Source: a virus. Taken from it: a stretch of 64,000 bases of DNA. The stretch covers positions 243,841 to 307,840 of the IMG/VR virus record IMGVR_UViG_3300041809_000571, one strand, 5' to 3'. A model generated the notes under the pieces. That model searched no databases. It was given only the letters and a program-made list of their open reading frames with translations, and had not been told where the DNA came from. This document shows positions 1 through 64,000 of the stretch, piece by piece. Positions within the stretch are counted from its first letter, which is position 1, and the number at the start of each line of letters is the position of its first letter. Both the position numbers and the translations under genes were made by a program.

Positions 1-462
1 ACCGTTGGGATAATGGGAGAAGATGAAGTGAAATTCCATCTGCTGGAACCCTTGGTCAATGGTGCGTTCAATGGCGTCGATATCCAGATGGGTATATTGC
101 TCATCGCAATCCGGCATGGATACCACATCATTGCTCGCCATGGTAGCAGAGTAGTTACGAGCGGCAGCGTAGTCAAAAAGTTTATCACCAGCGGCAACAA
201 TGGGGGTTTCAGGAGGTACGACAAACTGATTGTTGATGGCCTTGGCAAGATTCTCCGGGATGGTGAAGATAAATTTCTCCCCCACCTCAAAAACCGTGAA
301 GCCCAAAGCACGGGCTACAGCCGGGGTATTATCGGTGGACCCAGTGTCCACGAGGACCACCTCGCCGTGAAGCTTCTGAAATTCTTTGAGGGACTTGTGG
401 ATTCTCCAGAGGTTCGGAGCTTCATTTCTTGCTATGAGACAAACCGAAAACTTTACGCCCAT
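1..462 (-). CDS. Glycosyltransferase family 2 (GT-A fold), N-terminal part; gene continues beyond window start
   Basis: Minus-strand translation from ATG at 462 gives MGVKFSVCLIARNEAPNLWRIHKSLKEFQKLHGEVVLVDTGSTDNT...DCDE, the classic GT2 N-terminal signature plus DxD-like motif. The listed plus ORF 13..501 is its shadow. Confidence 0.55.
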   Translation of the reverse strand, partial: MGVKFSVCLIARNEAPNLWRIHKSLKEFQKLHGEVVLVDTGSTDNTPAVARALGFTVFEVGEKFIFTIPENLAKAINNQFVVPPETPIVAAGDKLFDYAAARNYSATMASNDVVSMPDCDEQYTHLDIDAIERTIDQGFQQMEFHFIFSHYPNG

Positions 463-582
463 GATTCTCCATTAACCGGGTTTGGACCGGTTATGGAATA
501 ATACTGTCTTTTGCCCGTTTTGTTTGGCCGCTGTTATTCGGTCCATTCCATGCCCCGGAATAGGCTGCTGTGCGGTGTTACC

Positions 583-1776
583 CTATAAACGTTGCCTATC
601 CACAATGGAGATTGAGGAGACTCCGGGGGAACCCGGTATGTAGTCTACGTACATCCCCATGAAGTCCACATCCACCATCTGGCTATTTGCATCAGTCTTG
701 CGGACCGCTACCGTGGGTGCCCCTAGAAAATCAACCCCTGTCGGGGATGGAAAACAAGGACCTAAATTGTGGGACCAGCCAACTTGGAAATTATTGATAG
801 CGGCTAGACCTTCATTATATCCAAATTCAAAACTTTGTCCACCTGCCACTTGGGAAGGGTTGGAGTCAACCCATACTCCTCCTGCCCGTGCAGTGAGTGT
901 GGGGGTTCCATCGTTGACCACAGCCTGCATGGCATTTATGGTACAGCTTCCGTCTATCTTAGCGGAGGTATAGGAGTTACATACAGCCTTATAATCCTGA
1001 TTTCCCGAGGCACTGAAATTATGTATCTGGCTTGTATTCGTAGCATTGGCATCCGACTTTCCTGCCGGGGGGATATTCTTGACCGCATTGAACAGGTTGG
1101 TTGCTCCTCCCCCTCCTGCCAGCCAAGAACCGGTGGATGAGTCTGCCGCAGCCGGGAGGAGGACAGAACCCCCCGCACCGAGGGTGACAGAAGAGTTGTC
1201 AACCAGTATGTCATCATAGTATGCTTCGAACCCGCCTACAGTGTCTGCGCTGGAACTACCGACGTTGAAAAGTGTCCCGTTAGAGGGGATAATAACTCCC
1301 GTAGTCTGCGAGGCCCATAGTACCCCGTCCACGAATACCTGTGCCCCATTTCCTGCGTTGTACCCAGCGTTCACGGCCATCAGATGCCAACCCCCATCCA
1401 CAGTCATGGCATTAGTGCTGTTGGCGGAATTGAGGGAACCAGCACGGACATAGAGAGTGCCGTTGGGGTTCATGCTCAAGGCTGCCACAGTTGGGCTACC
1501 CACTATAAATAGGTTCACAGCCGTGCCGGGGAGATGCAGCAGCTTGAAATAAAACCGGAAACTCTGGGCAAAGGCTCGTGGAGTTAAGGAGGAATCATAG
1601 AGAAAGTGTTGAGTGAAACCCAACTTTCCCGCTGGCAACTGGATGTGCATCCCATAGTTTCCAGTCCTTGCAGCGGCGGGTATTGCCTCAAGGGTCCCCG
1701 AGCTACCCGTTGTTGACCGTGCGGAACACTCGTAGATGCTTCCCAATTCCCAGCCAAGGATGTAGGTGTTGGACAT
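583..1776 (-). CDS. ConA/LamG-like jelly-roll domain protein (putative fiber accessory/receptor-binding protein)
   Basis: 397 aa. DGGWHLMAVNAGYNAGNGAQVFVDGVLWAS resembles the LamG/concanavalin-like core. Start abuts the stop of the fiber gene, consistent with co-transcription. Confidence 0.45.
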   Translation of the reverse strand: MSNTYILGWELGSIYECSARSTTGSSGTLEAIPAAARTGNYGMHIQLPAGKLGFTQHFLYDSSLTPRAFAQSFRFYFKLLHLPGTAVNLFIVGSPTVAALSMNPNGTLYVRAGSLNSANSTNAMTVDGGWHLMAVNAGYNAGNGAQVFVDGVLWASQTTGVIIPSNGTLFNVGSSSADTVGGFEAYYDDILVDNSSVTLGAGGSVLLPAAADSSTGSWLAGGGGATNLFNAVKNIPPAGKSDANATNTSQIHNFSASGNQDYKAVCNSYTSAKIDGSCTINAMQAVVNDGTPTLTARAGGVWVDSNPSQVAGGQSFEFGYNEGLAAINNFQVGWSHNLGPCFPSPTGVDFLGAPTVAVRKTDANSQMVDVDFMGMYVDYIPGSPGVSSISIVDRQRL

Positions 1777-4700
1777 TTACGCCTTCACGATGAACAAGTC
1801 AAGGTTCAGCCTTGTGACAGTTCCCGCAGAGTCTAGGTTGAACTCCAAGACATCTCCCGCCAAAAGAGAGGTGGTCCATGTCCCGATGTTAGTGCTGGTA
1901 TTAAACTGTTGAGGTCCTGTTAGATTTGGCGGGGCAGAAGCTACGATGCTGACAGTAGTAGGGAGCGATGCATAGGCACACTTCTTGACGGTAATCTGAG
2001 CAGTGCCGGAGGCATTCGCCAGCATAGTCCACCCAGTTATCGTGGCATTGTAAGGAACCTGTATGTACCCATACGAACCCGTTGAGGGGACTGACCCCTT
2101 CCCGTCGATAGTGAGCGTGATGATTTGATTCTGTGGAGAATATATCAGGACCACATTCTGCCAAGTCAACCCCGCAATGGTGGAGCCTGCAAAGCTGGAG
2201 ACATTGGCAATATCTTGAGCAATCCGCTGGGAAGGACCAGCCTCAAAAGCCATGCCGAGAATCGTTATCACTGGGGTTGTATTTGCGCAGTAAACTCCCG
2301 CAATCACGTTATCTGAACCGTCGCTATTGTTGAAGACCGTATTCCCGACGAGCTTTGTGTTCGAAGCGGCGGCAGCGATGTACCAACCATATTCCGTGGG
2401 GCTGTCAGCGTAGCAATTAGTCCAAGTACTGAATTGAGAGTTGTCGTAGAAACAAACAGCCATGGGGTTGGCGCTGGCCGGTGCTCCACCATAGGCATGG
2501 ATGTCGGTAAACCAGCAAGCACCTGTGTCGGTTCTGACACCCGTGGCGCATCCTACAATGACAGCAGTGTCAACACGATTGTCGGTAATAGCCCCCGTAC
2601 AGTATACTCCCGCACCAGCAGCGGTAGTCGCTGCATAAACATGGACATTTTCCAAATAGCATTCGAATCCACCCGACCCGTGAACCGGGAAGTCCGTAAT
2701 GTCCCCAATCAGGAAGCCATTGGTCGTTGGGTACTTAACGTAGGTGTCTTTGATGGTGAAGTGCCTGCACGAGCGTACATATACCCCATTTGCGGCCAAG
2801 GCATTGCAATTAATCACGCCCCCGACCATGTTTGTACCCGGAAGGTTGACTGCTACCGTAGGCCCGACGATTAGGACTGCGTCCATAGCAGAGGAAGCAA
2901 TGAGTTGTGCTCCGGGGTCCATGACTAGGTTAACATTGTAAGGTATGATGATATGACTGGCCAGCAGGAATTGACCGGCTGGGACATAGACAGTACCACC
3001 TGAACTGAATGCCGCTGCCGCTGTCATAGCTGCATTGAATGCGACAACGTTATCAGTGCTTCCGTTCCCCACAGCCCCGTAATTCAAGACGTTAAATGGG
3101 TAGTCTACGAGGGGGCCATTTGGCCCCGTCCACCCGGTGTAGCCTGTATATCCTGTGGGTCCGGTATAACCGGTAACTTGAGGTCCCGTATATCCTGTGT
3201 ATCCACTGATTCCCATAGGTCCCGTATAACCCGTGGGTCCGGTTCCTCCCGGTCCTGTCGGACTGGTATAACCCGTGGGTCCGGTTCCTCCCGGTCCTGT
3301 CGGACCGGTATATCCGATGTATCCTGTATAACCGGTATACCCGGAGTAACCGGTTGGTCCTGAGTAACCCGTGGCTCCGGTATAACCTGTGTAGGCTCCG
3401 GGTCCTGTATACCCGGTATAGCCTGTAAATGCTCCGGGGCCAGTGGGACCGAGGGGTCCAGTATATCCTGAATAACCAGTATAACCAGAGGTACCTGTAT
3501 ATCCAGTATAACCTGTAAAGTTACCGGGACCGGTGGGACCCGTTGGACCGGTGTAACCAGTAACACTCGGGCCTGTGTATCCGGTGTACCCACTCTGACC
3601 CGTATAACCGCTCGGACCTGTGAAACCTGTGCTGCCGGGTCCTGTGTACCCCGTAAAACCAGTGAAGTTGCCTACACCCGTGGGACCCGTGTAACCCGTG
3701 GCTCCATCCGCTCCTTGATGCCCGATAGGTCCGGTGTAACCGGTGTCGCCTTGGAATCCTCGATAACCGCTATAACCCGTGTATCCGGTGAAACCCGTAA
3801 AGTTACCGGGACCAGTTGGACCGGTTGAACCCGTGTACCCCGTAACGGCGGGTCCGGTGTAGCCAGTCGGCCCACTCGGGCCGGTGGGGCCGGAATACCC
3901 CGTATACCCTGTAATGGTGGGTCCAGTGTATCCGGTCGGTCCAATGGGTCCAGTCGGCCCTGAATACCCCGTAAAAGCTCCGGGGCCGGTAAATCCCGTG
4001 TATCCCGTAAAACCCGTGAAATTGCCCGGACCGGTGGGTCCGGTCGTACCTTGCGGTCCCGTGTACCCCGTCCAGCCTGTAAAGTTGCCGGGGCCGGTAT
4101 AGCCCGTAGCTCCACTATAGCCGGTGAATCCTGTGAAATTACCCGGACCGGTTGGACCGGTTGTACCAGTCGGTCCAGTATACCCCGTTATCGAGGGTCC
4201 AGTGTATCCTGTGTAACCGGTTCTTCCGGTGTAACCGGTGTAACCCGAGTAACCGGTAAAATTGCCCGGACCGGTTGCTCCCGTATATCCGCTGTATCCC
4301 GTAGCTCCCGTGAAATTCCCCGGACCGGTAGGTCCTGTAGCCCCCGAATATCCCGTAAATCCTGTGAAATTTCCGGGTCCAGTCGGACCGGTGTAGCCGC
4401 TCGTTCCCGTGTAACCCGTATAACCTGTAAATGCTCCGGGACCAGTGTATCCCGTATATCCAGTGATACTGGGGCCGGTGTAACCGGTGACCCCCGCCGT
4501 CCCGGCTCTGCCGGTGTACCCGGTAGCTCCCGTGGGTCCCTGAAAACCTTGATACCCGCTGTAACCTGTGGCTCCCGTGGCTCCGGTATAACCCGTAAAA
4601 TTACCGGGACCCGTGGGGCCGGTTGCCCCGGTCGGTCCCAAATTTCCGCTATAGCCGGTATAGCCCGTGAAATTACCGGGACCCGTCACCCCCGTGTACC

Positions 4701-5556
4701 CTGTAAACCCTGTGAAATTCCCCGGCCCGGTGGGGCCGGTGAACCCACTGGCTCCCGTAAAACCCGTATACCCGGTTGCTTGTGGTCCCGTATAGCCCGT
4801 GAAGCCTGTGTACCCCGTGCTCTCAGGTCCAGTATAGCCGGTATACCCAGTTGGCCCAATCGGTCCTGTATACCCTGAATATCCGGTAAAATTGCCCGGA
4901 CCGGTGGGTCCCTGCTGACCGGTGTACCCGGTCATTCCGGTGTAACCCGTGTCCCCGCTATAACCTGTAAACCCTGTGTATCCAGTGAAGTTCCCCGGTC
5001 CCGTGGGTCCAATTGAACCAACAGGCCCGGTGTACCCAGTAAAACCCGTGAAGTTTCCGGGGCCAGTGGGGCCGCTGTCCCCCGTATAGCCCGTGAAACC
5101 GGTAAAATTGCCCGGTCCAGTAGGTCCGGTCGTTCCTGTATATCCTGTTATGCCGGGTCCAGTAGGTCCGGTCGGCCCAGAATCACCCGTGTAGCCGGTC
5201 GGACCCGAATATCCGGTAAAATTGCCCGGACCGGTGTAACCCGTGAAACCGCTGGGGCCGCTGTAGCCGGTATACCCTGTAAAGTTTCCCGGTCCTGTGG
5301 CACCGAGCGGGCCGGTGGGTCCGGTCGTGCCGGTCACACTTTGGGCAATAAGACCCCACCACGTGGAGCCGACGAAGGGGGTGTTACCCCGGTTGTTGTT
5401 CTGGAGAGAAATCCACGAGGAACCGTTGTAAGTGAGGGCGTTGCCAAACTGATAGGTGATGGTATTATTCCACGGCTTCACATACGTGACGAGGATGCCG
5501 TCGATAGTGAAAACGGAGTTGGGGCTGACCGGGTCTATGACTCTGATAGCTGGCAT
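1777..5556 (-). CDS. Collagen-like repeat tail fiber with C-terminal pectate-lyase-like right-handed beta-helix (putative depolymerase fiber)
   Basis: 1259 aa. About 780 aa of G-X-T triplets ([13 protein letters not shown] units), then a C-terminal [42 protein letters not shown] stretch typical of the Pectate_lyase_3 / tailspike beta-helix. The nucleotide sequence is highly repetitive (ccggtaaaattgcccggaccggt units). Confidence 0.8.
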
Positions 5557-6119
5557 TATCTCAGTCGGGGAGGCCAGTGAATCCGCTTGCTCTTCTTTTC
5601 AGCAAGCGAGGGGTAGTCGTTCTCCGCCTCCCAGTCCCTTGTAAGATTTGTCGGGTTTTTCACATTCTGGTGCTGCTCGAACGGCTCTGCCGTGTCGTCA
5701 ATGTTCTTCTGGTTCTCCCGATTGGCAATCGCCTCTGAACCGTTGAAAATCTCTCCCTGCGTCTGCCCCGAGACATCGTACCCGTATGCCTTCTTGCTGC
5801 GCTGGAGGGCCGCTACGACGTTCTGGAGCTTCCAGACGGCGTGTAGCTGGCTATCCGCCGCTGCGCCCCAATCTCCCGACTTGGCGAAGGCATTAGCGGT
5901 CTCCATATCCCAGCGAGCAAAGCGGATATCTCTGGTCAGCCGACTCTTGGGGGGAATCTTTGCCGATACGGTATTGATGGCGGAGCCAAGATGCTGACGG
6001 GCTTCGAGATAAGCGGCACGGTCGTTTCTTGTGTCACCCGAGAGAAGGGAGTAGAGGGATTCCAGATAACCGGGTTCAGTCAGGACAGCCGTCTTCGGAC
6101 ACAACAGCGGGTTGCGCAT
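5556..6119 (-). CDS. hypothetical protein
   Basis: 187-aa ORF. Stop overlaps the ATG of the fiber gene (ATGA-type overlap). No recognisable motif. Confidence 0.4.
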
Positions 6120-6162
6120 AGTTTTCCCTCTAAATAGAATCTGAAAAGACGGAACTTACTGG

Positions 6163-6519
6163 TTAGGCTTGGGGTGGGGGAGTAGCGGAGGAGGCAACAT
6201 CTACAAGTGTCTGAAAGATTGGGTCTTTCGACAGTGGCTCGGGAGCCGGGGTGGAGGGCGGTTCAGGAGGGGGAGCGGGGGGAGCTTTCACGATGGGGTT
6301 ACCCTCAAGGTCGGTCACCGTGGCGGTGATGTCAATGACCTGTGGGCGTTGAAGCAAGCGGAGGACGACCCCATTACGTTGCAGGTCTTGATACTCACGT
6401 ATCCCGGAGCCGGGCGGAATGGTCTGCACCTCGGCGAGAGAAACGAAAATTTCATACTCTCCCCCGGCGAGGTGGGTTCCATATTTCTTGATGATAGCAG
6501 CGACCGTGGCGGGGTTCAT
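6163..6519 (-). CDS. hypothetical protein, Pro-rich C-terminus
   Basis: 118-aa ORF; 4-nt overlap with the downstream metallophosphoesterase ORF. Confidence 0.4.
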   Translation of the reverse strand: MNPATVAAIIKKYGTHLAGGEYEIFVSLAEVQTIPPGSGIREYQDLQRNGVVLRLLQRPQVIDITATVTDLEGNPIVKAPPAPPPEPPSTPAPEPLSKDPIFQTLVDVASSATPPPQA

Positions 6520-7262
6520 CTCTCGAACACCACTGGAGGGTAGGGACCCATCTGCTTGCGCTCGTGGGGGTAGCCATAAGGGTTACAAACCACGGGCGTT
6601 TCTACGAACATGGTTCGATTGGGAAGGTGGGTATGTCCGTAGACCCACAGGGCGGGCTGGGCGATGCCAATGACGGGGTCCATGTTACAGACGAAAAACC
6701 GGTTGAGGGCGTCTCCTTGGAATACAGGAGCGACGGCGGTGTAGGAGGGGACATGGTGCGTGAGGACGACGGTGTCTCTCTTGATATGATTTTTTGCGGC
6801 TTCCACAAAATAGGAGTTGCTGGCGTATACCCATTTTTTGAACCCCTTGATGACGAGAAAATCAGACAGACCGTCTTCGTACATGAGGTTGCGGGAACTG
6901 TAGGGAAACCACATCGTACCGCCAAAGAAGTGCTGACCGTCGATGGTCACAGAGGTGTCCCGGAGCCAGTGGAAGTTGGAAGGCAGAGCGGCTTCAATGA
7001 GTGCCTCCACCGTCTCCTTGTCTCCATGGTAGTACTCGTGGTTACCGGTCACATAAAGCACATGCCGGGCCTTGCTGCCGAGGAATTCAAAGATGTCCCG
7101 GATGGTGGTCTTGCTTTTAGGAAAGGGCTTGGAGCAGGGGACTACGATGTCGCCGGGGAGGAGTAGGAAATCAAGGTCCGGCTCGAACGTCAGCTTCTCA
7201 AGCATTTTGAGAGGGAAGGCGTGGAACTCGGTGTGCAGGTCGGACATCAATTGAAATTTCAT
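6516..7262 (-). CDS. Calcineurin-like metallophosphoesterase
   Basis: Motifs LLLPGDIV, VTGNHEYY, VLTHHVPSY and YGHTHLPN match the MPP signature (GDxxD / GNHE / GHTH). Confidence 0.8.
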   Translation of the reverse strand: MKFQLMSDLHTEFHAFPLKMLEKLTFEPDLDFLLLPGDIVVPCSKPFPKSKTTIRDIFEFLGSKARHVLYVTGNHEYYHGDKETVEALIEAALPSNFHWLRDTSVTIDGQHFFGGTMWFPYSSRNLMYEDGLSDFLVIKGFKKWVYASNSYFVEAAKNHIKRDTVVLTHHVPSYTAVAPVFQGDALNRFFVCNMDPVIGIAQPALWVYGHTHLPNRTMFVETPVVCNPYGYPHERKQMGPYPPVVFER

Positions 7263-7454
7263 CGTCTGCCTTATAATACTGAAAAACGTAGGTGTTTATT
7301 GCTTGCAACCTATACCAGTCTCCCGTGTGGGCGGCTATTTTACGTTCCTCCAAAATGGTGGACCACGGGGTATCTTCAAGGAGATTAAAGTTTTCTTGCG
7401 TCATGAAAGGCAGGAGACAGTCGGGGATTGTATCCACATATTGCATTGGATAGT

Positions 7455-7531
7455 TGGAGCGGGCGATGGGATTTGAACCCACGACATCCAGCTTGGGAAG
7501 CTGGCGTTCTACCGGACTGAACTACACCCGC
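7455..7531 (-). tRNA. tRNA-Gly(CCC), solitary, CCA encoded
   Basis: Hand-folded cloverleaf: acceptor GCGGGUG/CGCCCGC, D-stem GUUC/GAAC, anticodon arm CCAGC-UUCCCAA-GCUGG, T-arm GUGGG-UUCAAAU-CCCAU, U73, CCA. Confidence 0.7.
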
Positions 7532-7540
7532 ATATATAAG

Positions 7541-7572
7541 GGTTCGGTAGCCTGTCTATACAAACAGGCTAC
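7541..7572. other. 9-bp stem-loop (GTAGCCTGT / ACAGGCTAC) followed by TGTTTTG on the plus strand; possible terminator or processing hairpin between the vWA gene and tRNA-Gly
   Basis: Perfect 9-bp inverted repeat with an 8-nt loop, read directly from the sequence. Confidence 0.35.
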
Positions 7573-8204
7573 TGTTTTGCCGCCTTCCGTTGGGCGGAAG
7601 TGAACGACGCCTTGAGACCACGCCGGACGGCGCTGGTGTTGGCGCTTACGGCGAGGTACACTTCCTGAGTGGAAGCGGAGTTGTTGTTGTAGGTCATGGA
7701 GGTATCGGCGGAGATGTTGAACCCCTTGGCGGTCAGAACGGCGTCCTGATTGGCTCCCAAGAAGATGAAGGTCCAGTTGTACTTCTCTGTCTGGTGCTTC
7801 ACCATGTTCGCCACATTTTCCTTCGTGAATTCCTTGCTGGCGTTCTCATGACCATCCGTGAGGATGACGATGATGACTTTCTCCGGGCGCTCCTCTTCCG
7901 GCATCTTTTCCAGCCGCTCACCAACCTCGATAATCGTCCACCCCATGGCGTCATGCAGGGGGGTGTTCTCCCGTGGGGAGAAGGTGTCCTTGGTCAGATT
8001 TGGAACGTCCGCCAAAGGTGCGTCGATGACGATTTCGTGGGGGTCAATGGAGTCAAACTGGACCAACAGGAGATGGGCTTCGCCGGGCTGCTGCTTCTGC
8101 CCATTGATGAACTCGTTGAAGCCGTCGATGGTCGCATCCTTGACGATGCTCATGGAACCGGAACGGTCTAAAACTACGGCGATAAATGCGGAATCGGATT
8201 TCAT
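7569..8204 (-). CDS. von Willebrand factor type A (vWA) domain protein
   Basis: MIDAS-like DRSGSMS near the N-terminus and IIVILTDGHEN in the vWA fold. Strong RBS AAGGAGG upstream of the ATG at 8204. Confidence 0.7.
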   Translation of the reverse strand: MKSDSAFIAVVLDRSGSMSIVKDATIDGFNEFINGQKQQPGEAHLLLVQFDSIDPHEIVIDAPLADVPNLTKDTFSPRENTPLHDAMGWTIIEVGERLEKMPEEERPEKVIIVILTDGHENASKEFTKENVANMVKHQTEKYNWTFIFLGANQDAVLTAKGFNISADTSMTYNNNSASTQEVYLAVSANTSAVRRGLKASFTSAQRKAAKQ

Positions 8205-8615
8205 ATGCCTCCTTGAATTTGGACGGGGACCAACAAGTCAGCGTCGTGGGTCCTAATCAATAATCGCAACAACAGCGACCACAAACGACCAATCACAACT
8301 ACCAACTAAAGTAAGGTTCGACCCGATAGGGTAGCCTTGTTCACCATCCTACAATCTTTATCGTCGGCGGAATTGGAAGTGAGCCGACTATCCGCACTCT
8401 TCTTGCGGCCCCCGGTAACTAATACTGCTGGAGAACCTCATAGAGCTTGTTGCAGAGGTTCTCCAGCTTGCCTCGATTGGAATGAGAAGGGGCGGGAACC
8501 TGTGGTCGGGTTGCGTCCAAGATAAACTGCAAGCACGAATGGCAACCCGCTGCCTCTTCCCTATCGAGAGTGATGGTAACCGACTTCCTGAGTTTGACGG
8601 TCAACGTAGCCTCCG

Positions 8616-8955
8616 TTAACGTCGCTTTTTCGGAACACTGCTGACGCCCACGGCGGGGGTAAGCTCGCCGAGGACATCCTCATCCATCTCGTAACCAATG
8701 ACCGGAGTCTCTGCGTTGGTCGCCTTGATGGCGGCGTCCAGCTTGCGCAGTTCACGGGACAGGTGGGAAATCAGGCTGTCCAGAGCCACGACATCGTAAA
8801 GCGGATTGACTGTCTCTGGGGTGTCACCCTTGAGGCCACGATAACTGGTCCGGCTGGCAGAATTCTCGTTGCGCAGACTGATGAGTTCCTGATGCCGCTC
8901 TTGCAGGGTCTTCTTCCAAGTCAATGCCTCATTGATGGTGATTTGCTTTGTTGCC
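8616..8955 (-). CDS. hypothetical protein (113 aa)
   Basis: Internal start MATKQITINE... is preceded by AAAAGGAGAACCA. The longer 203-aa ORF to 9227 has an implausible low-complexity N-terminal extension. Confidence 0.45.
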
Positions 8956-9696
8956 ATTGGTTCTCCTTTTGAGTTGGTGCGTGACTCACGTTCTAACGCC
9001 ACGGCGTAGTGAGCGCAAACAGAGGGAGTTGCCGCCCGCTCCAGTGGCTCGGTAAAAGAGTTACTAGCTCGGCTCCCATTGCTGAGTAAATCCGTGGTCA
9101 AGCAGCGCTGATTCGCATCACGCACCAAGCTATAATACTGAAAATTTTGTGGACCTATAAGCGGAGTTCTGTGCCTCTTGCGAGGTGACAACCATTCGTC
9201 TAGGGCGGCCATTACTGGACGCCTCAAGCTCTCAACCCGAGGGTTATAGCGAACCGAGCAGGTTCATCCCCTCCTATTCGAGATTGCTCCCCGTGAAGAT
9301 TGCCCGTTTCACCCGGACTTAACCGGCTCGTCTCTGTTGCTCTAATTGTCGCAGTATTGCTACTGCGCCGGGGCGTTACCCCGCACGGTGCTCTGTGTAG
9401 CTCCGACTTTCCTCTCCCCCTTGCGGGGCAGTAGTTGTCCAGTCCACAAACTTTTTCCAAACTTAGGGTTATTGGGAGCGAAGATTCCCTTGGAGCCATC
9501 CGGGTCAAGGGCCTTCAAGGTCAGATAATAACTCATGCTCCCAATGCTCACGCCGTCACCTTACACCCACAAGGTTCATAATCCTGTTGCCAGCCGGGCG
9601 GTATACTCTTCATCCACCCCTTGACCTTGACCCTTACGGTACATGGCTTTTTGTGCTTACGGTGTTTGCATTTAGAACATTTGGCGGAGGCCATAC

Positions 9697-9909
9697 TTAC
9701 CCACCCAACGGTTCAGCCCCTAAAGACATTGCAAGGGCTGTAATTTTATTAACCGTCAACGTCGCCAAGTCCAAAGTTTTACCCATCATCTCAATTTGGG
9801 CTTGAGTCCACGTGGATGCATCAACGGCGTCGTTATTCCAAGAGATTTGGAGTTTACCCCTTGCTGAAACTAATTGCTTACGAACCTCTAAGATTCCTTC
9901 TAACGTCAT
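9697..9909 (-). CDS. small hypothetical protein
   Basis: ATG at 9909 (MTLEGILEVRK...) lies about 25 nt downstream of the GGTGGTATTATATAG promoter-like motif. The listed GTG start at 9939 overlaps that motif. Confidence 0.3.
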   Translation of the reverse strand: MTLEGILEVRKQLVSARGKLQISWNNDAVDASTWTQAQIEMMGKTLDLATLTVNKITALAMSLGAEPLGG

Positions 9910-9971
9910 TTGAAACCCCCAAGACAAAAGTACCCACACTATATAATACCACCGAGAGTCAAAAATGATGG

Positions 9972-10640
9972 TTATTTAATTTCTCTTGCTTTTTCATAGA
10001 CCGCTCGAATGCTCGCAAAGCGTTCTCTGGTAGACAGGGTATGCGGGTGGTAGGTGATGATATCGTTTTCCGGGAGGGGCATCCTCCCCTCCGTCATACT
10101 ATAACGGTCGTCATGCTCCGTGGGGCAGACGCTATTGAACGATAATGTTGCCCATACCCACCAGTCCTCGACATTGTAACAACGGGTGTCCCTTGAACAA
10201 GGCGCTGAGGCGAGGAACTCCAACGCCCTCCTGCTAAGCCAGTACCCGGAGCCTCCATAGGGCTGGTTGTTTCCCCCCACTCCCCGTTGTCCTATATGGT
10301 CATGCCCCTCGAATCCCGAGCGGAGCAGACGGGGAACGCAGGCATAGGTGTCAACATCACATTTGAAAGCGTGGTCATAGCCGTGGGCTACCACCCACTG
10401 GTATGCAGCTTGGACCTTGGACGAGAGGTCCGCATACGTGTCGGAAACATCTAATGAGACCTCATCGTCATCTGCATTCTCTAGTCTAGGATTACCTAGA
10501 AAAAAGCGATAATCAACTGGGCACCCCATCAACCATGTTTCCCTGAGTTGCTGCTGCCAATGACGATGGGCATGGCAACTCATGATGGATATCAGCGGTT
10601 GCAACTGCTCACCCCCACCCTTAAGTGGTTTCCATACCAA
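9972..10640 (-). CDS. Putative Fringe-like (GT31-type) glycosyltransferase
   Basis: Acidic DxD-like ADDDEVSLDVSD plus PYGGSGYWLSRRALEFL resembling the Fringe GGAGFCISR motif. Weak, motif-level only. Confidence 0.4.
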   Translation of the reverse strand: MVWKPLKGGGEQLQPLISIMSCHAHRHWQQQLRETWLMGCPVDYRFFLGNPRLENADDDEVSLDVSDTYADLSSKVQAAYQWVVAHGYDHAFKCDVDTYACVPRLLRSGFEGHDHIGQRGVGGNNQPYGGSGYWLSRRALEFLASAPCSRDTRCYNVEDWWVWATLSFNSVCPTEHDDRYSMTEGRMPLPENDIITYHPHTLSTRERFASIRAVYEKAREIK

Positions 10641-10643
10641 ACC

Positions 10644-11066
10644 CTATGCGCTTCCTACGGCAAACACATTCAAGTAGGCACGATAAATCTCGTAAGCGGC
10701 ACTGTTACCACTCGTACATCTTACACGAAGGTCATAAACGTCTCCTTCGTTCATGATGTCAAGACCCCCTACGGAAATGGGGAACCCTGTGGGGTCAGAG
10801 TTCTCAGCAATCAGATAATTCATCAAACTGCCATTTTTGAATACGGCCAATTGAAAATCCCCACTTCCAGTAACCGCCGTTACAAAAACAGCAATCATTA
10901 CGGGAACCGCAAAAGACACGGTTGAAGTAAGGGAACCCGTCGTGGTGTTCCCAGTCATTCCTGAGTTTTGAACGACGGTCCACGAAGCCTGCTCAAACTG
11001 ATACCACGTATCTTCCGTGTCCAAGGAAAGAGTCTGATACCCTGTAGCTGTCTCACCGTATGTCAT
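10644..11066 (-). CDS. hypothetical protein (possible beta-sandwich fiber-tip protein)
   Basis: 140-aa ORF with no clear motif. Confidence 0.35.
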   Translation of the reverse strand: MTYGETATGYQTLSLDTEDTWYQFEQASWTVVQNSGMTGNTTTGSLTSTVSFAVPVMIAVFVTAVTGSGDFQLAVFKNGSLMNYLIAENSDPTGFPISVGGLDIMNEGDVYDLRVRCTSGNSAAYEIYRAYLNVFAVGSA

Positions 11067-11156
11067 AAAATTCCCCCTTAAAATAAATTCTTCTTCCTAT
11101 AACCACTTTGAAAGTCTAAACTTTCAATCTCTTTGGACAGGAGGCATATCAGACCT

Positions 11157-11606
11157 ATGTCCAAAAGATTAACCTACGCTTATACGGCAGGACTCATTGA
11201 CGGCGAGGGGACCATATCTCTCGTTTACAAGTACAAAAGCAATCCCTACCGCTGGCCGACCATAACCGTGCCAAGCTGCACAAAGGAACTCACCGACTTC
11301 CTGAAAAATCAATTTGGCGGGTGTATCTCCAACAAGAGGCCGGACAAGGTGGGACATACACCCTCAAAGACATGGCGACTCGCCGGGGACAAATCCTTAG
11401 CACTTCTTAATCTACTCCTTCCTTACCTTAAGGAACCCGATAAGATAAGGCGGGCAAAGTTGCTGATTGATAAATACAAGAGGTTGACGCCAAGGAATGG
11501 AAGGTACACTACGGAACAACGTATCAAAAAGTTGGAATTCGAGCATCAGTTCTTGGAGGGAGGAAAGACGAGCCGACAGACCACCCGTATACGCTGGGCA
11601 AGTTAG
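11157..11606 (+). CDS. LAGLIDADG homing endonuclease (single-motif, I-CreI-like size)
   Basis: LTYAYTAGLIDGEGTISL motif. ATG at 11157 follows GGAGG; the ORF-track start at 11133 is TTG. The stop lies 2 nt from the tmRNA 3' end on the opposite strand. Confidence 0.75.
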   Translation: MSKRLTYAYTAGLIDGEGTISLVYKYKSNPYRWPTITVPSCTKELTDFLKNQFGGCISNKRPDKVGHTPSKTWRLAGDKSLALLNLLLPYLKEPDKIRRAKLLIDKYKRLTPRNGRYTTEQRIKKLEFEHQFLEGGKTSRQTTRIRWAS

Positions 11607-11607
11607 T

Positions 11608-11961
11608 TGGTGGAGGCGACGGGGAGTTGAACCCCGTGTCCGAAAAGTGTCACAACAAGAAGACTACACGCTTATCCTGCTTCGTACTGCTCTTTGCCAT
11701 GACTCTGCTGAAACAGGCATATCAGAACCACGGTGCAAGCCTTCATCTCGCCGGATATCGGCTACATCCCCGGTCGCAGCCTCTCTATCGGCGCTTGGCC
11801 TCTACCCGACAGGCTAAAGCAGAGCAAGCGTGCCTAATCTAGCGATTAAGCAAATGCATATTGCGCTGTGGCAATTGCGTTGTTAACCCTTGTTACGGGC
11901 AGGGTAACCTCCCGGCGTGCCTTCCTGTAATGAGCGCTCCCGTCGAAACCAGAACGCCCCC
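11608..11961 (-). ncRNA. ssrA: tmRNA (ssrA-like transfer-messenger RNA), about 354 nt, CCA encoded
   Basis: Minus-strand 5' end GGGGGCGUUCUGGUUUCGACGGGA matches the tmRNA consensus GGGGnUGAUUCUGGAUUCGACGGG. The 3' end GGACACGGGGUUCAACUCCCCGUCGCCUCCACCA is a tRNA-Ala-like T-arm/acceptor with G3:U70, A73 and CCA. A candidate internal tag frame reads AAC AAC GCA AUU GCC ACA GCG CAA UAU GCA UUU GCU UAA (...NNAIATAQYAFA*). Confidence 0.8.
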
Positions 11962-11963
11962 AC

Positions 11964-11980
11964 ACTTACATAATACCACC
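11964..11980 (-). promoter_or_regulatory. Extended -10-like promoter motif GGTGGTATTATGTAAGT, 3 to 19 nt upstream of the tmRNA 5' end
   Basis: TGG-TATTAT sits immediately 5' of the mature tmRNA 5' end, and the same motif family recurs at other gene starts. Confidence 0.5.
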
Positions 11981-12006
11981 AACTACGAGCTTTCGTTGGT
12001 TTTTAC

Positions 12007-12100
12007 TTGGTCCCGGTGTTGGGAGTCAAACCCAATCCATGCCCTAATCTGGGGCTTATGCAGTTTATAAGACTGCTCGTTCGGTCGCAAACTTCACCGG
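12007..12100 (-). tRNA. tRNA-like, type II (long variable arm), isotype undetermined (anticodon loop CUUAUAA, UAU?)
   Basis: Acceptor CCCGGUG/CACCGGG, T-arm UUGGG-UUUGACU-CCCAA, A73-CCA, variable arm GCCC-CAGAUUA-GGGC, anticodon stem GCAGU/ACUGC. The D-arm folds poorly by hand. Confidence 0.4.
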
Positions 12101-12104
12101 GGAA

Positions 12105-12181
12105 TTGGCACCGTGGACGGGACTTGAACCCGCTAATGACCGGCTTGAAGGGCCGGTGACTCGGCGCTTTGTCTTCCACGG
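12105..12181 (-). tRNA. tRNA-Glu(UUC)-like (anticodon loop CCUUCAA, C at position 33)
   Basis: Acceptor ACCGUGG/CCACGGU, T-arm GCGGG-UUCAAGU-CCCGU, G73-CCA, anticodon stem CCGGC/GCCGG. Confidence 0.5.
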
Positions 12182-12185
12182 TATC

Positions 12186-12260
12186 TTGGTAGCCCTGCCG
12201 GGACTCTAACCCGGTTCCGCTGGTTGAAAGCCAGCCATCCTAAACCATAGACGACAAGGC
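12186..12260 (-). tRNA. tRNA-Glu(UUC)
   Basis: Acceptor GGCCUUG/CAGGGCU (two G-U pairs), anticodon arm GCUGG-CUUUCAA-CCAGC, T-arm CCGGG-UUAGAGU-CCCGG, A73-CCA. The D-arm resembles E. coli tRNA-Glu. Confidence 0.6.
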
Positions 12261-12412
12261 CAGAAATTTGAGGCTGCGAAATATCCACGTTTGGGAGTAC
12301 AAGGACCGGTAGCAGCCTCGGTTTATCGGTACCCACTACGTGGCTCAGTTTAGACCGCCGTCCTGATACGACCACGATTGAAACCTGCGGTCAAGGTGTA
12401 TCGTGGCCTCGC

Positions 12413-12487
12413 TTGGAGCACCCGGAGAGAATCGAACTCCCGCATAAAGGGTTTGCAGCCCTCTCCCTTCCCACTTGGGTACGAGTG
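12413..12487 (-). tRNA. tRNA-Cys(GCA)
   Basis: Acceptor GCACUCG/CGGGUGC, anticodon arm GAGGG-CUGCAAA-CCCUU, T-arm GGGAG-UUCGAUU-CUCUC, U73 (Cys identity element), CCA. Confidence 0.7.
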
Positions 12488-12570
12488 CAAATTTGGCTCG
12501 CCTACCACTCTCTCAGTGGCTTTGAACCGTGCGGGCAGCTTTCACCGCCGCAGGCTATCTGGCTCGCAAT

Positions 12571-12645
12571 GTGGAGCACCTGAACGGAATCGAACCGTTG
12601 CATAGCTGTTTTGCAGACAGCCGCCTTTCCACTTGGCGACAGGTG
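12571..12645 (-). tRNA. tRNA-Cys(GCA), second divergent copy
   Basis: Acceptor GCACCUG/CAGGUGC, anticodon arm GCUGU-CUGCAAA-ACAGC, T-arm AACGG-UUCGAUU-CCGUU, U73-CCA. Confidence 0.7.
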
Positions 12646-12647
12646 CG

Positions 12648-12881
12648 TTATTCTTCTTCCTCAGCCGACTCCTTACTTAGGTCCACCGGCTGGCGAATCT
12701 TGGCAATCTTTCTTTCGGTGGATACGGAGAGTCTCACGTACTCCACTCGTGCCCAATGGACGGTGTGAACCGCCATCCACCCGACCACCACCCATTTAGA
12801 AAAGATGGTGAAAATCCTGTCGGGGTTGATGCTTATAAACCAAAGCACCACGCACATAAACCAATGCCACAAAGAAATCAT
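12648..12881 (-). CDS. small hydrophobic protein (2 predicted TM helices) embedded in the tRNA array
   Basis: 77-aa ORF MISLWHWFMCVVLWFISI...FTIFSKWVVVGWMAVHTV with a GGGAGG RBS 4 nt upstream. It sits exactly in the gap between tRNA-Cys and tRNA-Glu. Confidence 0.35.
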   Translation of the reverse strand: MISLWHWFMCVVLWFISINPDRIFTIFSKWVVVGWMAVHTVHWARVEYVRLSVSTERKIAKIRQPVDLSKESAEEEE

Positions 12882-12931
12882 CTAGCCTCCCGTCATGCAG
12901 TGTGTTCCCCCAAAGCATGGCGGGGGTGAAA

Positions 12932-13008
12932 CTGGTAGCCCCGGTGGGATTCAAACCCACGGTCTCCGCCTTGAGAGGGCGGCGTCCTTGGTCGCTAGAC
13001 GACGAGGC
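12932..13008 (-). tRNA. tRNA-Glu(CUC)
   Basis: Acceptor GGCCUCG/CGGGGCU, anticodon arm CCGCC-CUCUCAA-GGCGG, T-arm GUGGG-UUUGAAU-CCCAC, A73-CCA. Confidence 0.65.
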
Positions 13009-13079
13009 CATGTCTTAGCAGGGCACGACTGGCTACGATGAGTTTATGTCAGCGGGAAGCCTGATTCTGTGCCCTAAGT

Positions 13080-13155
13080 TTGGTGGACGGGAAGGGAGTT
13101 GAACCCTCAGTCTCTCGGGTGCGAGCCGAGCGCTTTCCCAGTTAAGCTACCTGCC
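13080..13155 (-). tRNA. tRNA-Ala(CGC)
   Basis: Acceptor GGGCAGG/CCCGUCC with G3:U70 (Ala identity) and one A5-C68 mismatch, D-stem GCUU/AAGC, anticodon arm CUCGG-CUCGCAC-CCGAG, T-arm GAGGG-UUCAACU-CCCUU, A73-CCA. Confidence 0.65.
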
Positions 13156-13160
13156 CAAAT

Positions 13161-13290
13161 GCAATCGTGGAGGGAATCGAACCCTCTCTCCTGTTGCAGC
13201 CTGCAAGCCGCTACAGTTCTTCCCCCCGTTACTTCCAAAGCCAGACAGCCTTCGGTCTTGCAGGACCTATTGCCATCTCGGGGGCTGAAA
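13161..13290 (-). ncRNA. Unresolved structured RNA with a perfect tRNA T-arm (GAGGG-UUCGAUU-CCCUC at 13169..13185) but no identifiable 7-bp acceptor partner or encoded CCA
   Basis: The T-arm is seen directly. Searches for a 5' acceptor strand complementary to CACGAUU failed, so this may be a type-II, intron-containing or degenerate tRNA. Confidence 0.3.
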
Positions 13291-13291
13291 C

Positions 13292-13367
13292 TTGGTGCGC
13301 CGAGCAGGACTCGAACCTGCGACCTCTTCCGTGTCAGGGAAGCGCTCTAACCACTGAGCTACCAGCG
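13292..13367 (-). tRNA. tRNA-Val(GAC)
   Basis: Acceptor GCGCUGG/UCGGCGC, D-arm GCUC-AGUGGUUA-GAGC, anticodon arm CUUCC-CUGACAC-GGAAG, T-arm GCAGG-UUCGAGU-CCUGC, A73-CCA. Confidence 0.7.
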
Positions 13368-13468
13368 CAAACGCATGGATTTCCCTACGGTCGCCTAGAC
13401 CCCGTCTGTTTATGTACTGCTTTGCGGGGCACTGCTACTGGTTAGCTCGCTACTAGGGCCATGCGTAA

Positions 13469-13546
13469 AATGGCGGTCCATACGGGATTTGAACCCGTGG
13501 TCTTCTCCGTGACAGGGAGACGAGGACTCCAGACTCCTCCAATAGA
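13469..13546 (-). tRNA. tRNA-Asp(GUC)
   Basis: Acceptor GGUCUAU/AUGGACC, D-stem GAGG/CCUC, anticodon arm UCUCC-CUGUCAC-GGAGA, T-arm ACGGG-UUCAAAU-CCCGU, G73 (Asp-type), CCA. Confidence 0.7.
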
Positions 13547-13552
13547 CCGAAA

Positions 13553-13631
13553 CTTGGCGGTGAGTACGGGATTTGAACCCGTGTTTCTACCGTGACAGGG
13601 TAGTGTCTTAGGCCGGGCTAGACCAACCCAC
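13553..13631 (-). tRNA. tRNA-Asp(GUC), second divergent copy in tandem
   Basis: Acceptor GGUGGGU/ACUCACC, anticodon arm CUACC-CUGUCAC-GGUAG, T-arm ACGGG-UUCAAAU-CCCGU, G73-CCA. Confidence 0.65.
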
Positions 13632-13723
13632 CGTAATCGGACCCTATTAACCCGCTCATGGGCGGAGGCTTTCGCCGGGGCGGCACATAGCACAAATACT
13701 ATCCCGTTCGTATGCCGCTAAAC

Positions 13724-13798
13724 TTGGTGGACCTAAAGGGAATCGGACCCTTGACCTCTCGGCTGCCGACCGAGCGCTCTCCCGCTGAGCTACAGGCC
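13724..13798 (-). tRNA. tRNA-Ala(GGC) (C at position 33)
   Basis: Acceptor GGGCCUG/UAGGUCC with G3:U70, D-arm GCUC-AGCGGGA-GAGC, anticodon arm CUCGG-UCGGCAG-CCGAG, T-arm AAGGG-UCCGAUU-CCCUU, A73-CCA. Confidence 0.55.
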
Positions 13799-13960
13799 CA
13801 CAAAAATTCGGGACAACCGGCTGGTTAGGCTAGTCATCCGCAGGTTCTACTGCTCGGGGTCCCTTTTCAGGGGAACCACCACAGTCCCCCTTACTGAGGG
13901 ACCCTGCTGGTAGAACCTCGCCACTCGTCAGCTTCGACAGCCCTTAGAGTGACTACAATC

Positions 13961-14034
13961 TTGGAGCGGGTGACGGGACTCGAACCCGTCTCTACAGCTT
14001 GGAAGGCTGCGGCACAACCTCTATACCACACCCG
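13961..14034 (-). tRNA. tRNA-Gly(UCC)
   Basis: Perfect acceptor GCGGGUG/CACCCGC, anticodon arm GCAGC-CUUCCAA-GCUGU, T-arm ACGGG-UUCGAGU-CCCGU, U73-CCA. Confidence 0.7.
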
Positions 14035-14125
14035 CAAATCTTGTGAGGACATTGACGCAGCCCCCTGTTTACGTTGACCGGCGTGTCAGAGCCGGTGTCC
14101 TGCCGCTGGACCTCAGCGGACTTAC

Positions 14126-14199
14126 TTGGTGGAGCTACGGGGATTTGAACCCCGATTCCTTGCGTGCAAGGCAAGTGTCCTGCCGTTAGACGATAGTCC
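14126..14199 (-). tRNA. tRNA-Ala(UGC)
   Basis: Acceptor GGGACUA/UAGCUCC with G3:U70 and one A4-C69 mismatch, anticodon arm CUUGC-CUUGCAC-GCAAG, T-arm CGGGG-UUCAAAU-CCCCG, A73-CCA. Confidence 0.55.
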
Positions 14200-14204
14200 C
14201 AAAC

Positions 14205-14279
14205 TTGGAGCGGGCGGTGGGGTTCGGACCCACGACCTCTTCCTTGGCAAGGAAGCATTCTACCACTGAACTACGCCCG
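14205..14279 (-). tRNA. tRNA-Gly(GCC)
   Basis: Perfect acceptor GCGGGCG/CGCCCGC, D-arm GUUC-AGUGGUA-GAAU, anticodon arm CUUCC-UUGCCAA-GGAAG, T-arm GUGGG-UCCGAAC-CCCAC, U73-CCA. The overall sequence closely resembles E. coli tRNA-Gly(GCC). Confidence 0.75.
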
Positions 14280-14351
14280 CAAACCGCCAAGTAGGTTCTT
14301 AACCAATATGCATCGGGTCTTGGACCGTTCCTGCATTACCCTTGGCGAAAT

Positions 14352-14430
14352 ATGGTGCGCCGTGAAGGAATTGGACCTTCGACCTCTCGCTTGTGGAGCG
14401 AGCGCTCTAAACCGGGCTGAGCTAACAGCG
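14352..14430 (-). tRNA. tRNA-Val(CAC) (C at position 33; long D-loop)
   Basis: Acceptor GCGCUGU/ACGGCGC, D-arm GCUC-AGCCCGGUUUA-GAGC, anticodon arm CUCGC-UCCACAA-GCGAG, T-arm GAAGG-UCCAAUU-CCUUC, A73-CCA. Confidence 0.55.
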
Positions 14431-14438
14431 CATCGAAC

Positions 14439-14513
14439 TTGGTACCCACTGAGAGAATCGAACTCCCGACATCCTCCTTGTAAGAGAGGCGGTCTTCCAC
14501 TGGCCTAAGCGGG
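14439..14513 (-). tRNA. tRNA-Val(UAC)
   Basis: Acceptor GCCCGCU/AGUGGGU (two G-U pairs), anticodon arm CCUCU-CUUACAA-GGAGG, T-arm GGGAG-UUCGAUU-CUCUC, A73-CCA. Confidence 0.6.
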
Positions 14514-14526
14514 CAAATCTTGTACT

Positions 14527-14558
14527 AAAAACAAAAAAGGCGGCTTTTCAGCCGCCTT
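14527..14558 (-). terminator. Intrinsic (rho-independent) terminator on the minus strand: GGCGGCU-GAAA-AGCCGCC followed by UUUUUUGUUUUU
   Basis: GC-rich 7-bp stem with a 4-nt loop and an 11-nt U-tract, read on the reverse complement. It lies 13 nt upstream of the first tRNA of the array. Confidence 0.7.
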
Positions 14559-14686
14559 CGGGGGTCCTTGCTTGGATTTTCTATCCAAGCCCTCCCGAAG
14601 GCGAGGTATCGCCTCCCTCACACACTGCGGCGACCGCTTCTATCAAGTCAACCGGGTTTGTGATGGCCGTTTTCATGTTCATCTCG

Positions 14687-14706
14687 CTTCTATATAATAC
14701 TGTCGG
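14687..14706 (-). promoter_or_regulatory. Promoter-like motif CAGTATTATATAG (minus strand), one of two recurring motifs between the NADAR-region genes and the tRNA array
   Basis: Member of the recurring AGTATTATA motif family listed in the findings. Confidence 0.4.
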
Positions 14707-14882
14707 TAGTTCAAAAACTTCAAAAATTTGCGATAGACTTGACGGCGGCTCACTTGCGGGCGTGCAACCAAAGCTGCCTTGGTCTCCCGGTTGGCTCCGG
14801 TCTCACATTCTTATCTGCGAGTCTCCCCTACCAAGTTCCCTTGGCTTCATCCGGGGTATCTTCGGCCCCGACTACGGAGCCT

Positions 14883-14902
14883 CCGTCAAGTCTCTCACTT
14901 AC
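14883..14902 (-). promoter_or_regulatory. Extended -10-like motif CGTGGTATAATGTAAGTGAG (minus strand)
   Basis: TGG-TATAAT, nearly identical to the motif upstream of the tmRNA and of the 9909 gene. Confidence 0.45.
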
Positions 14903-14917
14903 ATTATACCACGAAAT

Positions 14918-15229
14918 TCAGGATTTTGAGGAAAAAAGTTTTCCTTCCTTCGCCCGGATGACATGCTCTCGGAGGTCATTCACCCTGTAGACCCCATACA
15001 TCCACAAAACACCTTGAATAAACCCTATCCACCGATTGACCTTAGCCTCATCATAATGCTCGGCTTTAGTGCCGTTGGCGTAGTTGAACATCTCCTCCAC
15101 CATCCACGCAGCGTGACGGGCCTGCTCGATACCGGGGTGAGGGCTTTTCGGCTCACCCTCAAGCCGTTGGGGCAATATCCACAATCGTTGGAACTCGCTC
15201 CGGTAGAACTCTAACAATTGGTATTCCAC
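14918..15229 (-). CDS. hypothetical protein
   Basis: 103-aa ORF. Its N-terminal 70 nt overlap the NADAR gene, so the true start may be the internal Met (MVEEMF...) near 15103. Confidence 0.35.
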   Translation of the reverse strand: MEYQLLEFYRSEFQRLWILPQRLEGEPKSPHPGIEQARHAAWMVEEMFNYANGTKAEHYDEAKVNRWIGFIQGVLWMYGVYRVNDLREHVIRAKEGKLFSSKS

Positions 15230-15683
15230 CCTGTGCCTCCGCTCGTATGAGCATCAAAATCTTACCTAAGTAGTTGTATTTCTGTTTCTTAGCACACTTG
15301 GCACAAAGGCAAATGCCCCAAAAATTATCGTGCCAATAATTGGTTTCCTCCAACACCATATAGCCGGTTCCCACCAGCTTGAGAAGGAGGAAAGTGTTCC
15401 TAAACTTCTGCCGGACGAGTTCCTCCATGATGTTAATGTTTACACTGTACCAAAGCGGCCACAGATGCCCAGCTTTGGTCAGTTTTTTGGCGAGCTTCTT
15501 TGCTTCGCCGGGGGTCATCCCGACAGCCCGGAACTGCTCCCGGATAGTGGGGTCAAGGAACTTGGCGGCTTGATAGGCGTGCTCTACCGAGGCGTACTCC
15601 AGCCCGTACAGATACACCGGGCAGGGGTAGTAGAAATTGGAACAGAAATCGAGAACCCCGGAGAACGCTATATCACGCCACAT
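15159..15683 (-). CDS. NADAR-domain protein (YbiA/DUF1768 family)
   Basis: Diagnostic NADAR motifs: FCSNFYYPCPVYLYGLEYASVEHAYQAAKF and EETNYWHDNFWGICLC...KYNYLGKILMLIRAE. Confidence 0.8.
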   Translation of the reverse strand: MWRDIAFSGVLDFCSNFYYPCPVYLYGLEYASVEHAYQAAKFLDPTIREQFRAVGMTPGEAKKLAKKLTKAGHLWPLWYSVNINIMEELVRQKFRNTFLLLKLVGTGYMVLEETNYWHDNFWGICLCAKCAKKQKYNYLGKILMLIRAEAQGGIPIVRVLPERVPTIVDIAPTA

Positions 15684-16227
15684 CCTTGCCCTCCTCGTTC
15701 AGTATCAGATAAGGCTTGCGCACATGGGCGCTGAAATACGTCGCCGCCATGAGCGCTTTTTCCAGCCGGGGCTTGGCGGAATCATCAGGGGTGACACTGA
15801 GCGCCCCGAGAGCATAAGGGCTTCCGCAGCCGATTGCCTCAAAGCCATCTACCCGCTCGAATACTTGAAAGTCTCCCTCAAAGCGGAAGATATGCCCCTT
15901 GAAGGCCACGAGGAATATCCCGGTGCTGCTATGCTCATCCTGTTGTGCCATGAAGCCGCCCACATTGAACGTCCGGCGCACCGCCTCAATAAACTCGGTT
16001 GCCATGAACTTTATCAGTGGGACCTTGGGGTCCTTATAGACAGGGGGTTCCAGCTTGTATTGAAGAAGCTGTGTCATACGCATCGACCCCACTGCTCCAA
16101 TCAAGTAGGGTCCATTAAAGAATGCCTTCCTGTTGGTGAGAGTCACCATATCCTCACCATCAGAGGCCGCAGAATCAGCGCCCATCCAAACCTTTCCGTT
16201 CTCAACCACGGCTGCTACACAAGACAT
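15673..16227 (-). CDS. HslV/proteasome-beta-like Ntn hydrolase (peptidase T1 family)
   Basis: MSCVAAVVENGKVWMGADSAAS aligns to the HslV N-terminus [21 protein letters not shown], and IGCGSPYALGAL aligns to HslV IGSGGPYAQAAA. Ser2 (after Met removal) would be the N-terminal nucleophile. Confidence 0.6.
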   Translation of the reverse strand: MSCVAAVVENGKVWMGADSAASDGEDMVTLTNRKAFFNGPYLIGAVGSMRMTQLLQYKLEPPVYKDPKVPLIKFMATEFIEAVRRTFNVGGFMAQQDEHSSTGIFLVAFKGHIFRFEGDFQVFERVDGFEAIGCGSPYALGALSVTPDDSAKPRLEKALMAATYFSAHVRKPYLILNEEGKDVA

Positions 16228-16694
16228 TGCTTCTCCTTTGGGACGCCGACGAAGGCGACTTGCCGAGCTATTTTACTCGGAGGCCACTCTAGGTTAATAC
16301 CAGATAATCGGAGAGTCTGAGTGACATTCACCCCCTCCGCCTCGGGACAGAAATCAGCGACATAATCCTCATGCTCCACGAGAAACGCCGTAACCTTGGC
16401 AGCGAGTTTCTTGCGTGCCCCGGTCTGCCAGTACAGGCAACACCGAAGTTGCCGTTCCGACCACTGCGGATGACGCAACTTCATCCTTCGCATATGGTTT
16501 GCTAAGTCGAATTCATTGATTATAGCGTAAACGGGTTGGGAGGTATCTATCTTATCAACAAACCGAATGCACTCCGGGGGGCACCCTACTTTATGTCCGT
16601 AACATGGACAGCCCTTTGGATGACCGGGGTACGGGAGCAGACAAAGCTTCCCTGAGTCAGGATATAGTGCGATTTGACGCAATTCCACGACCAT
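16215..16694 (-). CDS. hypothetical Cys-rich protein (CxC...C...C cluster, possible Zn-binding)
   Basis: 159-aa ORF with PKGCPCYGHKVGCPPEC and no assignable family. Confidence 0.4.
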   Translation of the reverse strand: MVVELRQIALYPDSGKLCLLPYPGHPKGCPCYGHKVGCPPECIRFVDKIDTSQPVYAIINEFDLANHMRRMKLRHPQWSERQLRCCLYWQTGARKKLAAKVTAFLVEHEDYVADFCPEAEGVNVTQTLRLSGINLEWPPSKIARQVAFVGVPKEKQCLV

Positions 16695-16702
16695 AAGCTC
16701 AC

Positions 16703-16957
16703 CTAAGAGTAATACTTCGCATAACCCCGATTCAGAACCCGCAAATTGCGGTGCCTCTGCTGATTGCTTTTGAGAAAAGAAATCAAGTTGGTCTTAACAC
16801 TGCGGATGTTGTGAATGGGGAAAGGTCCTGCTTTGATGTGATGCAGAAGAAGTATGGCAGTGCCATCCTGTCCAACTTTTTGAATGTCCGCCACAGCTTC
16901 ATCCTTAGAGCGGGGGCAGCATGGCCCCGGATACCGGCAGTTACACTCCGCCTGTCG
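16703..16957 (-). CDS. small Cys-rich hypothetical protein
   Basis: Start placed at the second Met (MRQAECNCRYPGPCCPR...), which follows GGAGGATTTT. The TGGTATACT motif lies immediately upstream. Confidence 0.4.
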   Translation of the reverse strand, partial: RQAECNCRYPGPCCPRSKDEAVADIQKVGQDGTAILLLHHIKAGPFPIHNIRSVKTNLISFLKSNQQRHRNLRVLNRGYAKYYS

Positions 16958-16969
16958 CATAAAATCCTC

Positions 16970-16989
16970 CACTCTCAGTATACCACGTG
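16970..16989 (-). promoter_or_regulatory. Extended -10-like motif CACGTGGTATACTGAGAGTG (minus strand)
   Basis: TGG-TATACT, the same family as the tmRNA promoter, 10 to 25 nt upstream of the RBS and ATG. Confidence 0.45.
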
Positions 16990-17071
16990 CGGGATGGACG
17001 CCGAAGGAATTTTTAGCTTCCGGCAGCGTCCATCGGGGGGCGGGGTACGATAGGGGACTCTACTACGGGGC

Positions 17072-17362
17072 TTAGCCGAGGGTGATTTTACGGATATTAT
17101 CGGCAGCGTTCCCCGCTATTTTGGCATCAAGACTTGTGGCAAGGGTGACTTTAGGAAGCTCCACCTCTACCATGGCGATTTGACTCGCCGCAATGAGCAC
17201 AAACTTGTTCTCCTTTTCCAACTTCTTGAGGAGACCCACACTGGCATACTGCACAATCGCCTGCATGGCGAGAGCCTCAGCATGTTCAGATGGGACGGGT
17301 AACTCCTGCACCTCCGTAGTACCATCCACGAAAGTCAGAACGAACTTAAGAATTGTTTCCAT
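17072..17362 (-). CDS. hypothetical protein
   Basis: 96-aa ORF with AAAGGA upstream of the ATG. Confidence 0.4.
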   Translation of the reverse strand: METILKFVLTFVDGTTEVQELPVPSEHAEALAMQAIVQYASVGLLKKLEKENKFVLIAASQIAMVEVELPKVTLATSLDAKIAGNAADNIRKITLG

Positions 17363-17385
17363 GTGTATCCTTTCAATAACTAATA

Positions 17386-19290
17386 CTACAAGTCACACGA
17401 GCCGTTGGAACAGGCGACTTCCTTCATCGCCGTGGTGTGGTCGTCTTTCTCAAACTCAGGAAGCTTCGACCAGTCAATTTCCGGCATCTTGAGATTTGCC
17501 GCCCGGTACTCCACTTCGGATATCTCCGTGTAGGGAGCCTGCTTGTAGATGTGATTAGTGAACGGCAGGAAGGCTATCCCGCCGATTTGGTCAAAGTGCT
17601 TGTAGACCCATGTAGCCACTTCCAGCCATTCATGGTCCCGGACATAGATGGTCGTACTGGGGTTATGTTCGGTCCAGTGCTGACGGTAAGTGAGGTAGAG
17701 TTCAAGCTGTTCGATAGCGGTCAGCTTGTTCCGAGTGATGGACCCCTCGGGGGAGGCCAAGGGGAAGAAGAATACATCCACATCGTTGGGCTTCGTGACA
17801 TCCGGCTCATTGGGAACTCCACAAGCCTTGAGGAATGCTCCGATGGGATTCTTACGGTCTTCCCGGATAGCCCGCATGAGGTATTCGCTAAACCTCGTGT
17901 GAATGCCCGGCGAGCAGTTGACAAGCTGGCTCACAGTGCCGGACGGCTTGACGCAGGTGACGGCGACACTGGGGGTGATGCCCAACCTTTCCGCCCATTC
18001 CACGTTGGTAGCAACGGCATGTAGACGAAGGTGGTCAAGAAGAACGGTAAGCTCCTTGCCGTTGGTGGAAAGCAGTGGATTGTCCATAATACCCGAGAGT
18101 GAAACGCCCAATAGGCGCTCCTCCTCGGCGTTTTTCTGCCAGTCCTTACGCAGGTACCTAAATTCCGTTAGCGTCGATTGTAGGGTGCCTAGAATCGCCG
18201 CAAGGCGTATTTTACGTTCAAGGCTGGCGGCGTCGTCGGATGGACGGCAGACAACTTCGGTGAGGTTGCACAACCCCTTCGACCGGAGGATGATTTCGCC
18301 GCAAGGGTTGATTCCAAACTCAATACCCTCCCACTTACGGCGACCTACGGACTTGGCTTTCTTGACGGCAGCATCCCGGTTGTAGATGCCCCGTTCCCCG
18401 GACCGGCTCTCACAGAGTGACAACCACTCCCGGATGAAGGTGACCATCTCTGGTTTTTCGGTGTAAACGGCGGAGTTGTTGGCTAAGGCCCGTTGAGGAT
18501 TTTCAATCCACCACTGACCGTTCTTAGCGTTGCGCATCCGGTCATCGGATAGGTTGGAGAGGGATATCATTGCCGACCGGCGCACACCACCTGAAACCAC
18601 GATGTCGGCTACCATACACATGAGGTCATGACATTCGAGGGACGTGAGCTTGCGTCCGGCTGCATTCTTGAAAAGTTGGACAGTGAATTTGAAGAGACGG
18701 TCTAGCGGCCCCGGCCCGGATGCTCTGCCGCCGAAAGTCTTAAGCGGCATACCAGCCGGGCGGACAGAGGAGAGGTCCCATTGTGGAATTGAACCACCGT
18801 AGAGCAAGGCGATGAGTTGGCGGAAACCAGAAGCCCAGCCAATTTTTGAATCACGAATCTTGATGATGGTATCAACGGGGTAGAAGTTCTCGGCAACGGT
18901 AGGAAGTTGGTTTACATATTGGCGCTCTACGGAGAAACCTAAGCCTGCACCGCACATACTGATATACATGGCTTCGTCAAATGCACGGGGGTCATCAATG
19001 GCAAGATAAGAGCAGTTATAGGCGGCGACTTCGTCTTTTTCAAGTGCCTTCCCAGCGGTCACCATGGCTCGCATAGAGGGCATTACTTCCAGATTAAGAA
19101 TAGCGTTTTCCAACTCTTTTGAAGTCTCTTCTCGAATATCAGTGGGGATTCTTTTGGATATAAATTCGATGTATCTGTGGACGGTTTCTGACCAGTCTTC
19201 CCGGCGACCCTTTTCGGGAATCCAACGGGCGTAGCGGGATTTGAAAATGTAATTCTGAAACGGCGTAACGGCACCACTCTTCAAAGTCAT
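17386..19290 (-). CDS. Ribonucleotide reductase, single-chain (class II adenosylcobalamin-dependent-like)
   Basis: 634 aa with the RNR active-site region NPCGEIILRSKGLCNLTEV and an overall RNR large-subunit-like sequence. The class assignment (NrdJ-like rather than class I) is inferred from size and single-chain nature. Confidence 0.75.
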   Translation of the reverse strand: MTLKSGAVTPFQNYIFKSRYARWIPEKGRREDWSETVHRYIEFISKRIPTDIREETSKELENAILNLEVMPSMRAMVTAGKALEKDEVAAYNCSYLAIDDPRAFDEAMYISMCGAGLGFSVERQYVNQLPTVAENFYPVDTIIKIRDSKIGWASGFRQLIALLYGGSIPQWDLSSVRPAGMPLKTFGGRASGPGPLDRLFKFTVQLFKNAAGRKLTSLECHDLMCMVADIVVSGGVRRSAMISLSNLSDDRMRNAKNGQWWIENPQRALANNSAVYTEKPEMVTFIREWLSLCESRSGERGIYNRDAAVKKAKSVGRRKWEGIEFGINPCGEIILRSKGLCNLTEVVCRPSDDAASLERKIRLAAILGTLQSTLTEFRYLRKDWQKNAEEERLLGVSLSGIMDNPLLSTNGKELTVLLDHLRLHAVATNVEWAERLGITPSVAVTCVKPSGTVSQLVNCSPGIHTRFSEYLMRAIREDRKNPIGAFLKACGVPNEPDVTKPNDVDVFFFPLASPEGSITRNKLTAIEQLELYLTYRQHWTEHNPSTTIYVRDHEWLEVATWVYKHFDQIGGIAFLPFTNHIYKQAPYTEISEVEYRAANLKMPEIDWSKLPEFEKDDHTTAMKEVACSNGSCDL

Positions 19291-19541
19291 AGGACTCTCC
19301 TGTAGTTTAGCCTGCGGTCCTTCTGTCGGGATTTGGAACGTCTGCGGTCATACTTGCGGCTGTTTATGGGTCCGGTAGTGAAATTGCAAAATTACTTGCA
19401 AACTTCTCCGGGCACAAAAAAATCACAACACCAATGGGGATTTCGAGGAGTGGGGAAAATTGAAGTCAATAGTGGGTTTGAAGTAGTCATGAAAAATATT
19501 TTTTGGGTTCCGGTCACAAGCCCCGGAATAGAATAATACTG

Positions 19542-20012
19542 CTATTTCCAGCAATCACAAAACTCTCTATCGGTAGCAAGACTGTTGGGGTCTCGCCTAT
19601 CTTTCCAGCCTATACCCAAGCACTTTTTGCAGTGCTTATCCGGCTGAGGAACATGCGGGGTATCCCACGGATGGTCTTTGGGGTTGTAGTCGGGTGGTGT
19701 ATCTTCCACCATCCGCCGCCCGTTCCGGCGTACAAACCTAACTGTAAGAACTTGCTCTTTGTACCACTGGTCACACCCCTTGAAGTTGGGGTTAAACAAG
19801 CAGTGGATAGCCCGCCGAATCTCTCTCTGCGGAATGGGTTCATCATCATCCTCATTCCAATCCCCAACCCAAATTTTCCATTTAGCGGAGGGAGAGAATT
19901 TCTGCGTCGGAGAGGAAACAGGGGAATTCACCGGAGAGGAGACAGGAGGAGCAGGTTTCTCTTCCCCCAAAACTTTGAACGTGTTGCTAAGGTCAAACGG
20001 TTGCTGCGCCAT
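19542..20012 (-). CDS. hypothetical protein
   Basis: 156-aa ORF with Cys pairs near the C-terminus (CKKC...CDC). Confidence 0.4.
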   Translation of the reverse strand: MAQQPFDLSNTFKVLGEEKPAPPVSSPVNSPVSSPTQKFSPSAKWKIWVGDWNEDDDEPIPQREIRRAIHCLFNPNFKGCDQWYKEQVLTVRFVRRNGRRMVEDTPPDYNPKDHPWDTPHVPQPDKHCKKCLGIGWKDRRDPNSLATDREFCDCWK

Positions 20013-20019
20013 GTATCTC

Positions 20020-20655
20020 CTATTTCCAGTTTTCTTCTTCCACGGGGGAAGCCGGAACAGCAGATGTTTCCGGTTCTTGCTTTGGTTCTGGTTCTACCCG
20101 CCGAGCCGACTTCCCTTCGGTTCGGTTCGGTTCGGTTATATTAGATTCGGTTGTCCCGAGCGGAAGTGAGTAAGTCACGTCTTTTCTATAGTTTCGGAGT
20201 TTCAAGTTGTACCCGCTCACTGCCAGTTTAGTGCAGGTACAGTACCAGTTCGCTGCCAGACAACTGCCCGGACACTGCCGGACCAGTGCCAGCTTACTGC
20301 CAGTTCGCTGCCCTTTCACTGCCACATGGTCCTTAACCTTATGACCCCATTTGGGGTTCCACAAGATTCCGTTGCAGTCGTTGCACCTGAAAAGGTGGGC
20401 ATACTTGTACAACCACTGGGTGAGCGTCCGGTACCTAACCCCGATGAGTTGCGCTAGCTCCCAAGCATCAGTTGGGAAGGTGCCCAAATACCACTGTTTG
20501 AGGAGCAGGCGAAAGTAGATAAGCTCCGCCTCTTTCTGACGGTCTTTCCGCATCTTTTGAACGTGTAAATCCCCCTCCCAATCCGCCCAATTGATGGGCA
20601 TAATGGGGGGCACTGAGTCTTCGATGGAGTACTTAGCCAAACAACCTCCTATCAA
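20020..20655 (-). CDS. Putative replication initiator / replisome organiser (HTH-like N-terminal region, Cys-rich C-terminal region) containing a phased iteron array
   Basis: 211 aa, directly upstream of the DnaB-like helicase. Its coding region carries about 10 direct repeats of an 11-bp unit. Similarity to the lambda O-type arrangement is inferential. Confidence 0.4.
   Translation of the reverse strand: MIGGCLAKYSIEDSVPPIMPINWADWEGDLHVQKMRKDRQKEAELIYFRLLLKQWYLGTFPTDAWELAQLIGVRYRTLTQWLYKYAHLFRCNDCNGILWNPKWGHKVKDHVAVKGQRTGSKLALVRQCPGSCLAANWYCTCTKLAVSGYNLKLRNYRKDVTYSLPLGTTESNITEPNRTEGKSARRVEPEPKQEPETSAVPASPVEEENWK
20220..20330. repeat. Iteron-like array: about 10 phased 11-bp direct repeats (TGGCAGYR-type on the minus strand), plus (CGGTT)4 at 20118..20137 and an AT-richer stretch at 20138..20210
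   Basis: CTGCC cores start at 20220, 20253, 20264, 20275, 20286, 20297, 20309 and 20320, giving an 11-bp (one helical turn) period. Confidence 0.6.
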
Positions 20656-20684
20656 TAACTTGAGTATATGTTACCTTGATATAT

Positions 20685-22280
20685 CTAAAGTGTATCAGCC
20701 ATCTCGGAATCAATGTTTCTTACCTCCTGAATCACCTGCTTCAACTCCGTGGTCAGGGGGCGTTGTTCTGAGGCGGCAGCACCCTTACGGACGAATGCAC
20801 CTGTCCAAGGAGATATTACCGCAATTTGCGCCAAAGGTTGTGCTCCGACACGCTTTTTTACGCATCCAATTTCAATTTCGTTGCGTTCCGGTGCCTTCAT
20901 TTCGATGTCCGACCATACCGTGAGGATGACATCCATGTCATCTTTCAGTTCGGAAAAAGTGCGGATAGCATCCAGTGTGTAGTGCCCGATTCCCTCTTTG
21001 AAGTCCCCCTTCATAGCTTCCTTGTAGGACTCCTTGGTAATTTGCACGGGACTCATGACGATGATGCCCCGGCTCTCGTCAAACTGGCGGGTGAACTTCT
21101 GGATGCGGTGAATGAGTTCCTTCATCCCTTGGTCTTTCCACCGGGGGTCACCGGGAATCTCCAGCCGGGTGATGTAGTCCAAAAGCAGGAAGTCATAGTG
21201 GTTCTTACTGTGATAGAGCTTGAGCCAGTCTTCAATGGAATCCCAGTCACGATTGGGGAACTCTTTGACTTCGAGCTTGCCCGGCAGGTTCCTTCCATTT
21301 TCGATGTCGAAGCAGATGTCCTGCATGTGCCGGATGTGTTCCGAAGTGACGTTCCGGTTTTCCCACTCTTTGGTGGGAGGGAGGACAAGCTCACCATAGT
21401 CCGGGTGAGAGGAATGCAAGTAAGTCATCACGTCCCAAATTCGCTTGGACGTGTGCTCAGTGGAAACATATAGACCGTTGAATCCTTGGCGTAACCAGTT
21501 GTAGACTATGTAGTTGGCAAGTGTGGTTTTGCCATCATTTGCCTGCCCGACGATGCCGATGAAGCGGTTGTCTGTCTGCTTGCCAATGACCACGCACTTG
21601 TCAACGTTGTCCAGACCAAGCAGCATCCGACCGTTTTCATTCTGCTCGTTCATCAGGTTGGCAAAACCCTCCCGGACTACCTGCATGTTCTGGTGCAGGA
21701 ATCCATCTACAGGCGGTGTATCGTCGGTGTAGTCTTCCAACCACTTCATGCGCAGCCAACGCATGGCAGGAGCGGGACCCCGCTCTTCTTTCTTTTCCCC
21801 CTTCTCAAACCACTTGAAGGAGTCCATACCGTTGGCAATTTTGGAGTATTGGTTAGCAGCGACAGAGTGCCAAGCTCCTCGGACCTTGGAGAAGGCATTC
21901 TCCAGAACCATGAGGGATTCCAGCCCCCGGACAGATTCCGTGGGGGGATTCCATGTGGTCAAGGTATCAAGCTGTTGCAGGGTTTCCGTGGTTTCATCTT
22001 TTTCACCATCCTCACCCCCACGAGAGAACTCCTTGATGTGGTCGGGGTTGGTGACGATGTACCCCTTAACGTCCTGCGGACCCACGGGCAGGCGTTTGAA
22101 GCGGGTGATGTATTTCCATATAGCCTTCATGGTTCTGCTGGTAACCACTTCATCGCTATCTGGCATGTAGTCGATGGTGAAGGAGTACTTGATGGTCCAC
22201 ATCAATTTCTTCTTGTTTTGTAGGACAAATGGGTACAAATCCTGCGTGCAAAGACGCCGGGCAAGCTCAGTAAGATACAT
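20685..22280 (-). CDS. DnaB-family replicative helicase (SF4)
   Basis: Walker A GQANDGKTTLA, Walker B-like FLLLDYITRL and RecA-like IIVMSPVQITKES match DnaB-type motifs. Confidence 0.7.
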   Translation of the reverse strand: MYLTELARRLCTQDLYPFVLQNKKKLMWTIKYSFTIDYMPDSDEVVTSRTMKAIWKYITRFKRLPVGPQDVKGYIVTNPDHIKEFSRGGEDGEKDETTETLQQLDTLTTWNPPTESVRGLESLMVLENAFSKVRGAWHSVAANQYSKIANGMDSFKWFEKGEKKEERGPAPAMRWLRMKWLEDYTDDTPPVDGFLHQNMQVVREGFANLMNEQNENGRMLLGLDNVDKCVVIGKQTDNRFIGIVGQANDGKTTLANYIVYNWLRQGFNGLYVSTEHTSKRIWDVMTYLHSSHPDYGELVLPPTKEWENRNVTSEHIRHMQDICFDIENGRNLPGKLEVKEFPNRDWDSIEDWLKLYHSKNHYDFLLLDYITRLEIPGDPRWKDQGMKELIHRIQKFTRQFDESRGIIVMSPVQITKESYKEAMKGDFKEGIGHYTLDAIRTFSELKDDMDVILTVWSDIEMKAPERNEIEIGCVKKRVGAQPLAQIAVISPWTGAFVRKGAAASEQRPLTTELKQVIQEVRNIDSEMADTL

Positions 22281-22381
22281 GGAAACCCTTCTCGGTGGTG
22301 TGACTGCTGATTTTCATTGCGTATATTCTAAATACCATTTCGATAGTGATTCTACGAAAGATGGCTTCATAGGCCGTTCAT

Positions 22382-22882
22382 ATGGGCAAGCAAACCGACA
22401 CCCCGGACCTCGTGAACGTGGAACTACTGCACTACAAGTTTCAGTTCAAAAAACTCACATGGAGGGAAGAAATGGCTATCCATGTTGACAAGGACAAAGA
22501 CCCCCTCCGGGATATACTGTCCTACGCCTTGGTGCAAGTGTCGGGTTTACTCCCCGTTTCCATAGAAGAATCCAAAAAGGTGATAGCGGCCATTCCAGAG
22601 CCTATCATGACCCGAGTTTGGAAGGTCTACAGAGGGTTGTTACCACCCGCCAAGAAGTTTTCCACCATAGACTTATATCAGGCCCCCAAACCCTCCGCTT
22701 TTATGGGTAAGGTGATGGAGGACGACAACAAGGAAGAGAGCACCCATGATAAGATGGTCCGAGAGATGGAGGCCCGCTTTGGTAAGGCAGAGGTAGCTGA
22801 TGAAGCGGAGTTGAGTCGGAGACTGCTGGAACAGGCCCGTAAAGAAAGACGGATATTTGAAAAGGCTACACCCGATGGCTAA
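22382..22882 (+). CDS. hypothetical protein
   Basis: 166-aa ORF, the first gene of the rightward block after a divergent AT-rich intergenic region. Confidence 0.4.
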   Translation: MGKQTDTPDLVNVELLHYKFQFKKLTWREEMAIHVDKDKDPLRDILSYALVQVSGLLPVSIEESKKVIAAIPEPIMTRVWKVYRGLLPPAKKFSTIDLYQAPKPSAFMGKVMEDDNKEESTHDKMVREMEARFGKAEVADEAELSRRLLEQARKERRIFEKATPDG

Positions 22883-24023
22883 AGAAGACATATCGGCTGC
22901 GGTTTTGGGAACCTCTCCCGCTGGTAGGTGGTTGGGCGGTGGTAGGGATACAGGCGGGGGTAAGACTACCTTGGGGGTGGAGCTTGCTAAGAAGTTGGGT
23001 GAGGGTATCATCAACCGGGCACCCACTCAATATGTGCAAGAGGTACGGGATAAAATCACGGAAGCCTGCGGGGAGCTTATCAGTGTGGGAGCAAGGATAC
23101 GTCCCCTGATGATTGACGGCAAGCAGTGCGGGTGGGTCCGGGGATTTCACGATACGGAGAAGAACCTCCTCAAGCGATGGGTGCCTGACCAGCTTGAGTT
23201 CGTGTCCCAATGCCTCCTTCTCAGCACCACTCTCACCGAGGAGGAGCTAGATTCCCTGTCCTCGATAGAGATACACCGGCTGGTAAAGCTCGTTACAGCG
23301 ATGAGCGACCGGGACGCTTCCCTGTTTCCCTATTTGTCGGCATTCTCCACTACGAGAACTTCCGAGATGCTTTGGCATGGGCACGATAATGCCTTATTCT
23401 CTGATAATCGTTCCATACTTATGCCGAATGGGAGGACGATGCGGATTATGTCGCCGTCCAATCACACCCGGCTTTGGTCAACACTGTGCGTTTACAGGGA
23501 GCAGGCTAAAAAGCGTTTGGATGAGTCTTGGAACGCTGTCATGATTATGCGCCCATGGACGGGAAAGTCTGCGGATGGGCTAGTAGGAGAGCTTAAGGAG
23601 GCCACAAAGCGAATGCGGGTGGATGCTTTGGAGCCATGGGAGGTAGTTGTGGAAACACCGGCTGATAAAGTTCTTGATGATGGGTGGGCACACCTTGAAA
23701 ACATGGAAACGAAAGAAGGCATGATTAAGGAACTCCATGGGATGCTATCCAACGACCGGCACGAGCAGTTGATGACGAGGTTTGAACATCAGCAAATGGA
23801 AGCCGCCGAGCGCCGAAAGCGGGAGATAGAGGGCCTGATTTCCAAGCGGGGAGGAATTGGGATAACCAGTGAGACCATCAGGATTGAGACAGAGGAACAG
23901 GTCATCAAACGGGAGAGAGACCTTATGATGGGTAGGGTGACCCCGGCCCCCGCCAACAGGGAGAAGTCCGACCCCTCTCCCATGGATGTTCGAGAGCGGA
24001 TAAGGAAGTATCAGGAAAGCTGA
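22857..24023 (+). CDS. hypothetical protein
   Basis: 388-aa ORF with no clear motif. Confidence 0.4.
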   Translation: MKRLHPMAKEDISAAVLGTSPAGRWLGGGRDTGGGKTTLGVELAKKLGEGIINRAPTQYVQEVRDKITEACGELISVGARIRPLMIDGKQCGWVRGFHDTEKNLLKRWVPDQLEFVSQCLLLSTTLTEEELDSLSSIEIHRLVKLVTAMSDRDASLFPYLSAFSTTRTSEMLWHGHDNALFSDNRSILMPNGRTMRIMSPSNHTRLWSTLCVYREQAKKRLDESWNAVMIMRPWTGKSADGLVGELKEATKRMRVDALEPWEVVVETPADKVLDDGWAHLENMETKEGMIKELHGMLSNDRHEQLMTRFEHQQMEAAERRKREIEGLISKRGGIGITSETIRIETEEQVIKRERDLMMGRVTPAPANREKSDPSPMDVRERIRKYQES

Positions 24024-24796
24024 GCCAATCCCCGAGCGACCATCAATGCTCTCCTGAAATCATCCAGCCAGAAGGGGTTGTTCCCAAATTTGTAGGAGGC
24101 TTCGGCTCGCTTGACTGCGTTTGCCAGCAGTCCCACCCGTTTCTGATTCAGGGATTGATAGGCATCGTCCGCCGCCTCAAACTTCCTTTCGACCAACCCC
24201 TGTCGCATATTTTCGGATATATTGTCAACCTCCAACTTTGTCACATACGCCTCTTCCATCAGGGTCTTGGCATGGTGTTTGATACCGGCTGCACAGAGGC
24301 AATTGCCGAGCACCATCGCTGCCACAGAGGATGAATAGGTATACTCCGGGGGATGACCGGGGAATAAGGTGTGACCCGTCAATAGGAAGGCTGCAACCAA
24401 TGCCCACCATAGAACCGACAGGAGGCAGGGGGTGAATTTGTAGGTGTGCCGGATTGCCGTCAAGAGGGAAACCACTGCCATCATCAAGGCCCCTATGCCC
24501 AACATACATTCCGGGCCGACCATGGCTCCGAAGATGGTACAGAACATCAGGGTTGAGGTCCGGGGGGAAATCATAATCAGAGGGATGGAGCAGATTGCCA
24601 TCTGCCAACCCGCAGCAAGCACAGGACTTATTGGTTGTCCGGTGATGAACAGATAGACGGGGACCGTCAAGAGGACCAAGAAGAAGAATATGAACATGAG
24701 GCTTGCTTCTATAGCATTGATTACAAGCCTGATGGGTGTCAGTAAGGCATGTAGAGTGCGGGAATCCGCCTGTTGAAGTTCAATGGCCGTTTGCAT
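24011..24796 (-). CDS. integral membrane protein (about 5 TM helices plus a soluble C-terminal domain)
   Basis: Hydrophobic segments are visible in the translation. The second Met (MQTAIEL) follows GGAGGGG, and the GAGGTATACT motif lies upstream. Confidence 0.45.
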   Translation of the reverse strand: MQTAIELQQADSRTLHALLTPIRLVINAIEASLMFIFFFLVLLTVPVYLFITGQPISPVLAAGWQMAICSIPLIMISPRTSTLMFCTIFGAMVGPECMLGIGALMMAVVSLLTAIRHTYKFTPCLLSVLWWALVAAFLLTGHTLFPGHPPEYTYSSSVAAMVLGNCLCAAGIKHHAKTLMEEAYVTKLEVDNISENMRQGLVERKFEAADDAYQSLNQKRVGLLANAVKRAEASYKFGNNPFWLDDFRRALMVARGLAQLS

Positions 24797-24804
24797 ATAC
24801 CCCT

Positions 24805-24822
24805 CCACTTCTAGTATACCTC
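24805..24822 (-). promoter_or_regulatory. Extended -10-like motif GAGGTATACTAGAAGTGG (minus strand)
   Basis: Same motif family as the tmRNA promoter. Confidence 0.4.
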
Positions 24823-24905
24823 AAACTCACGCCGTTTGGGGAGATTTTTTAATGACTGGTGATTTTTACATATTCGACTTTTCTCCTAACTATCAGGGAG
24901 GAACT

Positions 24906-25508
24906 ATGGAAGATACAGTGAAGTCAGCCGGACCCACCCCCAAGACCCTCGAAGACGTAATAGCGGGCCTCCGGGGATTCGGGATTGAAGAGAATATGGA
25001 GATTGTCACGTTTCGGTCTCCCAAAGGAGAAGAAGTGCATCTCCGCCTCGTCAACCTCCCGGTTGATGCCGAGGTAAAGGCTATCATCGCCTGCGAAGAA
25101 CTTAAGGGGTACGCTTGGGTGCAGAACCTTCGAGTGGAGATATTGTCCCGCTCCATCTGCTGGATTGATGGACATGACCTGCTGACCCTGACCCCCGAGC
25201 AACGCATCGTCAAGGACCCCACGGACGGAAAACAGAAGGACATTCAGGTGGTGTTGCGGAACATCATCCGGGATAGTTGGGGACGGGAGATTACCTCCAC
25301 CCTGTGGAAGATTCTGATGGTGCATTCTGACAAGATTGAGAAGCGGCTGCAAGGAGAGTTTCCCGACTCCATGATTATGACCGATGTGGAGCGCCGGTTC
25401 ACTGAGTCGGTAATGCGGGAAATCGAGGCATCCAACAACGTGGTAATCGCCGACACCATTGAAAAGGTCTTTTCGGATAACGAACCGCAAGAAGAGAAAA
25501 AGGCGTAA
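24906..25508 (+). CDS. hypothetical protein
   Basis: Start MEDTVKSAG follows CAGGGAGGAACT. The upstream part of the listed ORF (from 24783) lacks an RBS. Confidence 0.4.
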   Translation: MEDTVKSAGPTPKTLEDVIAGLRGFGIEENMEIVTFRSPKGEEVHLRLVNLPVDAEVKAIIACEELKGYAWVQNLRVEILSRSICWIDGHDLLTLTPEQRIVKDPTDGKQKDIQVVLRNIIRDSWGREITSTLWKILMVHSDKIEKRLQGEFPDSMIMTDVERRFTESVMREIEASNNVVIADTIEKVFSDNEPQEEKKA

Positions 25509-25512
25509 TTGA

Positions 25513-28500
25513 ATGGCTACACCGCCCAACCTAGACCATCTCGTTGATACCCTCAACAAAGTGGATACCATCCTGTCCGCTACCATGACTATGATGGCGG
25601 AGAAGGGTAAGAATTTGGAAACGGTGTTTGACACCATCGGTGAACGAGTCAAAGCGATGGAGGATGACGCAAAGAAGTTTGCTGATGGGGTAGAGGGAAT
25701 CAAGGAGCGGGTCCGGGCGGTTAACGAACTTTTCAAGGATATCAGCAAAAACATGAAGACCTTTAGGACCGCTGAGGATGCCGAAAAGCATCTGAGCCGG
25801 GTCAAGAAGATGGCGGAAGATATCCTCGCCAGCAATAAGGCCACGGTTTCCGAGCAGATATATTTCACCCGAGTGGTTAAAGAGGCTACAGACGCCCTCA
25901 AGAAACTCAATCAACTGGAGAGGTCCCAAAGGGATGACCTCCAGAAGAACGCCGAGCTTGTAGAGAGAATGGCAAGGGGGATGGAGGGCGTATACAACTG
26001 GGCGGAGAAGGCGGGCAAGAGCGTCAAGGGCTTTACCGTGGGTCCAGTCTTGAAGTCCGTCATGGACATCAACCGGATGCTGGGGCGTTCCGGTAGAGTG
26101 GAACAGTTTACCCGGATGGCTCAAGACGCCTATGATACCAAGCAAATTCTTAAGGAGCGGCAGGGCATAAACAAAGAGGAGTTTATGCAGAGGAAAGCCG
26201 CCCTCATCAAGCAGTTTCAAACCACAGGACAGACACAATTTCTTACCCCCGAGGGAGACTTGGATGTCAAGGCCCTCAGTAAGTCTCGTATCGGTCGGAA
26301 GCAAGCAGCCAGCGCTCTATCAGGCCCCAATGCCGGGGTGCTTGACCGGGCCTTACTCAACACTGGGCTTAAACTGGGGGGATTGGACCTCGGTGAAGAA
26401 GGTATGCTCGCTAAGGGAGGTGGTTCTCTCTTGGAGGCCGGGGGTGCAACGGCTGTAGAGGGTGCCGCTACCGGGATGGAGGCGTTTGCAGGTCCAATAG
26501 GGGTCGCTGTCGCCGCCGCTGATATGGTCCGGGGCGTATTCGATGGGGTAATCAAACAGAATCAGGAGATTGAAAAGAAGTTCGGCAGGAGCGGAATCTT
26601 CCTCAATAAGGGGGTATCTCCCCTACAAGCTTTTGCTAATATTAAGAAGAACATGTCAGCCTTTGGAGTCAACACCCTTGGCATCACCAGCGAGCGTCAG
26701 TTTGGGATTGCTCAAGCCATGGCGGAAAGCGGCGTCAACGTGGGGCAGATGGCGACCGCAGGAGGACTCAAGGGGACGGGGGCGGGCCGAGTATCGGATA
26801 TAGTGTTCAAGCAAGCCCGAGGACTCGGGATGGAAGACACGGAATCCGTCAAACTCAGCATGAAGCTTTTGCAGCAAATGCATGTCACGCTGGCAAGCAC
26901 CCAGTCGTTTTTCCAGACTATCGGCAGGGACACCGTGGCCTCCGGTATTGGTATGGAAAAGTACGTCCAGATAATTGACGAGATTACGGGAAAATTCGAC
27001 AACATGGCGAAGTCCTTGGAAGACACAACCACGCTCCTGCGTAGACTGGGAGAGGAGGGCACCAACTCTGCGGAGATGATGAAGGATGCGACCGACTTCC
27101 TTGTTGGCGGGCAGAAGTCGCTTGAGCAGAAAGCCTTCCTGTATACGAGGATGCAGCAACAAGGTGGTATGGGGGCCTTGACCGGCTCATTGGCATTCTC
27201 AGCGAGGTCAGCCGGGAGGGATGTGAAGCAACAGCTTCTTGATGCGATGGAGGAGGTTCTCCCCGCTGCTGATGACCCCGAGGTGAAGGCAAGTCGGCAG
27301 GGATTTGTAGACAGGCTGAACTCTCTTAACTTCTCCAGCGCCGAAGGTGTGGAAGCTGCCGTACAAGCATTTGGTGCTTTGAGGAAGACCCGAGCGGCAG
27401 GACTCAGCAGTAGCAAAATTGGTATGCTGGAAGCAAGGGCTTTGGGGGCGATAACCCTAGCACAGGCTTCAAGGGGTAATGCCGTAAACTTCGCTGCCAT
27501 GAGTGAATTCGTGGAGCCGGGTTCGCCACAAGCCTTGGCACTTCAAATGGCAGCCTTGGGTTCGGGAGCACAGTACGCCGGATTGGGAGGAAAGAAGGGG
27601 GATGCCTTGGGTGACCTTATTGCTCACCCGGAGAAGTTGGCAAAGGGTGTCTCTGCGGCGGTCTTGCATATGGGCGGCGGTACCATCGGGTTGACTGACC
27701 AGAAGAAGATGTTTCAAGGAATCACCGCCATGGGAGAAGCCTCCGATAGTTTGGTTAACCAACTTTTTGAAGGACTCCATCTCACTGACCAGCAGAAACA
27801 TGAACGTCAAGGTGAGCTTAATCATCTCTATGACACGGTATCGGATGTAGCCGAGCAAGCGGGGCTTATGAAGACCGTTAAGGGAGAGACCCCCGAAGAT
27901 AGGAGACAGCGACTCCAGAAAGAGGTTTTATCCGACAGAACGAAACAGAATGATTTGGCTACGGCTTTCAGGGAAACCAGTGGCAAGCACTTGGACATCC
28001 TCACCGGAACGCTGGACAAGAGCAGCGTTGAGAACCTCTCCTTGTTGAACGACAACAAAGAGACCATGGATGAGATGGTCAAGCGCACCGAGGGTGTGGT
28101 AGCCAACACCAGAACTACCAACGATTACCTGTCTGGCATAACCGATGCCTTGAAACTCAAGGGGGCGGGACTCCTTGGTACATTGGTGGATGAGTTTGAA
28201 AAGGTTAACGCCGGTATTCTCAATAAGATAAAAGGACCCACCGATATCAATGCTCCGCTCTCTGGCTCCGACTGGACAAAGTTTGGGGATTTGATGCTGG
28301 GGACCCACGGCAGAGGAAGAGCCGGTGGACCGGGTGGGGATATTGAGAAACTGATGGCGGCTCGTGAAGCCTTGAAGCGGAAGATAGCCGGGCAGGAAGC
28401 GGGTCTCGTTACAGATTTTACAGCAGAGGGGTATCAATCCTCTCATGATGCCTTGGATGAATCCAAGAAACAGTTGGCGGAGCTAAACACCACCATTAGT

Positions 28501-28899
28501 GAAGGAACTGATGCTTGGAATGATGCTTCTGCCGCTGTCCAGAAGTATGGTCAAACGGGAGCCGTTCCCACCTCAGTTGCCAATAGAACGATGGGCAAAT
28601 TGGCGGCGGTTGGAGACTTGGCGGGCAGTGACGCCATCAACAGTCTCCTTCGGGATAAGAGCCTCACCACTCCGCCTAAAGCCCCCACCGTGGAATCAGG
28701 AGCCGTAGCGACCAGCCCCGCTGCTGAGGAGACCGGAGAGAAGGCCGATGAGGGCAAGGGGGCAAAGACAGAGACCCCCGTGGGAGGTGGGGATGAGTAT
28801 AATAGCTACTATGGCCTGAACTATCAAAGCGTTCCCACTTCAAATAGTATGACTTATGGCAATGAGGGCGTCCCCGCTAGCTTGCCGGGTGGGAGGTAA
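25513..28899 (+). CDS. Putative tape-measure / large internal virion protein
   Basis: 1128 aa with a helical, coiled-coil-like N-terminal third and Gly/Ala-rich segments (GGATAVEGAATGMEAFAGPIGVAVAAAD). It lies directly upstream of the SLT-domain protein. Confidence 0.45.
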   Translation: MATPPNLDHLVDTLNKVDTILSATMTMMAEKGKNLETVFDTIGERVKAMEDDAKKFADGVEGIKERVRAVNELFKDISKNMKTFRTAEDAEKHLSRVKKMAEDILASNKATVSEQIYFTRVVKEATDALKKLNQLERSQRDDLQKNAELVERMARGMEGVYNWAEKAGKSVKGFTVGPVLKSVMDINRMLGRSGRVEQFTRMAQDAYDTKQILKERQGINKEEFMQRKAALIKQFQTTGQTQFLTPEGDLDVKALSKSRIGRKQAASALSGPNAGVLDRALLNTGLKLGGLDLGEEGMLAKGGGSLLEAGGATAVEGAATGMEAFAGPIGVAVAAADMVRGVFDGVIKQNQEIEKKFGRSGIFLNKGVSPLQAFANIKKNMSAFGVNTLGITSERQFGIAQAMAESGVNVGQMATAGGLKGTGAGRVSDIVFKQARGLGMEDTESVKLSMKLLQQMHVTLASTQSFFQTIGRDTVASGIGMEKYVQIIDEITGKFDNMAKSLEDTTTLLRRLGEEGTNSAEMMKDATDFLVGGQKSLEQKAFLYTRMQQQGGMGALTGSLAFSARSAGRDVKQQLLDAMEEVLPAADDPEVKASRQGFVDRLNSLNFSSAEGVEAAVQAFGALRKTRAAGLSSSKIGMLEARALGAITLAQASRGNAVNFAAMSEFVEPGSPQALALQMAALGSGAQYAGLGGKKGDALGDLIAHPEKLAKGVSAAVLHMGGGTIGLTDQKKMFQGITAMGEASDSLVNQLFEGLHLTDQQKHERQGELNHLYDTVSDVAEQAGLMKTVKGETPEDRRQRLQKEVLSDRTKQNDLATAFRETSGKHLDILTGTLDKSSVENLSLLNDNKETMDEMVKRTEGVVANTRTTNDYLSGITDALKLKGAGLLGTLVDEFEKVNAGILNKIKGPTDINAPLSGSDWTKFGDLMLGTHGRGRAGGPGGDIEKLMAAREALKRKIAGQEAGLVTDFTAEGYQSSHDALDESKKQLAELNTTISEGTDAWNDASAAVQKYGQTGAVPTSVANRTMGKLAAVGDLAGSDAINSLLRDKSLTTPPKAPTVESGAVATSPAAEETGEKADEGKGAKTETPVGGGDEYNSYYGLNYQSVPTSNSMTYGNEGVPASLPGGR

Positions 28900-28901
28900 T
28901 C

Positions 28902-30461
28902 ATGCCAGCAAATGCCACGCTTGTTGATACGAACGGGTATTTGAGTGCGGGTAATCCCCAGAAGGTTCCCCCCCAGACTCTCCAGAACATTGTCTATACC
29001 GCTGTAGACTCTTATAACAAAGCTAATGGCACCAACATTCCTCCTGCGGTCATGCTGTCAATAGTTCAGAGTGAGTCCAGTGGGGTTCAGAATGCCGTCA
29101 ACCCCAACGACAAGGATTATGGAGCCAACACTGATTATGGTCTTGCTCAAGTTAATCCCACGCAAAACCCCAATTTACTGGTAGATGGTAAACACCTTGA
29201 CCCCAACCAACTGCTTGATAACCCCGACTATAACATCAAGGCCGCTTGTGCGATTTTGAACAACAACATAAAAGCAGCCAATGGAAACGTGGCTCTCGGA
29301 CTTGTTGGATACGCCAGAGGACCTACGGTAATGGCGCAGGCAGCGAGGGGAGATTACACCAATGTTCCACAGGGGACCAAGAATGAGATAGCTAAAATTC
29401 CTCCCGGTACGCCGGGATATGGCACTGACACTTCCAATGCCGCCTCTACTACTTCCGATGGGGGAAACCAGACTCCTCTCAACCACCTTGTCTCTCCGTA
29501 CAACCCTGTCAATTTACAGTCTCCAAGCGTAGACTACACGGCTCTATTCCCGGATGCCATCATCAACACCAACCTCAACAACCTTCCGTGGTATAAAGAT
29601 ACTGGACTTATCACCGGTAACCCCAAGGTCAGGAACTCTATCACCCCCGTGATATTCGAGGTGATGTTGCACGACCGGCAGGATGTGTTTCTTCCCACCT
29701 CCCCTGCGGGGGCAACATCTTCACAGAACTATGCTCCATTGCAGGTCCAGCTTAACGCTTCCATGAAGACCTTCACGGTAAGTTCCAAGCACGTCACCGT
29801 TCCCAAGCGGACCCGGACCGGCTGGCACATCACTATGTGGGGAATGCAAGCGGATGTGATTGAGGGAAACTGCACGACCGGTGTCTTCATGAATCAGTTT
29901 GGACTCACCGACTTTTTCAGCACAGCGTACCCCAGCCCTGACATCTTGCAGGTCCTTTTATCCGGTCTCAATCTTACCAATCTCGGAGGAACACTGCTGG
30001 AGTCCGCCATATCTCCTACAGGCACCCTGCCAAGCTCCTCAGTTAACAATCTCGTCGCTACCAAGACGGGGAGCCAGAATACTCAGGATGCCTTCCGTGT
30101 AGCCGCACAAGACGCCTTTGTGGAGTTTTTGTATCTGTTCAAGATGAACGGAATAAGGTGGTTCTACAACAAGATTAACGAGACGGCTACGGGCACTTCC
30201 GGCAAGCTGGGGTCCCGAGACCAAGTGGATATTGATGCATGGTCCCCCGAACTGGGGATAACTGCTACCCAGCAGAATGGGCGTCTCAATGACGTGATGA
30301 GCCGAGGCTCCGTGCTTATGAAGTTTAAGGGAACCACGTACATGGGATACTTTAAGACCCTTAGTTGGCAGCAAGATGCAGCAAACCCGTTTCAATGGAC
30401 TTTCAATTTCGTCTTTCAGGTGGAGAAAACTTTAGGGTTCGTTTTCAACCCCAGTGCATAA
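28902..30461 (+). CDS. Virion-associated lytic transglycosylase (SLT domain) protein
   Basis: MLSIVQSESSGVQNAVNPNDKDYGANTDYGLAQVN matches the SLT catalytic E-S...GLMQ/AQ motif pattern. Confidence 0.6.
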   Translation: MPANATLVDTNGYLSAGNPQKVPPQTLQNIVYTAVDSYNKANGTNIPPAVMLSIVQSESSGVQNAVNPNDKDYGANTDYGLAQVNPTQNPNLLVDGKHLDPNQLLDNPDYNIKAACAILNNNIKAANGNVALGLVGYARGPTVMAQAARGDYTNVPQGTKNEIAKIPPGTPGYGTDTSNAASTTSDGGNQTPLNHLVSPYNPVNLQSPSVDYTALFPDAIINTNLNNLPWYKDTGLITGNPKVRNSITPVIFEVMLHDRQDVFLPTSPAGATSSQNYAPLQVQLNASMKTFTVSSKHVTVPKRTRTGWHITMWGMQADVIEGNCTTGVFMNQFGLTDFFSTAYPSPDILQVLLSGLNLTNLGGTLLESAISPTGTLPSSSVNNLVATKTGSQNTQDAFRVAAQDAFVEFLYLFKMNGIRWFYNKINETATGTSGKLGSRDQVDIDAWSPELGITATQQNGRLNDVMSRGSVLMKFKGTTYMGYFKTLSWQQDAANPFQWTFNFVFQVEKTLGFVFNPSA

Positions 30462-31647
30462 TATGGCAGACCCAGCAGCAGTAACGACGCCCGCAGTCAC
30501 ACCTCCCGGAACGGCGATAACCACACCCACGGGCGGTTCTATCCCACAGTCTGCCCAAACCAACATCAATGATATGAGCGACATATACGCCGCTCGTCCG
30601 GCATCCTCGGGGATTCCGTCCCAACTTCTTCCTATTCGGGCGGAGAAGCGTTACATCACCAACAATCCCACTCAGAGTATCAAGACCACGGCGGCTAATG
30701 CAACTTCGAGTTCCACCAAAGGGGGTAGCAGGCCGGTGGTCCCCGCTACCAAGGACTTTTACACCACCGCTGCCAAAAGCACGTTTGTAGACTATGTGGT
30801 GGTGAGGATTCCTCACCGAGGGTTGGATACCAACGGGCATTTCAGTCCTCAACTGACCGCCGAGTACCGGTTCCTCATTAACCCCCAGACGGCGACAGTC
30901 TCTCGTAATGCCGAAGATGCCCAGACCTTTGCCCGTGGAGGATGGCAGTTCGGTGTGTGGGGAGAAAGCCTTACGACTATTGCCATGAACGGTCACACCC
31001 CCGGTCAGTACTGGACCTACGGCCTGACCGATGGCTTTGCCTATTTCACAGAGTCTTGGCGCAACCTTCAACAGCTTAACCTGTTCGTGGAGAACAATGG
31101 GTATTGGTTTGAGGGAGAGGAATACAACGAGGGTCCTCTCGCCCCCGGCTACACCCGTAGGCGCATCAAGAAGCACCAAGATGTGCAACTCATCGTGGGA
31201 AACTTCATCTGGCTCGGGATGTTTCAGGATTTCAGTTACACCCTTGATGCCGAGCACCCCTACCGGGCGGTATTCAACTTCACCTTTTTGGCGTGGAAGG
31301 AACGGTTCAGGAACACCTCTCCTTACAATGTGGGACTACCTCCTAATAATGTCGAACGAGGGCACTCTTATGGAGCGTACTCCAATATCGTTACAGAGCA
31401 AAAGCCCAAGGCCCCGGCTGGCACCGCCAATGGGACATCGTTGACATCCGCCCCCGTGACCCAATCTACATCAGCTAGTCCGTCAATCAATCCCAATACA
31501 CCGGGGAACGCTACTGCCCCCGCTACGAATTCGTTTAAGTTTCTCAATCTTAGTGACACTTCGCTGTTTCCCGCTAACTCCTATTCCCCAAACTTGGCGA
31601 ATGGGCTTATACGCAGTTCAGTTTTTAACACGACGGGGAGCGCATAG
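30454..31647 (+). CDS. putative virion structural protein
   Basis: 397-aa ORF in the structural block. Confidence 0.4.
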   Translation: MHNMADPAAVTTPAVTPPGTAITTPTGGSIPQSAQTNINDMSDIYAARPASSGIPSQLLPIRAEKRYITNNPTQSIKTTAANATSSSTKGGSRPVVPATKDFYTTAAKSTFVDYVVVRIPHRGLDTNGHFSPQLTAEYRFLINPQTATVSRNAEDAQTFARGGWQFGVWGESLTTIAMNGHTPGQYWTYGLTDGFAYFTESWRNLQQLNLFVENNGYWFEGEEYNEGPLAPGYTRRRIKKHQDVQLIVGNFIWLGMFQDFSYTLDAEHPYRAVFNFTFLAWKERFRNTSPYNVGLPPNNVERGHSYGAYSNIVTEQKPKAPAGTANGTSLTSAPVTQSTSASPSINPNTPGNATAPATNSFKFLNLSDTSLFPANSYSPNLANGLIRSSVFNTTGSA

Positions 31648-31655
31648 GAGGAAAA

Positions 31656-34613
31656 ATGGCAGACGCAAATTTACCTAGAATCGTCACACCTCCTATCACC
31701 GTGAAATCCGGGCCACTGCCACAGGCTTCTCTGGAGTCAGTGGAGCCGTCTTCCAGCCCCGTAAACATCCAAGAACTTCCACTTACCCAGCGGTCCCAGA
31801 GTGACATCGCCTCGCTTACACCCGCTACAAGAACGAATCAAATCAGGAACATTCTCCAGACAGCGGCAGAGAGGGACATCGTAAAGACCGCACCCGACAT
31901 CGTGGTGTATATCGAGGGGCGTCCCTACCTCATCAACTACTTTATCAATTCTCAGGATGCTAAGAATCAGTCGGACGGAAATTACACCATAGTGAACTTC
32001 AACGACTTCATAGACTCCTTCGCCGTCTCTTATGACGTTGACAACCTTATCCCCTCCGGTTCCATTTCCATGTTCGTTCCCAACAATTTTAAGCGGCTGT
32101 TCCAAGCTCCAGCGGGAGGGGAGAACATCCTTGAAACCATGATGGAGGTGCAGGTCTTCGCCAAGGGGTATTTCCCTTCACCTCGGGGCAACACACTCTA
32201 CTACCGGGTATTCAAGGGGATGATTTCTAACATTGTCTACAACGACATGGGAACACACTTGGCAATCTCCATCAGCATAGCGGGAACCATGCGCTTCCTT
32301 GAGCTTATGCAGATTGACCTCGCCCCGGCAATCACCAGCAACTCGCCGCAGAACTACCTCACCGCCTTCCAGAACAGCATGGCGGGAATGGACCCCTATA
32401 AGCAGCTTGCTGACGTTTTCATGCGGTCCGTCACCCCCGCAGGGTTCCAGTTGAACTCCATTCAGCAGGCCACGCTTAAGACCGGGCAGGCCAACACCTC
32501 CGACTGGGCGAAGGTTGTACACGATGACTACATCCTCCGCTGGCAGGCACGGCTGGTGAATATCGTCCGGGATGTCCGTATCCTCGGATACGACATGAAG
32601 CATTCTCCTATCACCACCACGCAAGACCCCTATCTCCTCCCCAATGTTCTTTCCATACAGGAGGCTGATGCCAAGGGAAACTTGGACCCCGACCTTATCC
32701 GGCAGCGTGGCGACCGCATGACCAAGGAAGCACCCGGAAAGACCCGCTCCGACCCCAATATGTTCATCAACATTATGCGGCGGTATCTTCCCGATATGCA
32801 GATAGGCTCCATCAAACTCTTGGATGGGAAGATAACCTCCCGTATAGACAGAATTCGTGTCCTGCTCAACCTGATTCTCTTTGAGGGATTTCAGGACATG
32901 GATGGTGCCATTGTTTTCAAGCCGCCGTTCTACAACTTGGATGTCACGAATGTTGGTAATCTTAACCCCAACACGCCCGCTCCCAACGCCTCGTATTACT
33001 TTACTGATACCACTAACCCCTTTGTGGTTTATTTGAGTGAGATAGAGTCGGAGACAGAGACCGAAGACGAGCATGGCATCAAGGCTACCCGTGTGGCATT
33101 CCGGGGAGACTGGCTGACTAATTTCCATTTCAACTCGGAGACTGGGGCTACGTTGATGCCCACGGTGGACCATATCGACATCGCCAAGCTCATTAAGTTT
33201 GGGCTTCGAGAGGAACCTGCCCGGCAGATACCCTTCGTGCAATCCAACGACACGAAGACACTTTATGCTTATGCGACCTCGGAACTCAACCGGGCTAATC
33301 GAAGCTACCGGACTTACTCCATCACCATCCCCCTGCGCCCGGAATTACATCTGGGCTTCCCCATGTACTTCCCGCATAAGGACATGTATGGGTATATCAA
33401 ATCAATCAGCATTAACTATCAACAGTCTTCTGCCGCTACGATGTCGGTTACACTAGATACCATCCGCAAGCGTCCCATGATTCCCTCGGTTCGGACGGTG
33501 GGAAACAAACATCTGACTTCCTATACCAGCCAACCCAACCTCGTGTTCCAGTGGACTACTCCGCCAGCATCAACCGTTGGTGCTGTCAATCCTCCCAACT
33601 GGGCCTCCCAAAACGCTGTTCAGCCTTCCACGGGATTGGGTGCGGGGGGGAACAACTCCAACAGTTCACAAGTGGCGCTTAATGGGAATACTGTCACGGG
33701 TCGTCAGCCGCAAGACACCCCGTTTTCGAGCGATGAGTGGGCCTACATCAAACACCAAAAGGAGACCATCGGAAATCTGTGGTCCACCCGGTTTGACACT
33801 CTGAACAAGTGTTTCAGAATTCAGAACGATAGTGCTTCCTCCAGTGATGTTTCGGAGTACAATAAGATAGCCGCCGCTAATGGTGGGATGATTCCGATGA
33901 CCGCCAACAAGCCCTATTTTGACGCCAAATACTGGCTTCCCAAAGGCATCAACTCCGCTTATTACCACAAGATTCTCAACACTCAGCCCTACACCGATGA
34001 GAAGGGGTATGAACTCGTATCTCCTTTCCCATGGGGAAGATGGGCAACACTCACCGATGCATTTAACCAGAGCCGGTTAGGGATACTTACTAATTACGCC
34101 GCTTCTTCCTTTGGGATTGCTAGCGCCAACACCACCGTCAACACCTTCTTGTTTGCGGGCATGGTCTCTCCTGATGACCCAAGTATCGCCGGACAGATGC
34201 TCGCCAGTTTCCCCACTCCTACGCCTAACAGTTTTACTCCCGAGGAGAATGCGGCCATTGCTAACGGTGCTGAGACCGCTTCGCAGGCGGCACAGAACAA
34301 GATAGTGAACTCTCTCTTTGACACGGTTACACAGGATGCCGTCATTGAATTGGTGACACCGCAGCCTAACTACCCCGGCACCGACAGCAGCCTTACTCAA
34401 AACCTCCAGCCGGACCTCCAGCAGGCGCAGACGGCGTTGACAGGTGACCTTGCAACCATCCAGAACGAGGTATCCGTGTTCATCACGGGCGGAGTGGGTA
34501 CCTCCAACACCCAGAACATAAAGCAGTTGAGTGGAACTACGGTCAATCCTAAGACCCCAACACCTTCTTTGCCTCCTTTTCTTAAAAAAGCTTTGAACGG
34601 AGGTAATAGTTAG
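31656..34613 (+). CDS. putative virion structural protein (985 aa)
   Basis: Long ORF with an RBS; no motif identified. Confidence 0.45.
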   Translation: MADANLPRIVTPPITVKSGPLPQASLESVEPSSSPVNIQELPLTQRSQSDIASLTPATRTNQIRNILQTAAERDIVKTAPDIVVYIEGRPYLINYFINSQDAKNQSDGNYTIVNFNDFIDSFAVSYDVDNLIPSGSISMFVPNNFKRLFQAPAGGENILETMMEVQVFAKGYFPSPRGNTLYYRVFKGMISNIVYNDMGTHLAISISIAGTMRFLELMQIDLAPAITSNSPQNYLTAFQNSMAGMDPYKQLADVFMRSVTPAGFQLNSIQQATLKTGQANTSDWAKVVHDDYILRWQARLVNIVRDVRILGYDMKHSPITTTQDPYLLPNVLSIQEADAKGNLDPDLIRQRGDRMTKEAPGKTRSDPNMFINIMRRYLPDMQIGSIKLLDGKITSRIDRIRVLLNLILFEGFQDMDGAIVFKPPFYNLDVTNVGNLNPNTPAPNASYYFTDTTNPFVVYLSEIESETETEDEHGIKATRVAFRGDWLTNFHFNSETGATLMPTVDHIDIAKLIKFGLREEPARQIPFVQSNDTKTLYAYATSELNRANRSYRTYSITIPLRPELHLGFPMYFPHKDMYGYIKSISINYQQSSAATMSVTLDTIRKRPMIPSVRTVGNKHLTSYTSQPNLVFQWTTPPASTVGAVNPPNWASQNAVQPSTGLGAGGNNSNSSQVALNGNTVTGRQPQDTPFSSDEWAYIKHQKETIGNLWSTRFDTLNKCFRIQNDSASSSDVSEYNKIAAANGGMIPMTANKPYFDAKYWLPKGINSAYYHKILNTQPYTDEKGYELVSPFPWGRWATLTDAFNQSRLGILTNYAASSFGIASANTTVNTFLFAGMVSPDDPSIAGQMLASFPTPTPNSFTPEENAAIANGAETASQAAQNKIVNSLFDTVTQDAVIELVTPQPNYPGTDSSLTQNLQPDLQQAQTALTGDLATIQNEVSVFITGGVGTSNTQNIKQLSGTTVNPKTPTPSLPPFLKKALNGGNS

Positions 34614-34614
34614 T

Positions 34615-36981
34615 ATGCCAGTTCCCTCGCTCCAACAGCATATGTACAAGGACATGCCCTCTGCTCCAACCAAGATGTCGGAGCAGTTTCAGGTGTTCCT
34701 TGCGACGGTACAGACCGTGGACTATGAACGGCAGATGTGTACCATCATGGACATGCGGACCCGGCAGGTATATTCCGAAGTTGCCGTCATCCCCTGTACT
34801 TATAGTTCTTACGAGTCTACCGATGTATCTATGCCCGAGAAGGGGTCAACTTGCATTGCCGTGCCCTTGTTCTACATGGGTGGTCATACCCAAATGGCAA
34901 TCCTCACGTGGGCTATGTCCCATATCGCCCGTGCGCAGGATGCCATCGCCATGCGGGAATTAGAAGGCGTAGCGGGAATGAATGAGCGGCGGCGGGGAAA
35001 CTACCGCACGGCGTACCCCGGTCAGCGGACGGCCTCCTTCTCGCAGGGATATACGGAGCGAACCAACCCCGGCTGGGACAAGGCAACCGGTGGATTCGAC
35101 CGGGAGAACGTCAACTCATATAGCCGGACGTGGAGTACCGTCACCTCCCGTCATGTGCGTTATTCCGATGCCGGTCTGAGCTTCGAGGGACCTGCCGTGC
35201 GCCCGGCTGCCAGCAACATTCCCAATCCCACCATCCTGCCGGATGGCACTCGGGATTATTCTCTCTTCCTCCAGCCGGAAGTTCCGCTTTCCTCCCGTTA
35301 TCTCAGCGGTCAGCAGGATGTCACACCGTTTACGGAGAACACCACCCGTGTGCAGGAGTTCGCCCTTGACTATCCGCTGCCCCCCGAGGTGTTGCAGACA
35401 GACCTACTGGATAACGTCCTCGGTACCACGGCTAATCCATGGATACGCACCACGGTCAAGACACAAGGGAAGTTCCAAGTTGACAATGAGACCTACTTTG
35501 CTAATCAGGATTTCGACCACCCCACTGACCCTAATAGCAAGGGATTGGTCGGTCCCACTCTGAATGAAGGCCCTACACCCGCCCGCAAGGGATTTATCGT
35601 AGAGCACAGTGAAGGGACGCTGGTGGGATATAACCTATTTGACGACAGCACCTATGGTCAGGTGCTCAAGCCGGTCCTTTCGGAACTCACTACCAATGCC
35701 GCCCCTAACGGAGGCGGGAGGTTCGGAGCGAATTTTGAGAGTGGATATAACCCCGTGGTGGACAGTACCGACCACATTGAAGCCCGTGTCGCCGCCAGTT
35801 GTTATTCCACCCGGTTCCCCACCGAGTACAACACCACCCGTTGGGATGTGAGCAAGGAAGGGATGCTCATCTTCGAGGTGGGAAGCTCTCTACCCAAGGA
35901 GAATAACCAATTTCAACCTCTCAATGGCTATGAGTATCCTCACGGGGCCGGACGGAGCGTTGAGGGGCACCTTGTAGGCTCATTAAAGCTAGTCGTAGGA
36001 AAAAACCGTGATGAAGAGGACGCCATTGACCTCCAAGCTCTCGGACAATCTATCCTACGACTCGGATGTGACGATACCACGCTCCCCAACTCCGGGAGAA
36101 GCGTGCAGACGCAGATACGAGGTAGTCAGGACGCCGTACAGAATCGGACCCTCCAGTATTGGGATGCCGCCCACCGTAAATTGCAGGGCATCGGCGACTG
36201 CGGTACGCTGACTAACAAGCTGGCGGCGGAAGCCATCAGTCTGCGCATGGCTACAGACGGAGCGGCGGTAGTCCGGCTGGGGGCACGCCGGGACAACGAC
36301 GGAGTAAAGCGGAAGCACATCATCAACGGGTACTCAGATGGACCCGGAAAGCAGTTTGACCCCACGGTTGTTAACTCGCACAGCCCCGGACGGCCTATGT
36401 ATACGCCCAGCGGAGATGCGACTTTCCAATTCCATGATTTGACCACCGCAGGAGCGCCGACCGGCAACAACGGTATGCCCATGGTGCCCTACAACTCTTG
36501 GCTGGGTAACCCCGTTCCCAATGGAATGGATGCTCATGGACAGTCCTTGGACCTCCACGCTGTCCGGGATGTCCTCCTCCGCATTGGTGCCAACAAGAAC
36601 TCCGGGCAGTCTCTCCTTTTGGATTTGGATGGCGGAGTCGTCATAACAACTGGAGCGGATAAGCAAGGCAGGTCACTTACCGGGGCCTTGGCAGGCGGGG
36701 TGGAACTCACCATTGGTCAAAGCTCCGCTAAGAAGGGACTCAGGCTGGAAATCAACGGTGACGTGGATATGATGGTTTACGGTAACATGCACCAACACGT
36801 AACCGGTACTTACACGTTGGAGTGCGCCCAGTTCCGGGGCGTGACAATGACTGAGCATGTTCAGACTGCTCAAAGAATTATTGAGGCGGCACTAGCCCGC
36901 CACACGACCGAGGCTCCTGATATTGTGCATAATCAGGGAAGCTACATCTCGGGAGTCAACGATACGGTGTCAACAGGATAA
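34615..36981 (+). CDS. putative virion structural protein (788 aa)
   Basis: Long ORF tightly coupled (2-nt gap) to the upstream gene. Confidence 0.45.
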   Translation: MPVPSLQQHMYKDMPSAPTKMSEQFQVFLATVQTVDYERQMCTIMDMRTRQVYSEVAVIPCTYSSYESTDVSMPEKGSTCIAVPLFYMGGHTQMAILTWAMSHIARAQDAIAMRELEGVAGMNERRRGNYRTAYPGQRTASFSQGYTERTNPGWDKATGGFDRENVNSYSRTWSTVTSRHVRYSDAGLSFEGPAVRPAASNIPNPTILPDGTRDYSLFLQPEVPLSSRYLSGQQDVTPFTENTTRVQEFALDYPLPPEVLQTDLLDNVLGTTANPWIRTTVKTQGKFQVDNETYFANQDFDHPTDPNSKGLVGPTLNEGPTPARKGFIVEHSEGTLVGYNLFDDSTYGQVLKPVLSELTTNAAPNGGGRFGANFESGYNPVVDSTDHIEARVAASCYSTRFPTEYNTTRWDVSKEGMLIFEVGSSLPKENNQFQPLNGYEYPHGAGRSVEGHLVGSLKLVVGKNRDEEDAIDLQALGQSILRLGCDDTTLPNSGRSVQTQIRGSQDAVQNRTLQYWDAAHRKLQGIGDCGTLTNKLAAEAISLRMATDGAAVVRLGARRDNDGVKRKHIINGYSDGPGKQFDPTVVNSHSPGRPMYTPSGDATFQFHDLTTAGAPTGNNGMPMVPYNSWLGNPVPNGMDAHGQSLDLHAVRDVLLRIGANKNSGQSLLLDLDGGVVITTGADKQGRSLTGALAGGVELTIGQSSAKKGLRLEINGDVDMMVYGNMHQHVTGTYTLECAQFRGVTMTEHVQTAQRIIEAALARHTTEAPDIVHNQGSYISGVNDTVSTG

Positions 36982-39900
36982 TGGGAGCACCTTTCACATC
37001 AGCGCTGCAACAAGCCCAAACGTGGCCCATCAAGGCCCAAGGGGCGGTACAAAGGTTCAAACCCTTCGGTGACCCGAAGATTGAGAACTTCTACCATAAG
37101 TCTCTTGAAGATGGGCGGCAATTGGAGAAGTCTGTCACCGATGCCAACAACTGGATGATGGAAAAACGGGATATCATCCAAAAGCACATTCAACAGGCAT
37201 TCAACCAAGTTAAGTTGGCGACGGATGGTAAGCTGGACAACCCACCTCGGGCGATAAAATATGGCTATGACATCATCACTTTCATGCAGCAAGTCAATCA
37301 GTTTCAGAGTGAGATTATTGGCCTCGTCAGTGCGGCTACCAAGAACATCGGTATCCTTAGTAGCATGGAGCAGAACATCCTCCAGATGGTACAGGCAAAC
37401 CTCAACGCCATAGCCTCCATGCTTCACGATATTTGCAACTGGGCATTACCAGACCTACCCGCCATCCCCAACCTGTTCTCCGATACCATTTGGAAGTGGA
37501 ACGGGTTTAAGTTCTTTCCCCTAGCGAGCTTTATTCCGCACCCGAACTTCGATACCAACTTTGCTTTTGGGCAATGCCAATTGCACGTTCCAAATGTCAA
37601 CATCCTGCGGAATTTCCCCACCACTAATCAAACCTACAACGGGGTTACATTTGGTACACCACTCTTTGTTCCACCTCTTGGTGGTGTCATACCGAACACG
37701 GGAGTCAATCTTTCTGACCCAGTGTTCATCCAGCAGATGAAGAACACAACCACGGTTCCCGTCTACACGCCGGACCAGAGCTACCCCAATTACTTCAACC
37801 CTCAATCATCAATGCAGGGTAGTTTGCCCAACCCGGCGACGGTCATCAGCAACTATCAGATGCCCCCGGCGACCTATGCGGCAAACATTGTCAGCACCGT
37901 GCCCGCCCTAGCGGGTGATGTTATCGAGCCGACCGACCCGGATTACAGCAACCCCAACCTTCCCGTGCGGCAAGCGACCCTTCGTCAGGACCTCACTCGT
38001 TATGTGACTTTGGGGAATGTGGTGGACAGCAACTTTGACCCCAATCTTACCAGCGCATGGGTATTCTATCTTAGCAGTACTCGGAGTGGGCGTGCCGGTC
38101 AGTGGTTGACCAACTTCGAGGCGGCGTATCAAACCTTTGTTCAGCCGTCCGTGGATTACCTTGCCGCCAATCCCATTCCATGGAATCAAGTATTGCCCGG
38201 AGATGTGCTCAATTCCGGCCCGGCAACCTTGCCTCTCATCGTTTCGTTGATGCCCGCAGGCTCGCCCCCGGTACTCACGGAGACACAGGGTAACACCCTT
38301 TGGAGATTGTCTTATGTCGAAGCCGCCGTGCTCGGATATGTTAGAAACACTACGTGGGATGGGTATGCGGATAATAACTACGTTGGGAGTTTCACCCAAA
38401 CGGATTTGGATTATCAGTCCATCCCCACATCCAGTGCTGCTGGAACCACCACAATTTTACTGGGAGAAGGGGAAGCTGACTACCCTGTTTCCTGTACATT
38501 CCCTACTTCAATCGGTAAAAATCTCCTGTCTGTCATTTCGTTAGCGGATACTCGTATCCAGCTTGACACGAAATACCAGAGTGTCCACCCGCAGTATCGC
38601 TACACCTACGACCAGTTCGCTATTGCCAAGCAGGTGGACCGCTTCACGCAGTTCTGGCGGGACTTCAATGCCAACCTCCAGACACTCCTCGTGCAGGACC
38701 CCTACATCATCGGATTTGTGTGTGCCTACGTTGCCAGCTTAGACTCTGCTATTGACCCACTGGGTAACCCAACTGATTACAACACCGTGCTGACCGACGC
38801 CAGCACCCGCAGCCGGACATGGTCTCCGGGTTTCCCGCTTCTCCCCATTCCGACCGCCCCTATCGTTACCTACTCTCAGAGTGCTTTGCAAGACCCCAAT
38901 CAGACCGGCTGGTACGGCACAACGTTGGACCCGGTTGCCTATCTGTCCCGGCCTGACATACAGGGGCAGACCATCCCCGTACAGATGGCGATGCTCTCTT
39001 GCAATCAGTCCGCCGCCAGCCTCATGGCATATAAGGCAAACATTCAGCAGGCATTCTCCGATGCCATTACCACGGTGCAACAGCAGATTCAGGGAGCACA
39101 GAACTTTGGATTTCAGGTGGAGTCAAACGCTGCTTACACGCTCGTCCCCACAGGAGTCTATGGGGCTGAGGTGGTGTTTGACCAAGTGGACTTCGACCTG
39201 ACGGGGTACGTCTCCCTCAGCCCACCCGTTTATACCATCACAGCGCCGGGTGCTTACGCCGTCACGGGGCAGCTTAATTGGGAGGCGGGGGACGCCGGGA
39301 TTAGAACAGTCACCGTTTACGTCCAATATGCCTCTGGGTCTCCTCCGACGCCGGTTGCCATTATTACCGAGTCTTCACCCCTCAATCAAACGGGTCCATT
39401 CATCCTGCCGTTCAGCGGGACCTTCAATTTTAACGTGGGGGATATCTTGACGGTGGTTGCTACCCACGGATTGTCCACTCCCCAGCAGGTGGGACCGGGC
39501 AGCCTGTTCAGTGCTGTCATCTATCAGAACACACCGGACAATACCCCGGTTGCCCCGCCCTCGCCCACCTCGGGAGGAACTCAGACATTGACGGCGGATG
39601 CCGATATGGCAATGCTGACGGCGGTCTACGTGGACGGCTCGGGAGGAGTCGTACCGGTTGACCCCACGGGTGTGACGCCGGGGCCGTCTCTGTCCCCGCC
39701 GTTCTTCTACGATGTGTACCCGTATATCGACGGTGTAACTTTAGCTGATGTCACCACCGGTAACACGGTGACTATCGCTGTGGGCTATGGTTCGGCATTC
39801 CAAATCCCCGGTGCAAACTTCATTCCCGGAGGACTTCTATACGCTGGACCCGGAGGCGTGCTATCTCAAGATTTTAATGATGTTATACTATCTGACTGCA

Positions 39901-40016
39901 AGTGGATAATCGTTGCCGGACGGGCGCTGGACAGTCAGACTTTCCTTTATGAACCTCATATCCCCACAAGGACAATCTTCGCCGACCCCCCGGCTAGCCC
40001 CCCGTTTTCATTTTAG
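36981..40016 (+). CDS. putative virion structural protein (1011 aa)
   Basis: Long ORF with a start/stop overlap to the upstream gene. Confidence 0.45.
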   Translation: MGAPFTSALQQAQTWPIKAQGAVQRFKPFGDPKIENFYHKSLEDGRQLEKSVTDANNWMMEKRDIIQKHIQQAFNQVKLATDGKLDNPPRAIKYGYDIITFMQQVNQFQSEIIGLVSAATKNIGILSSMEQNILQMVQANLNAIASMLHDICNWALPDLPAIPNLFSDTIWKWNGFKFFPLASFIPHPNFDTNFAFGQCQLHVPNVNILRNFPTTNQTYNGVTFGTPLFVPPLGGVIPNTGVNLSDPVFIQQMKNTTTVPVYTPDQSYPNYFNPQSSMQGSLPNPATVISNYQMPPATYAANIVSTVPALAGDVIEPTDPDYSNPNLPVRQATLRQDLTRYVTLGNVVDSNFDPNLTSAWVFYLSSTRSGRAGQWLTNFEAAYQTFVQPSVDYLAANPIPWNQVLPGDVLNSGPATLPLIVSLMPAGSPPVLTETQGNTLWRLSYVEAAVLGYVRNTTWDGYADNNYVGSFTQTDLDYQSIPTSSAAGTTTILLGEGEADYPVSCTFPTSIGKNLLSVISLADTRIQLDTKYQSVHPQYRYTYDQFAIAKQVDRFTQFWRDFNANLQTLLVQDPYIIGFVCAYVASLDSAIDPLGNPTDYNTVLTDASTRSRTWSPGFPLLPIPTAPIVTYSQSALQDPNQTGWYGTTLDPVAYLSRPDIQGQTIPVQMAMLSCNQSAASLMAYKANIQQAFSDAITTVQQQIQGAQNFGFQVESNAAYTLVPTGVYGAEVVFDQVDFDLTGYVSLSPPVYTITAPGAYAVTGQLNWEAGDAGIRTVTVYVQYASGSPPTPVAIITESSPLNQTGPFILPFSGTFNFNVGDILTVVATHGLSTPQQVGPGSLFSAVIYQNTPDNTPVAPPSPTSGGTQTLTADADMAMLTAVYVDGSGGVVPVDPTGVTPGPSLSPPFFYDVYPYIDGVTLADVTTGNTVTIAVGYGSAFQIPGANFIPGGLLYAGPGGVLSQDFNDVILSDCKWIIVAGRALDSQTFLYEPHIPTRTIFADPPASPPFSF

Positions 40017-40041
40017 ACAAATAGCCTGATTGTTTTAACTT

Positions 40042-40055
40042 TTTGCCCGAGATGC
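40042..40055 (+). promoter_or_regulatory. Promoter-like motif ATGCAGTATTGTCC (plus-strand version of the CAGTATTAT family) upstream of the lysis cassette
   Basis: About 107 nt upstream of the RlpA-like gene, in the first sizeable intergenic gap of the structural block. Confidence 0.3.
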
Positions 40056-40161
40056 AGTATTGTCCAACTATGGAATGTAAAACTGTATGCACTCTAGTCA
40101 GCCCGTCTGGACGGAAAGGAGAGTAAGAAAAGGCGGAATTTCGTAGTAAAAAGGAGGAAAT

Positions 40162-40896
40162 TTGAGCAGAATCACTCTATTTCTACTCGTCCTCTTGACG
40201 CTTTCGGGCATTGCCTTGCCAGCTATGCCACAGTCTGCCGAGATAAAATGGGATTCACTCGGACAGGCGTCTTCCTATGGGAAAGAACGTCAAGGGAAAC
40301 TTACTTCCAGTGGGGAAGTGTTTGATTATCACAAACTTACCGCAGCACACCGTACCCTGCCTTTCGGGAGCATCGTGCTCGTAACCAACCTGCGCAACAA
40401 CAAACAGGTGAAGGTGAGGATTAACGACCGTGGACCGGGGATACCCAAGCGCATCATTGATGTCTCCACGGCGGCTGCGAACCGGCTCGGCTTTGACGGA
40501 TTGACAGATGCCAAAATCGAGGTCCTCTATTACGGAGAGGTTACACCGGATTACTTTTACCTCGCTTTGAATTGTAGGGCGGGGCAGCCGGATTGGAAAC
40601 CGTGTGCGTCTCGCTTAACAAGACCACCCGGAGACAGTATTAAACCACAGGAGAGATTTCATGAGAATCCTAGTCTTGCAGGACGACCTGCACAAGTACC
40701 TAGCGTTCGTGGTGGAGTCCTACGCTCGGCGGGGAATCGACCCGGAGGAAGGACAGTCGCTCTTCTATCTTCACAAAGCCATCGGAGCCGCCCGGTTGAT
40801 ACCCGACGACCAAGTAGCCAAAGTGGGCGTCAACGACTCGGGGAACGCCACGTTGTCAGTAGAATCGAAGAACGGGGAGACGGTAGAGGGGGGTAA
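40162..40896 (+). CDS. RlpA-like double-psi beta-barrel (DPBB) protein with a signal peptide (endolysin/lytic accessory)
   Basis: TTG start after AGGAGG. MSRITLFLLVLLTLSGIALPA is signal-peptide-like, and GEVFDYHKLTAAHRTLPFGSIVLVTNLRNNKQVKVRINDRGPG closely matches the RlpA DPBB domain. The C-terminal third is low-complexity and overlaps the next ORF, so the true stop or a frameshift is uncertain. Confidence 0.65.
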   Translation: MSRITLFLLVLLTLSGIALPAMPQSAEIKWDSLGQASSYGKERQGKLTSSGEVFDYHKLTAAHRTLPFGSIVLVTNLRNNKQVKVRINDRGPGIPKRIIDVSTAAANRLGFDGLTDAKIEVLYYGEVTPDYFYLALNCRAGQPDWKPCASRLTRPPGDSIKPQERFHENPSLAGRPAQVPSVRGGVLRSAGNRPGGRTVALLSSQSHRSRPVDTRRPSSQSGRQRLGERHVVSRIEERGDGRGG

Positions 40897-40927
40897 ACCC
40901 CCCGTAGGTGTTACGGAGGTTGACTAA
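40661..40927 (+). CDS. small hypothetical protein (overlaps the 3' part of the RlpA-like ORF in another frame)
   Basis: 88-aa ORF with a good RBS CAGGAGAGATTTC-ATG. Confidence 0.35.
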   Translation: MRILVLQDDLHKYLAFVVESYARRGIDPEEGQSLFYLHKAIGAARLIPDDQVAKVGVNDSGNATLSVESKNGETVEGGKPPVGVTEVD

Positions 40928-41250
40928 TGGGATGCAGTGACCGTTGGGATGACCCTTCGCCGGAAGAACTGGCGAAGGAGAAAAAGGAAGAAGAGTTCCA
41001 AGAATTGGTTGGCGCTCTTCATGGCAGAATCCTAAAGAAGAACTGCGCCACTTTCAGTGCTGAGGAGTTACGGCGGCTTATCAACATGCCCTCGTGCCCC
41101 TTTGCCTACTCCGTTCCCAAGTACACGGAGGTTGACCGGGCTTTCCTGCTACGCATGGAAAAACGGCACGTGGGGGTCATGAGCATGGACCATGAGGCAT
41201 GGATGCGTGACCAAAAGAAAAAGGACAGAGGGTGTCCGGGGATAGGCTAA
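40927..41250 (+). CDS. hypothetical protein
   Basis: 107-aa ORF. Confidence 0.3.
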   Translation: MGCSDRWDDPSPEELAKEKKEEEFQELVGALHGRILKKNCATFSAEELRRLINMPSCPFAYSVPKYTEVDRAFLLRMEKRHVGVMSMDHEAWMRDQKKKDRGCPGIG

Positions 41251-41445
41251 TGGGTGAATTCAAAGACCGATTCGGTTTGGGATGGATGAAACCTCAGCAC
41301 AGACCCACGGTAGAGAAGTGTGTGAAATATCACCTTCCCAGTGGGGATTTGATTATCGCCTCGGAGGCGTGCGGCGGCGTGGTAGAAACCAACATGCGCA
41401 CGGGCAAAAACACCTACGTTGCAGCCACTCTCGGAGATTACATCG

Positions 41446-41901
41446 TTAGGCTGACTGGGGTGATTGAGGTGTGTCCGGTGTCTTGAACTCCGCCTCCTCC
41501 GCTAACCGCCGCCGTAGCAAACCGGCCACTACTTGACTGTTGACGTGGTCCCACTTCTCGAACTCGGCAGCGGCATGAGCGAAGTCTCCCGTGTTGACTA
41601 ACTTTAGCAGGGTTGACACCCGGAGATTTCCCACGCCGCAGTTGAAGGCAAAATCCACCAAGGCATCATACTCACCCTGCGTCAGGGGAATTTTCACCAA
41701 GGCTTGTACACCCGTCTCGGCTACCGCCATATCAGTACGGAGCCAGATTTCTGCCTGTTCCTGCGTGCAGGTCATCCCCGGCCCCACGAGGTGGGTATGA
41801 CCGTATCCTATGGTCCACACACCGCCTGTGTCTTGGTAAGAGGTGAGCCTGCATCCTTCAAACCCCTCTGTAAGCTGTATTCCCTTTTTAGAGTATTGCA
41901 T
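41446..41901 (-). CDS. Phage lysozyme, glycoside hydrolase family 24 (T4 e-like)
   Basis: MQYSKKGIQLTEGFEGCRLTSYQDTGGVWTIGYGHT carries the catalytic Glu in the EGFEG context plus D and T, the canonical GH24 N-terminal signature. Confidence 0.8.
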   Translation of the reverse strand: MQYSKKGIQLTEGFEGCRLTSYQDTGGVWTIGYGHTHLVGPGMTCTQEQAEIWLRTDMAVAETGVQALVKIPLTQGEYDALVDFAFNCGVGNLRVSTLLKLVNTGDFAHAAAEFEKWDHVNSQVVAGLLRRRLAEEAEFKTPDTPQSPQSA

Positions 41902-41917
41902 TTTTCCTCCTCAATTC

Positions 41918-42472
41918 CTACACGGCTATGTCTAAATACGCCGTATCTTGAGTAAAATCTATGTGTACCACCATATGGCTGGCGGAACCCATGGGGGGCG
42001 AAAGCCCAATATCCTCTGCCCCTGCATCCGGCACATACGTCACCGAGATGATTCCATTGGCATAAGCCAGCTTGGAGGGGGTGTACCCTATCAAAGACGA
42101 GGGAAAGTTGGGGTTATTTAGTGCGAAGTTGTTGGTAAGAAGTAAGTTATCCCCCAGAAGAAACGTCATCCACAGCGCCAGAGCCGGGCTGCTCTCATCA
42201 AGAATTGTCAGGTTGGCTCTCCCGAGAAGGACCAGACCGTAGGCCGGGAAGGCCCCAGCCACTCCCCGGTAGGGGCCTGAACCCTCAGAGTACCAAGAAG
42301 CAACAGTGGGAGGCGATAAATCCTCTACGCCGTTCGTATAATGGGAGCCGTTGAAGGCAAAGCCATTGTGCCCGTTCTGCTCGGGAAAGTAAAAAGAGTC
42401 GCTGTTCGACTGCTGGATGAGGGCAGTGGCGACGATGGGTTGAGAAATGTAACCGTATGGGACGACAGCCAT
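41918..42472 (-). CDS. hypothetical protein
   Basis: Start at the internal Met with AAGGA 7 nt upstream. The longer form to 42637 would overlap the tailspike gene start. Confidence 0.35.
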   Translation of the reverse strand: MAVVPYGYISQPIVATALIQQSNSDSFYFPEQNGHNGFAFNGSHYTNGVEDLSPPTVASWYSEGSGPYRGVAGAFPAYGLVLLGRANLTILDESSPALALWMTFLLGDNLLLTNNFALNNPNFPSSLIGYTPSKLAYANGIISVTYVPDAGAEDIGLSPPMGSASHMVVHIDFTQDTAYLDIAV

Positions 42473-42530
42473 TTGAAATCCTTTGACTTTGCTCCTACTA
42501 ATTAGATGGAAAGTCTCGGCGTAGGTGCCT

Positions 42531-45500
42531 ATGTTTGAATATCCTTCGGTGGTTTCCAGAACGTTAGACCCGACCGGCAAAAGTCTTTTGACCGTCGTCG
42601 GATTGCATGACCATGAGATTTCGGACGCCGATGTCAACCTGATACAGGACCTTCAAAGGTTGCAGCGCCAACAGCTTGTAAAGGACAGTCCCGTTACCTC
42701 TGGATTCCTCACATGGAGTCCCATGGTTTTCAATACCACGGTTGCCAACACCTTCACTGTTCCGCAAGCGGATGTTCTCTTCAACGGAGAGGTGGTCACC
42801 ATGACCGGCTCCCTGTCCGCCAATCAGGCCCTTAACCAAGTGGTCCTGCCTGCCCCCCTCTTTTGGACTACCTACACGGCGGATGAACCGGCGAGAATCT
42901 ACGTCGTTTTTCTGGAGCTTTGGTATCAATCACTTGACCCCACGACCGGAGTTGGATACTATGTTGACCCGACCACGAATCTGAATTATTTCTACCCCTA
43001 CGGTTGCGTGACACCCAACGCCGCTTTCCTCGAATCCATCCCGGATGACTCAGTGGACGTATTCAACAACGGACTCTACACGACCCAGCGTGCCCAGATA
43101 CAGTGGCGGCTTAATGTCCAGCGAGTCGGACTTTCCTATGACTTTACCCGTTTCCGTTACGGCATTGACCCCTCGGGTGCCGGAACCAATCAGGCTGTTT
43201 ATGCACAAGCCAGCTTGGCCTCCCCCGTCACCGGCAATACTACCTTCCAATTTCAGAATCTTGGAACCGTGACGGGAGACACTGGCATTTGGCGGGCAGG
43301 AGATGGAGACCCCACCAACCTGTTGGGCACCATGGACGGCTACAGCTACGCTATGCCGGTTGCCGTGGTCTTCCAACGCAACTCTGGTCCCTTCTCCTTG
43401 GGAAGCAACATCTTCGGGTGTGCCAATGCCCTCAACGCCAACTCCGGTCTCATCGTTTATGGTCTCTCGGGACGGTATGATTCTCGTCTGGCAGACCAGA
43501 TATTCGCCGACGATACTGTGGATACACGCCAGTCGGTAAGCCAAGATAGCTGGGACTACGAAAAGCTCATCGGTGAGGGATTCGTGGACCTCATCAGCGG
43601 TAACCTGCGGAGCACTATCGGCAGAGGACAATCGCCCGGCATGAGCGTCTCCGCTCTCGGGTCCACGCTTGACTACTACGTCTCCATGGCCCCCAGTGTA
43701 ATCATCGGTAGCAATACCGTGGGAGCTTGGGATGGTTTCTCCAACGGATTTAGCAGTGACGCTCGGACCTTCTATGTAACCAAGCAAATCAGCATAAACG
43801 GTACTGCCAGCACCCCCGCTAATCCGAATGGCACCTCGGGGACCATCGGTAAGTCCGTGGGTACACCGGGAGCGGCATGGGCGCAGAATGATGCCTTCAC
43901 TGTCAGCCTCCCGGCAAACACCGTGGCAACCATCACCTCAGCCTTTGTGCAGGGATTTAACCTTGTGGGAGGAATCAAGAATTCCATCAACCTTCTTTCC
44001 GGGCAGATTCTCATCACCGGCCTGAACTCAAAGACCATCATCGTATCATTCCCGAACAACCTTTACGGGACACCCTTCGACCCCGGAGCGAACAACCTTT
44101 ACGTTACCCTCGGCATCAGTTACCCGGCTGGCGGAGCGGCAAACCTTATCCAGACTCCCTTCGCTGTGGACGGCGGTATCCTGTATGACTATACCAGTGG
44201 CACGACTCTTCCCGTCTACGGCGTGTCGGAGTACTCCATTCAGACACAGCAAATCTCTTCGGAGGCTTATCAGGTTTGGACATTCAACCCCGAGTATTCT
44301 AACGTAGCCTTCGGGACCCGCATCTATGTGCAGGTCGCCGGTTCCTCGGGAACTCAGCAGACCGTGGCGGGTAGCCCCGTTACAACTTTCATTGTCCCCA
44401 ATCAGAATCTCAATGGGGCTGTCAATGGGTTGTACGTCGTGTCGGCGTTTGACCTCGCCTCGGGCCTATCTTATGCCATCACCTCTCGTACCATAAGCGG
44501 CACCAACTGCATTGTCACCATTCAGGGGGCTGTATCCCTCACCAGTACCGTGGTCATGTCCTTCATGGCGCAGAATACGGCGCAGGCGGCATTCAATGCC
44601 CCGGTGAAGGGCATTACGGAAATCGAGGAGACCGTCCTTTTCGGTAATCTTCCCCCCGCTCTTTCCACTCTCAGGATGGACCCGAGGGTGGTTGTAGAAT
44701 CCATCTCTTACAGCAATGTCACGAATGTCAGCACAGTGGTTCTCGCCGCCAAGGGATGTACCATTAAGGGAATCTCTGGGGATGATGTTATCAAGATGGT
44801 ATGGGCGGTGGGACAATCCAACAACCTTAACGCTGTGCCCATCTCCACGGCAGATTTCAACAACGGTCTGGTCATCATCACCATACCGGGAGTTAACCTT
44901 GACCCGAACAATGGAGGAGCCTACTCTTTCTTTGTCGGCTCCATCCTTCCCGCTTTCGACCCCAACTCCACCTTCACGGTGGAAGAGCGGTATGTTCCCT
45001 ATCAGGGGGAGGGGGTTTTGACTCGTCAGTACGAAATCCTCTACACCATTGATAACGCCCTCATCACTACCAACGGTGCCGGGGCGGCTCCGCAGGTCGG
45101 ACTCTCGGATGTGTACCCGTATAACCGGGAGTTACCCGTTGCCATTCCGCTACCGAGGTTGGTCAGTTGGCCGGATTCCGGTCTCGCCAATATTCCGTTG
45201 GCAACCTTCTTCGATAGCAACTATGTGGCAATGCGGCAGAATAACGTGGAGACTACCTTCGAGGCCCCGCTGCATACTAACGATTTCATCCTGCCCATGA
45301 ACAAGGATATCAGGAAGGTCGTTACCCTCCTACAAGGTGGGACAGGCGGCAGAGGGTTTGGGCAGTCTAATCCCCATGTCGGGTTTGCCATTGCCCCGCC
45401 AACTCCGAAGACGGTACTTGGTCAGAACTTGCAGGCGACCGTTGCTCCCATCGTTCTGTATGTGAACAATGTAAGCGGCAACGACTCCAATGATGGTCTG

Positions 45501-46346
45501 GACCCGACTACGCCGAAGCTCACCATCACAGCGGCAGTAAACAGCCTGCCTCCGGTCCTCCGTCACCCCTGTTCCATTCAACTCATCACCACGGGTATAG
45601 CGTATAACATAACTAGCCTCGCTTCCACTTTGCAGGTAATCGCTCTTGGTGATGGAACACTTCGCACCGCCAAGTGGTACGCTCTTGCTAATCTCGCCTT
45701 CTCCATTCAGGAAGAGGGACGTATCGTCATCACTAGCACGGCGAGTGCTACCAGTCCTATTGTCATCGACGCCACAGGATTCAGTGGGTTCGGCGATGGG
45801 CCGACTTCGGCGTTCTTCGTAGACAACAGCCGGGTGTTGTTCAACAACATCCAGTTCCAAGGATTTGTCAATCCCGCTGTTTACGGTATTGACTCCGATA
45901 TAGAGTTTGTGTCCTGTGTGTTTATCAACAATGCACAGGCGGGTGGGTTCGAGCAGGGATGCGGCGTTATTATGACTGGAGGTTCGGTCAGCTTGCCGAC
46001 TTCCGGCACCGGCTTTGTCTTGTCCCAGTCGGAGCTTACTGTATCCGGTGTGGCCCTTGCCGTAGCGGTCGGGGCTACCCCCGGAGCTTTCTTCATCGCA
46101 GAGCGGTCCTCCTGCACCAACCTATCTATGCACGGAACCGGAGCCGGTCAGGAGACAAACATTGCTCCCAGTACGGTTGTGGCTTACGCTCAGCTTAACT
46201 CCACCATCGTGGCGGACAGCACTTTCCAGACCGCAGGTGCAGCTAATCTGACGGCAAATTCGATATTGTCTCGTTCTGTGACTATCGACCCGTTCAATGG
46301 AGGAATTACCACGGACTCTACTTCGTCAGTGGTTACCCAGATATAG
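42531..46346 (+). CDS. Tailspike-like protein with a C-terminal right-handed beta-helix (putative depolymerase)
   Basis: 1273 aa. YVNNVSGNDSNDGLDPTTPKLTITAAVNSLP is the typical entry motif of pectate-lyase-like beta-helix domains. ATG at 42531 with AGGTG upstream; the track uses GTG at 42525. Confidence 0.5.
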   Translation: MFEYPSVVSRTLDPTGKSLLTVVGLHDHEISDADVNLIQDLQRLQRQQLVKDSPVTSGFLTWSPMVFNTTVANTFTVPQADVLFNGEVVTMTGSLSANQALNQVVLPAPLFWTTYTADEPARIYVVFLELWYQSLDPTTGVGYYVDPTTNLNYFYPYGCVTPNAAFLESIPDDSVDVFNNGLYTTQRAQIQWRLNVQRVGLSYDFTRFRYGIDPSGAGTNQAVYAQASLASPVTGNTTFQFQNLGTVTGDTGIWRAGDGDPTNLLGTMDGYSYAMPVAVVFQRNSGPFSLGSNIFGCANALNANSGLIVYGLSGRYDSRLADQIFADDTVDTRQSVSQDSWDYEKLIGEGFVDLISGNLRSTIGRGQSPGMSVSALGSTLDYYVSMAPSVIIGSNTVGAWDGFSNGFSSDARTFYVTKQISINGTASTPANPNGTSGTIGKSVGTPGAAWAQNDAFTVSLPANTVATITSAFVQGFNLVGGIKNSINLLSGQILITGLNSKTIIVSFPNNLYGTPFDPGANNLYVTLGISYPAGGAANLIQTPFAVDGGILYDYTSGTTLPVYGVSEYSIQTQQISSEAYQVWTFNPEYSNVAFGTRIYVQVAGSSGTQQTVAGSPVTTFIVPNQNLNGAVNGLYVVSAFDLASGLSYAITSRTISGTNCIVTIQGAVSLTSTVVMSFMAQNTAQAAFNAPVKGITEIEETVLFGNLPPALSTLRMDPRVVVESISYSNVTNVSTVVLAAKGCTIKGISGDDVIKMVWAVGQSNNLNAVPISTADFNNGLVIITIPGVNLDPNNGGAYSFFVGSILPAFDPNSTFTVEERYVPYQGEGVLTRQYEILYTIDNALITTNGAGAAPQVGLSDVYPYNRELPVAIPLPRLVSWPDSGLANIPLATFFDSNYVAMRQNNVETTFEAPLHTNDFILPMNKDIRKVVTLLQGGTGGRGFGQSNPHVGFAIAPPTPKTVLGQNLQATVAPIVLYVNNVSGNDSNDGLDPTTPKLTITAAVNSLPPVLRHPCSIQLITTGIAYNITSLASTLQVIALGDGTLRTAKWYALANLAFSIQEEGRIVITSTASATSPIVIDATGFSGFGDGPTSAFFVDNSRVLFNNIQFQGFVNPAVYGIDSDIEFVSCVFINNAQAGGFEQGCGVIMTGGSVSLPTSGTGFVLSQSELTVSGVALAVAVGATPGAFFIAERSSCTNLSMHGTGAGQETNIAPSTVVAYAQLNSTIVADSTFQTAGAANLTANSILSRSVTIDPFNGGITTDSTSSVVTQI

Positions 46347-46355
46347 GATAAACCC

Positions 46356-49300
46356 ATGAGTCTACCACTTCTTCCAGTATCGCCGACCGTCGCCAACATT
46401 GACCAGAACCTTTTGCTGACGGTAAACTGGACTCCGCCCAAGGTCAATGGCGGATACACGCTCTACTCCGGGTGGAACATCTACCTTGCTACCCCGCCGA
46501 ATGCTTCTCCGACTTCCGTCTTCACCACCGGTTTGAGTTTTGGGGGAACGGTAAGCAGTCCGTCCTTTGAAGAGACCTTGCAGGTGGGCGATTATGCCAT
46601 GAGTATGGTTGCAGTATCCTCCGACCTTACTCAATATCAGGACAGCCCCTTCTGGGATGTGTATCACACCTTCCCACCCGCCTTGACCAGCAGTCTCGTG
46701 GCTTTTGACAACAGCACCCTCCTCCTCGGGCAGACCTTAACCATTACTCTCAGCAGCCTTTATGACGGCTCGAATTCAAGCTCATGGCAGGTTTTCTATC
46801 AAGATGGCAGCAGTTCCGGTCCTCTCCCCTTGAGCAACCGGGTAGTCACCAAGATTTTCACTACACCGGGCACCCAGACCATCGTTGTGCAAGTGCTTAA
46901 CGATTTCAGCCTCAACTCCCCACCGGTCAAACTTACCCGGTCCTTCGCTTTTAGCGTCTACGTGATGAACCAGCAGTACAGCGCTGCCCCGGAAACCTCC
47001 ATCACTGGTACCCTCGGTGTCGCCGGGGAACAGGGATTTGAGATTGTCAACAACACCTCCGTGCTGACCGCACCTCAGCCTTTTGAGGTCATTGTCCGCA
47101 GCCTCGTCCGGGACATGATAACGAACGAACTCAAGCTTCTCGTTGCTACAAGCCGTTACAGCAATGCCAGCAGCCTCCTTGGCACCATGGCGCTGGACGT
47201 GTTCCCATTCTCAGGACGCCCGCAAGCACAGGAGCTTTTGGAGCCGTTGACAGAGGTTGTTCCCAGCACAGGCACACTGTCTCCTGTCAGCATCCAAACT
47301 GCCTCCCTACCCAGCAACTCTTATGTTGGTATCCCCATGCTGGATTTCAAGATGGCGGCAGCGGGTGGTAATGCCCCTTATAGTTGGTTTGCGGACGGGC
47401 TTCCTCCCGGCCTCAAGATGAGTATCGACGGAACCATAAGTGGTACTCCCACACAACTAGGCAACTTCACCGTCAACATCTCCGTGATGGATAGCACCAC
47501 ACCGGCATTTATCGCCGAGGGGACATTCACTTTCACTATCCCCACTAATCTTACCATCACTACAACGTCCATTGCTAATGCGACGGTTCTTACTCCTTAC
47601 ACCCAGCAAATGGTGAACACCGGGGGATTGCTGCCATTTACATGGTCCATTCAGGGAGGAGCGTTGCCGGTTGGTCTCACCATCAACCCCGCAACCGGAT
47701 TGATTTCCGGCGTTCCTTGCACCTACAGTCTCACAGACTTTAGCAACCTGTTCTCCGTTACGATACAGGTTCAGGATGCTGTGGGAGCGCTGGCCTCCAG
47801 TACTTTTACGCTAACACTATCTCGTGCGGCCCTTACGGTTGGGAATCCCGACCAATCCGTTATCTACGCCGGGCAGAGTTTCAGGATTGATGTCCCGGTG
47901 TTTGGAGGAGTCCCACCCTACACTCTCAACTCTCCCTCCGATGACCTTAGCTTGGCTTCTTTCAGCCTCATCGACGGAGTAGTGGAAGCGCAGATAACCG
48001 TCCCCAACAACAAGCTGGGAGTACACTACCTGACTATCCCCGTGACGGACAGTGCTACCCCCTCACCCGCTACCGTTGTTGCCAAAGTTTACTACACGGC
48101 TCAGACCGAAGTCAGCAACATTCTCGATACCGCAGCGGCATTCGACCACATCTGGGGATATGCGGAAACCAACCCCCTGACAGAGGCGATATCCGGCACC
48201 TTCCAAGGTTTCGTTCTCAATCAGAATAACAACTTCCCCGTTCCCGGTGGTGACTTTGTCAACCCCAATGGGTTGGCTGTAACAGTCTGCCCAATCACCT
48301 CCGTCAGTCCTCAGTCTCCTCCGGTCGCCGGTCCACTTATCGAAGTCTCTGGCCCGCCTACGAGCTATGGCAACACCGAAGCAGATGTCCCCATCATTCT
48401 TACCAACGGGGTAAATACGGTAGCAACCATTATCCGTACTTTCTCACTCCTCTCCCACAATGACATTGCCTCCTTGGGAGACATCGGAGTGGTGACCAAC
48501 TTTGCCCGTCCTTACATCATCGGGGATGCCGTGGGCCTTAATCCTCAACGTCCATACTTCAATTCCCCACTACTTCCTGCTGGTAGTCCGCCCGAGTCTA
48601 CCTTCACTGTCAGGCTCAAGTTGGGTTCCGCTTTGCCGACAGGTTTGTCTTTGGACCAGATTACGGGCCTAGTCTACGGAAACCTGCTCGCCACATACGC
48701 CCCGGCAACCGTGTTTGAGTACATTGATGCCTCCTCCAACGTTCATGGCACCATCACCGTCAACTGGAATACGGTCCCCAAGGGCAACTCGTTGACTTCT
48801 CATCTCGGAACGGGTAAACTCACAACCTCGTACACGGGGACCATTGTTACCTCCGGTTCGGCTCCCTTGGTATCTGCCACGGTGTATCGTGGTCATCTCC
48901 CGGCTGGCTTAAGTTTTGCTGTTGCCGGTAACACCGCTACTTTGAGTGGGACTCCCACCGAAGCTGGGTATTTTGATTTGTGGATTCAGCTTACCGACAC
49001 ATCGGGGTCTTCTTCCTATCTCTATCAGCGGCTCGCCATTCAATACATCACCCCGCTCACAATCCTGACGAGCACTTTGCAGCCCATCGTAGAGACCGTT
49101 GCCTACTCTCAGACACTTATTGGATACGGGGGAGTTCCTCCTTACACGTGGTCCAGCGATATATTGACCAGTGCCGCTCCCTTGTCTCCTTACATCACTC
49201 TCAATGCTTCTACGGGAGTGCTTTCCGGGACCGTTCCCAACACATTCCCCGAGCCATACAGCGCCAACGTCACTTTTACGCTCACTGATAGCAACAGTAT

Positions 49301-52094
49301 TGTGACTCACAGGGTGATTACTCTCACAGTCAACAGTGCCCTGACTATCACCACCACATCCATTGCTCCCATCACCGCCGCAACCCCGTACACATTCCAG
49401 TTACAGGCGATAGGTGGGATTGCTCCTTACACGTGGCAGCCAGCCGCTCCACTCCCGACCGGCATTACCTTCAACAGTTCTGGCGTACTTTCTGGGACCA
49501 CTACGGATATTGCCTACGGAAGTCAGTCCGTAACTTTTACGGTCCAAGACTCCGTTGCCAACTCCACCAATAATACACTCACTGTTACGGTGGGCGTGCT
49601 TTCTGGTATGACCATTGACTCCAGCGGGGTAGTGCCCATCAACCGGGGAGTAAACTATCTTGGTACCCTCGCAGTTCAAGGCAGCTTCACCACCCTCGTA
49701 TCATGGACAGTGATTGCTGACCCCAACAATCTCTTTGTGGGAGAGGGTGGACCTCTCACCCTTACACCCAGTTCCTCTGATAGTGGAACAACCGCTCGTA
49801 TCACCGGCCTTTATACCGGTGCGCCATTTGCTTCTGACTCCGTTACTTTCCAAGCGGTAGACCTCGGGGGACACTTGGCAACCGCCGTAGTCAATATGTC
49901 TGCTATCACCAATATCGCCATCACCTCCACCTCACCCCTGCCACAGGGGCTTATCAACATTGCTTACAGTCAGCAGCTAACTGCTACCGGAGGAGGCTCG
50001 CCCACAGGTGGTGCGCCCGTGTACACGTGGTCGTCTACGGGTCTTCCGGGAGGTTTCAGCTTGAGTGCTGGGGGCCTCCTAACCGGTACTTCTCCTTCGG
50101 CAATTAACACGACATTCAACGCCACAGTCTCCGATGGAATGTCACCGGCAGACTCCGTTACCGCTCCCTTGCAGTTGGTCATTTCCGCCAGCACACTCGC
50201 TATCACCAACTCTTCTCCTCTACCGGGAGCTACAGCCGGGGTCACTTACTCCAACACCTTCAATGCTTCGGGAGGTTCCGCTCCGTATAACTCTTGGACT
50301 GTTGTCGCCGGGGCCTTGCCTAGCGGCCTGACTCTCAACTCCTCCACGGGAATACTTTCTGGAAAAACCACGGCACCGGGAACCTACACGTTCACCGTTC
50401 AGGTTACGGACAACGCTGGTTCTACTACCCAAAAGCAGTTCAGTCTCACCGTGGCTGTCGGTCTCACCCTTAAGACCGGTATCGACTACGTTAATGGTCT
50501 ATCACTCGGCTCTCTTGGTTATGTGGCAAACGGCAACGTTGACACCATCAATCCCCGTACAAACAAGTCGTTCTACGTTGTGGCCCTTGGGGTCATTGCG
50601 ACACAGACCAGTCAGCTTAGTGCCACTCCTCCCGCAGGATACACTTATGTGGTGGAGTCGGTAAGTGGCGGAGTGGCATTTATCCGCCTGAGTGGACCGT
50701 TCTCTTCGGGAAGTGGCAGCTTCCCCATCACTGTAACCGATGTGGGAGGGGTTAACGCCTCCGCTACATTTACCTATACGGTCTACACCAATGGGGCACT
50801 TCGTACCACTGTAACCAGCGGCAGCATTCCGTCTTACGGCGTACCGCTCTTGCAGGGGGTTAGCGCCACACTGCCCATCTACAACAACCCCAGCAGCCCG
50901 GAGTTTGACTTCCAAGCATACAACAGTCAAACCCCCGATGCCGCTACCGCCGCCACGACAGACTTTACTCTGTCCGGGGATAACAACAACTATCAGGGAC
51001 TCATCAGTTTTGGGTACACCAATCCGAATTTCCAACTCTCTTACAATGGAGGAACTCCGGTATCCGGTTCGGCGGGAAACTCCATGACGCTATCCGACCA
51101 AGACATTGCTTGGTATCAGGGCAGCAACAAATCCTTCGACCTGTTTGCTGTGGGAGGCTCCGGTGGAGGCAAGCAGTTGGGACTTAATTTCCTCTACTTC
51201 TGTAAGCCCACAGTGTCCTCTGTCAGCCCGATTTCGGTCACCATTCCACCTTTGAATTACACCACCAACACGGGTGGTCCTTTCCTGCCTCACTCGGAAG
51301 TGGAACAGACTAATGTTTCCGGCGACGTGGGGTGGATAACTTATGGAAATCTCGGCTCTGGTGGGCAAGACACCATCACCCTCTACAGTTCTAATAACAG
51401 CAATGCCCACATCGCCAAGAACCTGCTCCTGACCAATCTTGGGTTCAATATTCCGAGCAACGCTACCGTCACTAATGTGGATGTCAGCGTTTACCTCACT
51501 CAATCAGCCGGAACGAGCGGGGCTTACACCACCATAAACCTTTTGGGGTGGGCGGCTTCTACCATCAATCAGACCCAAGAAGGTGCGAATGTTGTTCACG
51601 ATTTCAGCTTCTACAGCCCCGCAGGGCTTACCCCGGCAATCGTCAATAGTGCAGGTTTCGGAGCCATTCTATACCTATCCTGCACGCAACAGCCGGGAAC
51701 CGGTGCAGTTCTGCAACTTCAAAGTGTTAATATCTCGGTTACCTATACGGTCCCGAACTATAACAACTTTGTGGTGACCCTCAGTCAGCCCATCTCTCCG
51801 CAGCAACAGGGGGGAAGTGGGGTAGCCTCCTCAATAGGGGTTTCAAGCTGTTCGTTCACCAACGGTGTCTCGGTTATTGCCGTCAATCCAAACTATGGTA
51901 CGGGGGCACTCGCCGGTTGGCTCACAGGGTGGACGATTCAGGCCCAATTCCCGAGTGGAACGGGGACTATCTCCACGGTGCTGAGTATGACGGTCAACGG
52001 CAACTCCACCATTCTAAATGGGACCAGTATCGTTAGCCAGCCCGTCACTTACATCAGTGGCAATGTGGCTACGATAACCGGAACCTACAGTTAG
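46356..52094 (+). CDS. Giant adhesin-like fiber protein with at least 6 tandem putative Ig (He_PIG / cadherin-like) repeats
   Basis: 1912 aa with repeated units such as YSWFADGLPPGLKMSIDGTISGTPTQLGNFTVNISVMD, FTWSIQGGALPVGLTINPATGLISGVP and YTWSSTGLPGGFSLSAGGLLTGTSP, which fit the LPxGL...TGxISGTP pattern of the PF05345-type Ig domain. Confidence 0.55.
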   Translation: MSLPLLPVSPTVANIDQNLLLTVNWTPPKVNGGYTLYSGWNIYLATPPNASPTSVFTTGLSFGGTVSSPSFEETLQVGDYAMSMVAVSSDLTQYQDSPFWDVYHTFPPALTSSLVAFDNSTLLLGQTLTITLSSLYDGSNSSSWQVFYQDGSSSGPLPLSNRVVTKIFTTPGTQTIVVQVLNDFSLNSPPVKLTRSFAFSVYVMNQQYSAAPETSITGTLGVAGEQGFEIVNNTSVLTAPQPFEVIVRSLVRDMITNELKLLVATSRYSNASSLLGTMALDVFPFSGRPQAQELLEPLTEVVPSTGTLSPVSIQTASLPSNSYVGIPMLDFKMAAAGGNAPYSWFADGLPPGLKMSIDGTISGTPTQLGNFTVNISVMDSTTPAFIAEGTFTFTIPTNLTITTTSIANATVLTPYTQQMVNTGGLLPFTWSIQGGALPVGLTINPATGLISGVPCTYSLTDFSNLFSVTIQVQDAVGALASSTFTLTLSRAALTVGNPDQSVIYAGQSFRIDVPVFGGVPPYTLNSPSDDLSLASFSLIDGVVEAQITVPNNKLGVHYLTIPVTDSATPSPATVVAKVYYTAQTEVSNILDTAAAFDHIWGYAETNPLTEAISGTFQGFVLNQNNNFPVPGGDFVNPNGLAVTVCPITSVSPQSPPVAGPLIEVSGPPTSYGNTEADVPIILTNGVNTVATIIRTFSLLSHNDIASLGDIGVVTNFARPYIIGDAVGLNPQRPYFNSPLLPAGSPPESTFTVRLKLGSALPTGLSLDQITGLVYGNLLATYAPATVFEYIDASSNVHGTITVNWNTVPKGNSLTSHLGTGKLTTSYTGTIVTSGSAPLVSATVYRGHLPAGLSFAVAGNTATLSGTPTEAGYFDLWIQLTDTSGSSSYLYQRLAIQYITPLTILTSTLQPIVETVAYSQTLIGYGGVPPYTWSSDILTSAAPLSPYITLNASTGVLSGTVPNTFPEPYSANVTFTLTDSNSIVTHRVITLTVNSALTITTTSIAPITAATPYTFQLQAIGGIAPYTWQPAAPLPTGITFNSSGVLSGTTTDIAYGSQSVTFTVQDSVANSTNNTLTVTVGVLSGMTIDSSGVVPINRGVNYLGTLAVQGSFTTLVSWTVIADPNNLFVGEGGPLTLTPSSSDSGTTARITGLYTGAPFASDSVTFQAVDLGGHLATAVVNMSAITNIAITSTSPLPQGLINIAYSQQLTATGGGSPTGGAPVYTWSSTGLPGGFSLSAGGLLTGTSPSAINTTFNATVSDGMSPADSVTAPLQLVISASTLAITNSSPLPGATAGVTYSNTFNASGGSAPYNSWTVVAGALPSGLTLNSSTGILSGKTTAPGTYTFTVQVTDNAGSTTQKQFSLTVAVGLTLKTGIDYVNGLSLGSLGYVANGNVDTINPRTNKSFYVVALGVIATQTSQLSATPPAGYTYVVESVSGGVAFIRLSGPFSSGSGSFPITVTDVGGVNASATFTYTVYTNGALRTTVTSGSIPSYGVPLLQGVSATLPIYNNPSSPEFDFQAYNSQTPDAATAATTDFTLSGDNNNYQGLISFGYTNPNFQLSYNGGTPVSGSAGNSMTLSDQDIAWYQGSNKSFDLFAVGGSGGGKQLGLNFLYFCKPTVSSVSPISVTIPPLNYTTNTGGPFLPHSEVEQTNVSGDVGWITYGNLGSGGQDTITLYSSNNSNAHIAKNLLLTNLGFNIPSNATVTNVDVSVYLTQSAGTSGAYTTINLLGWAASTINQTQEGANVVHDFSFYSPAGLTPAIVNSAGFGAILYLSCTQQPGTGAVLQLQSVNISVTYTVPNYNNFVVTLSQPISPQQQGGSGVASSIGVSSCSFTNGVSVIAVNPNYGTGALAGWLTGWTIQAQFPSGTGTISTVLSMTVNGNSTILNGTSIVSQPVTYISGNVATITGTYS

Positions 52095-52102
52095 GGGAGG
52101 AT

Positions 52103-52843
52103 ATGGCAGCCGTAGCACCTGTTAAATACTCATACGCCGGACCACCCTTTCATTGGCTGGGGAACTTCGCTCTCTCCCAGTGGCAGTCCTTTCAAAAGTG
52201 GGTCAACAACCGCACGGGGGATGTGGCGGCAATTTCTACCTTCCATCGTATCCGGGCGGAGCAACTTCGCAAAACGGCGGGGGTGCTTGAGCAGTACTAC
52301 TCCACCGTCTACCCCGAGGACCCAGCCTCTCACGACCAAAGTCTTGCCCCTACGTTTAAGAAGCCCATCTGGCAGCCGGGGCAGTATGGGCACTTTAACT
52401 ATTCGGTAGCCAATGACCATCTTCCCATGGTCATGGTCAGCCGGATAAAGAAGGGGGTGCAGCCCGCTCTCGAAAGGGAGTCCGACGCCGTCTACTACAT
52501 GAACCAAGTCCGCTGTCTCATTGAGAAGAATGAAGACGCCGCCCAGTTCTCCAACGACTTCTTGCAGGACCCACCTGCGGATAGCAGTGGAAGCAATCCA
52601 AGAACTCTAACGGAGCTTCTCACCAAGATTAACACCTATTTCAACAAACCAGAGTATCAGACCACTCTAATAGACGACGTGAATGCCGGTAACATGTACA
52701 AAGGACAGCCTTACGGTCGAACCAGTCAGGCTGATGATATGACCCAGTGGGAGTTGGAACAGGCGAATCACGGGCAGCCTGACGACCCCATCAACATCGT
52801 GGATACCGAGAGTATTGACCCCACGACGACTACGGTGACTTAA
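52103..52843 (+). CDS. putative virion protein
   Basis: 246-aa ORF. Confidence 0.4.
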   Translation: MAAVAPVKYSYAGPPFHWLGNFALSQWQSFQKWVNNRTGDVAAISTFHRIRAEQLRKTAGVLEQYYSTVYPEDPASHDQSLAPTFKKPIWQPGQYGHFNYSVANDHLPMVMVSRIKKGVQPALERESDAVYYMNQVRCLIEKNEDAAQFSNDFLQDPPADSSGSNPRTLTELLTKINTYFNKPEYQTTLIDDVNAGNMYKGQPYGRTSQADDMTQWELEQANHGQPDDPINIVDTESIDPTTTTVT

Positions 52844-53622
52844 TGAGCTATGATTACAATACCGGTCTCCAAGCGTGCCCACACACCATTTACGGGGAGA
52901 GGTATGTAATTGATACTACAGATTTTAGGACGCTTCATTATGCCGCCGACCCGGCGCTCAATATGCGTGCTCCTATCAACGGACAAGCAGTCGTGCAGAT
53001 TTTCATCAGCGGGGAAGTGGTTCAGCCCAATGACCCAACCTACGGATACTCCATCCTGTCGGACCCCAACCGGCTGGTGGGCACAACCGCCAACTTTTAC
53101 AAGATTGTCTTCAACAAGCCAGTGCGGTTTTTCATCCCGCTCATCGAAGTCAACTACATCACCTTGCAGGCGTTCTGTCTACGGTGCTCCGCCACGGGGC
53201 AACTCAATGACCTTGTGATTTCTTCCTCCGGGGCCATGCAAAAGGTGTGGGATACCAACAAGTTGACCCAGAAGGTTTTGAAGTTCGTCCTCACCTCCGT
53301 CTGTCCCTTTTATCCCCAGTTCACCTGTGCTATTCGCAGTTACATCGGGCAGAAGTTCGGGGTGACTATTACGGAAGAGGATGTATCCTCACAGATAATG
53401 GATGCTTTGCAGAGCATCAAGCAAGTACAGTCCGCCCAGCGCACCGTGCAGACTTTGAGTTTGCTGGAAATGCTTAAGGACATAGGGAATATCACCATAA
53501 CCATGCCGGACCCGACCAGCATCGTGGCCCAGTGCAGCGTGACTTCTTATGGAACTCCGGTGACCCCTTCATCGGTAACCTTCTCTATAACGTCTAACAG
53601 AAACTTAGTGGGGACTCAATGA
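52843..53622 (+). CDS. putative virion/baseplate protein
   Basis: 259-aa ORF, translationally coupled to the upstream gene. Confidence 0.4.
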   Translation: MSYDYNTGLQACPHTIYGERYVIDTTDFRTLHYAADPALNMRAPINGQAVVQIFISGEVVQPNDPTYGYSILSDPNRLVGTTANFYKIVFNKPVRFFIPLIEVNYITLQAFCLRCSATGQLNDLVISSSGAMQKVWDTNKLTQKVLKFVLTSVCPFYPQFTCAIRSYIGQKFGVTITEEDVSSQIMDALQSIKQVQSAQRTVQTLSLLEMLKDIGNITITMPDPTSIVAQCSVTSYGTPVTPSSVTFSITSNRNLVGTQ

Positions 53623-56600
53623 TACCGCCCAGCTTAGGAAACCCGCTCACGTTCATCGCCCCGGTCATCATGACCGGCAGCCCGCCCGTGCAGATTACTG
53701 CCATGTCGGTGGATAGCAGCATTCTGTCCTTTGTCGTCCAAGGGGAGATATCTTACATCCGCCTTGAGGTGTCCCTCTCCAACGAAGCACTGGTGGTATC
53801 AACCGCCTCCATTTCTGGGGGCATCGCTAACTTTTCGGGAAACGCTACCATCAATCTTGCGGGTGGGGATGTTCCCATTCAGTTTATAGCCCGCAACTAC
53901 GACCCCAGTCAAATAGGTTGGCAGGCAACCACCACCCGTGCCGTGGGGTATGTTTTTGTTGACGACAACGGACAAGTTCAAAAAGCCATAGCTTCCACCG
54001 GTTCCACGGGTAGCAACGAACCAACTGTATTCACGACTGCGGGCGCAAACGATGATTTGTCTGCTATCGTAACGGGCATCGCCATTGCTAATAATCTCCT
54101 CACGGTTACTTCAAACCATAACTTCTCCGTGGGGATGACGGTATCTTTCAACAACCTCCAGCAGGCAACATTCCTTAACGGCATATCCGTAATTGTAGCC
54201 TCGGTGACTCCCACCAGCTTTACCGCCATTTATGCTTATACGGGAAGCTATACCCAGTCCTCGCCGGAATCCGGTACCTCCGGGGTGGTCACACCTGATG
54301 GCAACGTGACGTGGCTCAATGTGGGGCCGTACACCATCTCCCCCACTGTCCAGTTTACCATCATTCCATTTCAGAGCGGGCTGGCCCCGGTCATCGGTCC
54401 TCCCTCGGGAGTAACCGCCTACAAATCGCAAGCAAGCTGTCGCATAGAGTTTCTCCAGCCGCCCTATGCAGGGGCTATCGGCACCAAGGTGATGCTCTCC
54501 ACAGACCCCGCTGGTGTTAATCCACCGTTCGTGCAGTATGGAGATGTCATCCCCCTGACTCAAATCAGCCGGGTAGCCACTCAGGTCACCACCACCAATC
54601 AGACCACCAACTATAACCCCGAGTCGGGTCAAGAGATAATCACTACCACCAACTCTGTCACCACCTACACCTACAACTACGTGGATATTCCTCCTGCTGA
54701 TGTCAATAACGTCACGCAGTTTTACGCCATGCTTTCCACAGTGGTGCAGGATACCACAGACAATGTGGTCTTTGAAAGTCAGCAGAGCGGCCCCGTGACT
54801 TGCGGATTCGTTAACCTGTCTCTCGCCAGCCCCACGGATTTCCTCGCTCTCCAGCGCCAACAGGACATCGCTTCCCGGCTTATCACCCAAATGATTAAGC
54901 TGTACCCCAGCCTTGACCTTACTCCTCGGTCGGAGATGCGGGACCTGCTCATCGACCCAGTTTCCATCGAACTCAGCAATATGAGCGTCCGGGAGTGGTT
55001 CTCTCGGTGCTCGCAATCCATCTCGGCAATAAGCCAGATAGATAATGCCAGTGGAAGTGGAGTCAGTGACCCCTTTGACTCTTCGCCCACCAAGCAACAG
55101 ATTGCCCGTGCTTATGGGTTGACTGCGGATGATACCCAGACTTTCATTGACCAGCAATTCGACCACTTGGCCCAGTCAGTGGGATTGACTCGGGGTGGGG
55201 CTACAAGCTCCGTAGTAACATTGACGTTTTACACCTATACTCAACCCACGACTACCAGCACTTTCCCCACGGGGATAATCTGCGCCACAACGGGAGATGC
55301 CTCCACACCCTCCATCACTTTCCAGACCACGGGTTCAGCATCTATAACCCCGTCTAGTGCGGCGTCCTTCTACAACCCGGTTTACGGATGGTGGGCGGTC
55401 AATGTTCCGGCCTCCTGCCAGACCACCGGCTCCAGCACCAACGTAGGGGCGGGCACCATCAATTCCATAAGCTCCAATGCCCCGGCAGGGTGGTCAGTCA
55501 CTAACCTTGCGGCGGCGGTGTTCGGAGTCGATGACGAAATCAACTCCCACTTTGCTGCTCGCATTGTCAACCGGCAGTTCACCGGAGTGGACTCAGGAAC
55601 TCGCAATGGGTATTACACCACGGCGGCAAGCACGCCGGGCATCGTGGCGGTAGAAGTAGTAGCAGCCGGGGACCTTGAGATGGTTCGTGATTGGGATAAC
55701 ATCCGGCAGAAGCATGTGTATGGATGCGTGGATGTTTATTGCCAAGGTACCTCTTCCTCCGAGGAGGACGACATTGTAGCGTTCGACTACGAGAACACTG
55801 GTGCTCCGGGAGTATACAGCACCTATCTCCCTCTCACACTTGTGTCGGCTACGAACAACCTGCTTAAGTTCCAAGTTGTTAACTCCAATTTCCAAGCCCT
55901 CAACTGGCCTTTGTACCAAGGGGTGGAGCTTATCGTTCAGGGGCTTTCCAACTCCTTCTTCCTTGATATCAGTGAAGCACAGTTCGACACCAACGGCGGT
56001 CACATCATCCTCAATCCCAGCGCCAATGCTTACTATATCTCCGGGAGTGGAGCAACACAGGTCAGAATTCCCTACCCCACGCTCGCCGCTCCAATAAGCA
56101 ACCTCGCCGCCGTGCAGGGTGTGGGATTCAACGGTACCTATCTGTTGAACGCCCGGCTCCAATCCCCGCTAACAGACACCCCCACTAATCAGCCTGTGAC
56201 CAACGTTAACTCAGTCATCGGGCAGACGGACTTTACCGGTACCATTCCCGAGGCGCTTCTTGACCTCGTACACACCTCTGACTTCCTGCTTAACGGTGGG
56301 TCTAATCAGGCGGGGGACATGGTTCAAGTGGTGTCCACTGCCACTACGCCGGTCACTGTGACCCTGACTGCCAGCACAACTACACCCGTAACCATCGGTA
56401 CCGCCATGGACATCACCGTTGACCCCAGTGGTGTTTTGGGGGATGTCCTCTCAGTCCGTTCTTCGGACCTGTCTACCCTGTATGTCAACGGGTCTGATTA
56501 CACCTTGGTGCCAGAGCCGTCTCCTTACGGCACCCCCGCAGGGCCTTATGTCGGCTGCTACGCTACCTACGGCCTTAAAACACTCACCGTGTCCAAGACC

Positions 56601-58085
56601 ATTACAGGTATCTCCATCTCCAACAACATCCTCACCGTAAACTGCATCAACAGCTTTGGAGCAGGAGCGCCTCTCACACTCGCCGGGCTTACATCCGCTT
56701 CTTTCCTCAACGGTCAGAATGTGACCGTGGCGAGTTCCAACGGAACACAGTTCACCACTGTTTACAACCACAACGATTATGCCTTTGCTTCCGATACAGG
56801 AACGGCTACAGGAAGCTCCATCCAGAACAACCAGCAAGTCGTGGTGGGTTTCAATCAGTTTATCCTGCACGAGAACCTCAGCTTCGCTTCCATGGAGCCT
56901 CAGACCCTTAATGGCAGCGTTGCAAACTCCCTTGATAACAACGGGTTTGTGTATAATACGTGGCTTCCCGAGAGTTATGGCCGGTTTGATTTGACGTTGA
57001 ATGGGGCAGCATACAATACGGATGGGACCATCAACCTCACCAACTCCACCGGACTGGTGGGAGCGGGAGTTCCTCATGACAGCCGCTATATCGAAGTCCT
57101 CTATCAGACCAGCGTCAGCCTGCCCGCCTACGAGGTCATGATTGAGAACGTGGACTTTGTTCTTAACGTGGACACGACATCCGGCGCAGTGACCATTGCC
57201 CGCAATCTCGGCACCAATGCGACCAGCCGTATCCCAGACGGTGGGCAGGTGTTGGTGTCTTACTTCTACACCGAAGCATTCACCACGGCGACCGAGTATC
57301 CTTCGTTCGTTCCCATCTTGGTTAACCAGATAAACATCACCAAGGCAGCGGGTGCGAGCGTCCTTGTCAAGGCCATGGTTGCCAATCCTATCGACATCAC
57401 TTTGACGGTGACTCTCAATAGTGGCATCTCGCCGGATACGGTAGACTCCGCTGTGCGCACCGCCATTGACCAAGCGTTGGACAGCGCTACGGGAACTCTG
57501 TATCAGTCCAGCATCGTTTCATTGGTGCAGGCGATAAGTGGCGTCAAGTCGGTGGGAATCCCCCTCATCAAGTGCGCCAAGTCAGATGGTTCTTACGATA
57601 TCGGCTTTGTCATTCCCACGGGCACGCTGTGGACTCCTCTGACGAATGACCCGGCCTTTAGCGGACAAGCGGTGCCCGCCCACAGCTTCATCACCACCGT
57701 TCCCATTCTACCGGATAGCACGGTGCCCAGTGGCGGACCCGCCGAAGCATTTGTGGGATTGCTCTACGAGGGTCAGGCTTACGCCCGTACCTCTTCAATA
57801 AGCAACTTCCTGTCTACCGCTGCCACGCCCTTGGTTTCGTCACAGAACGGTTCTTTCTACATCATCGGTACCAACGACCCCGGCCTTGCTGTGCAATACC
57901 AAAGTGCCTATGCTCAAAAGGTCATCATCACCATCCCTGCGGATACCACTTCCCCTTCTTTGAAGTCTTACTTTGTCACCTTCCAAGTCTTTGGGGAAAG
58001 CTCGGCTAAGGATGTAAATCTATCCAGCACTGAGTATTTCACAGCAGGGCGTGTGACCATCAACTATGTCACGACGGGGAGCTAA
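53619..58085 (+). CDS. giant putative tail/baseplate-associated protein (1488 aa)
   Basis: Long Thr/Ser/Val-rich ORF with no confident domain call. Confidence 0.45.
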   Translation: MIPPSLGNPLTFIAPVIMTGSPPVQITAMSVDSSILSFVVQGEISYIRLEVSLSNEALVVSTASISGGIANFSGNATINLAGGDVPIQFIARNYDPSQIGWQATTTRAVGYVFVDDNGQVQKAIASTGSTGSNEPTVFTTAGANDDLSAIVTGIAIANNLLTVTSNHNFSVGMTVSFNNLQQATFLNGISVIVASVTPTSFTAIYAYTGSYTQSSPESGTSGVVTPDGNVTWLNVGPYTISPTVQFTIIPFQSGLAPVIGPPSGVTAYKSQASCRIEFLQPPYAGAIGTKVMLSTDPAGVNPPFVQYGDVIPLTQISRVATQVTTTNQTTNYNPESGQEIITTTNSVTTYTYNYVDIPPADVNNVTQFYAMLSTVVQDTTDNVVFESQQSGPVTCGFVNLSLASPTDFLALQRQQDIASRLITQMIKLYPSLDLTPRSEMRDLLIDPVSIELSNMSVREWFSRCSQSISAISQIDNASGSGVSDPFDSSPTKQQIARAYGLTADDTQTFIDQQFDHLAQSVGLTRGGATSSVVTLTFYTYTQPTTTSTFPTGIICATTGDASTPSITFQTTGSASITPSSAASFYNPVYGWWAVNVPASCQTTGSSTNVGAGTINSISSNAPAGWSVTNLAAAVFGVDDEINSHFAARIVNRQFTGVDSGTRNGYYTTAASTPGIVAVEVVAAGDLEMVRDWDNIRQKHVYGCVDVYCQGTSSSEEDDIVAFDYENTGAPGVYSTYLPLTLVSATNNLLKFQVVNSNFQALNWPLYQGVELIVQGLSNSFFLDISEAQFDTNGGHIILNPSANAYYISGSGATQVRIPYPTLAAPISNLAAVQGVGFNGTYLLNARLQSPLTDTPTNQPVTNVNSVIGQTDFTGTIPEALLDLVHTSDFLLNGGSNQAGDMVQVVSTATTPVTVTLTASTTTPVTIGTAMDITVDPSGVLGDVLSVRSSDLSTLYVNGSDYTLVPEPSPYGTPAGPYVGCYATYGLKTLTVSKTITGISISNNILTVNCINSFGAGAPLTLAGLTSASFLNGQNVTVASSNGTQFTTVYNHNDYAFASDTGTATGSSIQNNQQVVVGFNQFILHENLSFASMEPQTLNGSVANSLDNNGFVYNTWLPESYGRFDLTLNGAAYNTDGTINLTNSTGLVGAGVPHDSRYIEVLYQTSVSLPAYEVMIENVDFVLNVDTTSGAVTIARNLGTNATSRIPDGGQVLVSYFYTEAFTTATEYPSFVPILVNQINITKAAGASVLVKAMVANPIDITLTVTLNSGISPDTVDSAVRTAIDQALDSATGTLYQSSIVSLVQAISGVKSVGIPLIKCAKSDGSYDIGFVIPTGTLWTPLTNDPAFSGQAVPAHSFITTVPILPDSTVPSGGPAEAFVGLLYEGQAYARTSSISNFLSTAATPLVSSQNGSFYIIGTNDPGLAVQYQSAYAQKVIITIPADTTSPSLKSYFVTFQVFGESSAKDVNLSSTEYFTAGRVTINYVTTGS

Positions 58086-59566
58086 TGGCGACCAATAACA
58101 ATCCCGACCTTCTCTACCTGCTACCGAGGGAATCACTCCTCCTGTTCGAGGATGCCCGTCTGCTCGGCCTGTTGCAGGCTACCGCCAATTACTATCTTCC
58201 GAGGAATGACCAGCCGCAGTGGGGATATCTCCTTCGAGTGATAGCGCAGGAGCTTGCCAAGCTCGAATACGATTATCAGTATGACATTCAGGGGATTCAA
58301 CCACAGTACCTCACTCCTCCCGATATCAAGCGCCGGGATGCCGCCTCCCTTCAAATCAAGAGTGCCTACCCCTACCCGAATCAGTTTGACAAGGGAGATT
58401 TCACCGGATTCGGGGCGTTAGACAACCCCGTGGGCTACCGGGATATGCTCGTTGACCTCATCAATGCTTACGGCATGGGGGCGACCGCCGCAGCTATCGC
58501 CGCCGTCATTTACGCCTACACGGGCAAGACCGTGCAAGTGGTGGAGCTTTACAAGCTCATCGGGCAGGGGGTTTATGACCAGTCCGACCGTAACGCCATT
58601 CAGGTATCGGTGAACGTGGGGGGAAACAATCCTCTGAACAATGTTCTCAGCCTCACCCAGTTGCAGGAGATTGTACAGAATCTATATGGGGCTATCGACC
58701 TAGCCAAGCCCGCTCATGCGGGTTTGGAGTTCACCACAGTATTCACCGAAGCGGAGAACGTCAGTCTCAACATCAATGATATCCTGCGCATTATCATCCT
58801 CCAAGTGGAAAATCCTCCGCTCAGCCCCATGCTGTGGGTAGCACCCCTGTTCGACCCCAAGCACCCCAAGACCACCTTGGCGGCATACGGCAGACATCTG
58901 ACCCCAACACTTTCCCAAGCGGATTGGGAGGCACTCTACTATGTCCCCACTTCCCCGCCAACCCTACTCCCGGCTGAGTGGAACAGTGGAATGACCTATG
59001 CTCGGGGGGCCTTGGTGCAGTACTCCACCTCCAGTCCTCCCGTTCCCAGCTACCAGATGTATCGGGCACTTAAGCGCAACACCAATCAACCGCCGACCAT
59101 TGGTGCGAGTAATGCTTATTGGAAGCTGTTGCCTTCGCCTGCGGTGTGGCAGGCATACTACAGAAACACCTTTGGCATGTACACGGTGGGTATCGCCCCA
59201 TGGACAGCACTGACCACCTATTACACCGGTCAGTTCATCATCGACCCAAACGGTAATCTCCAGATTGCTATAGTAGGGGGAGTTAGTGGAATGACCGCCC
59301 CGGCCTTCTCTACCACGCAAGGGGGAACGGTAACTGATGGTACGACCAGCCCGCCGACCGCCGTGACGTGGGAGTGCCTCGGGACCAACTATCTTGTGGA
59401 TCCCAGTCAGTGGATTCAAATCGGTTGGGTTGCTGGCGGCGTATTCACCCCCACGGGAGAGGTTGCCAATTGGAATGTCAATAACCCCATGGGCCTGCTT
59501 GCCCCGAGGGAGAACACGGTGTGGGAGGTGAAGAGCGATACGCTCAACATCTTCAACGAGGATTAG
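58085..59566 (+). CDS. putative tail protein (493 aa)
   Basis: ORF coupled to the upstream gene. Confidence 0.4.
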   Translation: MATNNNPDLLYLLPRESLLLFEDARLLGLLQATANYYLPRNDQPQWGYLLRVIAQELAKLEYDYQYDIQGIQPQYLTPPDIKRRDAASLQIKSAYPYPNQFDKGDFTGFGALDNPVGYRDMLVDLINAYGMGATAAAIAAVIYAYTGKTVQVVELYKLIGQGVYDQSDRNAIQVSVNVGGNNPLNNVLSLTQLQEIVQNLYGAIDLAKPAHAGLEFTTVFTEAENVSLNINDILRIIILQVENPPLSPMLWVAPLFDPKHPKTTLAAYGRHLTPTLSQADWEALYYVPTSPPTLLPAEWNSGMTYARGALVQYSTSSPPVPSYQMYRALKRNTNQPPTIGASNAYWKLLPSPAVWQAYYRNTFGMYTVGIAPWTALTTYYTGQFIIDPNGNLQIAIVGGVSGMTAPAFSTTQGGTVTDGTTSPPTAVTWECLGTNYLVDPSQWIQIGWVAGGVFTPTGEVANWNVNNPMGLLAPRENTVWEVKSDTLNIFNED

Positions 59567-59604
59567 TAAAACAACTTTCTACCCCTTAATCAGGGAGGAA
59601 GTTT

Positions 59605-60537
59605 ATGTTCATTTATCTTATCGTTAATCACGAGACCGGCAAATACTATGTCGGTCAGCACAAAGGAAGCAATCTTAAGAAGTATCTTCAACAGAAGTTT
59701 CACCATGCTCAGAGGGGAATTTCCGAACGGTCCCATCTTTACAATTCAATGCGAGCGCACCCAGACCCCAAGGTCTGGTCTATTCATGCTCTCCGGTCGG
59801 ATATCCAGACCCGAGAAGAACTTGATGAGACCGAGCGGGACTTCATCAAATTTCTTAGGGCAACTGACCCTGAATATGGCTACAACATCTGCCGGGGAGG
59901 GGAAGGGTTTACCGGACCGCATTCTGCCGAAACCCGTAGGAAAATATCCAAAGCTGGCAGAAAATGGGCATTGGACCCGGCTAATGAAGAAGCTAAAAAG
60001 CTTCGTATAATGCGGTTACATGAAGCAAGAAAGAAGCATAAACGCCCCTCTGAGAATAAAGTTTGCCCGGTATGTCATACTCCATTCTCTGTTCCATTTG
60101 GTTGGAAAAATAGGATATATTGCTCACGATTTTGTTCTCTTCAACGATTAAGAACCACTGAATTTGAACAAGAACGATTGAACAGTCTTCGACAATCCCT
60201 TAAACTACCCAAGTCTCGTATTAATATGTCTACGGCTCAAGCTGTTAGACGAAAAGCGGAAAGAGAACGGGGAGTGAAACCCACCCCGCATATTTGGACT
60301 CAACAGGAACGAATCATACAAGCAGAACGAATGCGGTCCGTTGGTCATAAAAATAAAGGACGTACTTTATCGGACTTTCATAAACATACTATTTCTAATG
60401 CATTAAAAGGGTTAATGCGTGATGAAAAACGGAAAAACTCTCTCGATAAAGGCAGACACACTCGTTGGCATTCCTCACGAGGAGTTGTTAGTAAAGACTG
60501 CCGATTTTGTTTGGAGGGACTTTCCAAGCCTAATTAG
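59605..60537 (+). CDS. GIY-YIG homing endonuclease with a C-terminal Zn-finger / DNA-binding region
   Basis: MFIYLIVNHETGKYYVGQ (GIY...YVG), R...E and YNICRGGEG match GIY-YIG catalytic motifs; CPVCHTPF...YCSRFCS is a zinc finger. RBS AGGGAGGAAG. The ORF is inserted between tail genes and the ART-Nudix gene. Confidence 0.7.
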   Translation: MFIYLIVNHETGKYYVGQHKGSNLKKYLQQKFHHAQRGISERSHLYNSMRAHPDPKVWSIHALRSDIQTREELDETERDFIKFLRATDPEYGYNICRGGEGFTGPHSAETRRKISKAGRKWALDPANEEAKKLRIMRLHEARKKHKRPSENKVCPVCHTPFSVPFGWKNRIYCSRFCSLQRLRTTEFEQERLNSLRQSLKLPKSRINMSTAQAVRRKAERERGVKPTPHIWTQQERIIQAERMRSVGHKNKGRTLSDFHKHTISNALKGLMRDEKRKNSLDKGRHTRWHSSRGVVSKDCRFCLEGLSKPN

Positions 60538-63069
60538 ATGAGTGTAAAGACCAAGACAGCCTACATTTCGCCGACGTTTGCTACGCTGGAGATTTCAGCG
60601 ATGCACACAGGTTTGTCTCCCACCGCTTCCATTGTCCTCGATTTAGGAATCCCCAAGTTCACCACGTTCTCCATCAAGTTCCCCATCCCCGAGGAGACCC
60701 AAGCTTTTCAACAGGTCGCCAGTGAGGCACTGGGGGTTATGTTGGATGAGATGACCGCCTTCATGATATCGGTGGGCTACAAGAAAGAAGTCATCGCCAA
60801 GATTTATGCCCTCACGCTAGCCTGCTACAAGGATTTGGTCGCCAATGACCACCCGGAGAATCGGGAGAAGGACCCCAGTATTGGCTCCGTGCGGGGAGAG
60901 TTTCAAATCCCTGCGGACTTCATCAATGAGACCCAGCGGTATGTGGTGACAGCGGGTAAGAAGGTAGACCGCAGCCCCCGGCAGCGCCGGGTGGAGATTG
61001 TCCCCAAGCGTCCGGTCAACCCCTCCAAGAACGATGTTCTCAAGGCTATCCGGCGCTATCGCTTCCAAAGCATTAAGAGTCAGCCGTTCCCCTTATACCT
61101 CGTGGTCTATGACAACATGGGACAACCCAAGGGTACGCTGACACTGGGGCCGGGCTTCCACAATGAGCTTTTGAAGATGCAGTACAAAAAGAAAGGGGCT
61201 GACCAAGACCCCAACCAAGCCTACAAAGACGCTGTAAGGGCCGGTGGAGGCGTTTGGAAGGGCATCGGAGAGAACGGTCTTGGCGGGTGGATGGTTTATT
61301 TCGATAACGCTGCTACCCGGTCAACCCTCACTTTGGATACCACGGAAGTGACGCCCGAGGCGGTCGCAGCCAAAATTAAGTTGAATCAGGATGCCACGGA
61401 TGAACGAAGGAAGAAAATGGCCGGTCAGTGGGGACCTCGTTCCTATGATGGTGATTCTATTCACGATATATTAGACAGGCATCGGCCCGGATATGACGAC
61501 GTGGGAGACCGGGAGCATTTGGGTTTTGATGAACCCATCCCCGAGGAGCAGTTGCCGTCCCTGTACAAAGAGATTGAGGCACTGGACCTCAGCCAGCCGG
61601 ACATGATGCAGAACTACGTGGGCGTGGTAGTGTTTCTCATAGAGCATGGCACGCTGGTCCCCGATACTCTTCGCCACAAAGCGGCAGAGCTTGCCACGGC
61701 ACTTCTCACCGGCACCAAAGGCGGCGGGCCGGGCGGAGCCGACGAGCGGGGGTGGAAGCTTTGGAAAGACCCAGAGGAGCGCAAGCAGCGGCTTCGGGAG
61801 GAGATTGCCCTCTTGAGCAAGGGTTCTCTCGCCAAGGAAGCACGTTTCCTCCGCATTGATGAGATGCAGGCTTGGGGGACGGGCAAACAGGATGAGTATT
61901 ATGCTCAACACCCGGAGCTTGGCAGTCCGGGAAAGAAGCTGAATCTCATGGTCACCGAGCCGGACGGAACCTCCACTCCGTTAGCTAAAGCGGTGAAGGC
62001 GGACTACGGCCCTGACGCCCGGCGCTGTCCTGAGTGTGGCTCCTCCAATGTTCATACGGTCCCGCACGTGCGAGGCGATGTGACGCATTGTGACGATTGC
62101 CAGCACGAGGCCCACACCTCGTGGTTTAAGGGAGCGGCGGTTCACCCGGAGTATGGGGATAACACCGCTGCCGTAGAAGCCAACCGGCCTTTAGTCGCCA
62201 AGACAAACCTCGAACTTGCGGCGAAGGAGGGTATTGAAACTAAGGGGGAAAGCCTTGTTCTTTACCATGGCACCCGGAGCGCAATCAAGATACGGAATTC
62301 CGGGGTATTTCCCATCGGCACGTACTTTGCCACGACGGAAAAGGAAGCATGGCAGTGGGCTTTGTCGGCTTCCCCGCAGAAGAACCGGGCGGTAGTGCTG
62401 AAAGTCTTGGTGCCAGCGGGCACGGTGTTCCCCAGTGGAGGTGGTGTGAGGTATTTCAGCACTAACGAGCAGATTCCCTACCGTCCCATAGGGGAGCCTA
62501 AGACCGCCGACTATTACGACGAGCAGGGTTTCTGGGCCGGTGAGGGCGGCGGAGCCTCGGGGATTCTCCCGGTCTGCACTACAACGGGTCGTATTTGCTT
62601 TGCATGGCGGTCTCCCGAGGTCCAACAGGGTTCCTGCTGGGGAACTATCGGCGGAGCCATCCAGAGGGGTATGCAGCCCGGTGAGAGCGCCAAAGAGGAA
62701 CTCTGGGAGGAGACGGGGTACAGCGGAGGCATGACCCTCCATCCCGCCTACGTGTTCCAAAGTGGGACATTTCGTTACTTTAACTTCATCGGTGAGACGG
62801 CACAGGAATTCGACTTCCAGCCTCAAAGTGATGCCGTATGGGAGACCGAAGGATTAGAGTGGTTTACACTCCCGCAGGTCCGGGAGTACATGGCAAAAAG
62901 TCCCCATGAGTTTCACAGTGGGGTAATAGCCCTGTTCAAGAATTCGGGGAAGCTTATCGAGCAGATTTGTGCGAAGGCAGCCCCCAAGAAGGGAAAAGGC
63001 GATGGAAAACCAAGCAAGGTTAGAGAGTCCAGCACTGGTAAAGCTCCGGGAGCAGGCGGCACAGCTTAA
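60538..63069 (+). CDS. Multidomain protein: N-terminal unknown region, Zn-ribbon, PARP/diphtheria-toxin-like (H-Y-E class) ADP-ribosyltransferase domain, C-terminal Nudix-like domain
   Basis: LVLYHGTRSAIKIRNSGVF (the H-G-T/S motif of H-Y-E ARTs), GTYFATTEKEA (the Y-F-A motif, compare PARP GIYFADMVSKSANY) and VRYFSTNEQIPY (compare PARP YNEYIVY catalytic Glu) lie at about 62230..62500. The Nudix-like box GGAIQRGMQPGESAKEELWEETGY (REUxEExGU-like, R replaced by E) lies at 62651..62722, and the Zn-ribbon CPECGSS...HCDDCQ at about 62020..62115. Confidence 0.5.
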   Translation: MSVKTKTAYISPTFATLEISAMHTGLSPTASIVLDLGIPKFTTFSIKFPIPEETQAFQQVASEALGVMLDEMTAFMISVGYKKEVIAKIYALTLACYKDLVANDHPENREKDPSIGSVRGEFQIPADFINETQRYVVTAGKKVDRSPRQRRVEIVPKRPVNPSKNDVLKAIRRYRFQSIKSQPFPLYLVVYDNMGQPKGTLTLGPGFHNELLKMQYKKKGADQDPNQAYKDAVRAGGGVWKGIGENGLGGWMVYFDNAATRSTLTLDTTEVTPEAVAAKIKLNQDATDERRKKMAGQWGPRSYDGDSIHDILDRHRPGYDDVGDREHLGFDEPIPEEQLPSLYKEIEALDLSQPDMMQNYVGVVVFLIEHGTLVPDTLRHKAAELATALLTGTKGGGPGGADERGWKLWKDPEERKQRLREEIALLSKGSLAKEARFLRIDEMQAWGTGKQDEYYAQHPELGSPGKKLNLMVTEPDGTSTPLAKAVKADYGPDARRCPECGSSNVHTVPHVRGDVTHCDDCQHEAHTSWFKGAAVHPEYGDNTAAVEANRPLVAKTNLELAAKEGIETKGESLVLYHGTRSAIKIRNSGVFPIGTYFATTEKEAWQWALSASPQKNRAVVLKVLVPAGTVFPSGGGVRYFSTNEQIPYRPIGEPKTADYYDEQGFWAGEGGGASGILPVCTTTGRICFAWRSPEVQQGSCWGTIGGAIQRGMQPGESAKEELWEETGYSGGMTLHPAYVFQSGTFRYFNFIGETAQEFDFQPQSDAVWETEGLEWFTLPQVREYMAKSPHEFHSGVIALFKNSGKLIEQICAKAAPKKGKGDGKPSKVRESSTGKAPGAGGTA

Positions 63070-63739
63070 TGCCGCTGCACGGGGAAAGTGGGGGGAGAAA
63101 GTTCCTCCTCCGATAAAGAAGGGGAACATCACCGTCTACCGCCCGGACACCGGAGAGGTCCTTTACTCCGAGCGCAATATCATCACGTCCATATCCAGTT
63201 GGCTCTTTGCCCAGTTCATGGCGTGTGCCTCCCCCTTGAACCTCTCCCCACCACAGACTCAACCGGTCAGCATCGCTGCTACAGAACCGGCGTGGGGCGT
63301 CTGGGGGTTGGCTCTGGGCGCTGGCAGCCCCACGTGGGCACCAACTACTCAACCCGTGGAAACGGCCACTCAGGTAGAACTCATTCAACCGCTCGCCCGT
63401 GTGCAGTTGAGCCGGGTGAACTTCGTCACTCAGGACAGCAGCGGTAACTGGAACCCGCAGGCGGTGTTGACCACCAACGTGGAGTTTCAGACCACGGTGA
63501 ACAGCACGACCAACAACATCAATCAAGGCATCCGGGAAATGGGCCTCATTGGCGGCGGTATCGCCAACATGGGCAGCTATACCATGTTGACTGCTCCATA
63601 CTTCAACGGCAACCCGTCTTCCTATGCCACGGTGCAGGCCAGTCAGCAAACGGTCATTCTTTTGAATTACAAGACTTTGCCGCCACTGCTTCTGCCGCCC
63701 GGCATCGACATCATTTTCAGTTGGATATTCCAATTCTAG
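63002..63739 (+). CDS. hypothetical protein
   Basis: Start MENQARLES follows AAGGGAAAAGG; the listed longer ORF from 62969 overlaps the upstream gene. Confidence 0.35.
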   Translation: MENQARLESPALVKLREQAAQLNAAARGKWGEKVPPPIKKGNITVYRPDTGEVLYSERNIITSISSWLFAQFMACASPLNLSPPQTQPVSIAATEPAWGVWGLALGAGSPTWAPTTQPVETATQVELIQPLARVQLSRVNFVTQDSSGNWNPQAVLTTNVEFQTTVNSTTNNINQGIREMGLIGGGIANMGSYTMLTAPYFNGNPSSYATVQASQQTVILLNYKTLPPLLLPPGIDIIFSWIFQF

Positions 63740-63748
63740 GAGATTCAT

Positions 63749-64000
63749 GGGGAACATCTTAGCGGTGCAGTTGGGAGAATGGCAGGAGTTGTCGGATGGC
63801 GTAGTTGACACCGGCTATCGTGTCGTTCTCTCTACGCAACGTGTCCAGATGAATGTTCAGACCACCACTTTTTGGGGACAACAGATTCTCATGGCGACTG
63901 GCTCCCCATGGGGGGTGGGAACCGTGGACATTGGCTCCCTTTCGGTCATCGCCCAGTTTAACCTGTTCCTCAATCAGTTCGTAGGCAAGCGCCGGGGATG
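63749..64000 (+). CDS. hypothetical protein, 5' partial (continues beyond window end)
   Basis: ATG follows TAGGAGATTC. The reading frame is open from 63749 (MGNILAVQLGEW) to the window end with no stop; the ORF track omits it because it lacks a stop. Confidence 0.35.

What the first reader, a model, noticed from the sequence alone, without database searches (positions are those of the whole stretch)
12007..14513. tRNA array covers every GNN codon box (Gly, Ala, Val, Asp, Glu) plus Cys with multiple isoacceptors, and little else
The anticodons I could fold by hand are:
- Gly: UCC, GCC, and CCC (the CCC copy is the solitary tRNA at 7455).
- Ala: UGC, GGC, CGC, all with G3:U70.
- Val: UAC, GAC, CAC.
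- Asp: GUC, two copies.
- Glu: UUC (two copies), CUC.
- Cys: GCA, two copies.
That is a complete decoding set for all 16 GNN codons (U34, G34 and C34 isoacceptors) plus UGY. I found no tRNAs for the other boxes among the resolved genes. The duplicated Asp, Cys and Glu copies differ strongly in sequence, which points to separate acquisitions or selection for distinct identities. Such a biased, self-sufficient set suggests either compensation for a host whose GNN-decoding tRNAs are limiting or attacked, or support for the extreme Gly/Thr/Ala/Val usage of the giant fiber genes.
Basis: seen in the sequence. Interest (0 to 1): 0.7.

Follow-up and report, generated by a model that had tools for sequence, protein, structure and literature searches.

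The report
Sorted GNN tRNA block, huge phage
A giant soil phage has a conserved block of tRNA genes that reads every codon starting with G, plus cysteine, but a second block for Ile, Thr and Gln lies just outside the window, so the phage is not limited to those codons.

Summary
ARAGORN and Rfam find 15 canonical tRNAs in the window, all on the minus strand. They carry all 12 U34/G34/C34 anticodons for the GNN codons (Val, Ala, Gly, Asp, Glu), with Asp duplicated, plus two Cys-GCA. Two non-canonical tRNA-like genes sit next to them (UUC; UAU with a long extra arm), then a phage tmRNA and a phage RNase P RNA.

The same anticodon set recurs in at least 12 related huge-phage contigs (RNR 67-97% identical) with shuffled gene order. 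None of 60 unrelated phage arrays of 10 or more tRNAs exceeds 50% GNN+Cys.

The reading of a "biased, self-sufficient set" fails for the genome as a whole. The window is part of a 364-kb contig. A second cluster lies 3.7 kb past the window's end (Ile-GAU x2, Thr-CGU/GGU x2/UGU, Gln-UUG x2) and is conserved in relatives. Codon usage does not single out GNN (33% of codons); Thr, Leu and Ser each exceed Asp and Glu, and Cys is the rarest residue.

The array is therefore one sorted module of a distributed phage tRNA complement. Both clusters vary far more in sequence than their flanks, yet keep their anticodon content. Why the GNN decoders are kept together is unresolved. About 72% of the genome was not seen.

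The parts
14440..14514 (-). tRNA-Val(UAC), first gene of the array
   Evidence: ARAGORN; Rfam 55.4 bits. A strong terminator-like hairpin lies just upstream at 14559-14536.
14353..14431 (-). tRNA-Val(CAC), with C33 in place of U33 (loop UCCACAA)
   Evidence: ARAGORN; Rfam 58.9 bits; loop
14206..14280 (-). tRNA-Gly(GCC)
   Evidence: ARAGORN; Rfam 68.6 bits
14127..14200 (-). tRNA-Ala(UGC), G3:U70, A73
   Evidence: ARAGORN; Rfam 57.8 bits; acceptor stem read
13962..14035 (-). tRNA-Gly(UCC)
   Evidence: ARAGORN; Rfam 56.5 bits
13800..13961 (-). Structured spacer module. A 99% identical copy sits in a different tRNA context in L207-type phages.
   Evidence: Fold z-score -3.5. blastn: 99.4% to L207 4445-4603, 81% to L005 16350-16507. 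Function unknown.
13725..13799 (-). tRNA-Ala(GGC), G3:U70, C33 (loop UCGGCAG)
   Evidence: ARAGORN; Rfam 56.4 bits
13555..13632 (-). tRNA-Asp(GUC), copy 1
   Evidence: ARAGORN; Rfam 61.2 bits
13471..13548 (-). tRNA-Asp(GUC), copy 2, 73% identical to copy 1
   Evidence: ARAGORN; Rfam 55.2 bits; identity
13293..13368 (-). tRNA-Val(GAC)
   Evidence: ARAGORN; Rfam 71.4 bits
13081..13156 (-). tRNA-Ala(CGC), G3:U70
   Evidence: ARAGORN; Rfam 61.1 bits
12933..13009 (-). tRNA-Glu(CUC)
   Evidence: ARAGORN; Rfam 56.5 bits
12648..12881 (-). Small ORF (77 aa, hydrophobic N-terminus) inside the array
   Evidence: ORF list. Called as a gene on the contig (L001 16410-16643). The region is 76% identical in L005/L006. 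No Pfam hit.
12572..12646 (-). tRNA-Cys(GCA), copy 1, U73
   Evidence: ARAGORN; Rfam 62.2 bits
12414..12488 (-). tRNA-Cys(GCA), copy 2, 71% identical to copy 1
   Evidence: ARAGORN; Rfam 57.9 bits
12187..12261 (-). tRNA-Glu(UUC)
   Evidence: ARAGORN; Rfam 51.2 bits
12109..12183 (-). Non-canonical tRNA-like gene with a UUC anticodon loop (CCUUCAA here, CUUUCAA in relatives), a reduced D-arm, A1:U72 and an encoded CCA
   Evidence: Weak Rfam tRNA-Sec-like hit, 28.1 bits. Not called by ARAGORN even when relaxed. Conserved in L207 and L018, with 5 of 22 predicted pairs (4 in the anticodon stem, 1 in the acceptor stem) changed on both sides.
12008..12101 (-). tRNA-like gene with anticodon UAU (reads AUA), a long extra arm, an atypical D- and T-loop, A73 and an encoded CCA
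   Evidence: Perfect cloverleaf with extra arm, z-score -3.4. ARAGORN calls Ile-UAU at the relaxed threshold. 87-88% identical in L018 and L004, loop CUUAUAA invariant, compensatory pairs present.
11608..11961 (-). Phage tmRNA; tag read as ATAQYAFA*
   Evidence: Rfam RF00023, 124.4 bits. 97.7% identical to the tmRNA of L042-L046, for which ARAGORN gives the tag ATAQYAFA. The motif GGTATTATGTAAGTG lies directly upstream.
9142..9450 (-). Phage RNase P RNA, bacterial type A, without P13/P14
   Evidence: Rfam RF00010, 191.2 bits. The alignment keeps the P4 core (GAGGAAAGUC) and the L15 GGU motif; a 43-position stretch of the model is absent, read here as P13/P14. Conserved in relatives, where it lies inside the array.
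7455..7531 (-). Solitary tRNA-Gly(CCC), which completes the GNN set
   Evidence: ARAGORN; Rfam 70.3 bits. 100% identical in L207-type phages.

Best explanation
The region is the GNN module of a distributed tRNA complement in a huge phage of about 364 kb from peat or soil.

Shown:
- 16 tRNA or tRNA-like genes lie in 2.5 kb, with Gly-CCC 4.5 kb away. All encode CCA, and bacterial identity elements are intact.
- They give a full U34/G34/C34 decoder set for the 16 GNN codons, plus Cys and an AUA reader.
- They sit in one RNA island with a phage tmRNA and a phage RNase P RNA.
- A second, equally conserved cluster about 55 kb away supplies Ile-GAU, all three Thr isoacceptors and Gln-UUG.
- Both clusters are hypervariable cassettes. 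Between phages whose flanks are 89-98% identical, the tRNA genes are at most about 80% identical or unalignable, yet the anticodon content of each cluster is kept.

Inferred:
- The array is transcribed as a multi-gene precursor.
- 5' ends are cut by RNase P. The phage RNA keeps the CCA-binding L15 motif and presumably uses the host protein subunit.
- 3' ends are released at the A/U-rich CCA-AGUUU trailer and need no CCA addition.
- The tRNAs are charged by host synthetases.
- Their job is to keep translation running independently of the host tRNA pool, whether that pool is limiting in a slow-growing host or depleted by shutoff or tRNA-targeting defences. tmRNA rescues ribosomes that still stall.
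- Rapid sequence turnover with fixed anticodon content fits an arms race with such defences, or frequent cassette exchange between co-circulating phages.

The reason the GNN decoders are kept in one block is not established. Co-transcription as one unit in the non-structural gene module is my working guess.
For: - Anticodons and tRNA quality.
- Phage context and contig identity.
- The same 13 anticodon species in 12 relatives with shuffled order.
- Background arrays are broad. The highest GNN+Cys fraction among 60 arrays of 10 or more tRNAs is 0.5.
- Second cluster on the same contig (L215 14320-15304, record 322850-323834).
- Its conservation in the same order in relatives whose neighbouring gene is 47-96% identical, including the contig that also carries cluster 1 (L003/L232).
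- Segregation of GNN and non-GNN genes between the two clusters (14/3 against 0/8) gives an exact probability of 1.5e-4 (my arithmetic).
- Hypervariability against conserved flanks.
- RNase P RNA core and L15 motif. Its position between tRNA genes in relatives.
- CCA encoded in essentially all clade tRNA genes, followed by AG in about half.
- The only GenBank phage with detectable protein similarity, Tunturi_5, has 43 tRNAs for all 20 amino acids.
- Published precedent that phage tRNAs neutralise tRNA-cleaving defences: PMC10264068, PMC11464382, PMC11555353.
Against: - Only about 101 kb of genome-equivalent sequence was seen (84 kb of the 364-kb contig itself, the rest on 96-100% identical relatives), so the full complement is unknown. 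If the two clusters are all there is, the set (Gly, Ala, Val, Asp, Glu, Cys, Ile, Thr, Gln) is still partial and unexplained.
- No promoter for the array was found.
- Expression, processing and charging are all inferred.
- The host is unknown. Two GTDB probes were uninformative, so supply and demand relative to the host could not be tested.
- The distant relative Tunturi_5 does not sort its GNN decoders together. The sorting therefore needs its own explanation, which I do not have.
Confidence: 0.68

Rival explanations
1. GNN-specific counter-defence. In the host, tRNAs with C36 (and tRNA-Cys) are selectively cleaved or inactivated during infection. The phage keeps a complete replacement set for exactly that class as one unit. 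A plausible basis is that GNN decoders are the only class without a bulky position-37 modification (t6A, m1G, i6A). An anticodon-loop nuclease blocked by such modifications would hit them by default.
For: - The block holds every C36 anticodon, including the redundant C34 species that other phages almost never carry.
- The exclusivity is conserved for as far as RNR similarity can trace it.
- C33 replaces the near-universal U33 in 17 of 195 clade tRNAs, against 30 of 1374 in the background.
- The tRNA sequences turn over fast.
- The link to position 37 rests on established knowledge of bacterial tRNA modification, not on a test made here.
Against: - The phage also carries complete Thr and duplicated Ile and Gln sets elsewhere, so full isoacceptor sets are not peculiar to GNN.
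- The second cluster is just as hypervariable.
- tRNA-Cys (A36) and the UAU gene (U36) do not fit the C36 rule.
- No nuclease with this specificity was found in the papers checked.
- The host and its defences are unknown.
Confidence: 0.12
2. Codon-demand compensation. The array boosts decoding of codons the phage uses heavily, especially in the Gly/Thr/Ala/Val-rich giant fibre genes, or that the host decodes poorly.
For: Gly is the commonest residue (9.3% overall, 20.6% in the two fibre ORFs), and GNN is the largest first-base class at 33%.
Against: - 33% GNN is an ordinary figure (my own estimate; no comparison genome was analysed).
- ACC (Thr) is the top codon, and AAC, CAG, AUC, CCC and AAG are all used more than GUA, GCG or GCA, which do have dedicated genes.
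- Cys is the rarest residue but has two genes.
- Glu is 0.7% in the fibres.
- Compensation would call for U34 or rare-codon species only, not all three isoacceptors.
Confidence: 0.06
3. The GNN grouping is a historical accident with no function of its own. An ancestral block happened to hold these genes. Recombination shuffles and replaces cassettes within a block but rarely moves them between blocks.
For: - Spacer and tRNA modules are exchanged within the array: 99% and 96% identical spacers occur in different tRNA contexts.
- The two clusters never mix across relatives.
- Broader relatives group tRNAs by family (Thr x3, Ala x3, Leu x4), which suggests local duplication and inertia.
Against: - Placing all 13 GNN species in one block of 15 out of an assumed 45 genes has a chance of about 1e-9 (my arithmetic).
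- Within the block the families are interleaved, not grouped by duplication.
- Near-identical phages differ in the tRNA sequences but never in the class, which argues for selection on content.
Confidence: 0.12

Closest known systems
tRNA islands of jumbo and huge phages, e.g. Tunturiibacter phage Tunturi_5 (PP885688, 43 tRNAs; PMC11924767) and the huge phages of Al-Shayeb et al. 2020 (PMC7162821)
   Same: - Large phage genome with dense clusters of canonical, CCA-encoding tRNA genes interspersed with small ORFs and a homing-endonuclease-like gene.
- C34 isoacceptors are present.
- A tmRNA is present, as reported for huge phages.
- Tunturi_5 is the only GenBank phage with detectable protein similarity to the window (32% over a tape-measure-like ORF).
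   Different: - Tunturi_5 holds 41 of its 43 tRNAs in one island of about 25 kb with GNN decoders mixed among the others. No RNase P RNA or tmRNA was found in the 74 kb examined.
- Here the genes are split into at least two clusters about 55 kb apart that never mix. One of them is exclusively GNN plus Cys.
- An RNase P RNA gene is part of the island here.
Anti-defence tRNAs of T5 and T4-like phages (tRNA-Lys against PARIS, PMC11464382; tRNA-Tyr against retron and Septu effectors, PMC11555353, PMC13096335; anticodon-loop escape mutations, PMC10264068)
   Same: - Phage tRNAs that duplicate host decoding capacity.
- Fast-evolving tRNA regions.
- A homing-endonuclease-like ORF in the tRNA region (11133-11606), as with SegB in T4/T6.
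- Some unusual anticodon loops (C33).
   Different: - In those cases a single tRNA matches a known nuclease target.
- Here a whole codon class is covered, and no cognate nuclease, host or escape mutation has been identified.
tRNA array units of bacteria, plasmids and mycobacteriophages (PMC4758250, PMC5966550)
   Same: High tRNA gene density (6.4 per kb here), location on a mobile element, mosaic evolution.
   Different: - The published definition needs at least 20 tRNA genes; this array has 16.
- Those units carry broad isotype sets, not a single codon class.

Membership tests
Phage-encoded tRNA gene cluster | Several genes that fold and score as canonical tRNAs, closely spaced on one strand | tested here: met
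   14 canonical tRNAs in 12187-14514 plus one at 7455-7531. ARAGORN; Rfam 51-71 bits against a gathering score of 29.
Phage-encoded tRNA gene cluster | The replicon is a phage | tested here: met
   - DnaB-like helicase, endolysin/lytic tail protein and metallophosphoesterase PHROGs.
- Baseplate_J (faint) and SLT domains on the contig.
- Tape-measure-like similarity to Tunturi_5.
- 94 relatives among IMG/VR viral contigs.
- No rRNA in the window.
The call rests on these annotations only; no capsid or terminase gene was identified.
tRNA array unit (Tran et al. 2016, PMC4758250) | At least 20 tRNA genes at a density of at least 2 per kb | tested here: not met
   16 tRNA or tRNA-like genes in 2.5 kb. 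The density criterion is met (6.4 per kb); the number is not. The definition is taken from the abstract shown.
Anti-defence phage tRNA (PARIS, retron or PrrC-type escape) | A host tRNA-targeting nuclease whose substrates match the phage-encoded isoacceptors | not testable with these tools
   The host is unknown (uninformative). The papers checked report Lys, Tyr, Thr, Met and others as targets, never a GNN class.
Anti-defence phage tRNA (PARIS, retron or PrrC-type escape) | Anticodon stem-loop changes, relative to host tRNAs, that block cleavage | tested here: inconclusive
   C33 occurs in 8.7% of clade tRNAs against 2.2% in other phage arrays. Most loops are standard bacterial ones (for example A32/U38 in Ala-GGC, U32/A38 in Gly). 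No host sequences were available for comparison.
Bacterial RNase P RNA, type A (RF00010) | Covariance-model score above the gathering threshold, with the P4 core and the L15 GGU motif | tested here: met
   191.2 bits against a gathering score of 100, over the full model span 1-367. GAGGAAAGUC and CGGGU are retained. A 43-position stretch of the model, read as P13/P14, is missing. Catalytic activity was not tested.
tmRNA (RF00023) | Covariance-model score above the gathering threshold, and a tag reading frame | tested here: met
   124.4 bits against a gathering score of 47. The tag ATAQYAFA* was read from the sequence and is called by ARAGORN in the 97.7% identical relatives.
tRNA-Ile(UAU) | Canonical class I tRNA body with a UAU anticodon and IleRS identity elements | tested here: inconclusive
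   12008-12101 has loop CUUAUAA and A73, but also a long extra arm, no G18G19 and a UUUGACU T-loop. Which amino acid it accepts cannot be decided from sequence.

The most novel reading that the evidence does not exclude
The phage keeps all decoders of G-starting codons, its own RNase P RNA and tmRNA as one separately controlled unit because that class of tRNA behaves differently during infection. GNN decoders lack a bulky position-37 modification. Either the host selectively destroys them, or only they work straight after transcription without slow host modification. The block would then be a switch or lifeline for one third of all codons.
Probability: 0.12. Interest if true: 0.8.

Novelty: new variant of a known kind. 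Interest (0 to 1): 0.45.

Why it matters
Phage tRNA clusters are usually described as mixed sets explained by codon compensation or by escape from one nuclease. This clade differs in three ways.
- The tRNA complement is partitioned into stable, class-pure modules. One holds every GNN decoder.
- The sequences inside the modules are replaced far faster than the surrounding genes, while the anticodon content is fixed.
- The island carries its own RNase P RNA. I found no report of that in phages. One study that ran Rfam on megaphages found only tRNAs and a tmRNA (PMC8172020).

If the sorting reflects regulation or defence, it gives a concrete system for asking how phages manage tRNA supply. If it is historical, it still shows selection acting on anticodon content and not on tRNA sequence.

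For the scan itself, the lesson is that the apparent GNN-only bias is an effect of the window's edge.

Tried and rejected
1. Spacers as hidden tRNAs. ARAGORN with introns allowed and thresholds at 85% adds only the UAU gene. The T-arm-like GAGGGTTCGATTCCCTC at about 13170-13190 is not part of a detectable tRNA.
2. An exact-match search for the window in IMG/VR found nothing.
3. Walking the 364-kb contig. One window ORF with the wrong start was not on record.
These were reused as the background sample. Two- and three-tRNA patterns were tested on held loci and dropped as not clade-specific.
5. The vWA-like neighbour as an anchor found only near-identical phages.
6. Flank walks through relatives found no tRNAs for about 21 kb beyond cluster 1 or about 23 kb beyond cluster 2.
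7. Host identification. A Gly-GCC probe gave no GTDB match. A Thr-GGU probe gave one archaeal MAG, judged uninformative.
8. Demand model. Codon and amino-acid counts do not favour GNN or Cys.
9. Literature. No nuclease with GNN specificity and no phage RNase P RNA report were found in the held library. That is absence in this library, not proof of absence.
10. The sigma-70 promoter scan found no more sites than shuffled sequence, and none for the array.

Full report
**What is there.** ARAGORN finds 15 tRNA genes in the window, all on the minus strand. Fourteen lie between 12187 and 14514, and one (Gly-CCC) at 7455-7531. Rfam confirms all 15 at 51-71 bits against a gathering score of 29.
- The anticodons are Val UAC/GAC/CAC, Ala UGC/GGC/CGC, Gly UCC/GCC/CCC, Asp GUC (two genes), Glu UUC and CUC, and Cys GCA (two genes).
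- That is every U34, G34 and C34 anticodon able to read a GNN codon, plus Cys.
- All genes encode CCA.
- Identity elements are standard: the three Ala genes have G3:U70 and A73, Gly and Cys have U73, Asp has G73.
- The duplicated Asp and Cys genes are 73% and 71% identical.

**Two further genes** lie between the array and the tmRNA.
ARAGORN does not accept it even at relaxed thresholds, and Rfam gives only a weak tRNA-Sec-like hit. It is conserved in L207 and L018. Five of 22 predicted pairs changed on both sides, four of them in the anticodon stem. The loop is CUUUCAA in the relatives and CCUUCAA here. It is a non-canonical tRNA-like gene with a UUC anticodon.
- 12008-12101 folds into a clean cloverleaf with a long extra arm, loop CUUAUAA (anticodon UAU), A73 and CCA. 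It lacks G18G19 and has an odd T-loop. It is 87-88% identical in L018 and L004, and the loop is invariant even in the more distant L031.
- The spacers hold no further tRNAs.

**Surroundings.** The array ends at a tmRNA (11608-11961, 124 bits). An RNase P RNA of bacterial type A lies at 9142-9450 (191 bits).
- The RNase P RNA keeps the P4 core and the L15 GGU motif that pairs with CCA. A 43-position stretch of the model, read here as P13/P14, is missing.
- The window belongs to ENA contig ERZ27249816:k141_1180871, 364,142 bp. Window position equals record position minus 255,175.
- The gene content is phage-like.
- The only GenBank phage with protein similarity is the Acidobacteriota jumbo phage Tunturi_5.

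**Conservation.** The class II ribonucleotide reductase 3 kb from the array recovered 80 IMG/VR loci.
- In every relative where an array follows the RNR (identity 67-97%), it again contains only Val, Ala, Gly, Asp, Glu and Cys genes. A subclade also has the UAU gene and tmRNA. These relatives include contigs of 332, 456 and 463 kb.
- Two Rfam-only hits turned out to be one more Cys-GCA and one more Glu-UUC.
- The only exceptions are one atypical Phe-GAA (L022) and one likely false positive (L010).
- Across 12 complete arrays, nearly all of the 13 anticodon species are present in each, while gene order differs.
- In the more distant members the RNase P RNA lies inside the array between Cys and Gly-UCC. 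In L009 the gaps are about 6 nt on each side.

**Background.** A generic pattern scan returned 120 unrelated phage tRNA arrays.
- Of their 1374 tRNAs, 22.9% decode GNN and 2.9% are Cys.
- Among 60 arrays with at least 10 tRNAs, the highest GNN+Cys fraction is 0.5.
- CAC, CCC and CGC anticodons occur 0, 0 and 1 times.
The clade's array is therefore unusual both in being exclusive and in being complete.

**The decisive result.** I extended past the window's 3' end using window-encoded proteins.
- A second cluster lies on the plus strand at L215 14320-15304 (record 322,850-323,834), 3.7 kb beyond the window.
- It holds Ile-GAU x2, Thr-CGU, Thr-GGU x2, Thr-UGU and Gln-UUG x2.
- The same cluster, in the same order, lies downstream of the homologue of the 822-aa gene (window 60601-63069) in relatives 47-96% identical. 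One of these is the contig that also carries cluster 1 (L003/L232). A more distant version is in L122.
- No tRNAs lie in about 21 kb beyond cluster 1 or about 23 kb beyond cluster 2.
- About 101 kb of genome-equivalent sequence therefore holds exactly two clusters that never mix. About 84 kb of this was read on the contig itself and the rest on 96-100% identical relatives. For the contig in hand the split is 14 GNN and 3 other against 0 and 8, exact P = 1.5e-4.
- The remaining 263 kb or so could not be read.
- By analogy, Tunturi_5 has 43 tRNAs for all 20 amino acids, so more clusters are likely, but this is not shown.

I counted codons in 43 ORFs covering 56.8 kb.
- GNN codons are 33% of the total.
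- Thr (9.1%), Leu (8.1%), Ser (7.7%), Pro (6.0%) and Asn (5.4%) all exceed Asp (4.7%) and Glu (4.1%).
- ACC is the most used codon.
- Cys is the rarest residue at 0.9%.
- The fibre ORFs are rich in Gly and Thr but have 0.7% Glu.
- Demand by the phage's own genes therefore does not explain this set, and the Thr genes are in the other cluster.
- A mild pattern exists. Structural genes, which cluster 2 follows on the same strand, use more Thr and Gln. The non-structural genes around cluster 1 use about twice as much Glu and Cys. I treat this as a hint only.
- For the attack hypothesis, the papers I could check describe nucleases aimed at Lys, Tyr, Thr, Met and others, not at a GNN class.

**An unexpected property.**
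- Between the window and the L207-type phages the flanks are 94-98% identical, the tmRNA 97.8% and the RNase P RNA 93%. Most array tRNAs are at or below about 80% identical or give no blastn match.
- Cluster 2 behaves the same way against L217: flanks 89-96%, tRNAs at most 78%.
- Across 11 relatives, the best match of a window tRNA carries the same anticodon in only 93 of 165 comparisons. Yet the anticodon set is constant.
- Some spacers are 96-99% identical to spacers in a different tRNA context in other phages.
- C33 replaces U33 in 8.7% of clade tRNAs, against 2.2% in the background.
- Content is conserved while sequence is not. This fits cassette exchange, an arms race with tRNA-targeting defences, or both. 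The proposal that phage tRNAs escape such defences is published (PMC10264068).

**Verdict.**
The array is selected and non-random, but it is one module of a larger, sorted complement, not a GNN-only translation kit.
- The mechanism I commit to is ordinary supplementary decoding: multi-gene precursor, RNase P 5' cleavage helped by the phage's own RNA subunit, encoded CCA, host synthetases. Its effect is to make phage translation independent of the host tRNA pool.
- Why the GNN class is kept together remains open. I give 12% to a class-specific reason linked to the absence of bulky position-37 modification in these tRNAs.

Noticed in passing
window 9142-9450 (-); L009 17591-17911, L013 16318-16668, L019 16072-16370, L029 17190-17564, L004 19864-20177: The phage encodes a bacterial type A RNase P RNA (167-208 bits). 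In the window copy a 43-position stretch of the model, read as P13/P14, is missing. In distant relatives it lies inside the tRNA array between tRNA-Cys and tRNA-Gly(UCC), with gaps of about 6 nt in L009, as if released by tRNA processing. I found no report of an RNase P RNA in a phage in the held literature.
   Followed up: partly
L215 14320-15304 (record 322850-323834, 3.7 kb past the window end): Second tRNA cluster on the plus strand: Ile-GAU x2, Thr-CGU, Thr-GGU x2, Thr-UGU, Gln-UUG x2. It is conserved in the same order in relatives (L228-L233).
   Followed up: yes
window 12300-14430 against L207 3200-7100; L215 14286-15323 against L217 5408-8257: Both tRNA clusters are hypervariable between phages whose flanking genes are 89-98% identical. 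The tRNA genes are replaced or diverged to 80% identity or less, while the anticodon content stays the same.
   Followed up: partly
window 11963-11977 (-) and 14896-14910 (-): The 15-nt motif GGTAT(A/T)ATGTAAGTG occurs twice (0.11 expected by chance). One copy lies directly upstream of the tmRNA. The other lies upstream of a roughly 150-nt stretch (14741-14890) that looks stem-closed by eye (not folded) and has no Rfam match or blastn homologue. It may be a phage promoter.
   Followed up: partly
window 11133-11606 (+): A 157-aa ORF with a LAGLIDADG-like motif (YTAGLIDGEGTISL, judged by eye) lies between the tmRNA and the next genes. It has no Pfam hit at E <= 0.01. It recalls the homing endonucleases found in the tRNA regions of T4-like phages.
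   Followed up: no
window 11608-11961 (-); L005 18809-19172; L018 18574-18931: The phage tmRNA tags end in YAFA or YAMA (ATAQYAFA, ANMQYAFA, AEPLSMYAMA, AKPLAMYAMA), not in the usual LAA. Tagged proteins may therefore not be sent to ClpXP in the usual way.
   Followed up: no
window 13800-13961 (-), 14036-14126 (-): Inter-tRNA spacers behave as movable modules. One is strongly structured (z-score -3.5) and 99% identical in L207, where it follows a different tRNA. The other is 96% identical in L005, again in a different context. Their function is unknown.
   Followed up: partly
window 14353-14431 and 13725-13799 (-); clade loci: C33 replaces the near-universal U33 in Val-CAC and Ala-GGC here, and in 17 of 195 clade tRNAs, against 30 of 1374 in other phage arrays.
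   Followed up: partly
L122 7640-7717 and 8355-8431 (-); L047 17235-17310: More distant relatives carry tRNAs with a CUA anticodon (amber suppressors), which hints at stop-codon recoding in those phages. None was seen in the window or its extensions.
   Followed up: no
window 15159-15683 (-): A NADAR-domain protein (Pfam E = 5.5e-17) lies 0.6 kb upstream of the array. From my own knowledge, this family can reverse ADP-ribosylation, so it may be another counter-defence gene next to the RNA island.
   Followed up: no
window 1777-5556 (-): A 1259-aa ORF is built largely of collagen-like G-x-T/G-P-x repeats ([13 protein letters not shown]...) followed by a non-repetitive C-terminal region. It is a probable tail fibre and the source of the extreme Gly/Thr usage.
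   Followed up: no
L018 10001-12778; L042-L046: The RNR gene of some relatives appears to be interrupted or truncated. The match spans 2.8 kb in L018, and only residues 1-341 match in L042-L046. An intein, intron or mobile insertion is possible.
   Followed up: no

Follow-up and report, generated by a model that had tools for sequence, protein, structure and literature searches.

Within the 64,000-nucleotide stretch of viral DNA analyzed here (the window), a minus-strand array of tRNA genes (12187–14514) is interrupted by spacers that carry stable helices and are in part of tRNA size, raising the question of what these spacers encode. An earlier note, made from the sequence letters, had headlined them as minihelices or degenerate tRNAs and had listed small regulatory RNAs among the further possibilities. 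With moderate confidence, we lean towards reading them as autonomous small non-coding RNA cassettes that would be co-transcribed with the tRNAs and excised at the same linkers, and that are not themselves tRNAs.

The tRNA array and its spacers

The array, recognized by ARAGORN and Rfam (51–71 bits), comprises 14 canonical tRNA genes, for Val (three), Gly (two), Ala (three), Asp (two), Glu (two) and Cys (two), each with an encoded CCA followed by a linker of the AG(U/A)UU type. An RNWUU motif stands just after the tRNA 3' end at 52 of 117 junctions, and an RNWUU-like motif occurs in the 3' ends of 44 of 64 long spacers, as compared to 5–9% expected in either case. Only one sigma-70-like promoter was found; between it and the first tRNA stands a terminator-like hairpin, ending about 20 nt ahead of that gene. 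Downstream, the tRNA operon of this jumbo-type phage runs on into genes for tmRNA and for a phage-encoded type-A RNase P RNA (9142–9450, minus strand; Rfam RF00010, 191 bits), the latter also found in the relative L001 (79% identity). No endonuclease gene is present in the window's own array. Sub-threshold tRNA-like genes were seen at 12012–12183.

The features described in the earlier note are confirmed, and every spacer feature is on the strand of the 14 tRNAs. These features include the 7-bp helices CGCCAAG...CUUGGCG in spacer S2 (14281–14352) and AGGGCAC...GUGCCCU in S10 (13010–13080), the T-arm without acceptor partner in S9 (13157–13292), the long-range helix AGGUUCUAC/GUAGAACCU in S5 (13800–13961) and the hairpin CCGGC-UCUGACAC-GCCGG in S4 (14036–14126). 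Likewise, neither ARAGORN (default and intron modes) nor Rfam (E<=10) finds a tRNA in the spacers, as expected from the reported lack of a cloverleaf. Of the three spacers that the earlier note could not fold, S8 is closed by an 8-bp end helix, S13 is a conserved pseudoknotted RNA and S12 has a folding z of -2.5. Two gaps of the array had been passed over, 13633–13724 (92 nt; S6, below) and 12647–12932 (286 nt; S11). The latter, also on the minus strand, is protein-coding rather than an RNA element: translation reveals an open reading frame (12648–12881) for a hydrophobic protein of 77 residues, with a GGGAGG located 5 nt ahead of its ATG and with homologues in related arrays (P0008, 95%; P0009, 70%; a further one at 2259–2450 of L082).

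End-to-end helices of at least 7 bp occur in three of nine spacers, and each observed length is matched in 0.4–1.2% of dinucleotide shuffles. Folding z-scores are -4.8 for 13800–13961, -2.7 for S10, -2.5 for S12 and -2.7 for the 3' part of S13, and range from -0.1 to -1.8 for the remainder. Most spacers fold better than shuffled controls or are conserved, with homologues found for six of them, four in divergent relatives.

Spacer folds and their conservation

We recovered seven related arrays in which the tRNAs come in the same order, allowing a comparison across eight lineages. The S5 core (13804–13919, minus strand, 116 nt) is found in all eight, each time in the spacer after a tRNA-Gly. It is folded as a long-range helix GGUUCUAC/GUAGAACC around a long irregular hairpin (loop GUGGU), with a second hairpin (loop UAACC) on the 3' side; the core includes the previously noticed helix. 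In an analysis that draws covariation from five to eight related sequences and employs a shuffle control that ignores phylogeny, the core shows 35 pairs (96% paired across the eight lineages), 14 of them with compensatory changes, a score reached by none of 500 shuffles, while slid controls pair at 29–62%. A covariance model of the core scores 99–130 bits on the tRNA strand as compared to at most 30 bits on the other strand, and L187, outside the training set, reaches 98.7 bits. Across the relatives, the core is 68–99% identical (tRNA mean 70–91%); in L082, S5 is 99% identical although the tRNAs are only about 70% identical. Upstream of the core, a predicted 5' hairpin GUCACUC/GAGUGGC (S5a, 13920–13961, minus strand) varies between relatives, being present in L082, L171 and L187, absent from L001, L089 and L090, and split by another module in L169. 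S5a contains the sequence CUGAYGAG.

S13 (12262–12413, minus strand) consists of two domains. The 5' domain (12356–12413) contains a hairpin GGCCACGAU/AUCGUGGUC, whose inner loop GACCGC could pair with a downstream GCGGUC; this modeled pairing is invariant, so that covariation is silent on it. Both helices of the domain show compensatory changes (G-C to C-G, A-U to G-C). The 3' domain (12262–12355) adopts a pseudoknotted fold with the strand order A5'-C5'-B5'-C3'-A3'-B3', in which the invariant segments CCACGUAGUGGG and CCCAAACGUGGA form helix A and enclose hairpin C, and helix B is formed between the loop of hairpin C, GAGGCUGC, and the 3' tail, GCAGCCUC. One pair of helix C is seen as C-G, G-C and U-A, and two pairs of helix B are compensated. 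Altogether, S13 comprises 37 pairs (97% paired, seven compensated), with none of 500 shuffles reaching its score. Homologues are found in L195 (93%), L090 (90%), L171 (86%) and L001 (76%), and L082 has the 3' domain alone; identities of 76–90% compare with the tRNA mean of 70–91%.

S4 (minus strand, 91 nt) is a row of three hairpins, CCGCUG/CAGCGG, the CCGGC-UCUGACAC-GCCGG hairpin and GGGGGC/GYYCCC, with homologues in L169 (93%) and L187 (95.6%). The tRNAs of the window and L187 are only about 70% identical, and the slot differs, S4 following Val(CAC) in L187 and Ala(UGC) in the window. Its first 61 nt are invariant, the only variation being a G-C to G-U change in hairpin 3; a closing helix AGGACA/UGUCCU is not retained in the relatives. 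To judge from these sequences, S4 behaves as a mobile cassette, and S4, S5 and S13 are as conserved as working tRNAs or more so. Comparative support for the fold of S4, as for S9 and S6 below, is weaker than for the S5 core and S13.

S9 (minus strand, 136 nt) combines a structured 5' domain (CCCCCG/CGGGGG and CCUGCAAG/CUUGCAGG, possibly a pseudoknot) with a canonical T-arm, GAGGG-UUCGAUU-CCCUC, and a short tail, but lacks an acceptor stem and CCA. A full-length homologue in L001 (135 nt, about 69% identity) has its T-stem compensated to GGGGG/CCCCC. S6 (13633–13724, minus strand), upstream of the tRNA-Asp pair, is predicted to form a long hairpin and a small three-way domain (z = -0.1). It is 78% identical to the same-position spacer in L089 and L090, with changes that include a GAAA to UACG tetraloop and AUAG/CUAU to ACAG/CUGU. 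S8 (13369–13470, minus strand, 102 nt) has internal hairpins and the 8-bp end-to-end helix ACGCAUGG/CCAUGCGU (P of about 0.004 in dinucleotide shuffles; z = -1.6). One partial copy exists, in the close relative L196 (91% over 88 nt), where the contig ends before the 5' strand of the terminal helix; the changes affect loops or, where they fall in the 3' strand of that helix, are compatible with wobble pairs.

For the three remaining spacers, no homologue was found. S2 (minus strand, 72 nt), between tRNA-Val(CAC) and tRNA-Gly(GCC), is closed by its terminal helix (63-nt span; P of about 0.01 in shuffles; z = -1.8) around two inner hairpins. In the closest relative, L169, the two tRNAs abut and S2 is missing, as it also is from L089 and L171. 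S10 (minus strand, 71 nt) is a long irregular hairpin closed by its terminal helix (P of about 0.012 in shuffles), and L196 has an unrelated 127-nt module at that position. S12 (12489–12571, minus strand, 83 nt) forms two hairpins between both tRNA-Cys genes, has an 8-nt direct repeat, GCGAGCCA, on either side and ends like a tRNA (...GCGAG-CCA); it is a lineage-specific insertion, the Cys genes being 4–7 nt apart in L195, L196, L001, L089, L090, L171 and L082. The evidence for S2, S10, S12 and S8 is solely thermodynamic (z of -1.6 to -2.7, plus terminal helices), and these four could be young non-functional insertions.

The spacers might also be decaying tRNA genes, i.e. pseudogenes or fragments left by duplication, deletion and endonuclease-driven rearrangement that have no function of their own. 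The perfect T-arm of S9, the CCA end and direct repeat of S12, a 37-nt remnant of the S9 family in L090, the tRNA-like genes at 12012–12183, acceptor-plus-CCA elements in relatives and the lineage-specific orphans S2, S10 and S12 would fit such an origin. However, none of the spacers shows residual tRNA similarity (Rfam, E<=10) and no NCCA follows the terminal helices. S5 and S13 retain non-tRNA folds through compensatory substitutions, against neutral decay, the T-stem of S9, too, shows compensation in L001, and S4, S5 and S13 diverge no faster than working tRNAs. We therefore consider decay an unlikely explanation of the spacers, and the minihelix or degenerate-tRNA headline did not hold.

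Turnover of modules between tRNA genes

The slots between the tRNAs hold either a U-rich linker of 0–11 nt or a module of about 40 to 990 nt, and, depending on the lineage, modules are present, absent, replaced or moved. In L196, for instance, S9 has given way to a different 89-nt module, S10 is likewise replaced and S12 is absent, while the neighboring tRNAs are 97–99% identical to those of the window. All modules except the S5 core are missing from at least one relative, and none of those is therefore essential. Acceptor-plus-CCA elements without a cloverleaf occur in relatives, for example at about 3785–3893 of L082.

These arrangements bear on the proposal that the spacers are processing signals, i.e. 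cis-acting parts of the precursor that, as structured "punctuation", aid the folding of neighboring tRNAs, display RNase P or RNase E sites or protect the precursor, and are then discarded. The U-rich, RNase E-like linkers of the tRNAs do indeed flank the modules as well, the terminal helices of the modules resemble non-tRNA substrates of RNase P such as the 4.5S RNA precursor and the C4 RNA of phages P1 and P7, and RNase P RNA is encoded in the same island. Yet, in relatives, only 0–11 nt separate the same tRNA pairs; no module is therefore required for processing, and the modules are unlikely to be cis signals. In addition, invariant loops or pseudoknots would be superfluous for generic punctuation, a 3' NCCA is missing from every terminal helix, and this reading leaves unexplained the roughly 96% identity that S4 has kept after moving to another slot. 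A cis role thus seems decidedly unlikely.

Turnover could also point to selfish mobile cassettes or their scars, spread by homing endonucleases and structured for their own maintenance. Polymorphic presence, shifting slots, near-identical copies in divergent arrays, the direct repeat at the ends of S12, and HNH, GIY-YIG and Endonuclease_7 genes in the relatives' arrays are in line with this idea. On the other hand, the modules encode no protein, the array in the window lacks an endonuclease gene, and the S5 core is fixed after tRNA-Gly in eight lineages, diverging at the rate of tRNAs with its pairs kept, which looks like vertical inheritance under purifying selection. We regard a selfish nature as quite improbable.

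Proposed release of the spacer RNAs and related systems

Based on these results, we favor one option of the earlier note, small (regulatory) RNAs, here taken to be released by tRNA processing. Cassettes would have been inserted into a polycistronic tRNA operon, each representing an autonomous folding unit with a terminal helix or with stable hairpins or pseudoknots, and each bracketed on both sides by tRNA-type U-rich linkers (CCA-AG(U/A)UU ... (A/U)UUU-tRNA). The machinery that matures the tRNAs would also free the modules, the 5' end arising from an RNase E-type cut between RN and WUU of an RNWUU-like linker after the upstream CCA, and the 3' end from RNase P cleaving the downstream tRNA at its 5' end. 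The phage RNase P RNA is presumed to be the ribozyme that makes the cut at each tRNA 5' end, and hence at each module's 3' end. Structured ends may shield the products from exonucleases, and the freed RNAs would most likely have a trans role in the infected cell, binding or serving as decoys, in keeping with the translation and RNA-processing theme of the island; neither a target or partner nor a conserved accessible seed was found for the modules. At the DNA level, the locus behaves as a cassette array, with gain, loss, replacement and slot changes of modules that probably come about through recombination at the shared linkers and through the homing endonuclease genes of relatives' arrays.

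Self-cleaving ribozymes (theta/HDV-like, hammerhead or others) that mature the 3' ends of upstream tRNAs are very improbable. Theta ribozymes do directly adjoin phage tRNAs (PMC10879173), S13 and possibly S9 contain pseudoknots, and CUGAYGAG occurs in S5a. However, no ribozyme family is matched (Rfam, E<=10), the strand order of S13 differs from the nested double pseudoknot of HDV, CUGAYGAG is partly within a stem and lacks GAAA or a stem II/III arrangement, and, where linkers are short, the tRNAs clearly do without a ribozyme. Non-canonical functional tRNAs, either armless or frameshift suppressors with an 8-nt anticodon loop, are hardly credible and already contradicted by anatomy: while S2 and S10 each have the size of a tRNA and a closing helix of 7 bp, and the middle S4 hairpin, invariant in three lineages, resembles a Val(GAC) anticodon arm plus one base, no spacer has the acceptor stem, discriminator and CCA of every true tRNA here, a T-loop occurs in S9 only, neither ARAGORN in bacterial mode nor Rfam gives a match in the spacers, the mitochondrial mode adds a single implausible "mtRNA-Val" (about 13436–13498) that overlaps tRNA-Asp, and S4, without acceptor stem, T-arm or CCA and with a closing helix that is not kept, is therefore not a frameshift-suppressor tRNA. 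The spacer RNAs are not minihelices, frameshift suppressors or known ribozymes.

As small RNA cassettes, the modules can be compared to several known systems. Theta (minimal HDV-like) ribozymes are likewise small structured RNAs directly flanking phage tRNAs, where they have been linked to tRNA maturation (PMC10879173). The modules differ from them in matching no model and in pseudoknot topology, and the tRNAs here have an encoded CCA and include short-linker pairs without any module. Dense arrays with sub-threshold tRNA-like elements (12012–12183; L082, about 3785–3893) recall the tRNA pseudogenes and fragments of bacterial and phage array units, but, apart from the S9 T-arm, the spacers are without tRNA similarity and other folds are kept by covariation. 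Bacterial RNase P also acts on non-tRNA substrates (the precursors of 4.5S RNA and tmRNA, and the C4 antisense RNA of phages P1 and P7), hairpin-type RNAs whose ends are set by the enzyme, to which they offer a helix ending in a 3' CCA-like tail; the phage small RNA C4 is matured in this way. In our model, by contrast, RNase P would cut at the neighboring tRNA rather than at the module. In the tRNA-miRNA units of murid herpesvirus 68 and the tRNA-snoRNA dicistrons of plants, tRNA processing frees a linked non-coding RNA. There too, a tRNA serves as the processing handle for an unrelated small RNA on a shared transcript, although these units are eukaryotic, rely on RNase Z and RNase P and show no cassette turnover.

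The closest known analogues appear to be T4 rnaC (species 1) and rnaD (species 2), which are both expressed and whose function is not known (PMC9697503). They are non-tRNA RNAs on the tRNA strand, of 139 and 119 nt, respectively, located 1–6 nt from tRNA-Arg and each other and next to the homing endonuclease gene segB; rnaC is strongly structured (z = -4.6) and, like S9, has a canonical 3' T-arm and a short tail. No Rfam family exists for either RNA, and no sequence homology to the modules was detected. Whereas T4 has two such RNAs at the end of its cluster, the present array is interspersed with about nine modules, which take at least eight unrelated shapes and of which two are pseudoknotted (S9 only possibly). 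In further contrast to the T4 cluster, the modules turn over and change slots among close relatives, and genes for tmRNA and RNase P RNA lie in the same island.

The RNA island and its tRNA array

The window looks like a piece of a large phage genome. Many of its ORFs are very long, and the encoded products include a collagen-repeat/pectate-lyase fibre protein, a ribonucleotide reductase and a NADAR protein. RNA genes around the spacers lie throughout on the minus strand. They comprise 14 tRNAs at 12187–14514 (Rfam scores of 51–71 bits), a solitary tRNA-Gly(CCC) at 7455–7531 and, directly downstream of the tRNA array, a tmRNA (11608–11961; tag ending in QYAFA) and a bacterial type-A RNase P RNA (9142–9450; 191 bits), which form an RNA island in a phage-type genome. 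A counterpart of the RNase P RNA with 79% identity is present in the related contig L001.

The array serves GNN codons only (Val, Ala, Asp, Glu, Gly) plus Cys, with nearly every anticodon variant for the GNN codons and two copies of tRNA-Cys, in an order kept across eight lineages. The CCA end of each array tRNA is encoded in the gene, with an AG(U/A)UU-like linker coming after it. Two additional tRNA-like genes on the minus strand are sub-threshold in the window. The first (12012–12101; 90–94 nt, anticodon UAU) is of type II shape, its variable arm being long, and carries A73 and an encoded CCA; it falls under default thresholds and scores 30 bits with the Rfam tRNA-Sec model, and ARAGORN annotates its counterparts in L001, L089 and L171 as tRNA-Ile(UAU). 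An AUA decoder on a Leu/Ser/Tyr-type body is unusual. The second (12109–12183) adjoins the canonical tRNA-Glu(UUC), is kept in L001, L082 and L089, and has a 7-bp acceptor stem, CCA, a T-arm and a 6-bp anticodon stem; its anticodon loop reads CCUUCAA in the window and CUUUCAA in L082, the latter containing the UUC/Glu anticodon.

A strong terminator-like hairpin with a U-tract (14536–14559, minus strand) ends just some 20 nt ahead of the first tRNA, and the only sigma-70-like promoter found (14694–14723, minus strand) lies about 130 nt further upstream. The leader ahead of the array is 85–89% conserved in L082. Hairpin and promoter could be part of a leader or attenuator; alternatively, expression of the array could depend on read-through or on a promoter specific to the phage.

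Conserved folds in the long spacers

Related loci were found via the adjacent NADAR protein, a 38-nt exact word and the small ORF that lies within the array. They add seven lineages in which the tRNA order is the same (the L082 group, L169, which is partial, L171, the L187 group, L001, L089 and L090, to which L091 and L109 are identical); three short contigs, L195–L197, were recovered besides. The tRNA order ends in tmRNA wherever a relative's contig extends so far. Outside the group, a tmRNA-tag pattern gave nothing but chance matches in IMG/VR, a search with the 184-aa neighbouring protein brought up close relatives that were already known and no others, and the whole array as a query against a phage GenBank collection returned short single-tRNA matches and no relative.

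Read on the minus strand, the spacers contain all the helices and hairpins that the earlier note had quoted: CGCCAAG/CUUGGCG in S2 (14281–14352), AGGGCAC/GUGCCCU in S10 (13010–13080), the T-arm GAGGG-UUCGAUU-CCCUC in S9 (13157–13292), the helix AGGUUCUAC/GUAGAACCU in S5 (13800–13961) and the hairpin CCGGC-UCUGACAC-GCCGG in S4 (14036–14126). One of the spacers it could not fold, S8 (13369–13470), is in fact closed by an 8-bp helix, and two gaps were missing from its list, namely the structured and conserved S6 (13633–13724) and S11 (12647–12932). The latter holds a hydrophobic 77-aa ORF (12648–12881, minus strand) with a Shine-Dalgarno sequence and homologues in related arrays (the proteins P0008, 95%, and P0009, 70%; also L082 at 2259–2450). 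An end-to-end helix of at least 7 bp occurs in three of nine spacers, the observed length being reached by 0.4–1.2% of dinucleotide shuffles in each case. Folding z-scores were −4.8 for S5, about −2.6 for S10, S12 (12489–12571) and the 3′ part of S13 (12262–12413), and about 0 for S6; support for a stable structure is weaker for S2, S4, S6, S8 and S9 than for S5 and S13.

The S5 core (13804–13919) was present in all eight lineages, always in the spacer following a tRNA-Gly. An alignment of the eight sequences comprises 35 pairs that are 96% paired. Compensatory changes affect 14 of these pairs; in the S5 helix quoted before, they include U-A/A-U/C-G and A-U/G-C exchanges. No shuffle reached the covariation score, and slid controls paired at 29–62%. 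Moreover, a covariance model trained without L187 recovered L187 with 98.7 bits, the opposite strand giving at most 30 bits. The model found no match in 2.2 Mb of other NADAR-phage loci, and it confirmed none of 52 matches of a loosened S5 pattern in GTDB genomes.

S13 has homologues in L090, L195, L171 and L001, while in L082 the 3′ domain occurs alone. Its 37 pairs are 97% paired, seven with compensatory changes; C-G, G-C and U-A all occur at a single position of one helix. The loop of one hairpin pairs with the 3′ tail, giving rise to a pseudoknot that contains two compensated pairs. An S13 pattern detected no new members in IMG/VR and GTDB genomes. S5 and S13 thus represent at least two new RNA families with covariation support, one of them pseudoknotted; comparative support for three further families is weaker.

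Known classes were also considered. Rfam, at E ≤ 10, gave no match in the spacers to known self-cleaving ribozymes (HDV-like/theta, hammerhead, twister, pistol, hatchet). The 5′ hairpin of S5, S5a (13920–13961), which lies next to the S5 core, bears the hammerhead-like CUGAYGAG, but both a compatible stem arrangement and an Rfam match are absent; S13 arranges its helices in an order that does not fit HDV, and a resemblance of the S5 core to SRP RNA (ACCAG...GAGCAG) found no support in Rfam.

The remaining modules, as we term long structured spacers as opposed to short linkers, vary in their conservation. At the position of S6, L089 and L090 have a spacer that shares 78% identity with it, with a GAAA tetraloop replaced by UACG and U-A by C-G in a stem. 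A full-length homologue of S9 in L001 has the T-stem GAGGG/CCCUC changed to GGGGG/CCCCC. S4 shares 93–96% identity with its copies in L169 and L187; the first 61 nt are unchanged and variation is limited to G-C to G-U exchanges in the third hairpin; in L187, whose tRNAs are about 70% identical to those of the window, it occupies another slot. A partial copy of S8 in L196 is 91% identical. S4, S8 and S10 share a C(A/G)UAAAC motif 40–48 nt from the 3′ end, which we dropped as a candidate promoter or seed, as it is absent from the L196 copy of S8. Between lineages, conserved modules are 68–99% identical, compared to means of 70–91% for the tRNAs, and by this measure are as similar as the tRNAs themselves. 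Taken together, the structured RNAs are real and conserved.

Proposed tRNA relics or processing signals, and array turnover

The earlier note had offered, besides small regulatory RNAs, tRNA pseudogenes, non-canonical tRNAs, minihelices and processing signals as explanations for the spacers, having seen no cloverleaf in them. The latter observation stands: ARAGORN in default and intron modes was silent in the spacers and Rfam detected no tRNA at E ≤ 10. Relaxed ARAGORN modes, including the mitochondrial one, added implausible calls only, which either overlapped real genes or lay on the wrong strand, and the sole Rfam match at E ≤ 10 was to YrlA, at chance level (E = 3.8), where the S9 T-arm lies.

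Descent from decayed tRNAs is most plausible for S12, based on a 3′ end reading GCGAG-CCA and a flanking 8-nt direct repeat, yet the 5′ partner strand is absent. No homologues of S2, S10 and S12 were found, and these orphan modules may have been inserted recently or be elements that have decayed. The pseudogene explanation fails for S5 and S13, where compensatory changes hold a non-tRNA fold, and for S9, which is tRNA-like in its T-arm alone and has this arm maintained.

In all relatives, the gaps between tRNAs are either 0–11 nt or filled by a module of about 40–990 nt, except for one 19-nt gap in L090, and the same neighbours occur with and without a module. The Val(CAC)-Gly(GCC) slot measures 72 nt in the window, 83 nt in L001 and 76 nt in L090, but 7 nt in L089 and 0 nt in L169 and L171; the Cys-Cys distance is 83 nt in the window and 4–7 nt in all relatives. 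In L196, tRNA-Val(GAC) and tRNA-Ala(CGC) are 97–99% identical to those of the window, while S9 and S10 are replaced by unrelated modules. As filled slots differ between lineages, no module is needed for processing of the neighbouring tRNAs.

The minihelix idea likewise finds no match in the modules. An RNase P minihelix requires a coaxial acceptor/T-type helix and, for pairing to the P15 loop, a 3′ RCCA tail, and in no module is a closing helix followed by 3′ RCCA. Instead of a discriminator and CCA, the terminal helices are followed by GUUU (S2), UU (S8) and GCUAAGACAU (S10). Frameshift-suppressor or armless tRNAs were rejected, as acceptor stem, CCA or T-arm are missing; S4, proposed as such a suppressor for its 8-nt loop, consists of three tandem hairpins, and its closing helix AGGACA/UGUCCU is not kept in L169 and L187, which also speaks against a D-armless tRNA. 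A split or permuted tRNA, suggested by complementarity of the S9 tail CCACGAUUG to CAAUCGUGG in S13, was rejected, as the L001 homologues lack covariation and the CAAUCGUGG segment is already used in S13's own hairpin.

Two elements of the relatives come closer to what the earlier note had envisaged. L082 encodes a 108-nt RNA (about 3785–3893, minus strand) with an acceptor stem GCGGGUG/CGCCCGC and U-CCA, cloverleaf absent, and L169 an 87-nt element (11102–11188, plus strand) that combines an ACA tail with the canonical T-arm CUUGG-UUCGAGU-CCAAG.

The array itself is a mosaic. Compared to the window, L082 is 95% identical in the flanking genes, 98% in tmRNA and 99% in the S5 module, but only about 70% in the tRNAs. 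Homing-endonuclease-type genes (HNH, GIY-YIG, Endonuclease_7) lie between the tRNAs of relatives (L082 at 1687–2199 on the minus and at 2880–3530 and 4212–4811 on the plus strand; L187 at 1–650 and 2393–2782; L195 at 782–1225); the array of the window contains none.

Proposed excision from the operon and the phage T4 precedent

In every module, an AG(U/A)UU-type linker joins the upstream CCA, the module ends 0–10 nt ahead of the next tRNA, and U-rich linkers flank it on both sides. An RNWUU motif, the reported consensus for RNase E cleavage, occurs at 52 of 117 junctions just past a tRNA 3′ end and at 44 of 64 long-spacer 3′ ends, compared to 5–9% expected from module interiors. A U at position −1 suits bacterial RNase P. 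Modules might thus be released by an RNase E-type cut after the upstream CCA and an RNase P cut at the next tRNA, yielding stable products that could act in trans. The evidence is at odds with the modules being tRNAs, tRNA wrecks or obligatory processing signals; judged from sequence comparison, it fits independent small RNA genes that would use the tRNA operon for expression and excision.

In unrelated NADAR-carrying phage contigs (L002–L168), 102 same-strand tRNA gaps are ≤15 nt long, eight measure 30–60 nt and 73 measure 60–170 nt, so that tRNA-sized spacers look like a general feature of large phage arrays. Based on these bimodal gaps in unrelated jumbo-phage loci, the phenomenon is probably widespread and under-annotated, and RNA genes may therefore often have gone unannotated as tRNA-sized "spacers" of phage arrays, a point of relevance to annotation.

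A bolder and, in our estimation, rather unlikely reading is that the tRNA operon provides changing, trans-acting structured RNAs with an integron-like platform for their expression and processing, cassettes being exchanged between phages and the S5 core being a new functional RNA class. If so, modules might be decoys or inhibitors directed against host tRNA-targeting defences, RNases or translation factors; cassettes might be exchanged by recombination at shared linkers and by homing endonucleases; and the universally kept S5 core would join tmRNA and RNase P RNA in a phage toolkit for translation and RNA processing.

The closest known case is that of rnaC and rnaD of phage T4. In the T4 tRNA cluster, 1–6 nt separate rnaD (119 nt) and rnaC (139 nt) from tRNA-Arg and each other, and the segB homing endonuclease gene is adjacent. 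The modules of the window resemble them in being non-tRNA, on the tRNA strand and a few nucleotides from tRNA genes, and also in forming stable, specific structures at about 70–160 nt, best supported for S5 and S13. Folding z-scores are comparable (−4.6 for rnaC, −4.8 for S5), and a canonical T-arm with a short tail forms the end of rnaC, a layout also seen in S9. The likeness is architectural (cluster position, 3′ T-arm). Rfam holds no models for rnaC or rnaD, so the absence of Rfam matches in the modules tells little.

The function of rnaC and rnaD is still unknown (PMC9697503), and stable RNAs of phage tRNA clusters have been an open question ever since the two were described, with only a handful of examples for comparison until now. 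The present phage group offers a natural comparative series, in which presence, absence and position of modules vary among close relatives, making the question of function testable. Small stable RNAs within a phage tRNA cluster are a kind already known, while the families described here are new; what goes beyond the T4 picture is the number of modules, a diversity that extends to pseudoknots, a turnover resembling that of cassettes and an island shared with tmRNA and RNase P RNA.

Follow-up and report, generated by a model that had tools for sequence, protein, structure and literature searches.

A variable accessory island in a large uncultured phage, probably at the 3' end of a transcription unit for replication and nucleotide metabolism

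A string of small genes lying between an RNR gene and a tRNA array was analysed in a 64,000-nucleotide stretch of viral DNA (the window). With a probability of roughly 0.7, the region forms the variable 3' end of a transcription unit that serves replication and nucleotide metabolism in a large uncultured phage, and its accessory genes are gained and lost separately. The initial annotation had taken the same genes for a possible ADP-ribose-processing or counter-defence operon; this was contradicted by the comparison of related genomes, in which each gene comes and goes independently among the eight lineages of the clade, and the pairings outside the clade do not exceed chance. The gene identities were backed by confident models and fold matches; the substrates, oligomeric state and physiological roles given below for the island proteins are those that we infer.

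Gene arrangement and selection

Six tightly packed ORFs had been placed on one strand, and this was confirmed, all of them being on the minus strand. The cluster had been described as lying just upstream of the RNR gene; the direction of transcription puts it downstream. The features are listed below in that direction.

17386..19290, minus strand: RNR, first gene of the string, class II (adenosylcobalamin-dependent)
17072..17362, minus strand: g96, 96-aa protein, which follows RNR in every clade member
16703..16972, minus strand: Cys89, 89-aa Cys-rich ORF (ATG at 16957 in the initial annotation)
16215..16694, minus strand: DUF2284-like Cys-rich protein, 159 aa, with five conserved cysteines
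15673..16227, minus strand: HslV-like Ntn hydrolase, 184 aa, predicted to be stand-alone, proteasome-like, group I
15159..15683, minus strand: NADAR (PF08719), predicted YbiA-type N-glycosidase / ADP-ribosyl-glycohydrolase
14918..15229, minus strand: g103 (PHROG 7775)
14901..14914, minus strand: extended -10 promoter-like element TGGTATAAT, read from the sequence; 3' boundary of the variable island
14536..14723, minus strand: micro-gene between the cluster and the tRNA array, consisting of the next three parts
14694-14723, minus strand: promoter-like site of the micro-gene
14581-14682, minus strand: 33-codon ORF of the micro-gene
14536-14559, minus strand: intrinsic terminator of the micro-gene

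The order in the clade is helicase, RNR, g96, the variable island and then an array of tRNA, tmRNA and RNase P RNA genes; both RNase P RNA and tmRNA are encoded by the clade. Related contigs reach 339 kb, and RNR alone was matched when GenBank phages were searched at the DNA level. RNR was assigned to PHROG 367 (E 2e-168), with matches to RNR_Alpha and Ribonuc_red_lgC of Pfam, and the nearest model was TIGR02505 (adenosylcobalamin-dependent RTPR; 289.8 bits). The small g96 protein was found in 25 clade loci (dN/dS 0.00-0.14) and had no match in Pfam, PHROGs, NCBIfam or GenBank phages.

The stop codon of the 159-aa gene overlaps the start of the HslV-like gene by 13 nt (RBS AAGGAG) and that of the HslV-like gene overlaps the NADAR ATG by 11 nt (RBS GAGGAGG), and these three genes are translationally coupled. 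Overlapping stop and start codons are a common packing in phages. All genes of the string but Cys89 are under purifying selection (dN/dS of about 0.05-0.33 against relatives). Cys89 gave a dN/dS of 0.75, a value based on 9 nucleotide differences only, was restricted to the window and L004-7/L023-26, and matched no family in searches of Pfam, PHROGs and NCBIfam; it is a lineage-restricted ORFan, its coding status being poorly backed.

At the 3' end, TGGTATAAT was kept in L004 and L008, directly 3' of the last gene. The micro-gene was conserved in 7/7 aligned clade sequences, with one 12-nt in-frame indel and compensatory changes in the terminator stem. When known ncRNAs were sought in 14480-14960 with Rfam, sub-threshold matches only were obtained.

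Presence and absence of the genes in related phages

Neighbourhoods of +/-6 kb were compared in the eight clade lineages and, outside the clade, in 28 lineages with the HslV-like gene and 70 with the DUF2284-like gene. The following combinations were found within the clade.

Window: all genes present
L004-7: Cys89, DUF2284-like and HslV-like only
L008, L011-13, L105: HslV-like, NADAR and g103
L014-17, L028, L106: DUF2284-like, HslV-like, NADAR and g103
L020, L103, L104: HslV-like only
L027: DUF2284-like only

NADAR is missing from the closest relatives, in which the HslV-like protein is 96% identical. Compared with L004, NADAR and g103 form a clean indel of about 750 bp between the stop codon of the HslV-like gene and TGGTATAAT. 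These two genes were always gained or lost together in the clade, being present and absent in the same lineages, and the island genes would have been acquired and lost singly, with NADAR and g103 as one pair. An obligate partnership of g103 (PHROG 7775, E 2.8e-13) with NADAR was rejected; it holds within the clade only, and there was no NADAR within 3 kb of the g103 homologues in E. coli phage JohannJBalmer (Bas62) and Serratia phage BUCT660. The small 'capsid maturation protease' beside the BUCT660 homologue was not HslV-like.

The order HslV-like, NADAR, g103 was retained in 5/8 clade lineages, down to 54% identity, and together with the tight coupling it could reflect functional linkage and not shared ancestry alone. 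Outside the clade, neither NADAR nor a DUF2284-like gene was found within 6 kb of the HslV-like gene (0/28 lineages), around which no neighbouring family recurred in more than 3 of the 28. Likewise, no HslV-like gene lay within 6 kb of the DUF2284-like gene (0/70), and NADAR was near the latter in 2/70 lineages, close to a rough chance estimate. Among cultured phages, no NADAR was seen beside the HslV-like gene in Moorella MTATph1, Psychrobacter D'Alembert or Geobacillus E3; both genes are present in Ochrobactrum phage vB_OspM_OC, 21 kb apart. Functional coupling of the HslV-like protein with NADAR was rejected because the two genes are adjacent in one syntenic clade only, are no longer so in L004-7, L020, L103 and L104, and were not neighbours in any of the 28 other lineages. 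Related genomes do not keep the cluster together as a unit, a finding that the initial annotation itself had named as contrary to its operon.

NADAR

The naming of NADAR in the initial annotation stood. The protein passed the PF08719 profile (62.9 bits, gathering score 35.1; E 5.5e-17; profile positions 29-161 of 163), was assigned to PHROG 1017, and matched YbiA (2b3w) with E 3e-7. Its residues E34, E113, D119 and W122 align with the catalytic E48, E125, D130 and W133 of YbiA and are invariant in seven phage homologues. It falls outside the T4 gp30.3 / AdfN family (PF08010, 15.6 bits vs 36). In common with the phage anti-DarT factors (AdfN/T4 gp30.3, NADAR-Bas32 and NADAR-Bas60) and with E. 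coli YbiA, it has the PF08719 fold and the catalytic Glu/Glu/Asp/Trp set, and is a small stand-alone protein whose gene lies with early or replication genes of a large phage. It differs from them in a CxCxxC insertion after the WG motif; moreover, at the position of E125, where T4-like phage NADARs have His, the window protein has Glu as in the YbiA type. Its C-terminal tail exceeds that of the relatives L011 and L105 by about 20 aa.

NADAR is encoded by about 48% of medium and jumbo phages (PMC9503650). Most likely, the window protein would take ADP-ribose off guanine of the phage DNA, or off another ADP-ribose N-glycoside, and thereby work against a DarT1-type ADP-ribosyltransferase of the host. 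The counter-defence role proposed for it earlier is plausible in that three independent phage NADAR lineages neutralise DarTG1 (PMC11257639). On the other hand, in one study DarT1 toxicity in cells was not relieved by NADARs of the YbiA type or of T4 (PMC11125620), and anti-DarT1 activity of the window protein cannot therefore be assumed. No DarT toxin gene was found beside it, the neighbours being the HslV-like gene and g103, and no ART match was obtained in the cluster.

Alternatively, NADAR alone could act on soluble ADP-ribose-derived signals, RNA-repair by-products or riboflavin-pathway intermediates, and not on ADP-ribosylated DNA. The nearest model, TIGR02464 (YbiA / riboflavin-intermediate N-glycosidase), and the position of the gene next to the tRNA / tmRNA / RNase P RNA island are in its favour. 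However, the TIGR02464 score (59.1 bits) is under the cut-off of 73.7, neither an RNA ligase nor KptA was seen near the gene, and guanine-ADPr was hydrolysed in vitro by all NADAR subtypes tested (PMC11125620, PMC11543638), in addition to the activity of the three phage lineages against DarTG1. We regard such substrates as rather unlikely.

ADP-ribose toolkit

The operon reading in its full form joins the NADAR eraser, the orphan protease and the Cys-rich proteins with a virion ART-Nudix protein of 843 aa (60538-63069). The common strand, the overlapping codons and the gene order kept in several lineages agree with it, as does the NUDIX domain of the 843-aa protein, which passed its threshold (32.2 bits vs 21.1). 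The ART half of the same protein was sub-threshold (ART-PolyVal PF18760, 16.4 vs 31.2 bits, profile positions 2-54 of 140), and a search with the ART segment returned no homologues and thus no confirmation of the domain. The 'complete ADP-ribose toolkit' of the initial annotation was therefore left with a writer resting on this sub-threshold match. Further against a joint operon, every gene was also found without the others within the clade, the closest relatives do without the eraser, the pairings do not recur in the 28 and 70 independent lineages, and the protease and the Cys-rich proteins gave neither PADLOC nor other defence-related matches. We consider the joint operon very unlikely; the preferred reading is still the variable accessory island.

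DUF2284-like protein

The 159-aa protein scored 23.7 bits against PF10050 (DUF2284; COG5423 'predicted metal-binding protein'), for which the gathering score is 25, and most of its homologues at 45-62% identity bear a precomputed PF10050 match. It shares the Cys pattern and these PF10050 matches with DUF2284; compared with DUF2284 at large, it belongs to a very conserved phage and prophage subfamily (45-62% identity across 691 clusters) found in DNA-replication modules, the copy in the window being just below the Pfam threshold. No functional characterisation of DUF2284 was found in the literature, and Foldseek gave no significant PDB match for the protein. Because of the conserved cysteines, it probably binds metal or an Fe-S cluster.

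The DUF2284-like protein is typical of the DNA-replication modules of phages and prophages. In the 70 lineages outside the clade, its recurrent neighbours were a ParB_N protein, immediately downstream (14/70), PolA with a UDG domain (9/70), a clamp loader (6/70) and an HD protein (5/70). This bears on another possible role, in which the protein, perhaps with g96, would serve the B12-dependent RNR, for instance as a redox partner or by handling cobalamin. An RNR match was found within 6 kb in 0/70 of these lineages, of which the recurrent neighbours are instead the ParB_N, PolA-UDG and clamp-loader genes, and RNR was kept without the DUF2284-like gene in L008, L011, L020 and L105. Moreover, the structure search provides no PDB relative for such a role and g96 has no cysteine at all. 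Support of RNR by these proteins is thus highly improbable.

HslV-like Ntn hydrolase

The protein had been called an HslV-like peptidase without HslU. The proteasome-like Ntn hydrolase and the lack of an unfoldase partner were retained, and HslV proper was not. It was assigned to PHROG 1040 ('peptidase HslV family', E 4e-20), had no match in the Pfam profile search, and failed both HslV equivalogs (TIGR03692, 17.3 vs 157.75 bits; NF003964, 15.4 vs 137). A single-sequence comparison with T. maritima HslV gave E 1.5e-5, and the family profile matched BPH (E 1.6e-10) and HslV (4.8e-10) in the PDB, the alignments starting at residue 1 of each mature chain. With the AF2 model (pLDDT 90.3), the best Foldseek match was BPH (5ovs, TM 0.79), HslV giving a TM of about 0.67. 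The triad is Ser2/Asp18/Lys34; in 23 aligned homologues, position 2 is Ser or Thr in 22, D18 and K34 are near-invariant, and S48, R50, G133 and G135 are invariant. No HslU-like or other AAA+ unfoldase was recognised in the cluster, beside it or in those larger ORFs of the window that the scan covered, and no ATPase recurred as a neighbour in the 28 lineages outside the clade.

From the model and the alignments, the protein is predicted to be a stand-alone group I proteasome homologue, nearest to BPH. In common with BPH and with the phage-associated AAH, CPH and PPH (Fuchs, Alva and Lupas 2021), it has a proteasome-beta/HslV fold of about 180 aa without propeptide, a nucleophile right after Met1, a Ser/Thr-Asp-Lys triad and no partner unfoldase; identity to BPH and HslV is about 22%. 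BPH likewise has no unfoldase partner, and Ser is the catalytic residue in some BPH subfamilies (PMC5777263), as in the window protein. Assignment to PPH was rejected, PPH being about 140 aa without helix H2; the present protein has 184 aa and H2 at 71-89 in the model. Removal of Met1 would expose Ser2 as the N-terminal nucleophile, acting with Asp18 and Lys34, and the enzyme would probably form a BPH-like, double-ring, self-compartmentalised peptidase that acts on peptides or unfolded proteins without a dedicated unfoldase.

An orphan phage HslV had been thought unusual. However, phage proteasome homologues without ATPase (PPH, AAH and CPH) are already catalogued (PMC8665760; PHROG 1040), and the present family comprises 3,370 clusters at 50% identity (E<=1e-30). 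Its cultured carriers include Geobacillus E3, Psychrobacter D'Alembert, Moorella MTATph1, Yersinia phiR2-01 and several Vibrio and Microbacterium phages. The gene lies by a terminase or portal gene in three unrelated lineages, and the Microbacterium phage homologues are annotated as 'protease'; the idea of a prohead protease was dropped because the gene here sits in a replication module.

We know of no viral proteasome homologue with a known function or substrate. The DUF2284-like protein, the Ser-nucleophile proteasome homologue, NADAR and g103 might make up a single counter-defence device in the clade, to which we give scant credence; if true, an unfoldase-independent protease would, for example, destroy a host ADP-ribosyltransferase or another defence effector, with NADAR repairing the damage, and a viral proteasome homologue would thereby have a function for the first time. 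Pairing of the protease with host HslU or ClpX, as suggested in the initial annotation, is unsupported. Degradation of tmRNA-tagged products, also proposed in the initial annotation, is most unlikely: in the clade, a tmRNA with a tag ending in QYAFA does lie about 4 kb downstream on the same strand and the HslV-like gene is present in 7/8 lineages, but unfoldase and adaptor are both missing, and tmRNA was within 6 kb in 0/28 of the other HslV-like lineages, for which reason a local link with tmRNA or tRNA arrays was rejected.

Conclusions

As a variable accessory island with components from families already described, the cluster as such carries little weight. With this NADAR, the candidate anti-DarT1 factors include a further lineage of the YbiA type. 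The remaining interest is in the components, namely the DUF2284-related family, which is abundant in the replication modules of uncultured phages and entirely uncharacterised, and the viral proteasome homologue, for which the cultured carriers are a better experimental entry than the uncultured phage of the window.

Gene order and transcription

Every ORF of the initial annotation was found, on the minus strand; the cluster had been placed upstream of the ribonucleotide reductase (RNR) gene, and the direction of transcription puts it after that gene. The features are as follows.

Features of the window (coordinates, strand, description)
17386-19290, -, RNR (class II), 634 aa
17072-17362, -, g96, ORF of 96 aa
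16703-16972, -, Cys89, Cys-rich ORF of 89 aa
16215-16694, -, DUF2284-like, Cys-rich gene of 159 aa
15673-16227, -, HslV-like ORF (PHROG 1040)
15159-15683, -, NADAR ORF (Pfam match)
14918-15229, -, g103, ORF (PHROG 7775)
14903-14911, -, conserved extended -10 element TGGTATAAT, then a variable non-coding stretch
14536-14723, -, conserved micro-gene, immediately before the tRNA array
11608-11961, -, tmRNA (Rfam, 124 bits), downstream of the tRNA array
9142-9450, -, RNase P RNA, bacterial class A, full-length (191 bits; gathering score, 100)
60538-63069, +, NUDIX protein of 843 aa, adjoining tail and baseplate genes

Start and stop codons overlap between cluster genes, good ribosome-binding sites were found at two junctions (159-aa gene/HslV-like and HslV-like/NADAR), and no convincing terminator was found from RNR to g103; the sole strong terminator on the cluster strand (14536-14559) is part of the separate micro-gene. 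An array of 14 tRNA genes lies directly downstream of the cluster. The window is phage-like (lytic transglycosylase, tail proteins, and baseplate wedge protein), its relatives are contigs from IMG/VR and from metagenomes, the longest being 339 kb, and in DNA-level comparison with GenBank phages the RNR was the only match. All cluster genes are under purifying selection (dN/dS, 0.05-0.33) except Cys89, for which dN/dS was 0.75 from nine differences and no homologues were found beyond the closest relatives.

Conservation of the cluster

In eight lineages of the phage clade, helicase, RNR, g96, variable region, and tRNA array follow one another in this order, and the cluster genes were gained or lost independently across these lineages.

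Cluster genes in the window and its clade relatives (L numbers, loci)
Window: all genes
L014-17, L028, L106: DUF2284-like, HslV-like, NADAR, g103
L008, L011-13, L105: HslV-like, NADAR, g103; DUF2284-like absent
L004-7 (HslV-like protein 96% identical): Cys89, DUF2284-like, HslV-like; NADAR and g103 absent
L020, L103, L104: HslV-like only
L027: DUF2284-like only

NADAR and g103 are present or absent together, as one indel of about 750 bp that spans both genes and is bounded by the HslV-like stop codon and the TGGTATAAT element. Outside the clade, 28 HslV-like and 70 DUF2284-like lineages (lineages separated at below 80% identity of the anchor protein) were sampled from IMG/VR, GenBank phages, and metagenomes. 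Neither a NADAR nor a DUF2284-like gene was found within 6 kb of the HslV-like gene (0/28), no neighbouring family recurred in more than 3 of the 28, and no HslV-like gene was found near the DUF2284-like gene (0/70). NADAR was near DUF2284-like in 2 of 70 lineages, which by rough estimate is about chance level, given that NADAR occurs in roughly half of large phages (PMC9503650). Thus, the cluster is not conserved as a unit, and the proposed integrated ADP-ribose or counter-defence operon is unsupported, since its genes come and go independently.

The DUF2284-like protein

Outside the clade, the neighbours that recurred around the DUF2284-like gene were a ParB_N protein immediately downstream (14/70), PolA (family A DNA polymerase) with a UDG domain (9/70), a clamp loader (6/70), and an HD protein (5/70), and we therefore assign the gene to DNA-replication modules, not to ADP-ribose biology. 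The 159-aa protein is probably DUF2284-related, typical of phage replication modules, and putatively metal-binding; no functional literature on DUF2284 was found. A much less likely reading would make this protein, and perhaps g96, an RNR helper. Note that DUF2284-related proteins are common across replication modules of uncultured phages (IMG/VR loci L029-L102; for example, L077 6489-8351 and L057 2285-5020), often with a ParB_N-domain protein as the next gene and often with a PolA with N-terminal UDG ahead of them, and that GenBank phage records contain two occurrences only (735-kb megaphage). Some members have an N-terminal extension, MazG-like by eye (P0106), and proteins P0068, P0076, and P0078 have a C-terminal CxxCGCTW...C...GC.W..NDLCSxC extension.

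The HslV-like peptidase

The HslV-like protein had no match in Pfam and failed the HslV equivalog models (17 bits vs 158). In the alignment of 23 homologues, position 2 was Ser in members of this clade and, with few exceptions, Thr elsewhere, D18 and K34 were near-invariant, and S48, R50, G133, and G135 were invariant. The AlphaFold model was confident (pLDDT, 90.3) and superposed best on BPH (TM, 0.79), then on HslV (TM, about 0.67). The family profile aligned from residue 1 of mature BPH (E = 1.6e-10) and HslV (E = 4.8e-10); thus, Ser2 is the predicted N-terminal nucleophile after Met1 removal. Judging from fold and active site, the protein is probably a stand-alone, ring-forming, Ser-nucleophile peptidase, unfoldase-independent like BPH. 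The view that an orphan phage HslV is unusual does not hold, because phages are known to have ATPase-less proteasome homologues (PPH, AAH, and CPH; catalogue of Fuchs, Alva and Lupas, PMC8665760), BPH, which has no unfoldase, includes subfamilies with Ser as the catalytic residue (PMC5777263), and the profile search gave 3,370 clusters at 50% identity (E<=1e-30), with an MTC or MSC start in nearly all of the best 147. The gene is also carried by the cultured phages Moorella MTATph1, Psychrobacter D'Alembert, and Geobacillus E3, in none of which NADAR lies beside it. A tmRNA-linked protease is a much less likely reading.

NADAR and the NUDIX protein

The NADAR identity was confirmed with Pfam (62.9 bits; threshold, 35.1), the same search ruling out the T4 gp30.3 type; TIGR02464 gave 59 bits (under its cut-off), so the YbiA type was assigned. 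In the alignment with E. coli YbiA, E34, E113, D119, and W122 correspond to E48, E125, D130, and W133, and the four are invariant across seven phage homologues. Such genes are common in phages: the window's NADAR was matched by 441 GenBank phage records, and among medium and jumbo phages the share with a NADAR is about 48% (PMC9503650). DarTG1 was neutralised by T4 AdfN and by two further, unrelated NADARs from phages (PMC11257639); every NADAR subtype tested hydrolysed guanine-ADPr in vitro, and in one cellular assay neither YbiA nor the T4 protein rescued DarT1 toxicity (PMC11125620, PMC11543638). By analogy with these family experiments, the gene most likely encodes a de-ADP-ribosylating counter-defence enzyme; action on soluble substrates is the alternative.

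As for the "complete ADP-ribose toolkit", the claim is unsupported on the side of the ART writer. The NUDIX domain is C-terminal in the 843-aa protein, and its best PDB relatives are ADP-ribose pyrophosphatases, with weak E-values. The ART-PolyVal match (residues 568-621) was below threshold (16.4 bits vs 31.2) and the segment recruited no homologues; thus, a writer in this protein is only possible. The architecture resembles that of polyvalent proteins, and a zinc-ribbon-like CxxC...CxxC segment lies at residues about 487-531.

RNA genes and other nearby features

The micro-gene has a promoter-like site (TTGAAG-18-TATTAT, 14694-14723), an ORF of 33 codons (14581-14682, MNMKTAITNPVDLIEAVAAVCEGGDTSPSGGLG), whose coding is supported by a 12-nt in-frame indel in L011, L020, and L105, and the intrinsic terminator, which covaries, with compensatory stem changes among relatives. 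The variable non-coding stretch that follows the TGGTATAAT element is 14760-14917 (-); the predicted folding of 14530-14917 as a whole is much more stable than that of shuffled sequence (z = -5.3), and the region matched no Rfam family. The tmRNA was called by ARAGORN in relatives (L004 11436-11787, L011 14518-14869, and L014 13067-13420; tag peptides ending QYAFA) and missed in the window. The RNase P RNA lies further downstream than the tRNA array and the tmRNA; it is found in L014 (13849-14162) and L015 (13850-14163) and is kept in a relative with proteins only 54-59% identical. No report of a phage-encoded RNase P RNA turned up in one full-text literature search, and this gene may merit a separate finding. 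Interspersed with tRNA-Gly, RNase P RNA, and tmRNA are genes for a calcineurin-like metallophosphoesterase (6516-7262, -; position identical in L014), a VWA-domain protein (7569-8204, -), and a DUF6847 protein (8616-9227, -). In L004-L007, the closest relatives, the RNR has an insertion of ~975 bp after residue 341 (about 2181-3157), absent from the window; it is possibly an intein, because the reading frame is kept (single ORF, 1159-4041). These loci also have Cys-rich ORFs with HNH-endonuclease-like motifs between tRNA genes (L004 7523-8122, 8804-9454, and 10135-10647).

Nature of the island

NADAR, HslV-like, and DUF2284-like are members of already known families. The cluster is best explained as a mosaic island of accessory genes at the 3' end of a replication and nucleotide-metabolism operon; it holds a YbiA-type NADAR, a stand-alone proteasome-like peptidase with a predicted Ser nucleophile, and a probably DUF2284-related protein.
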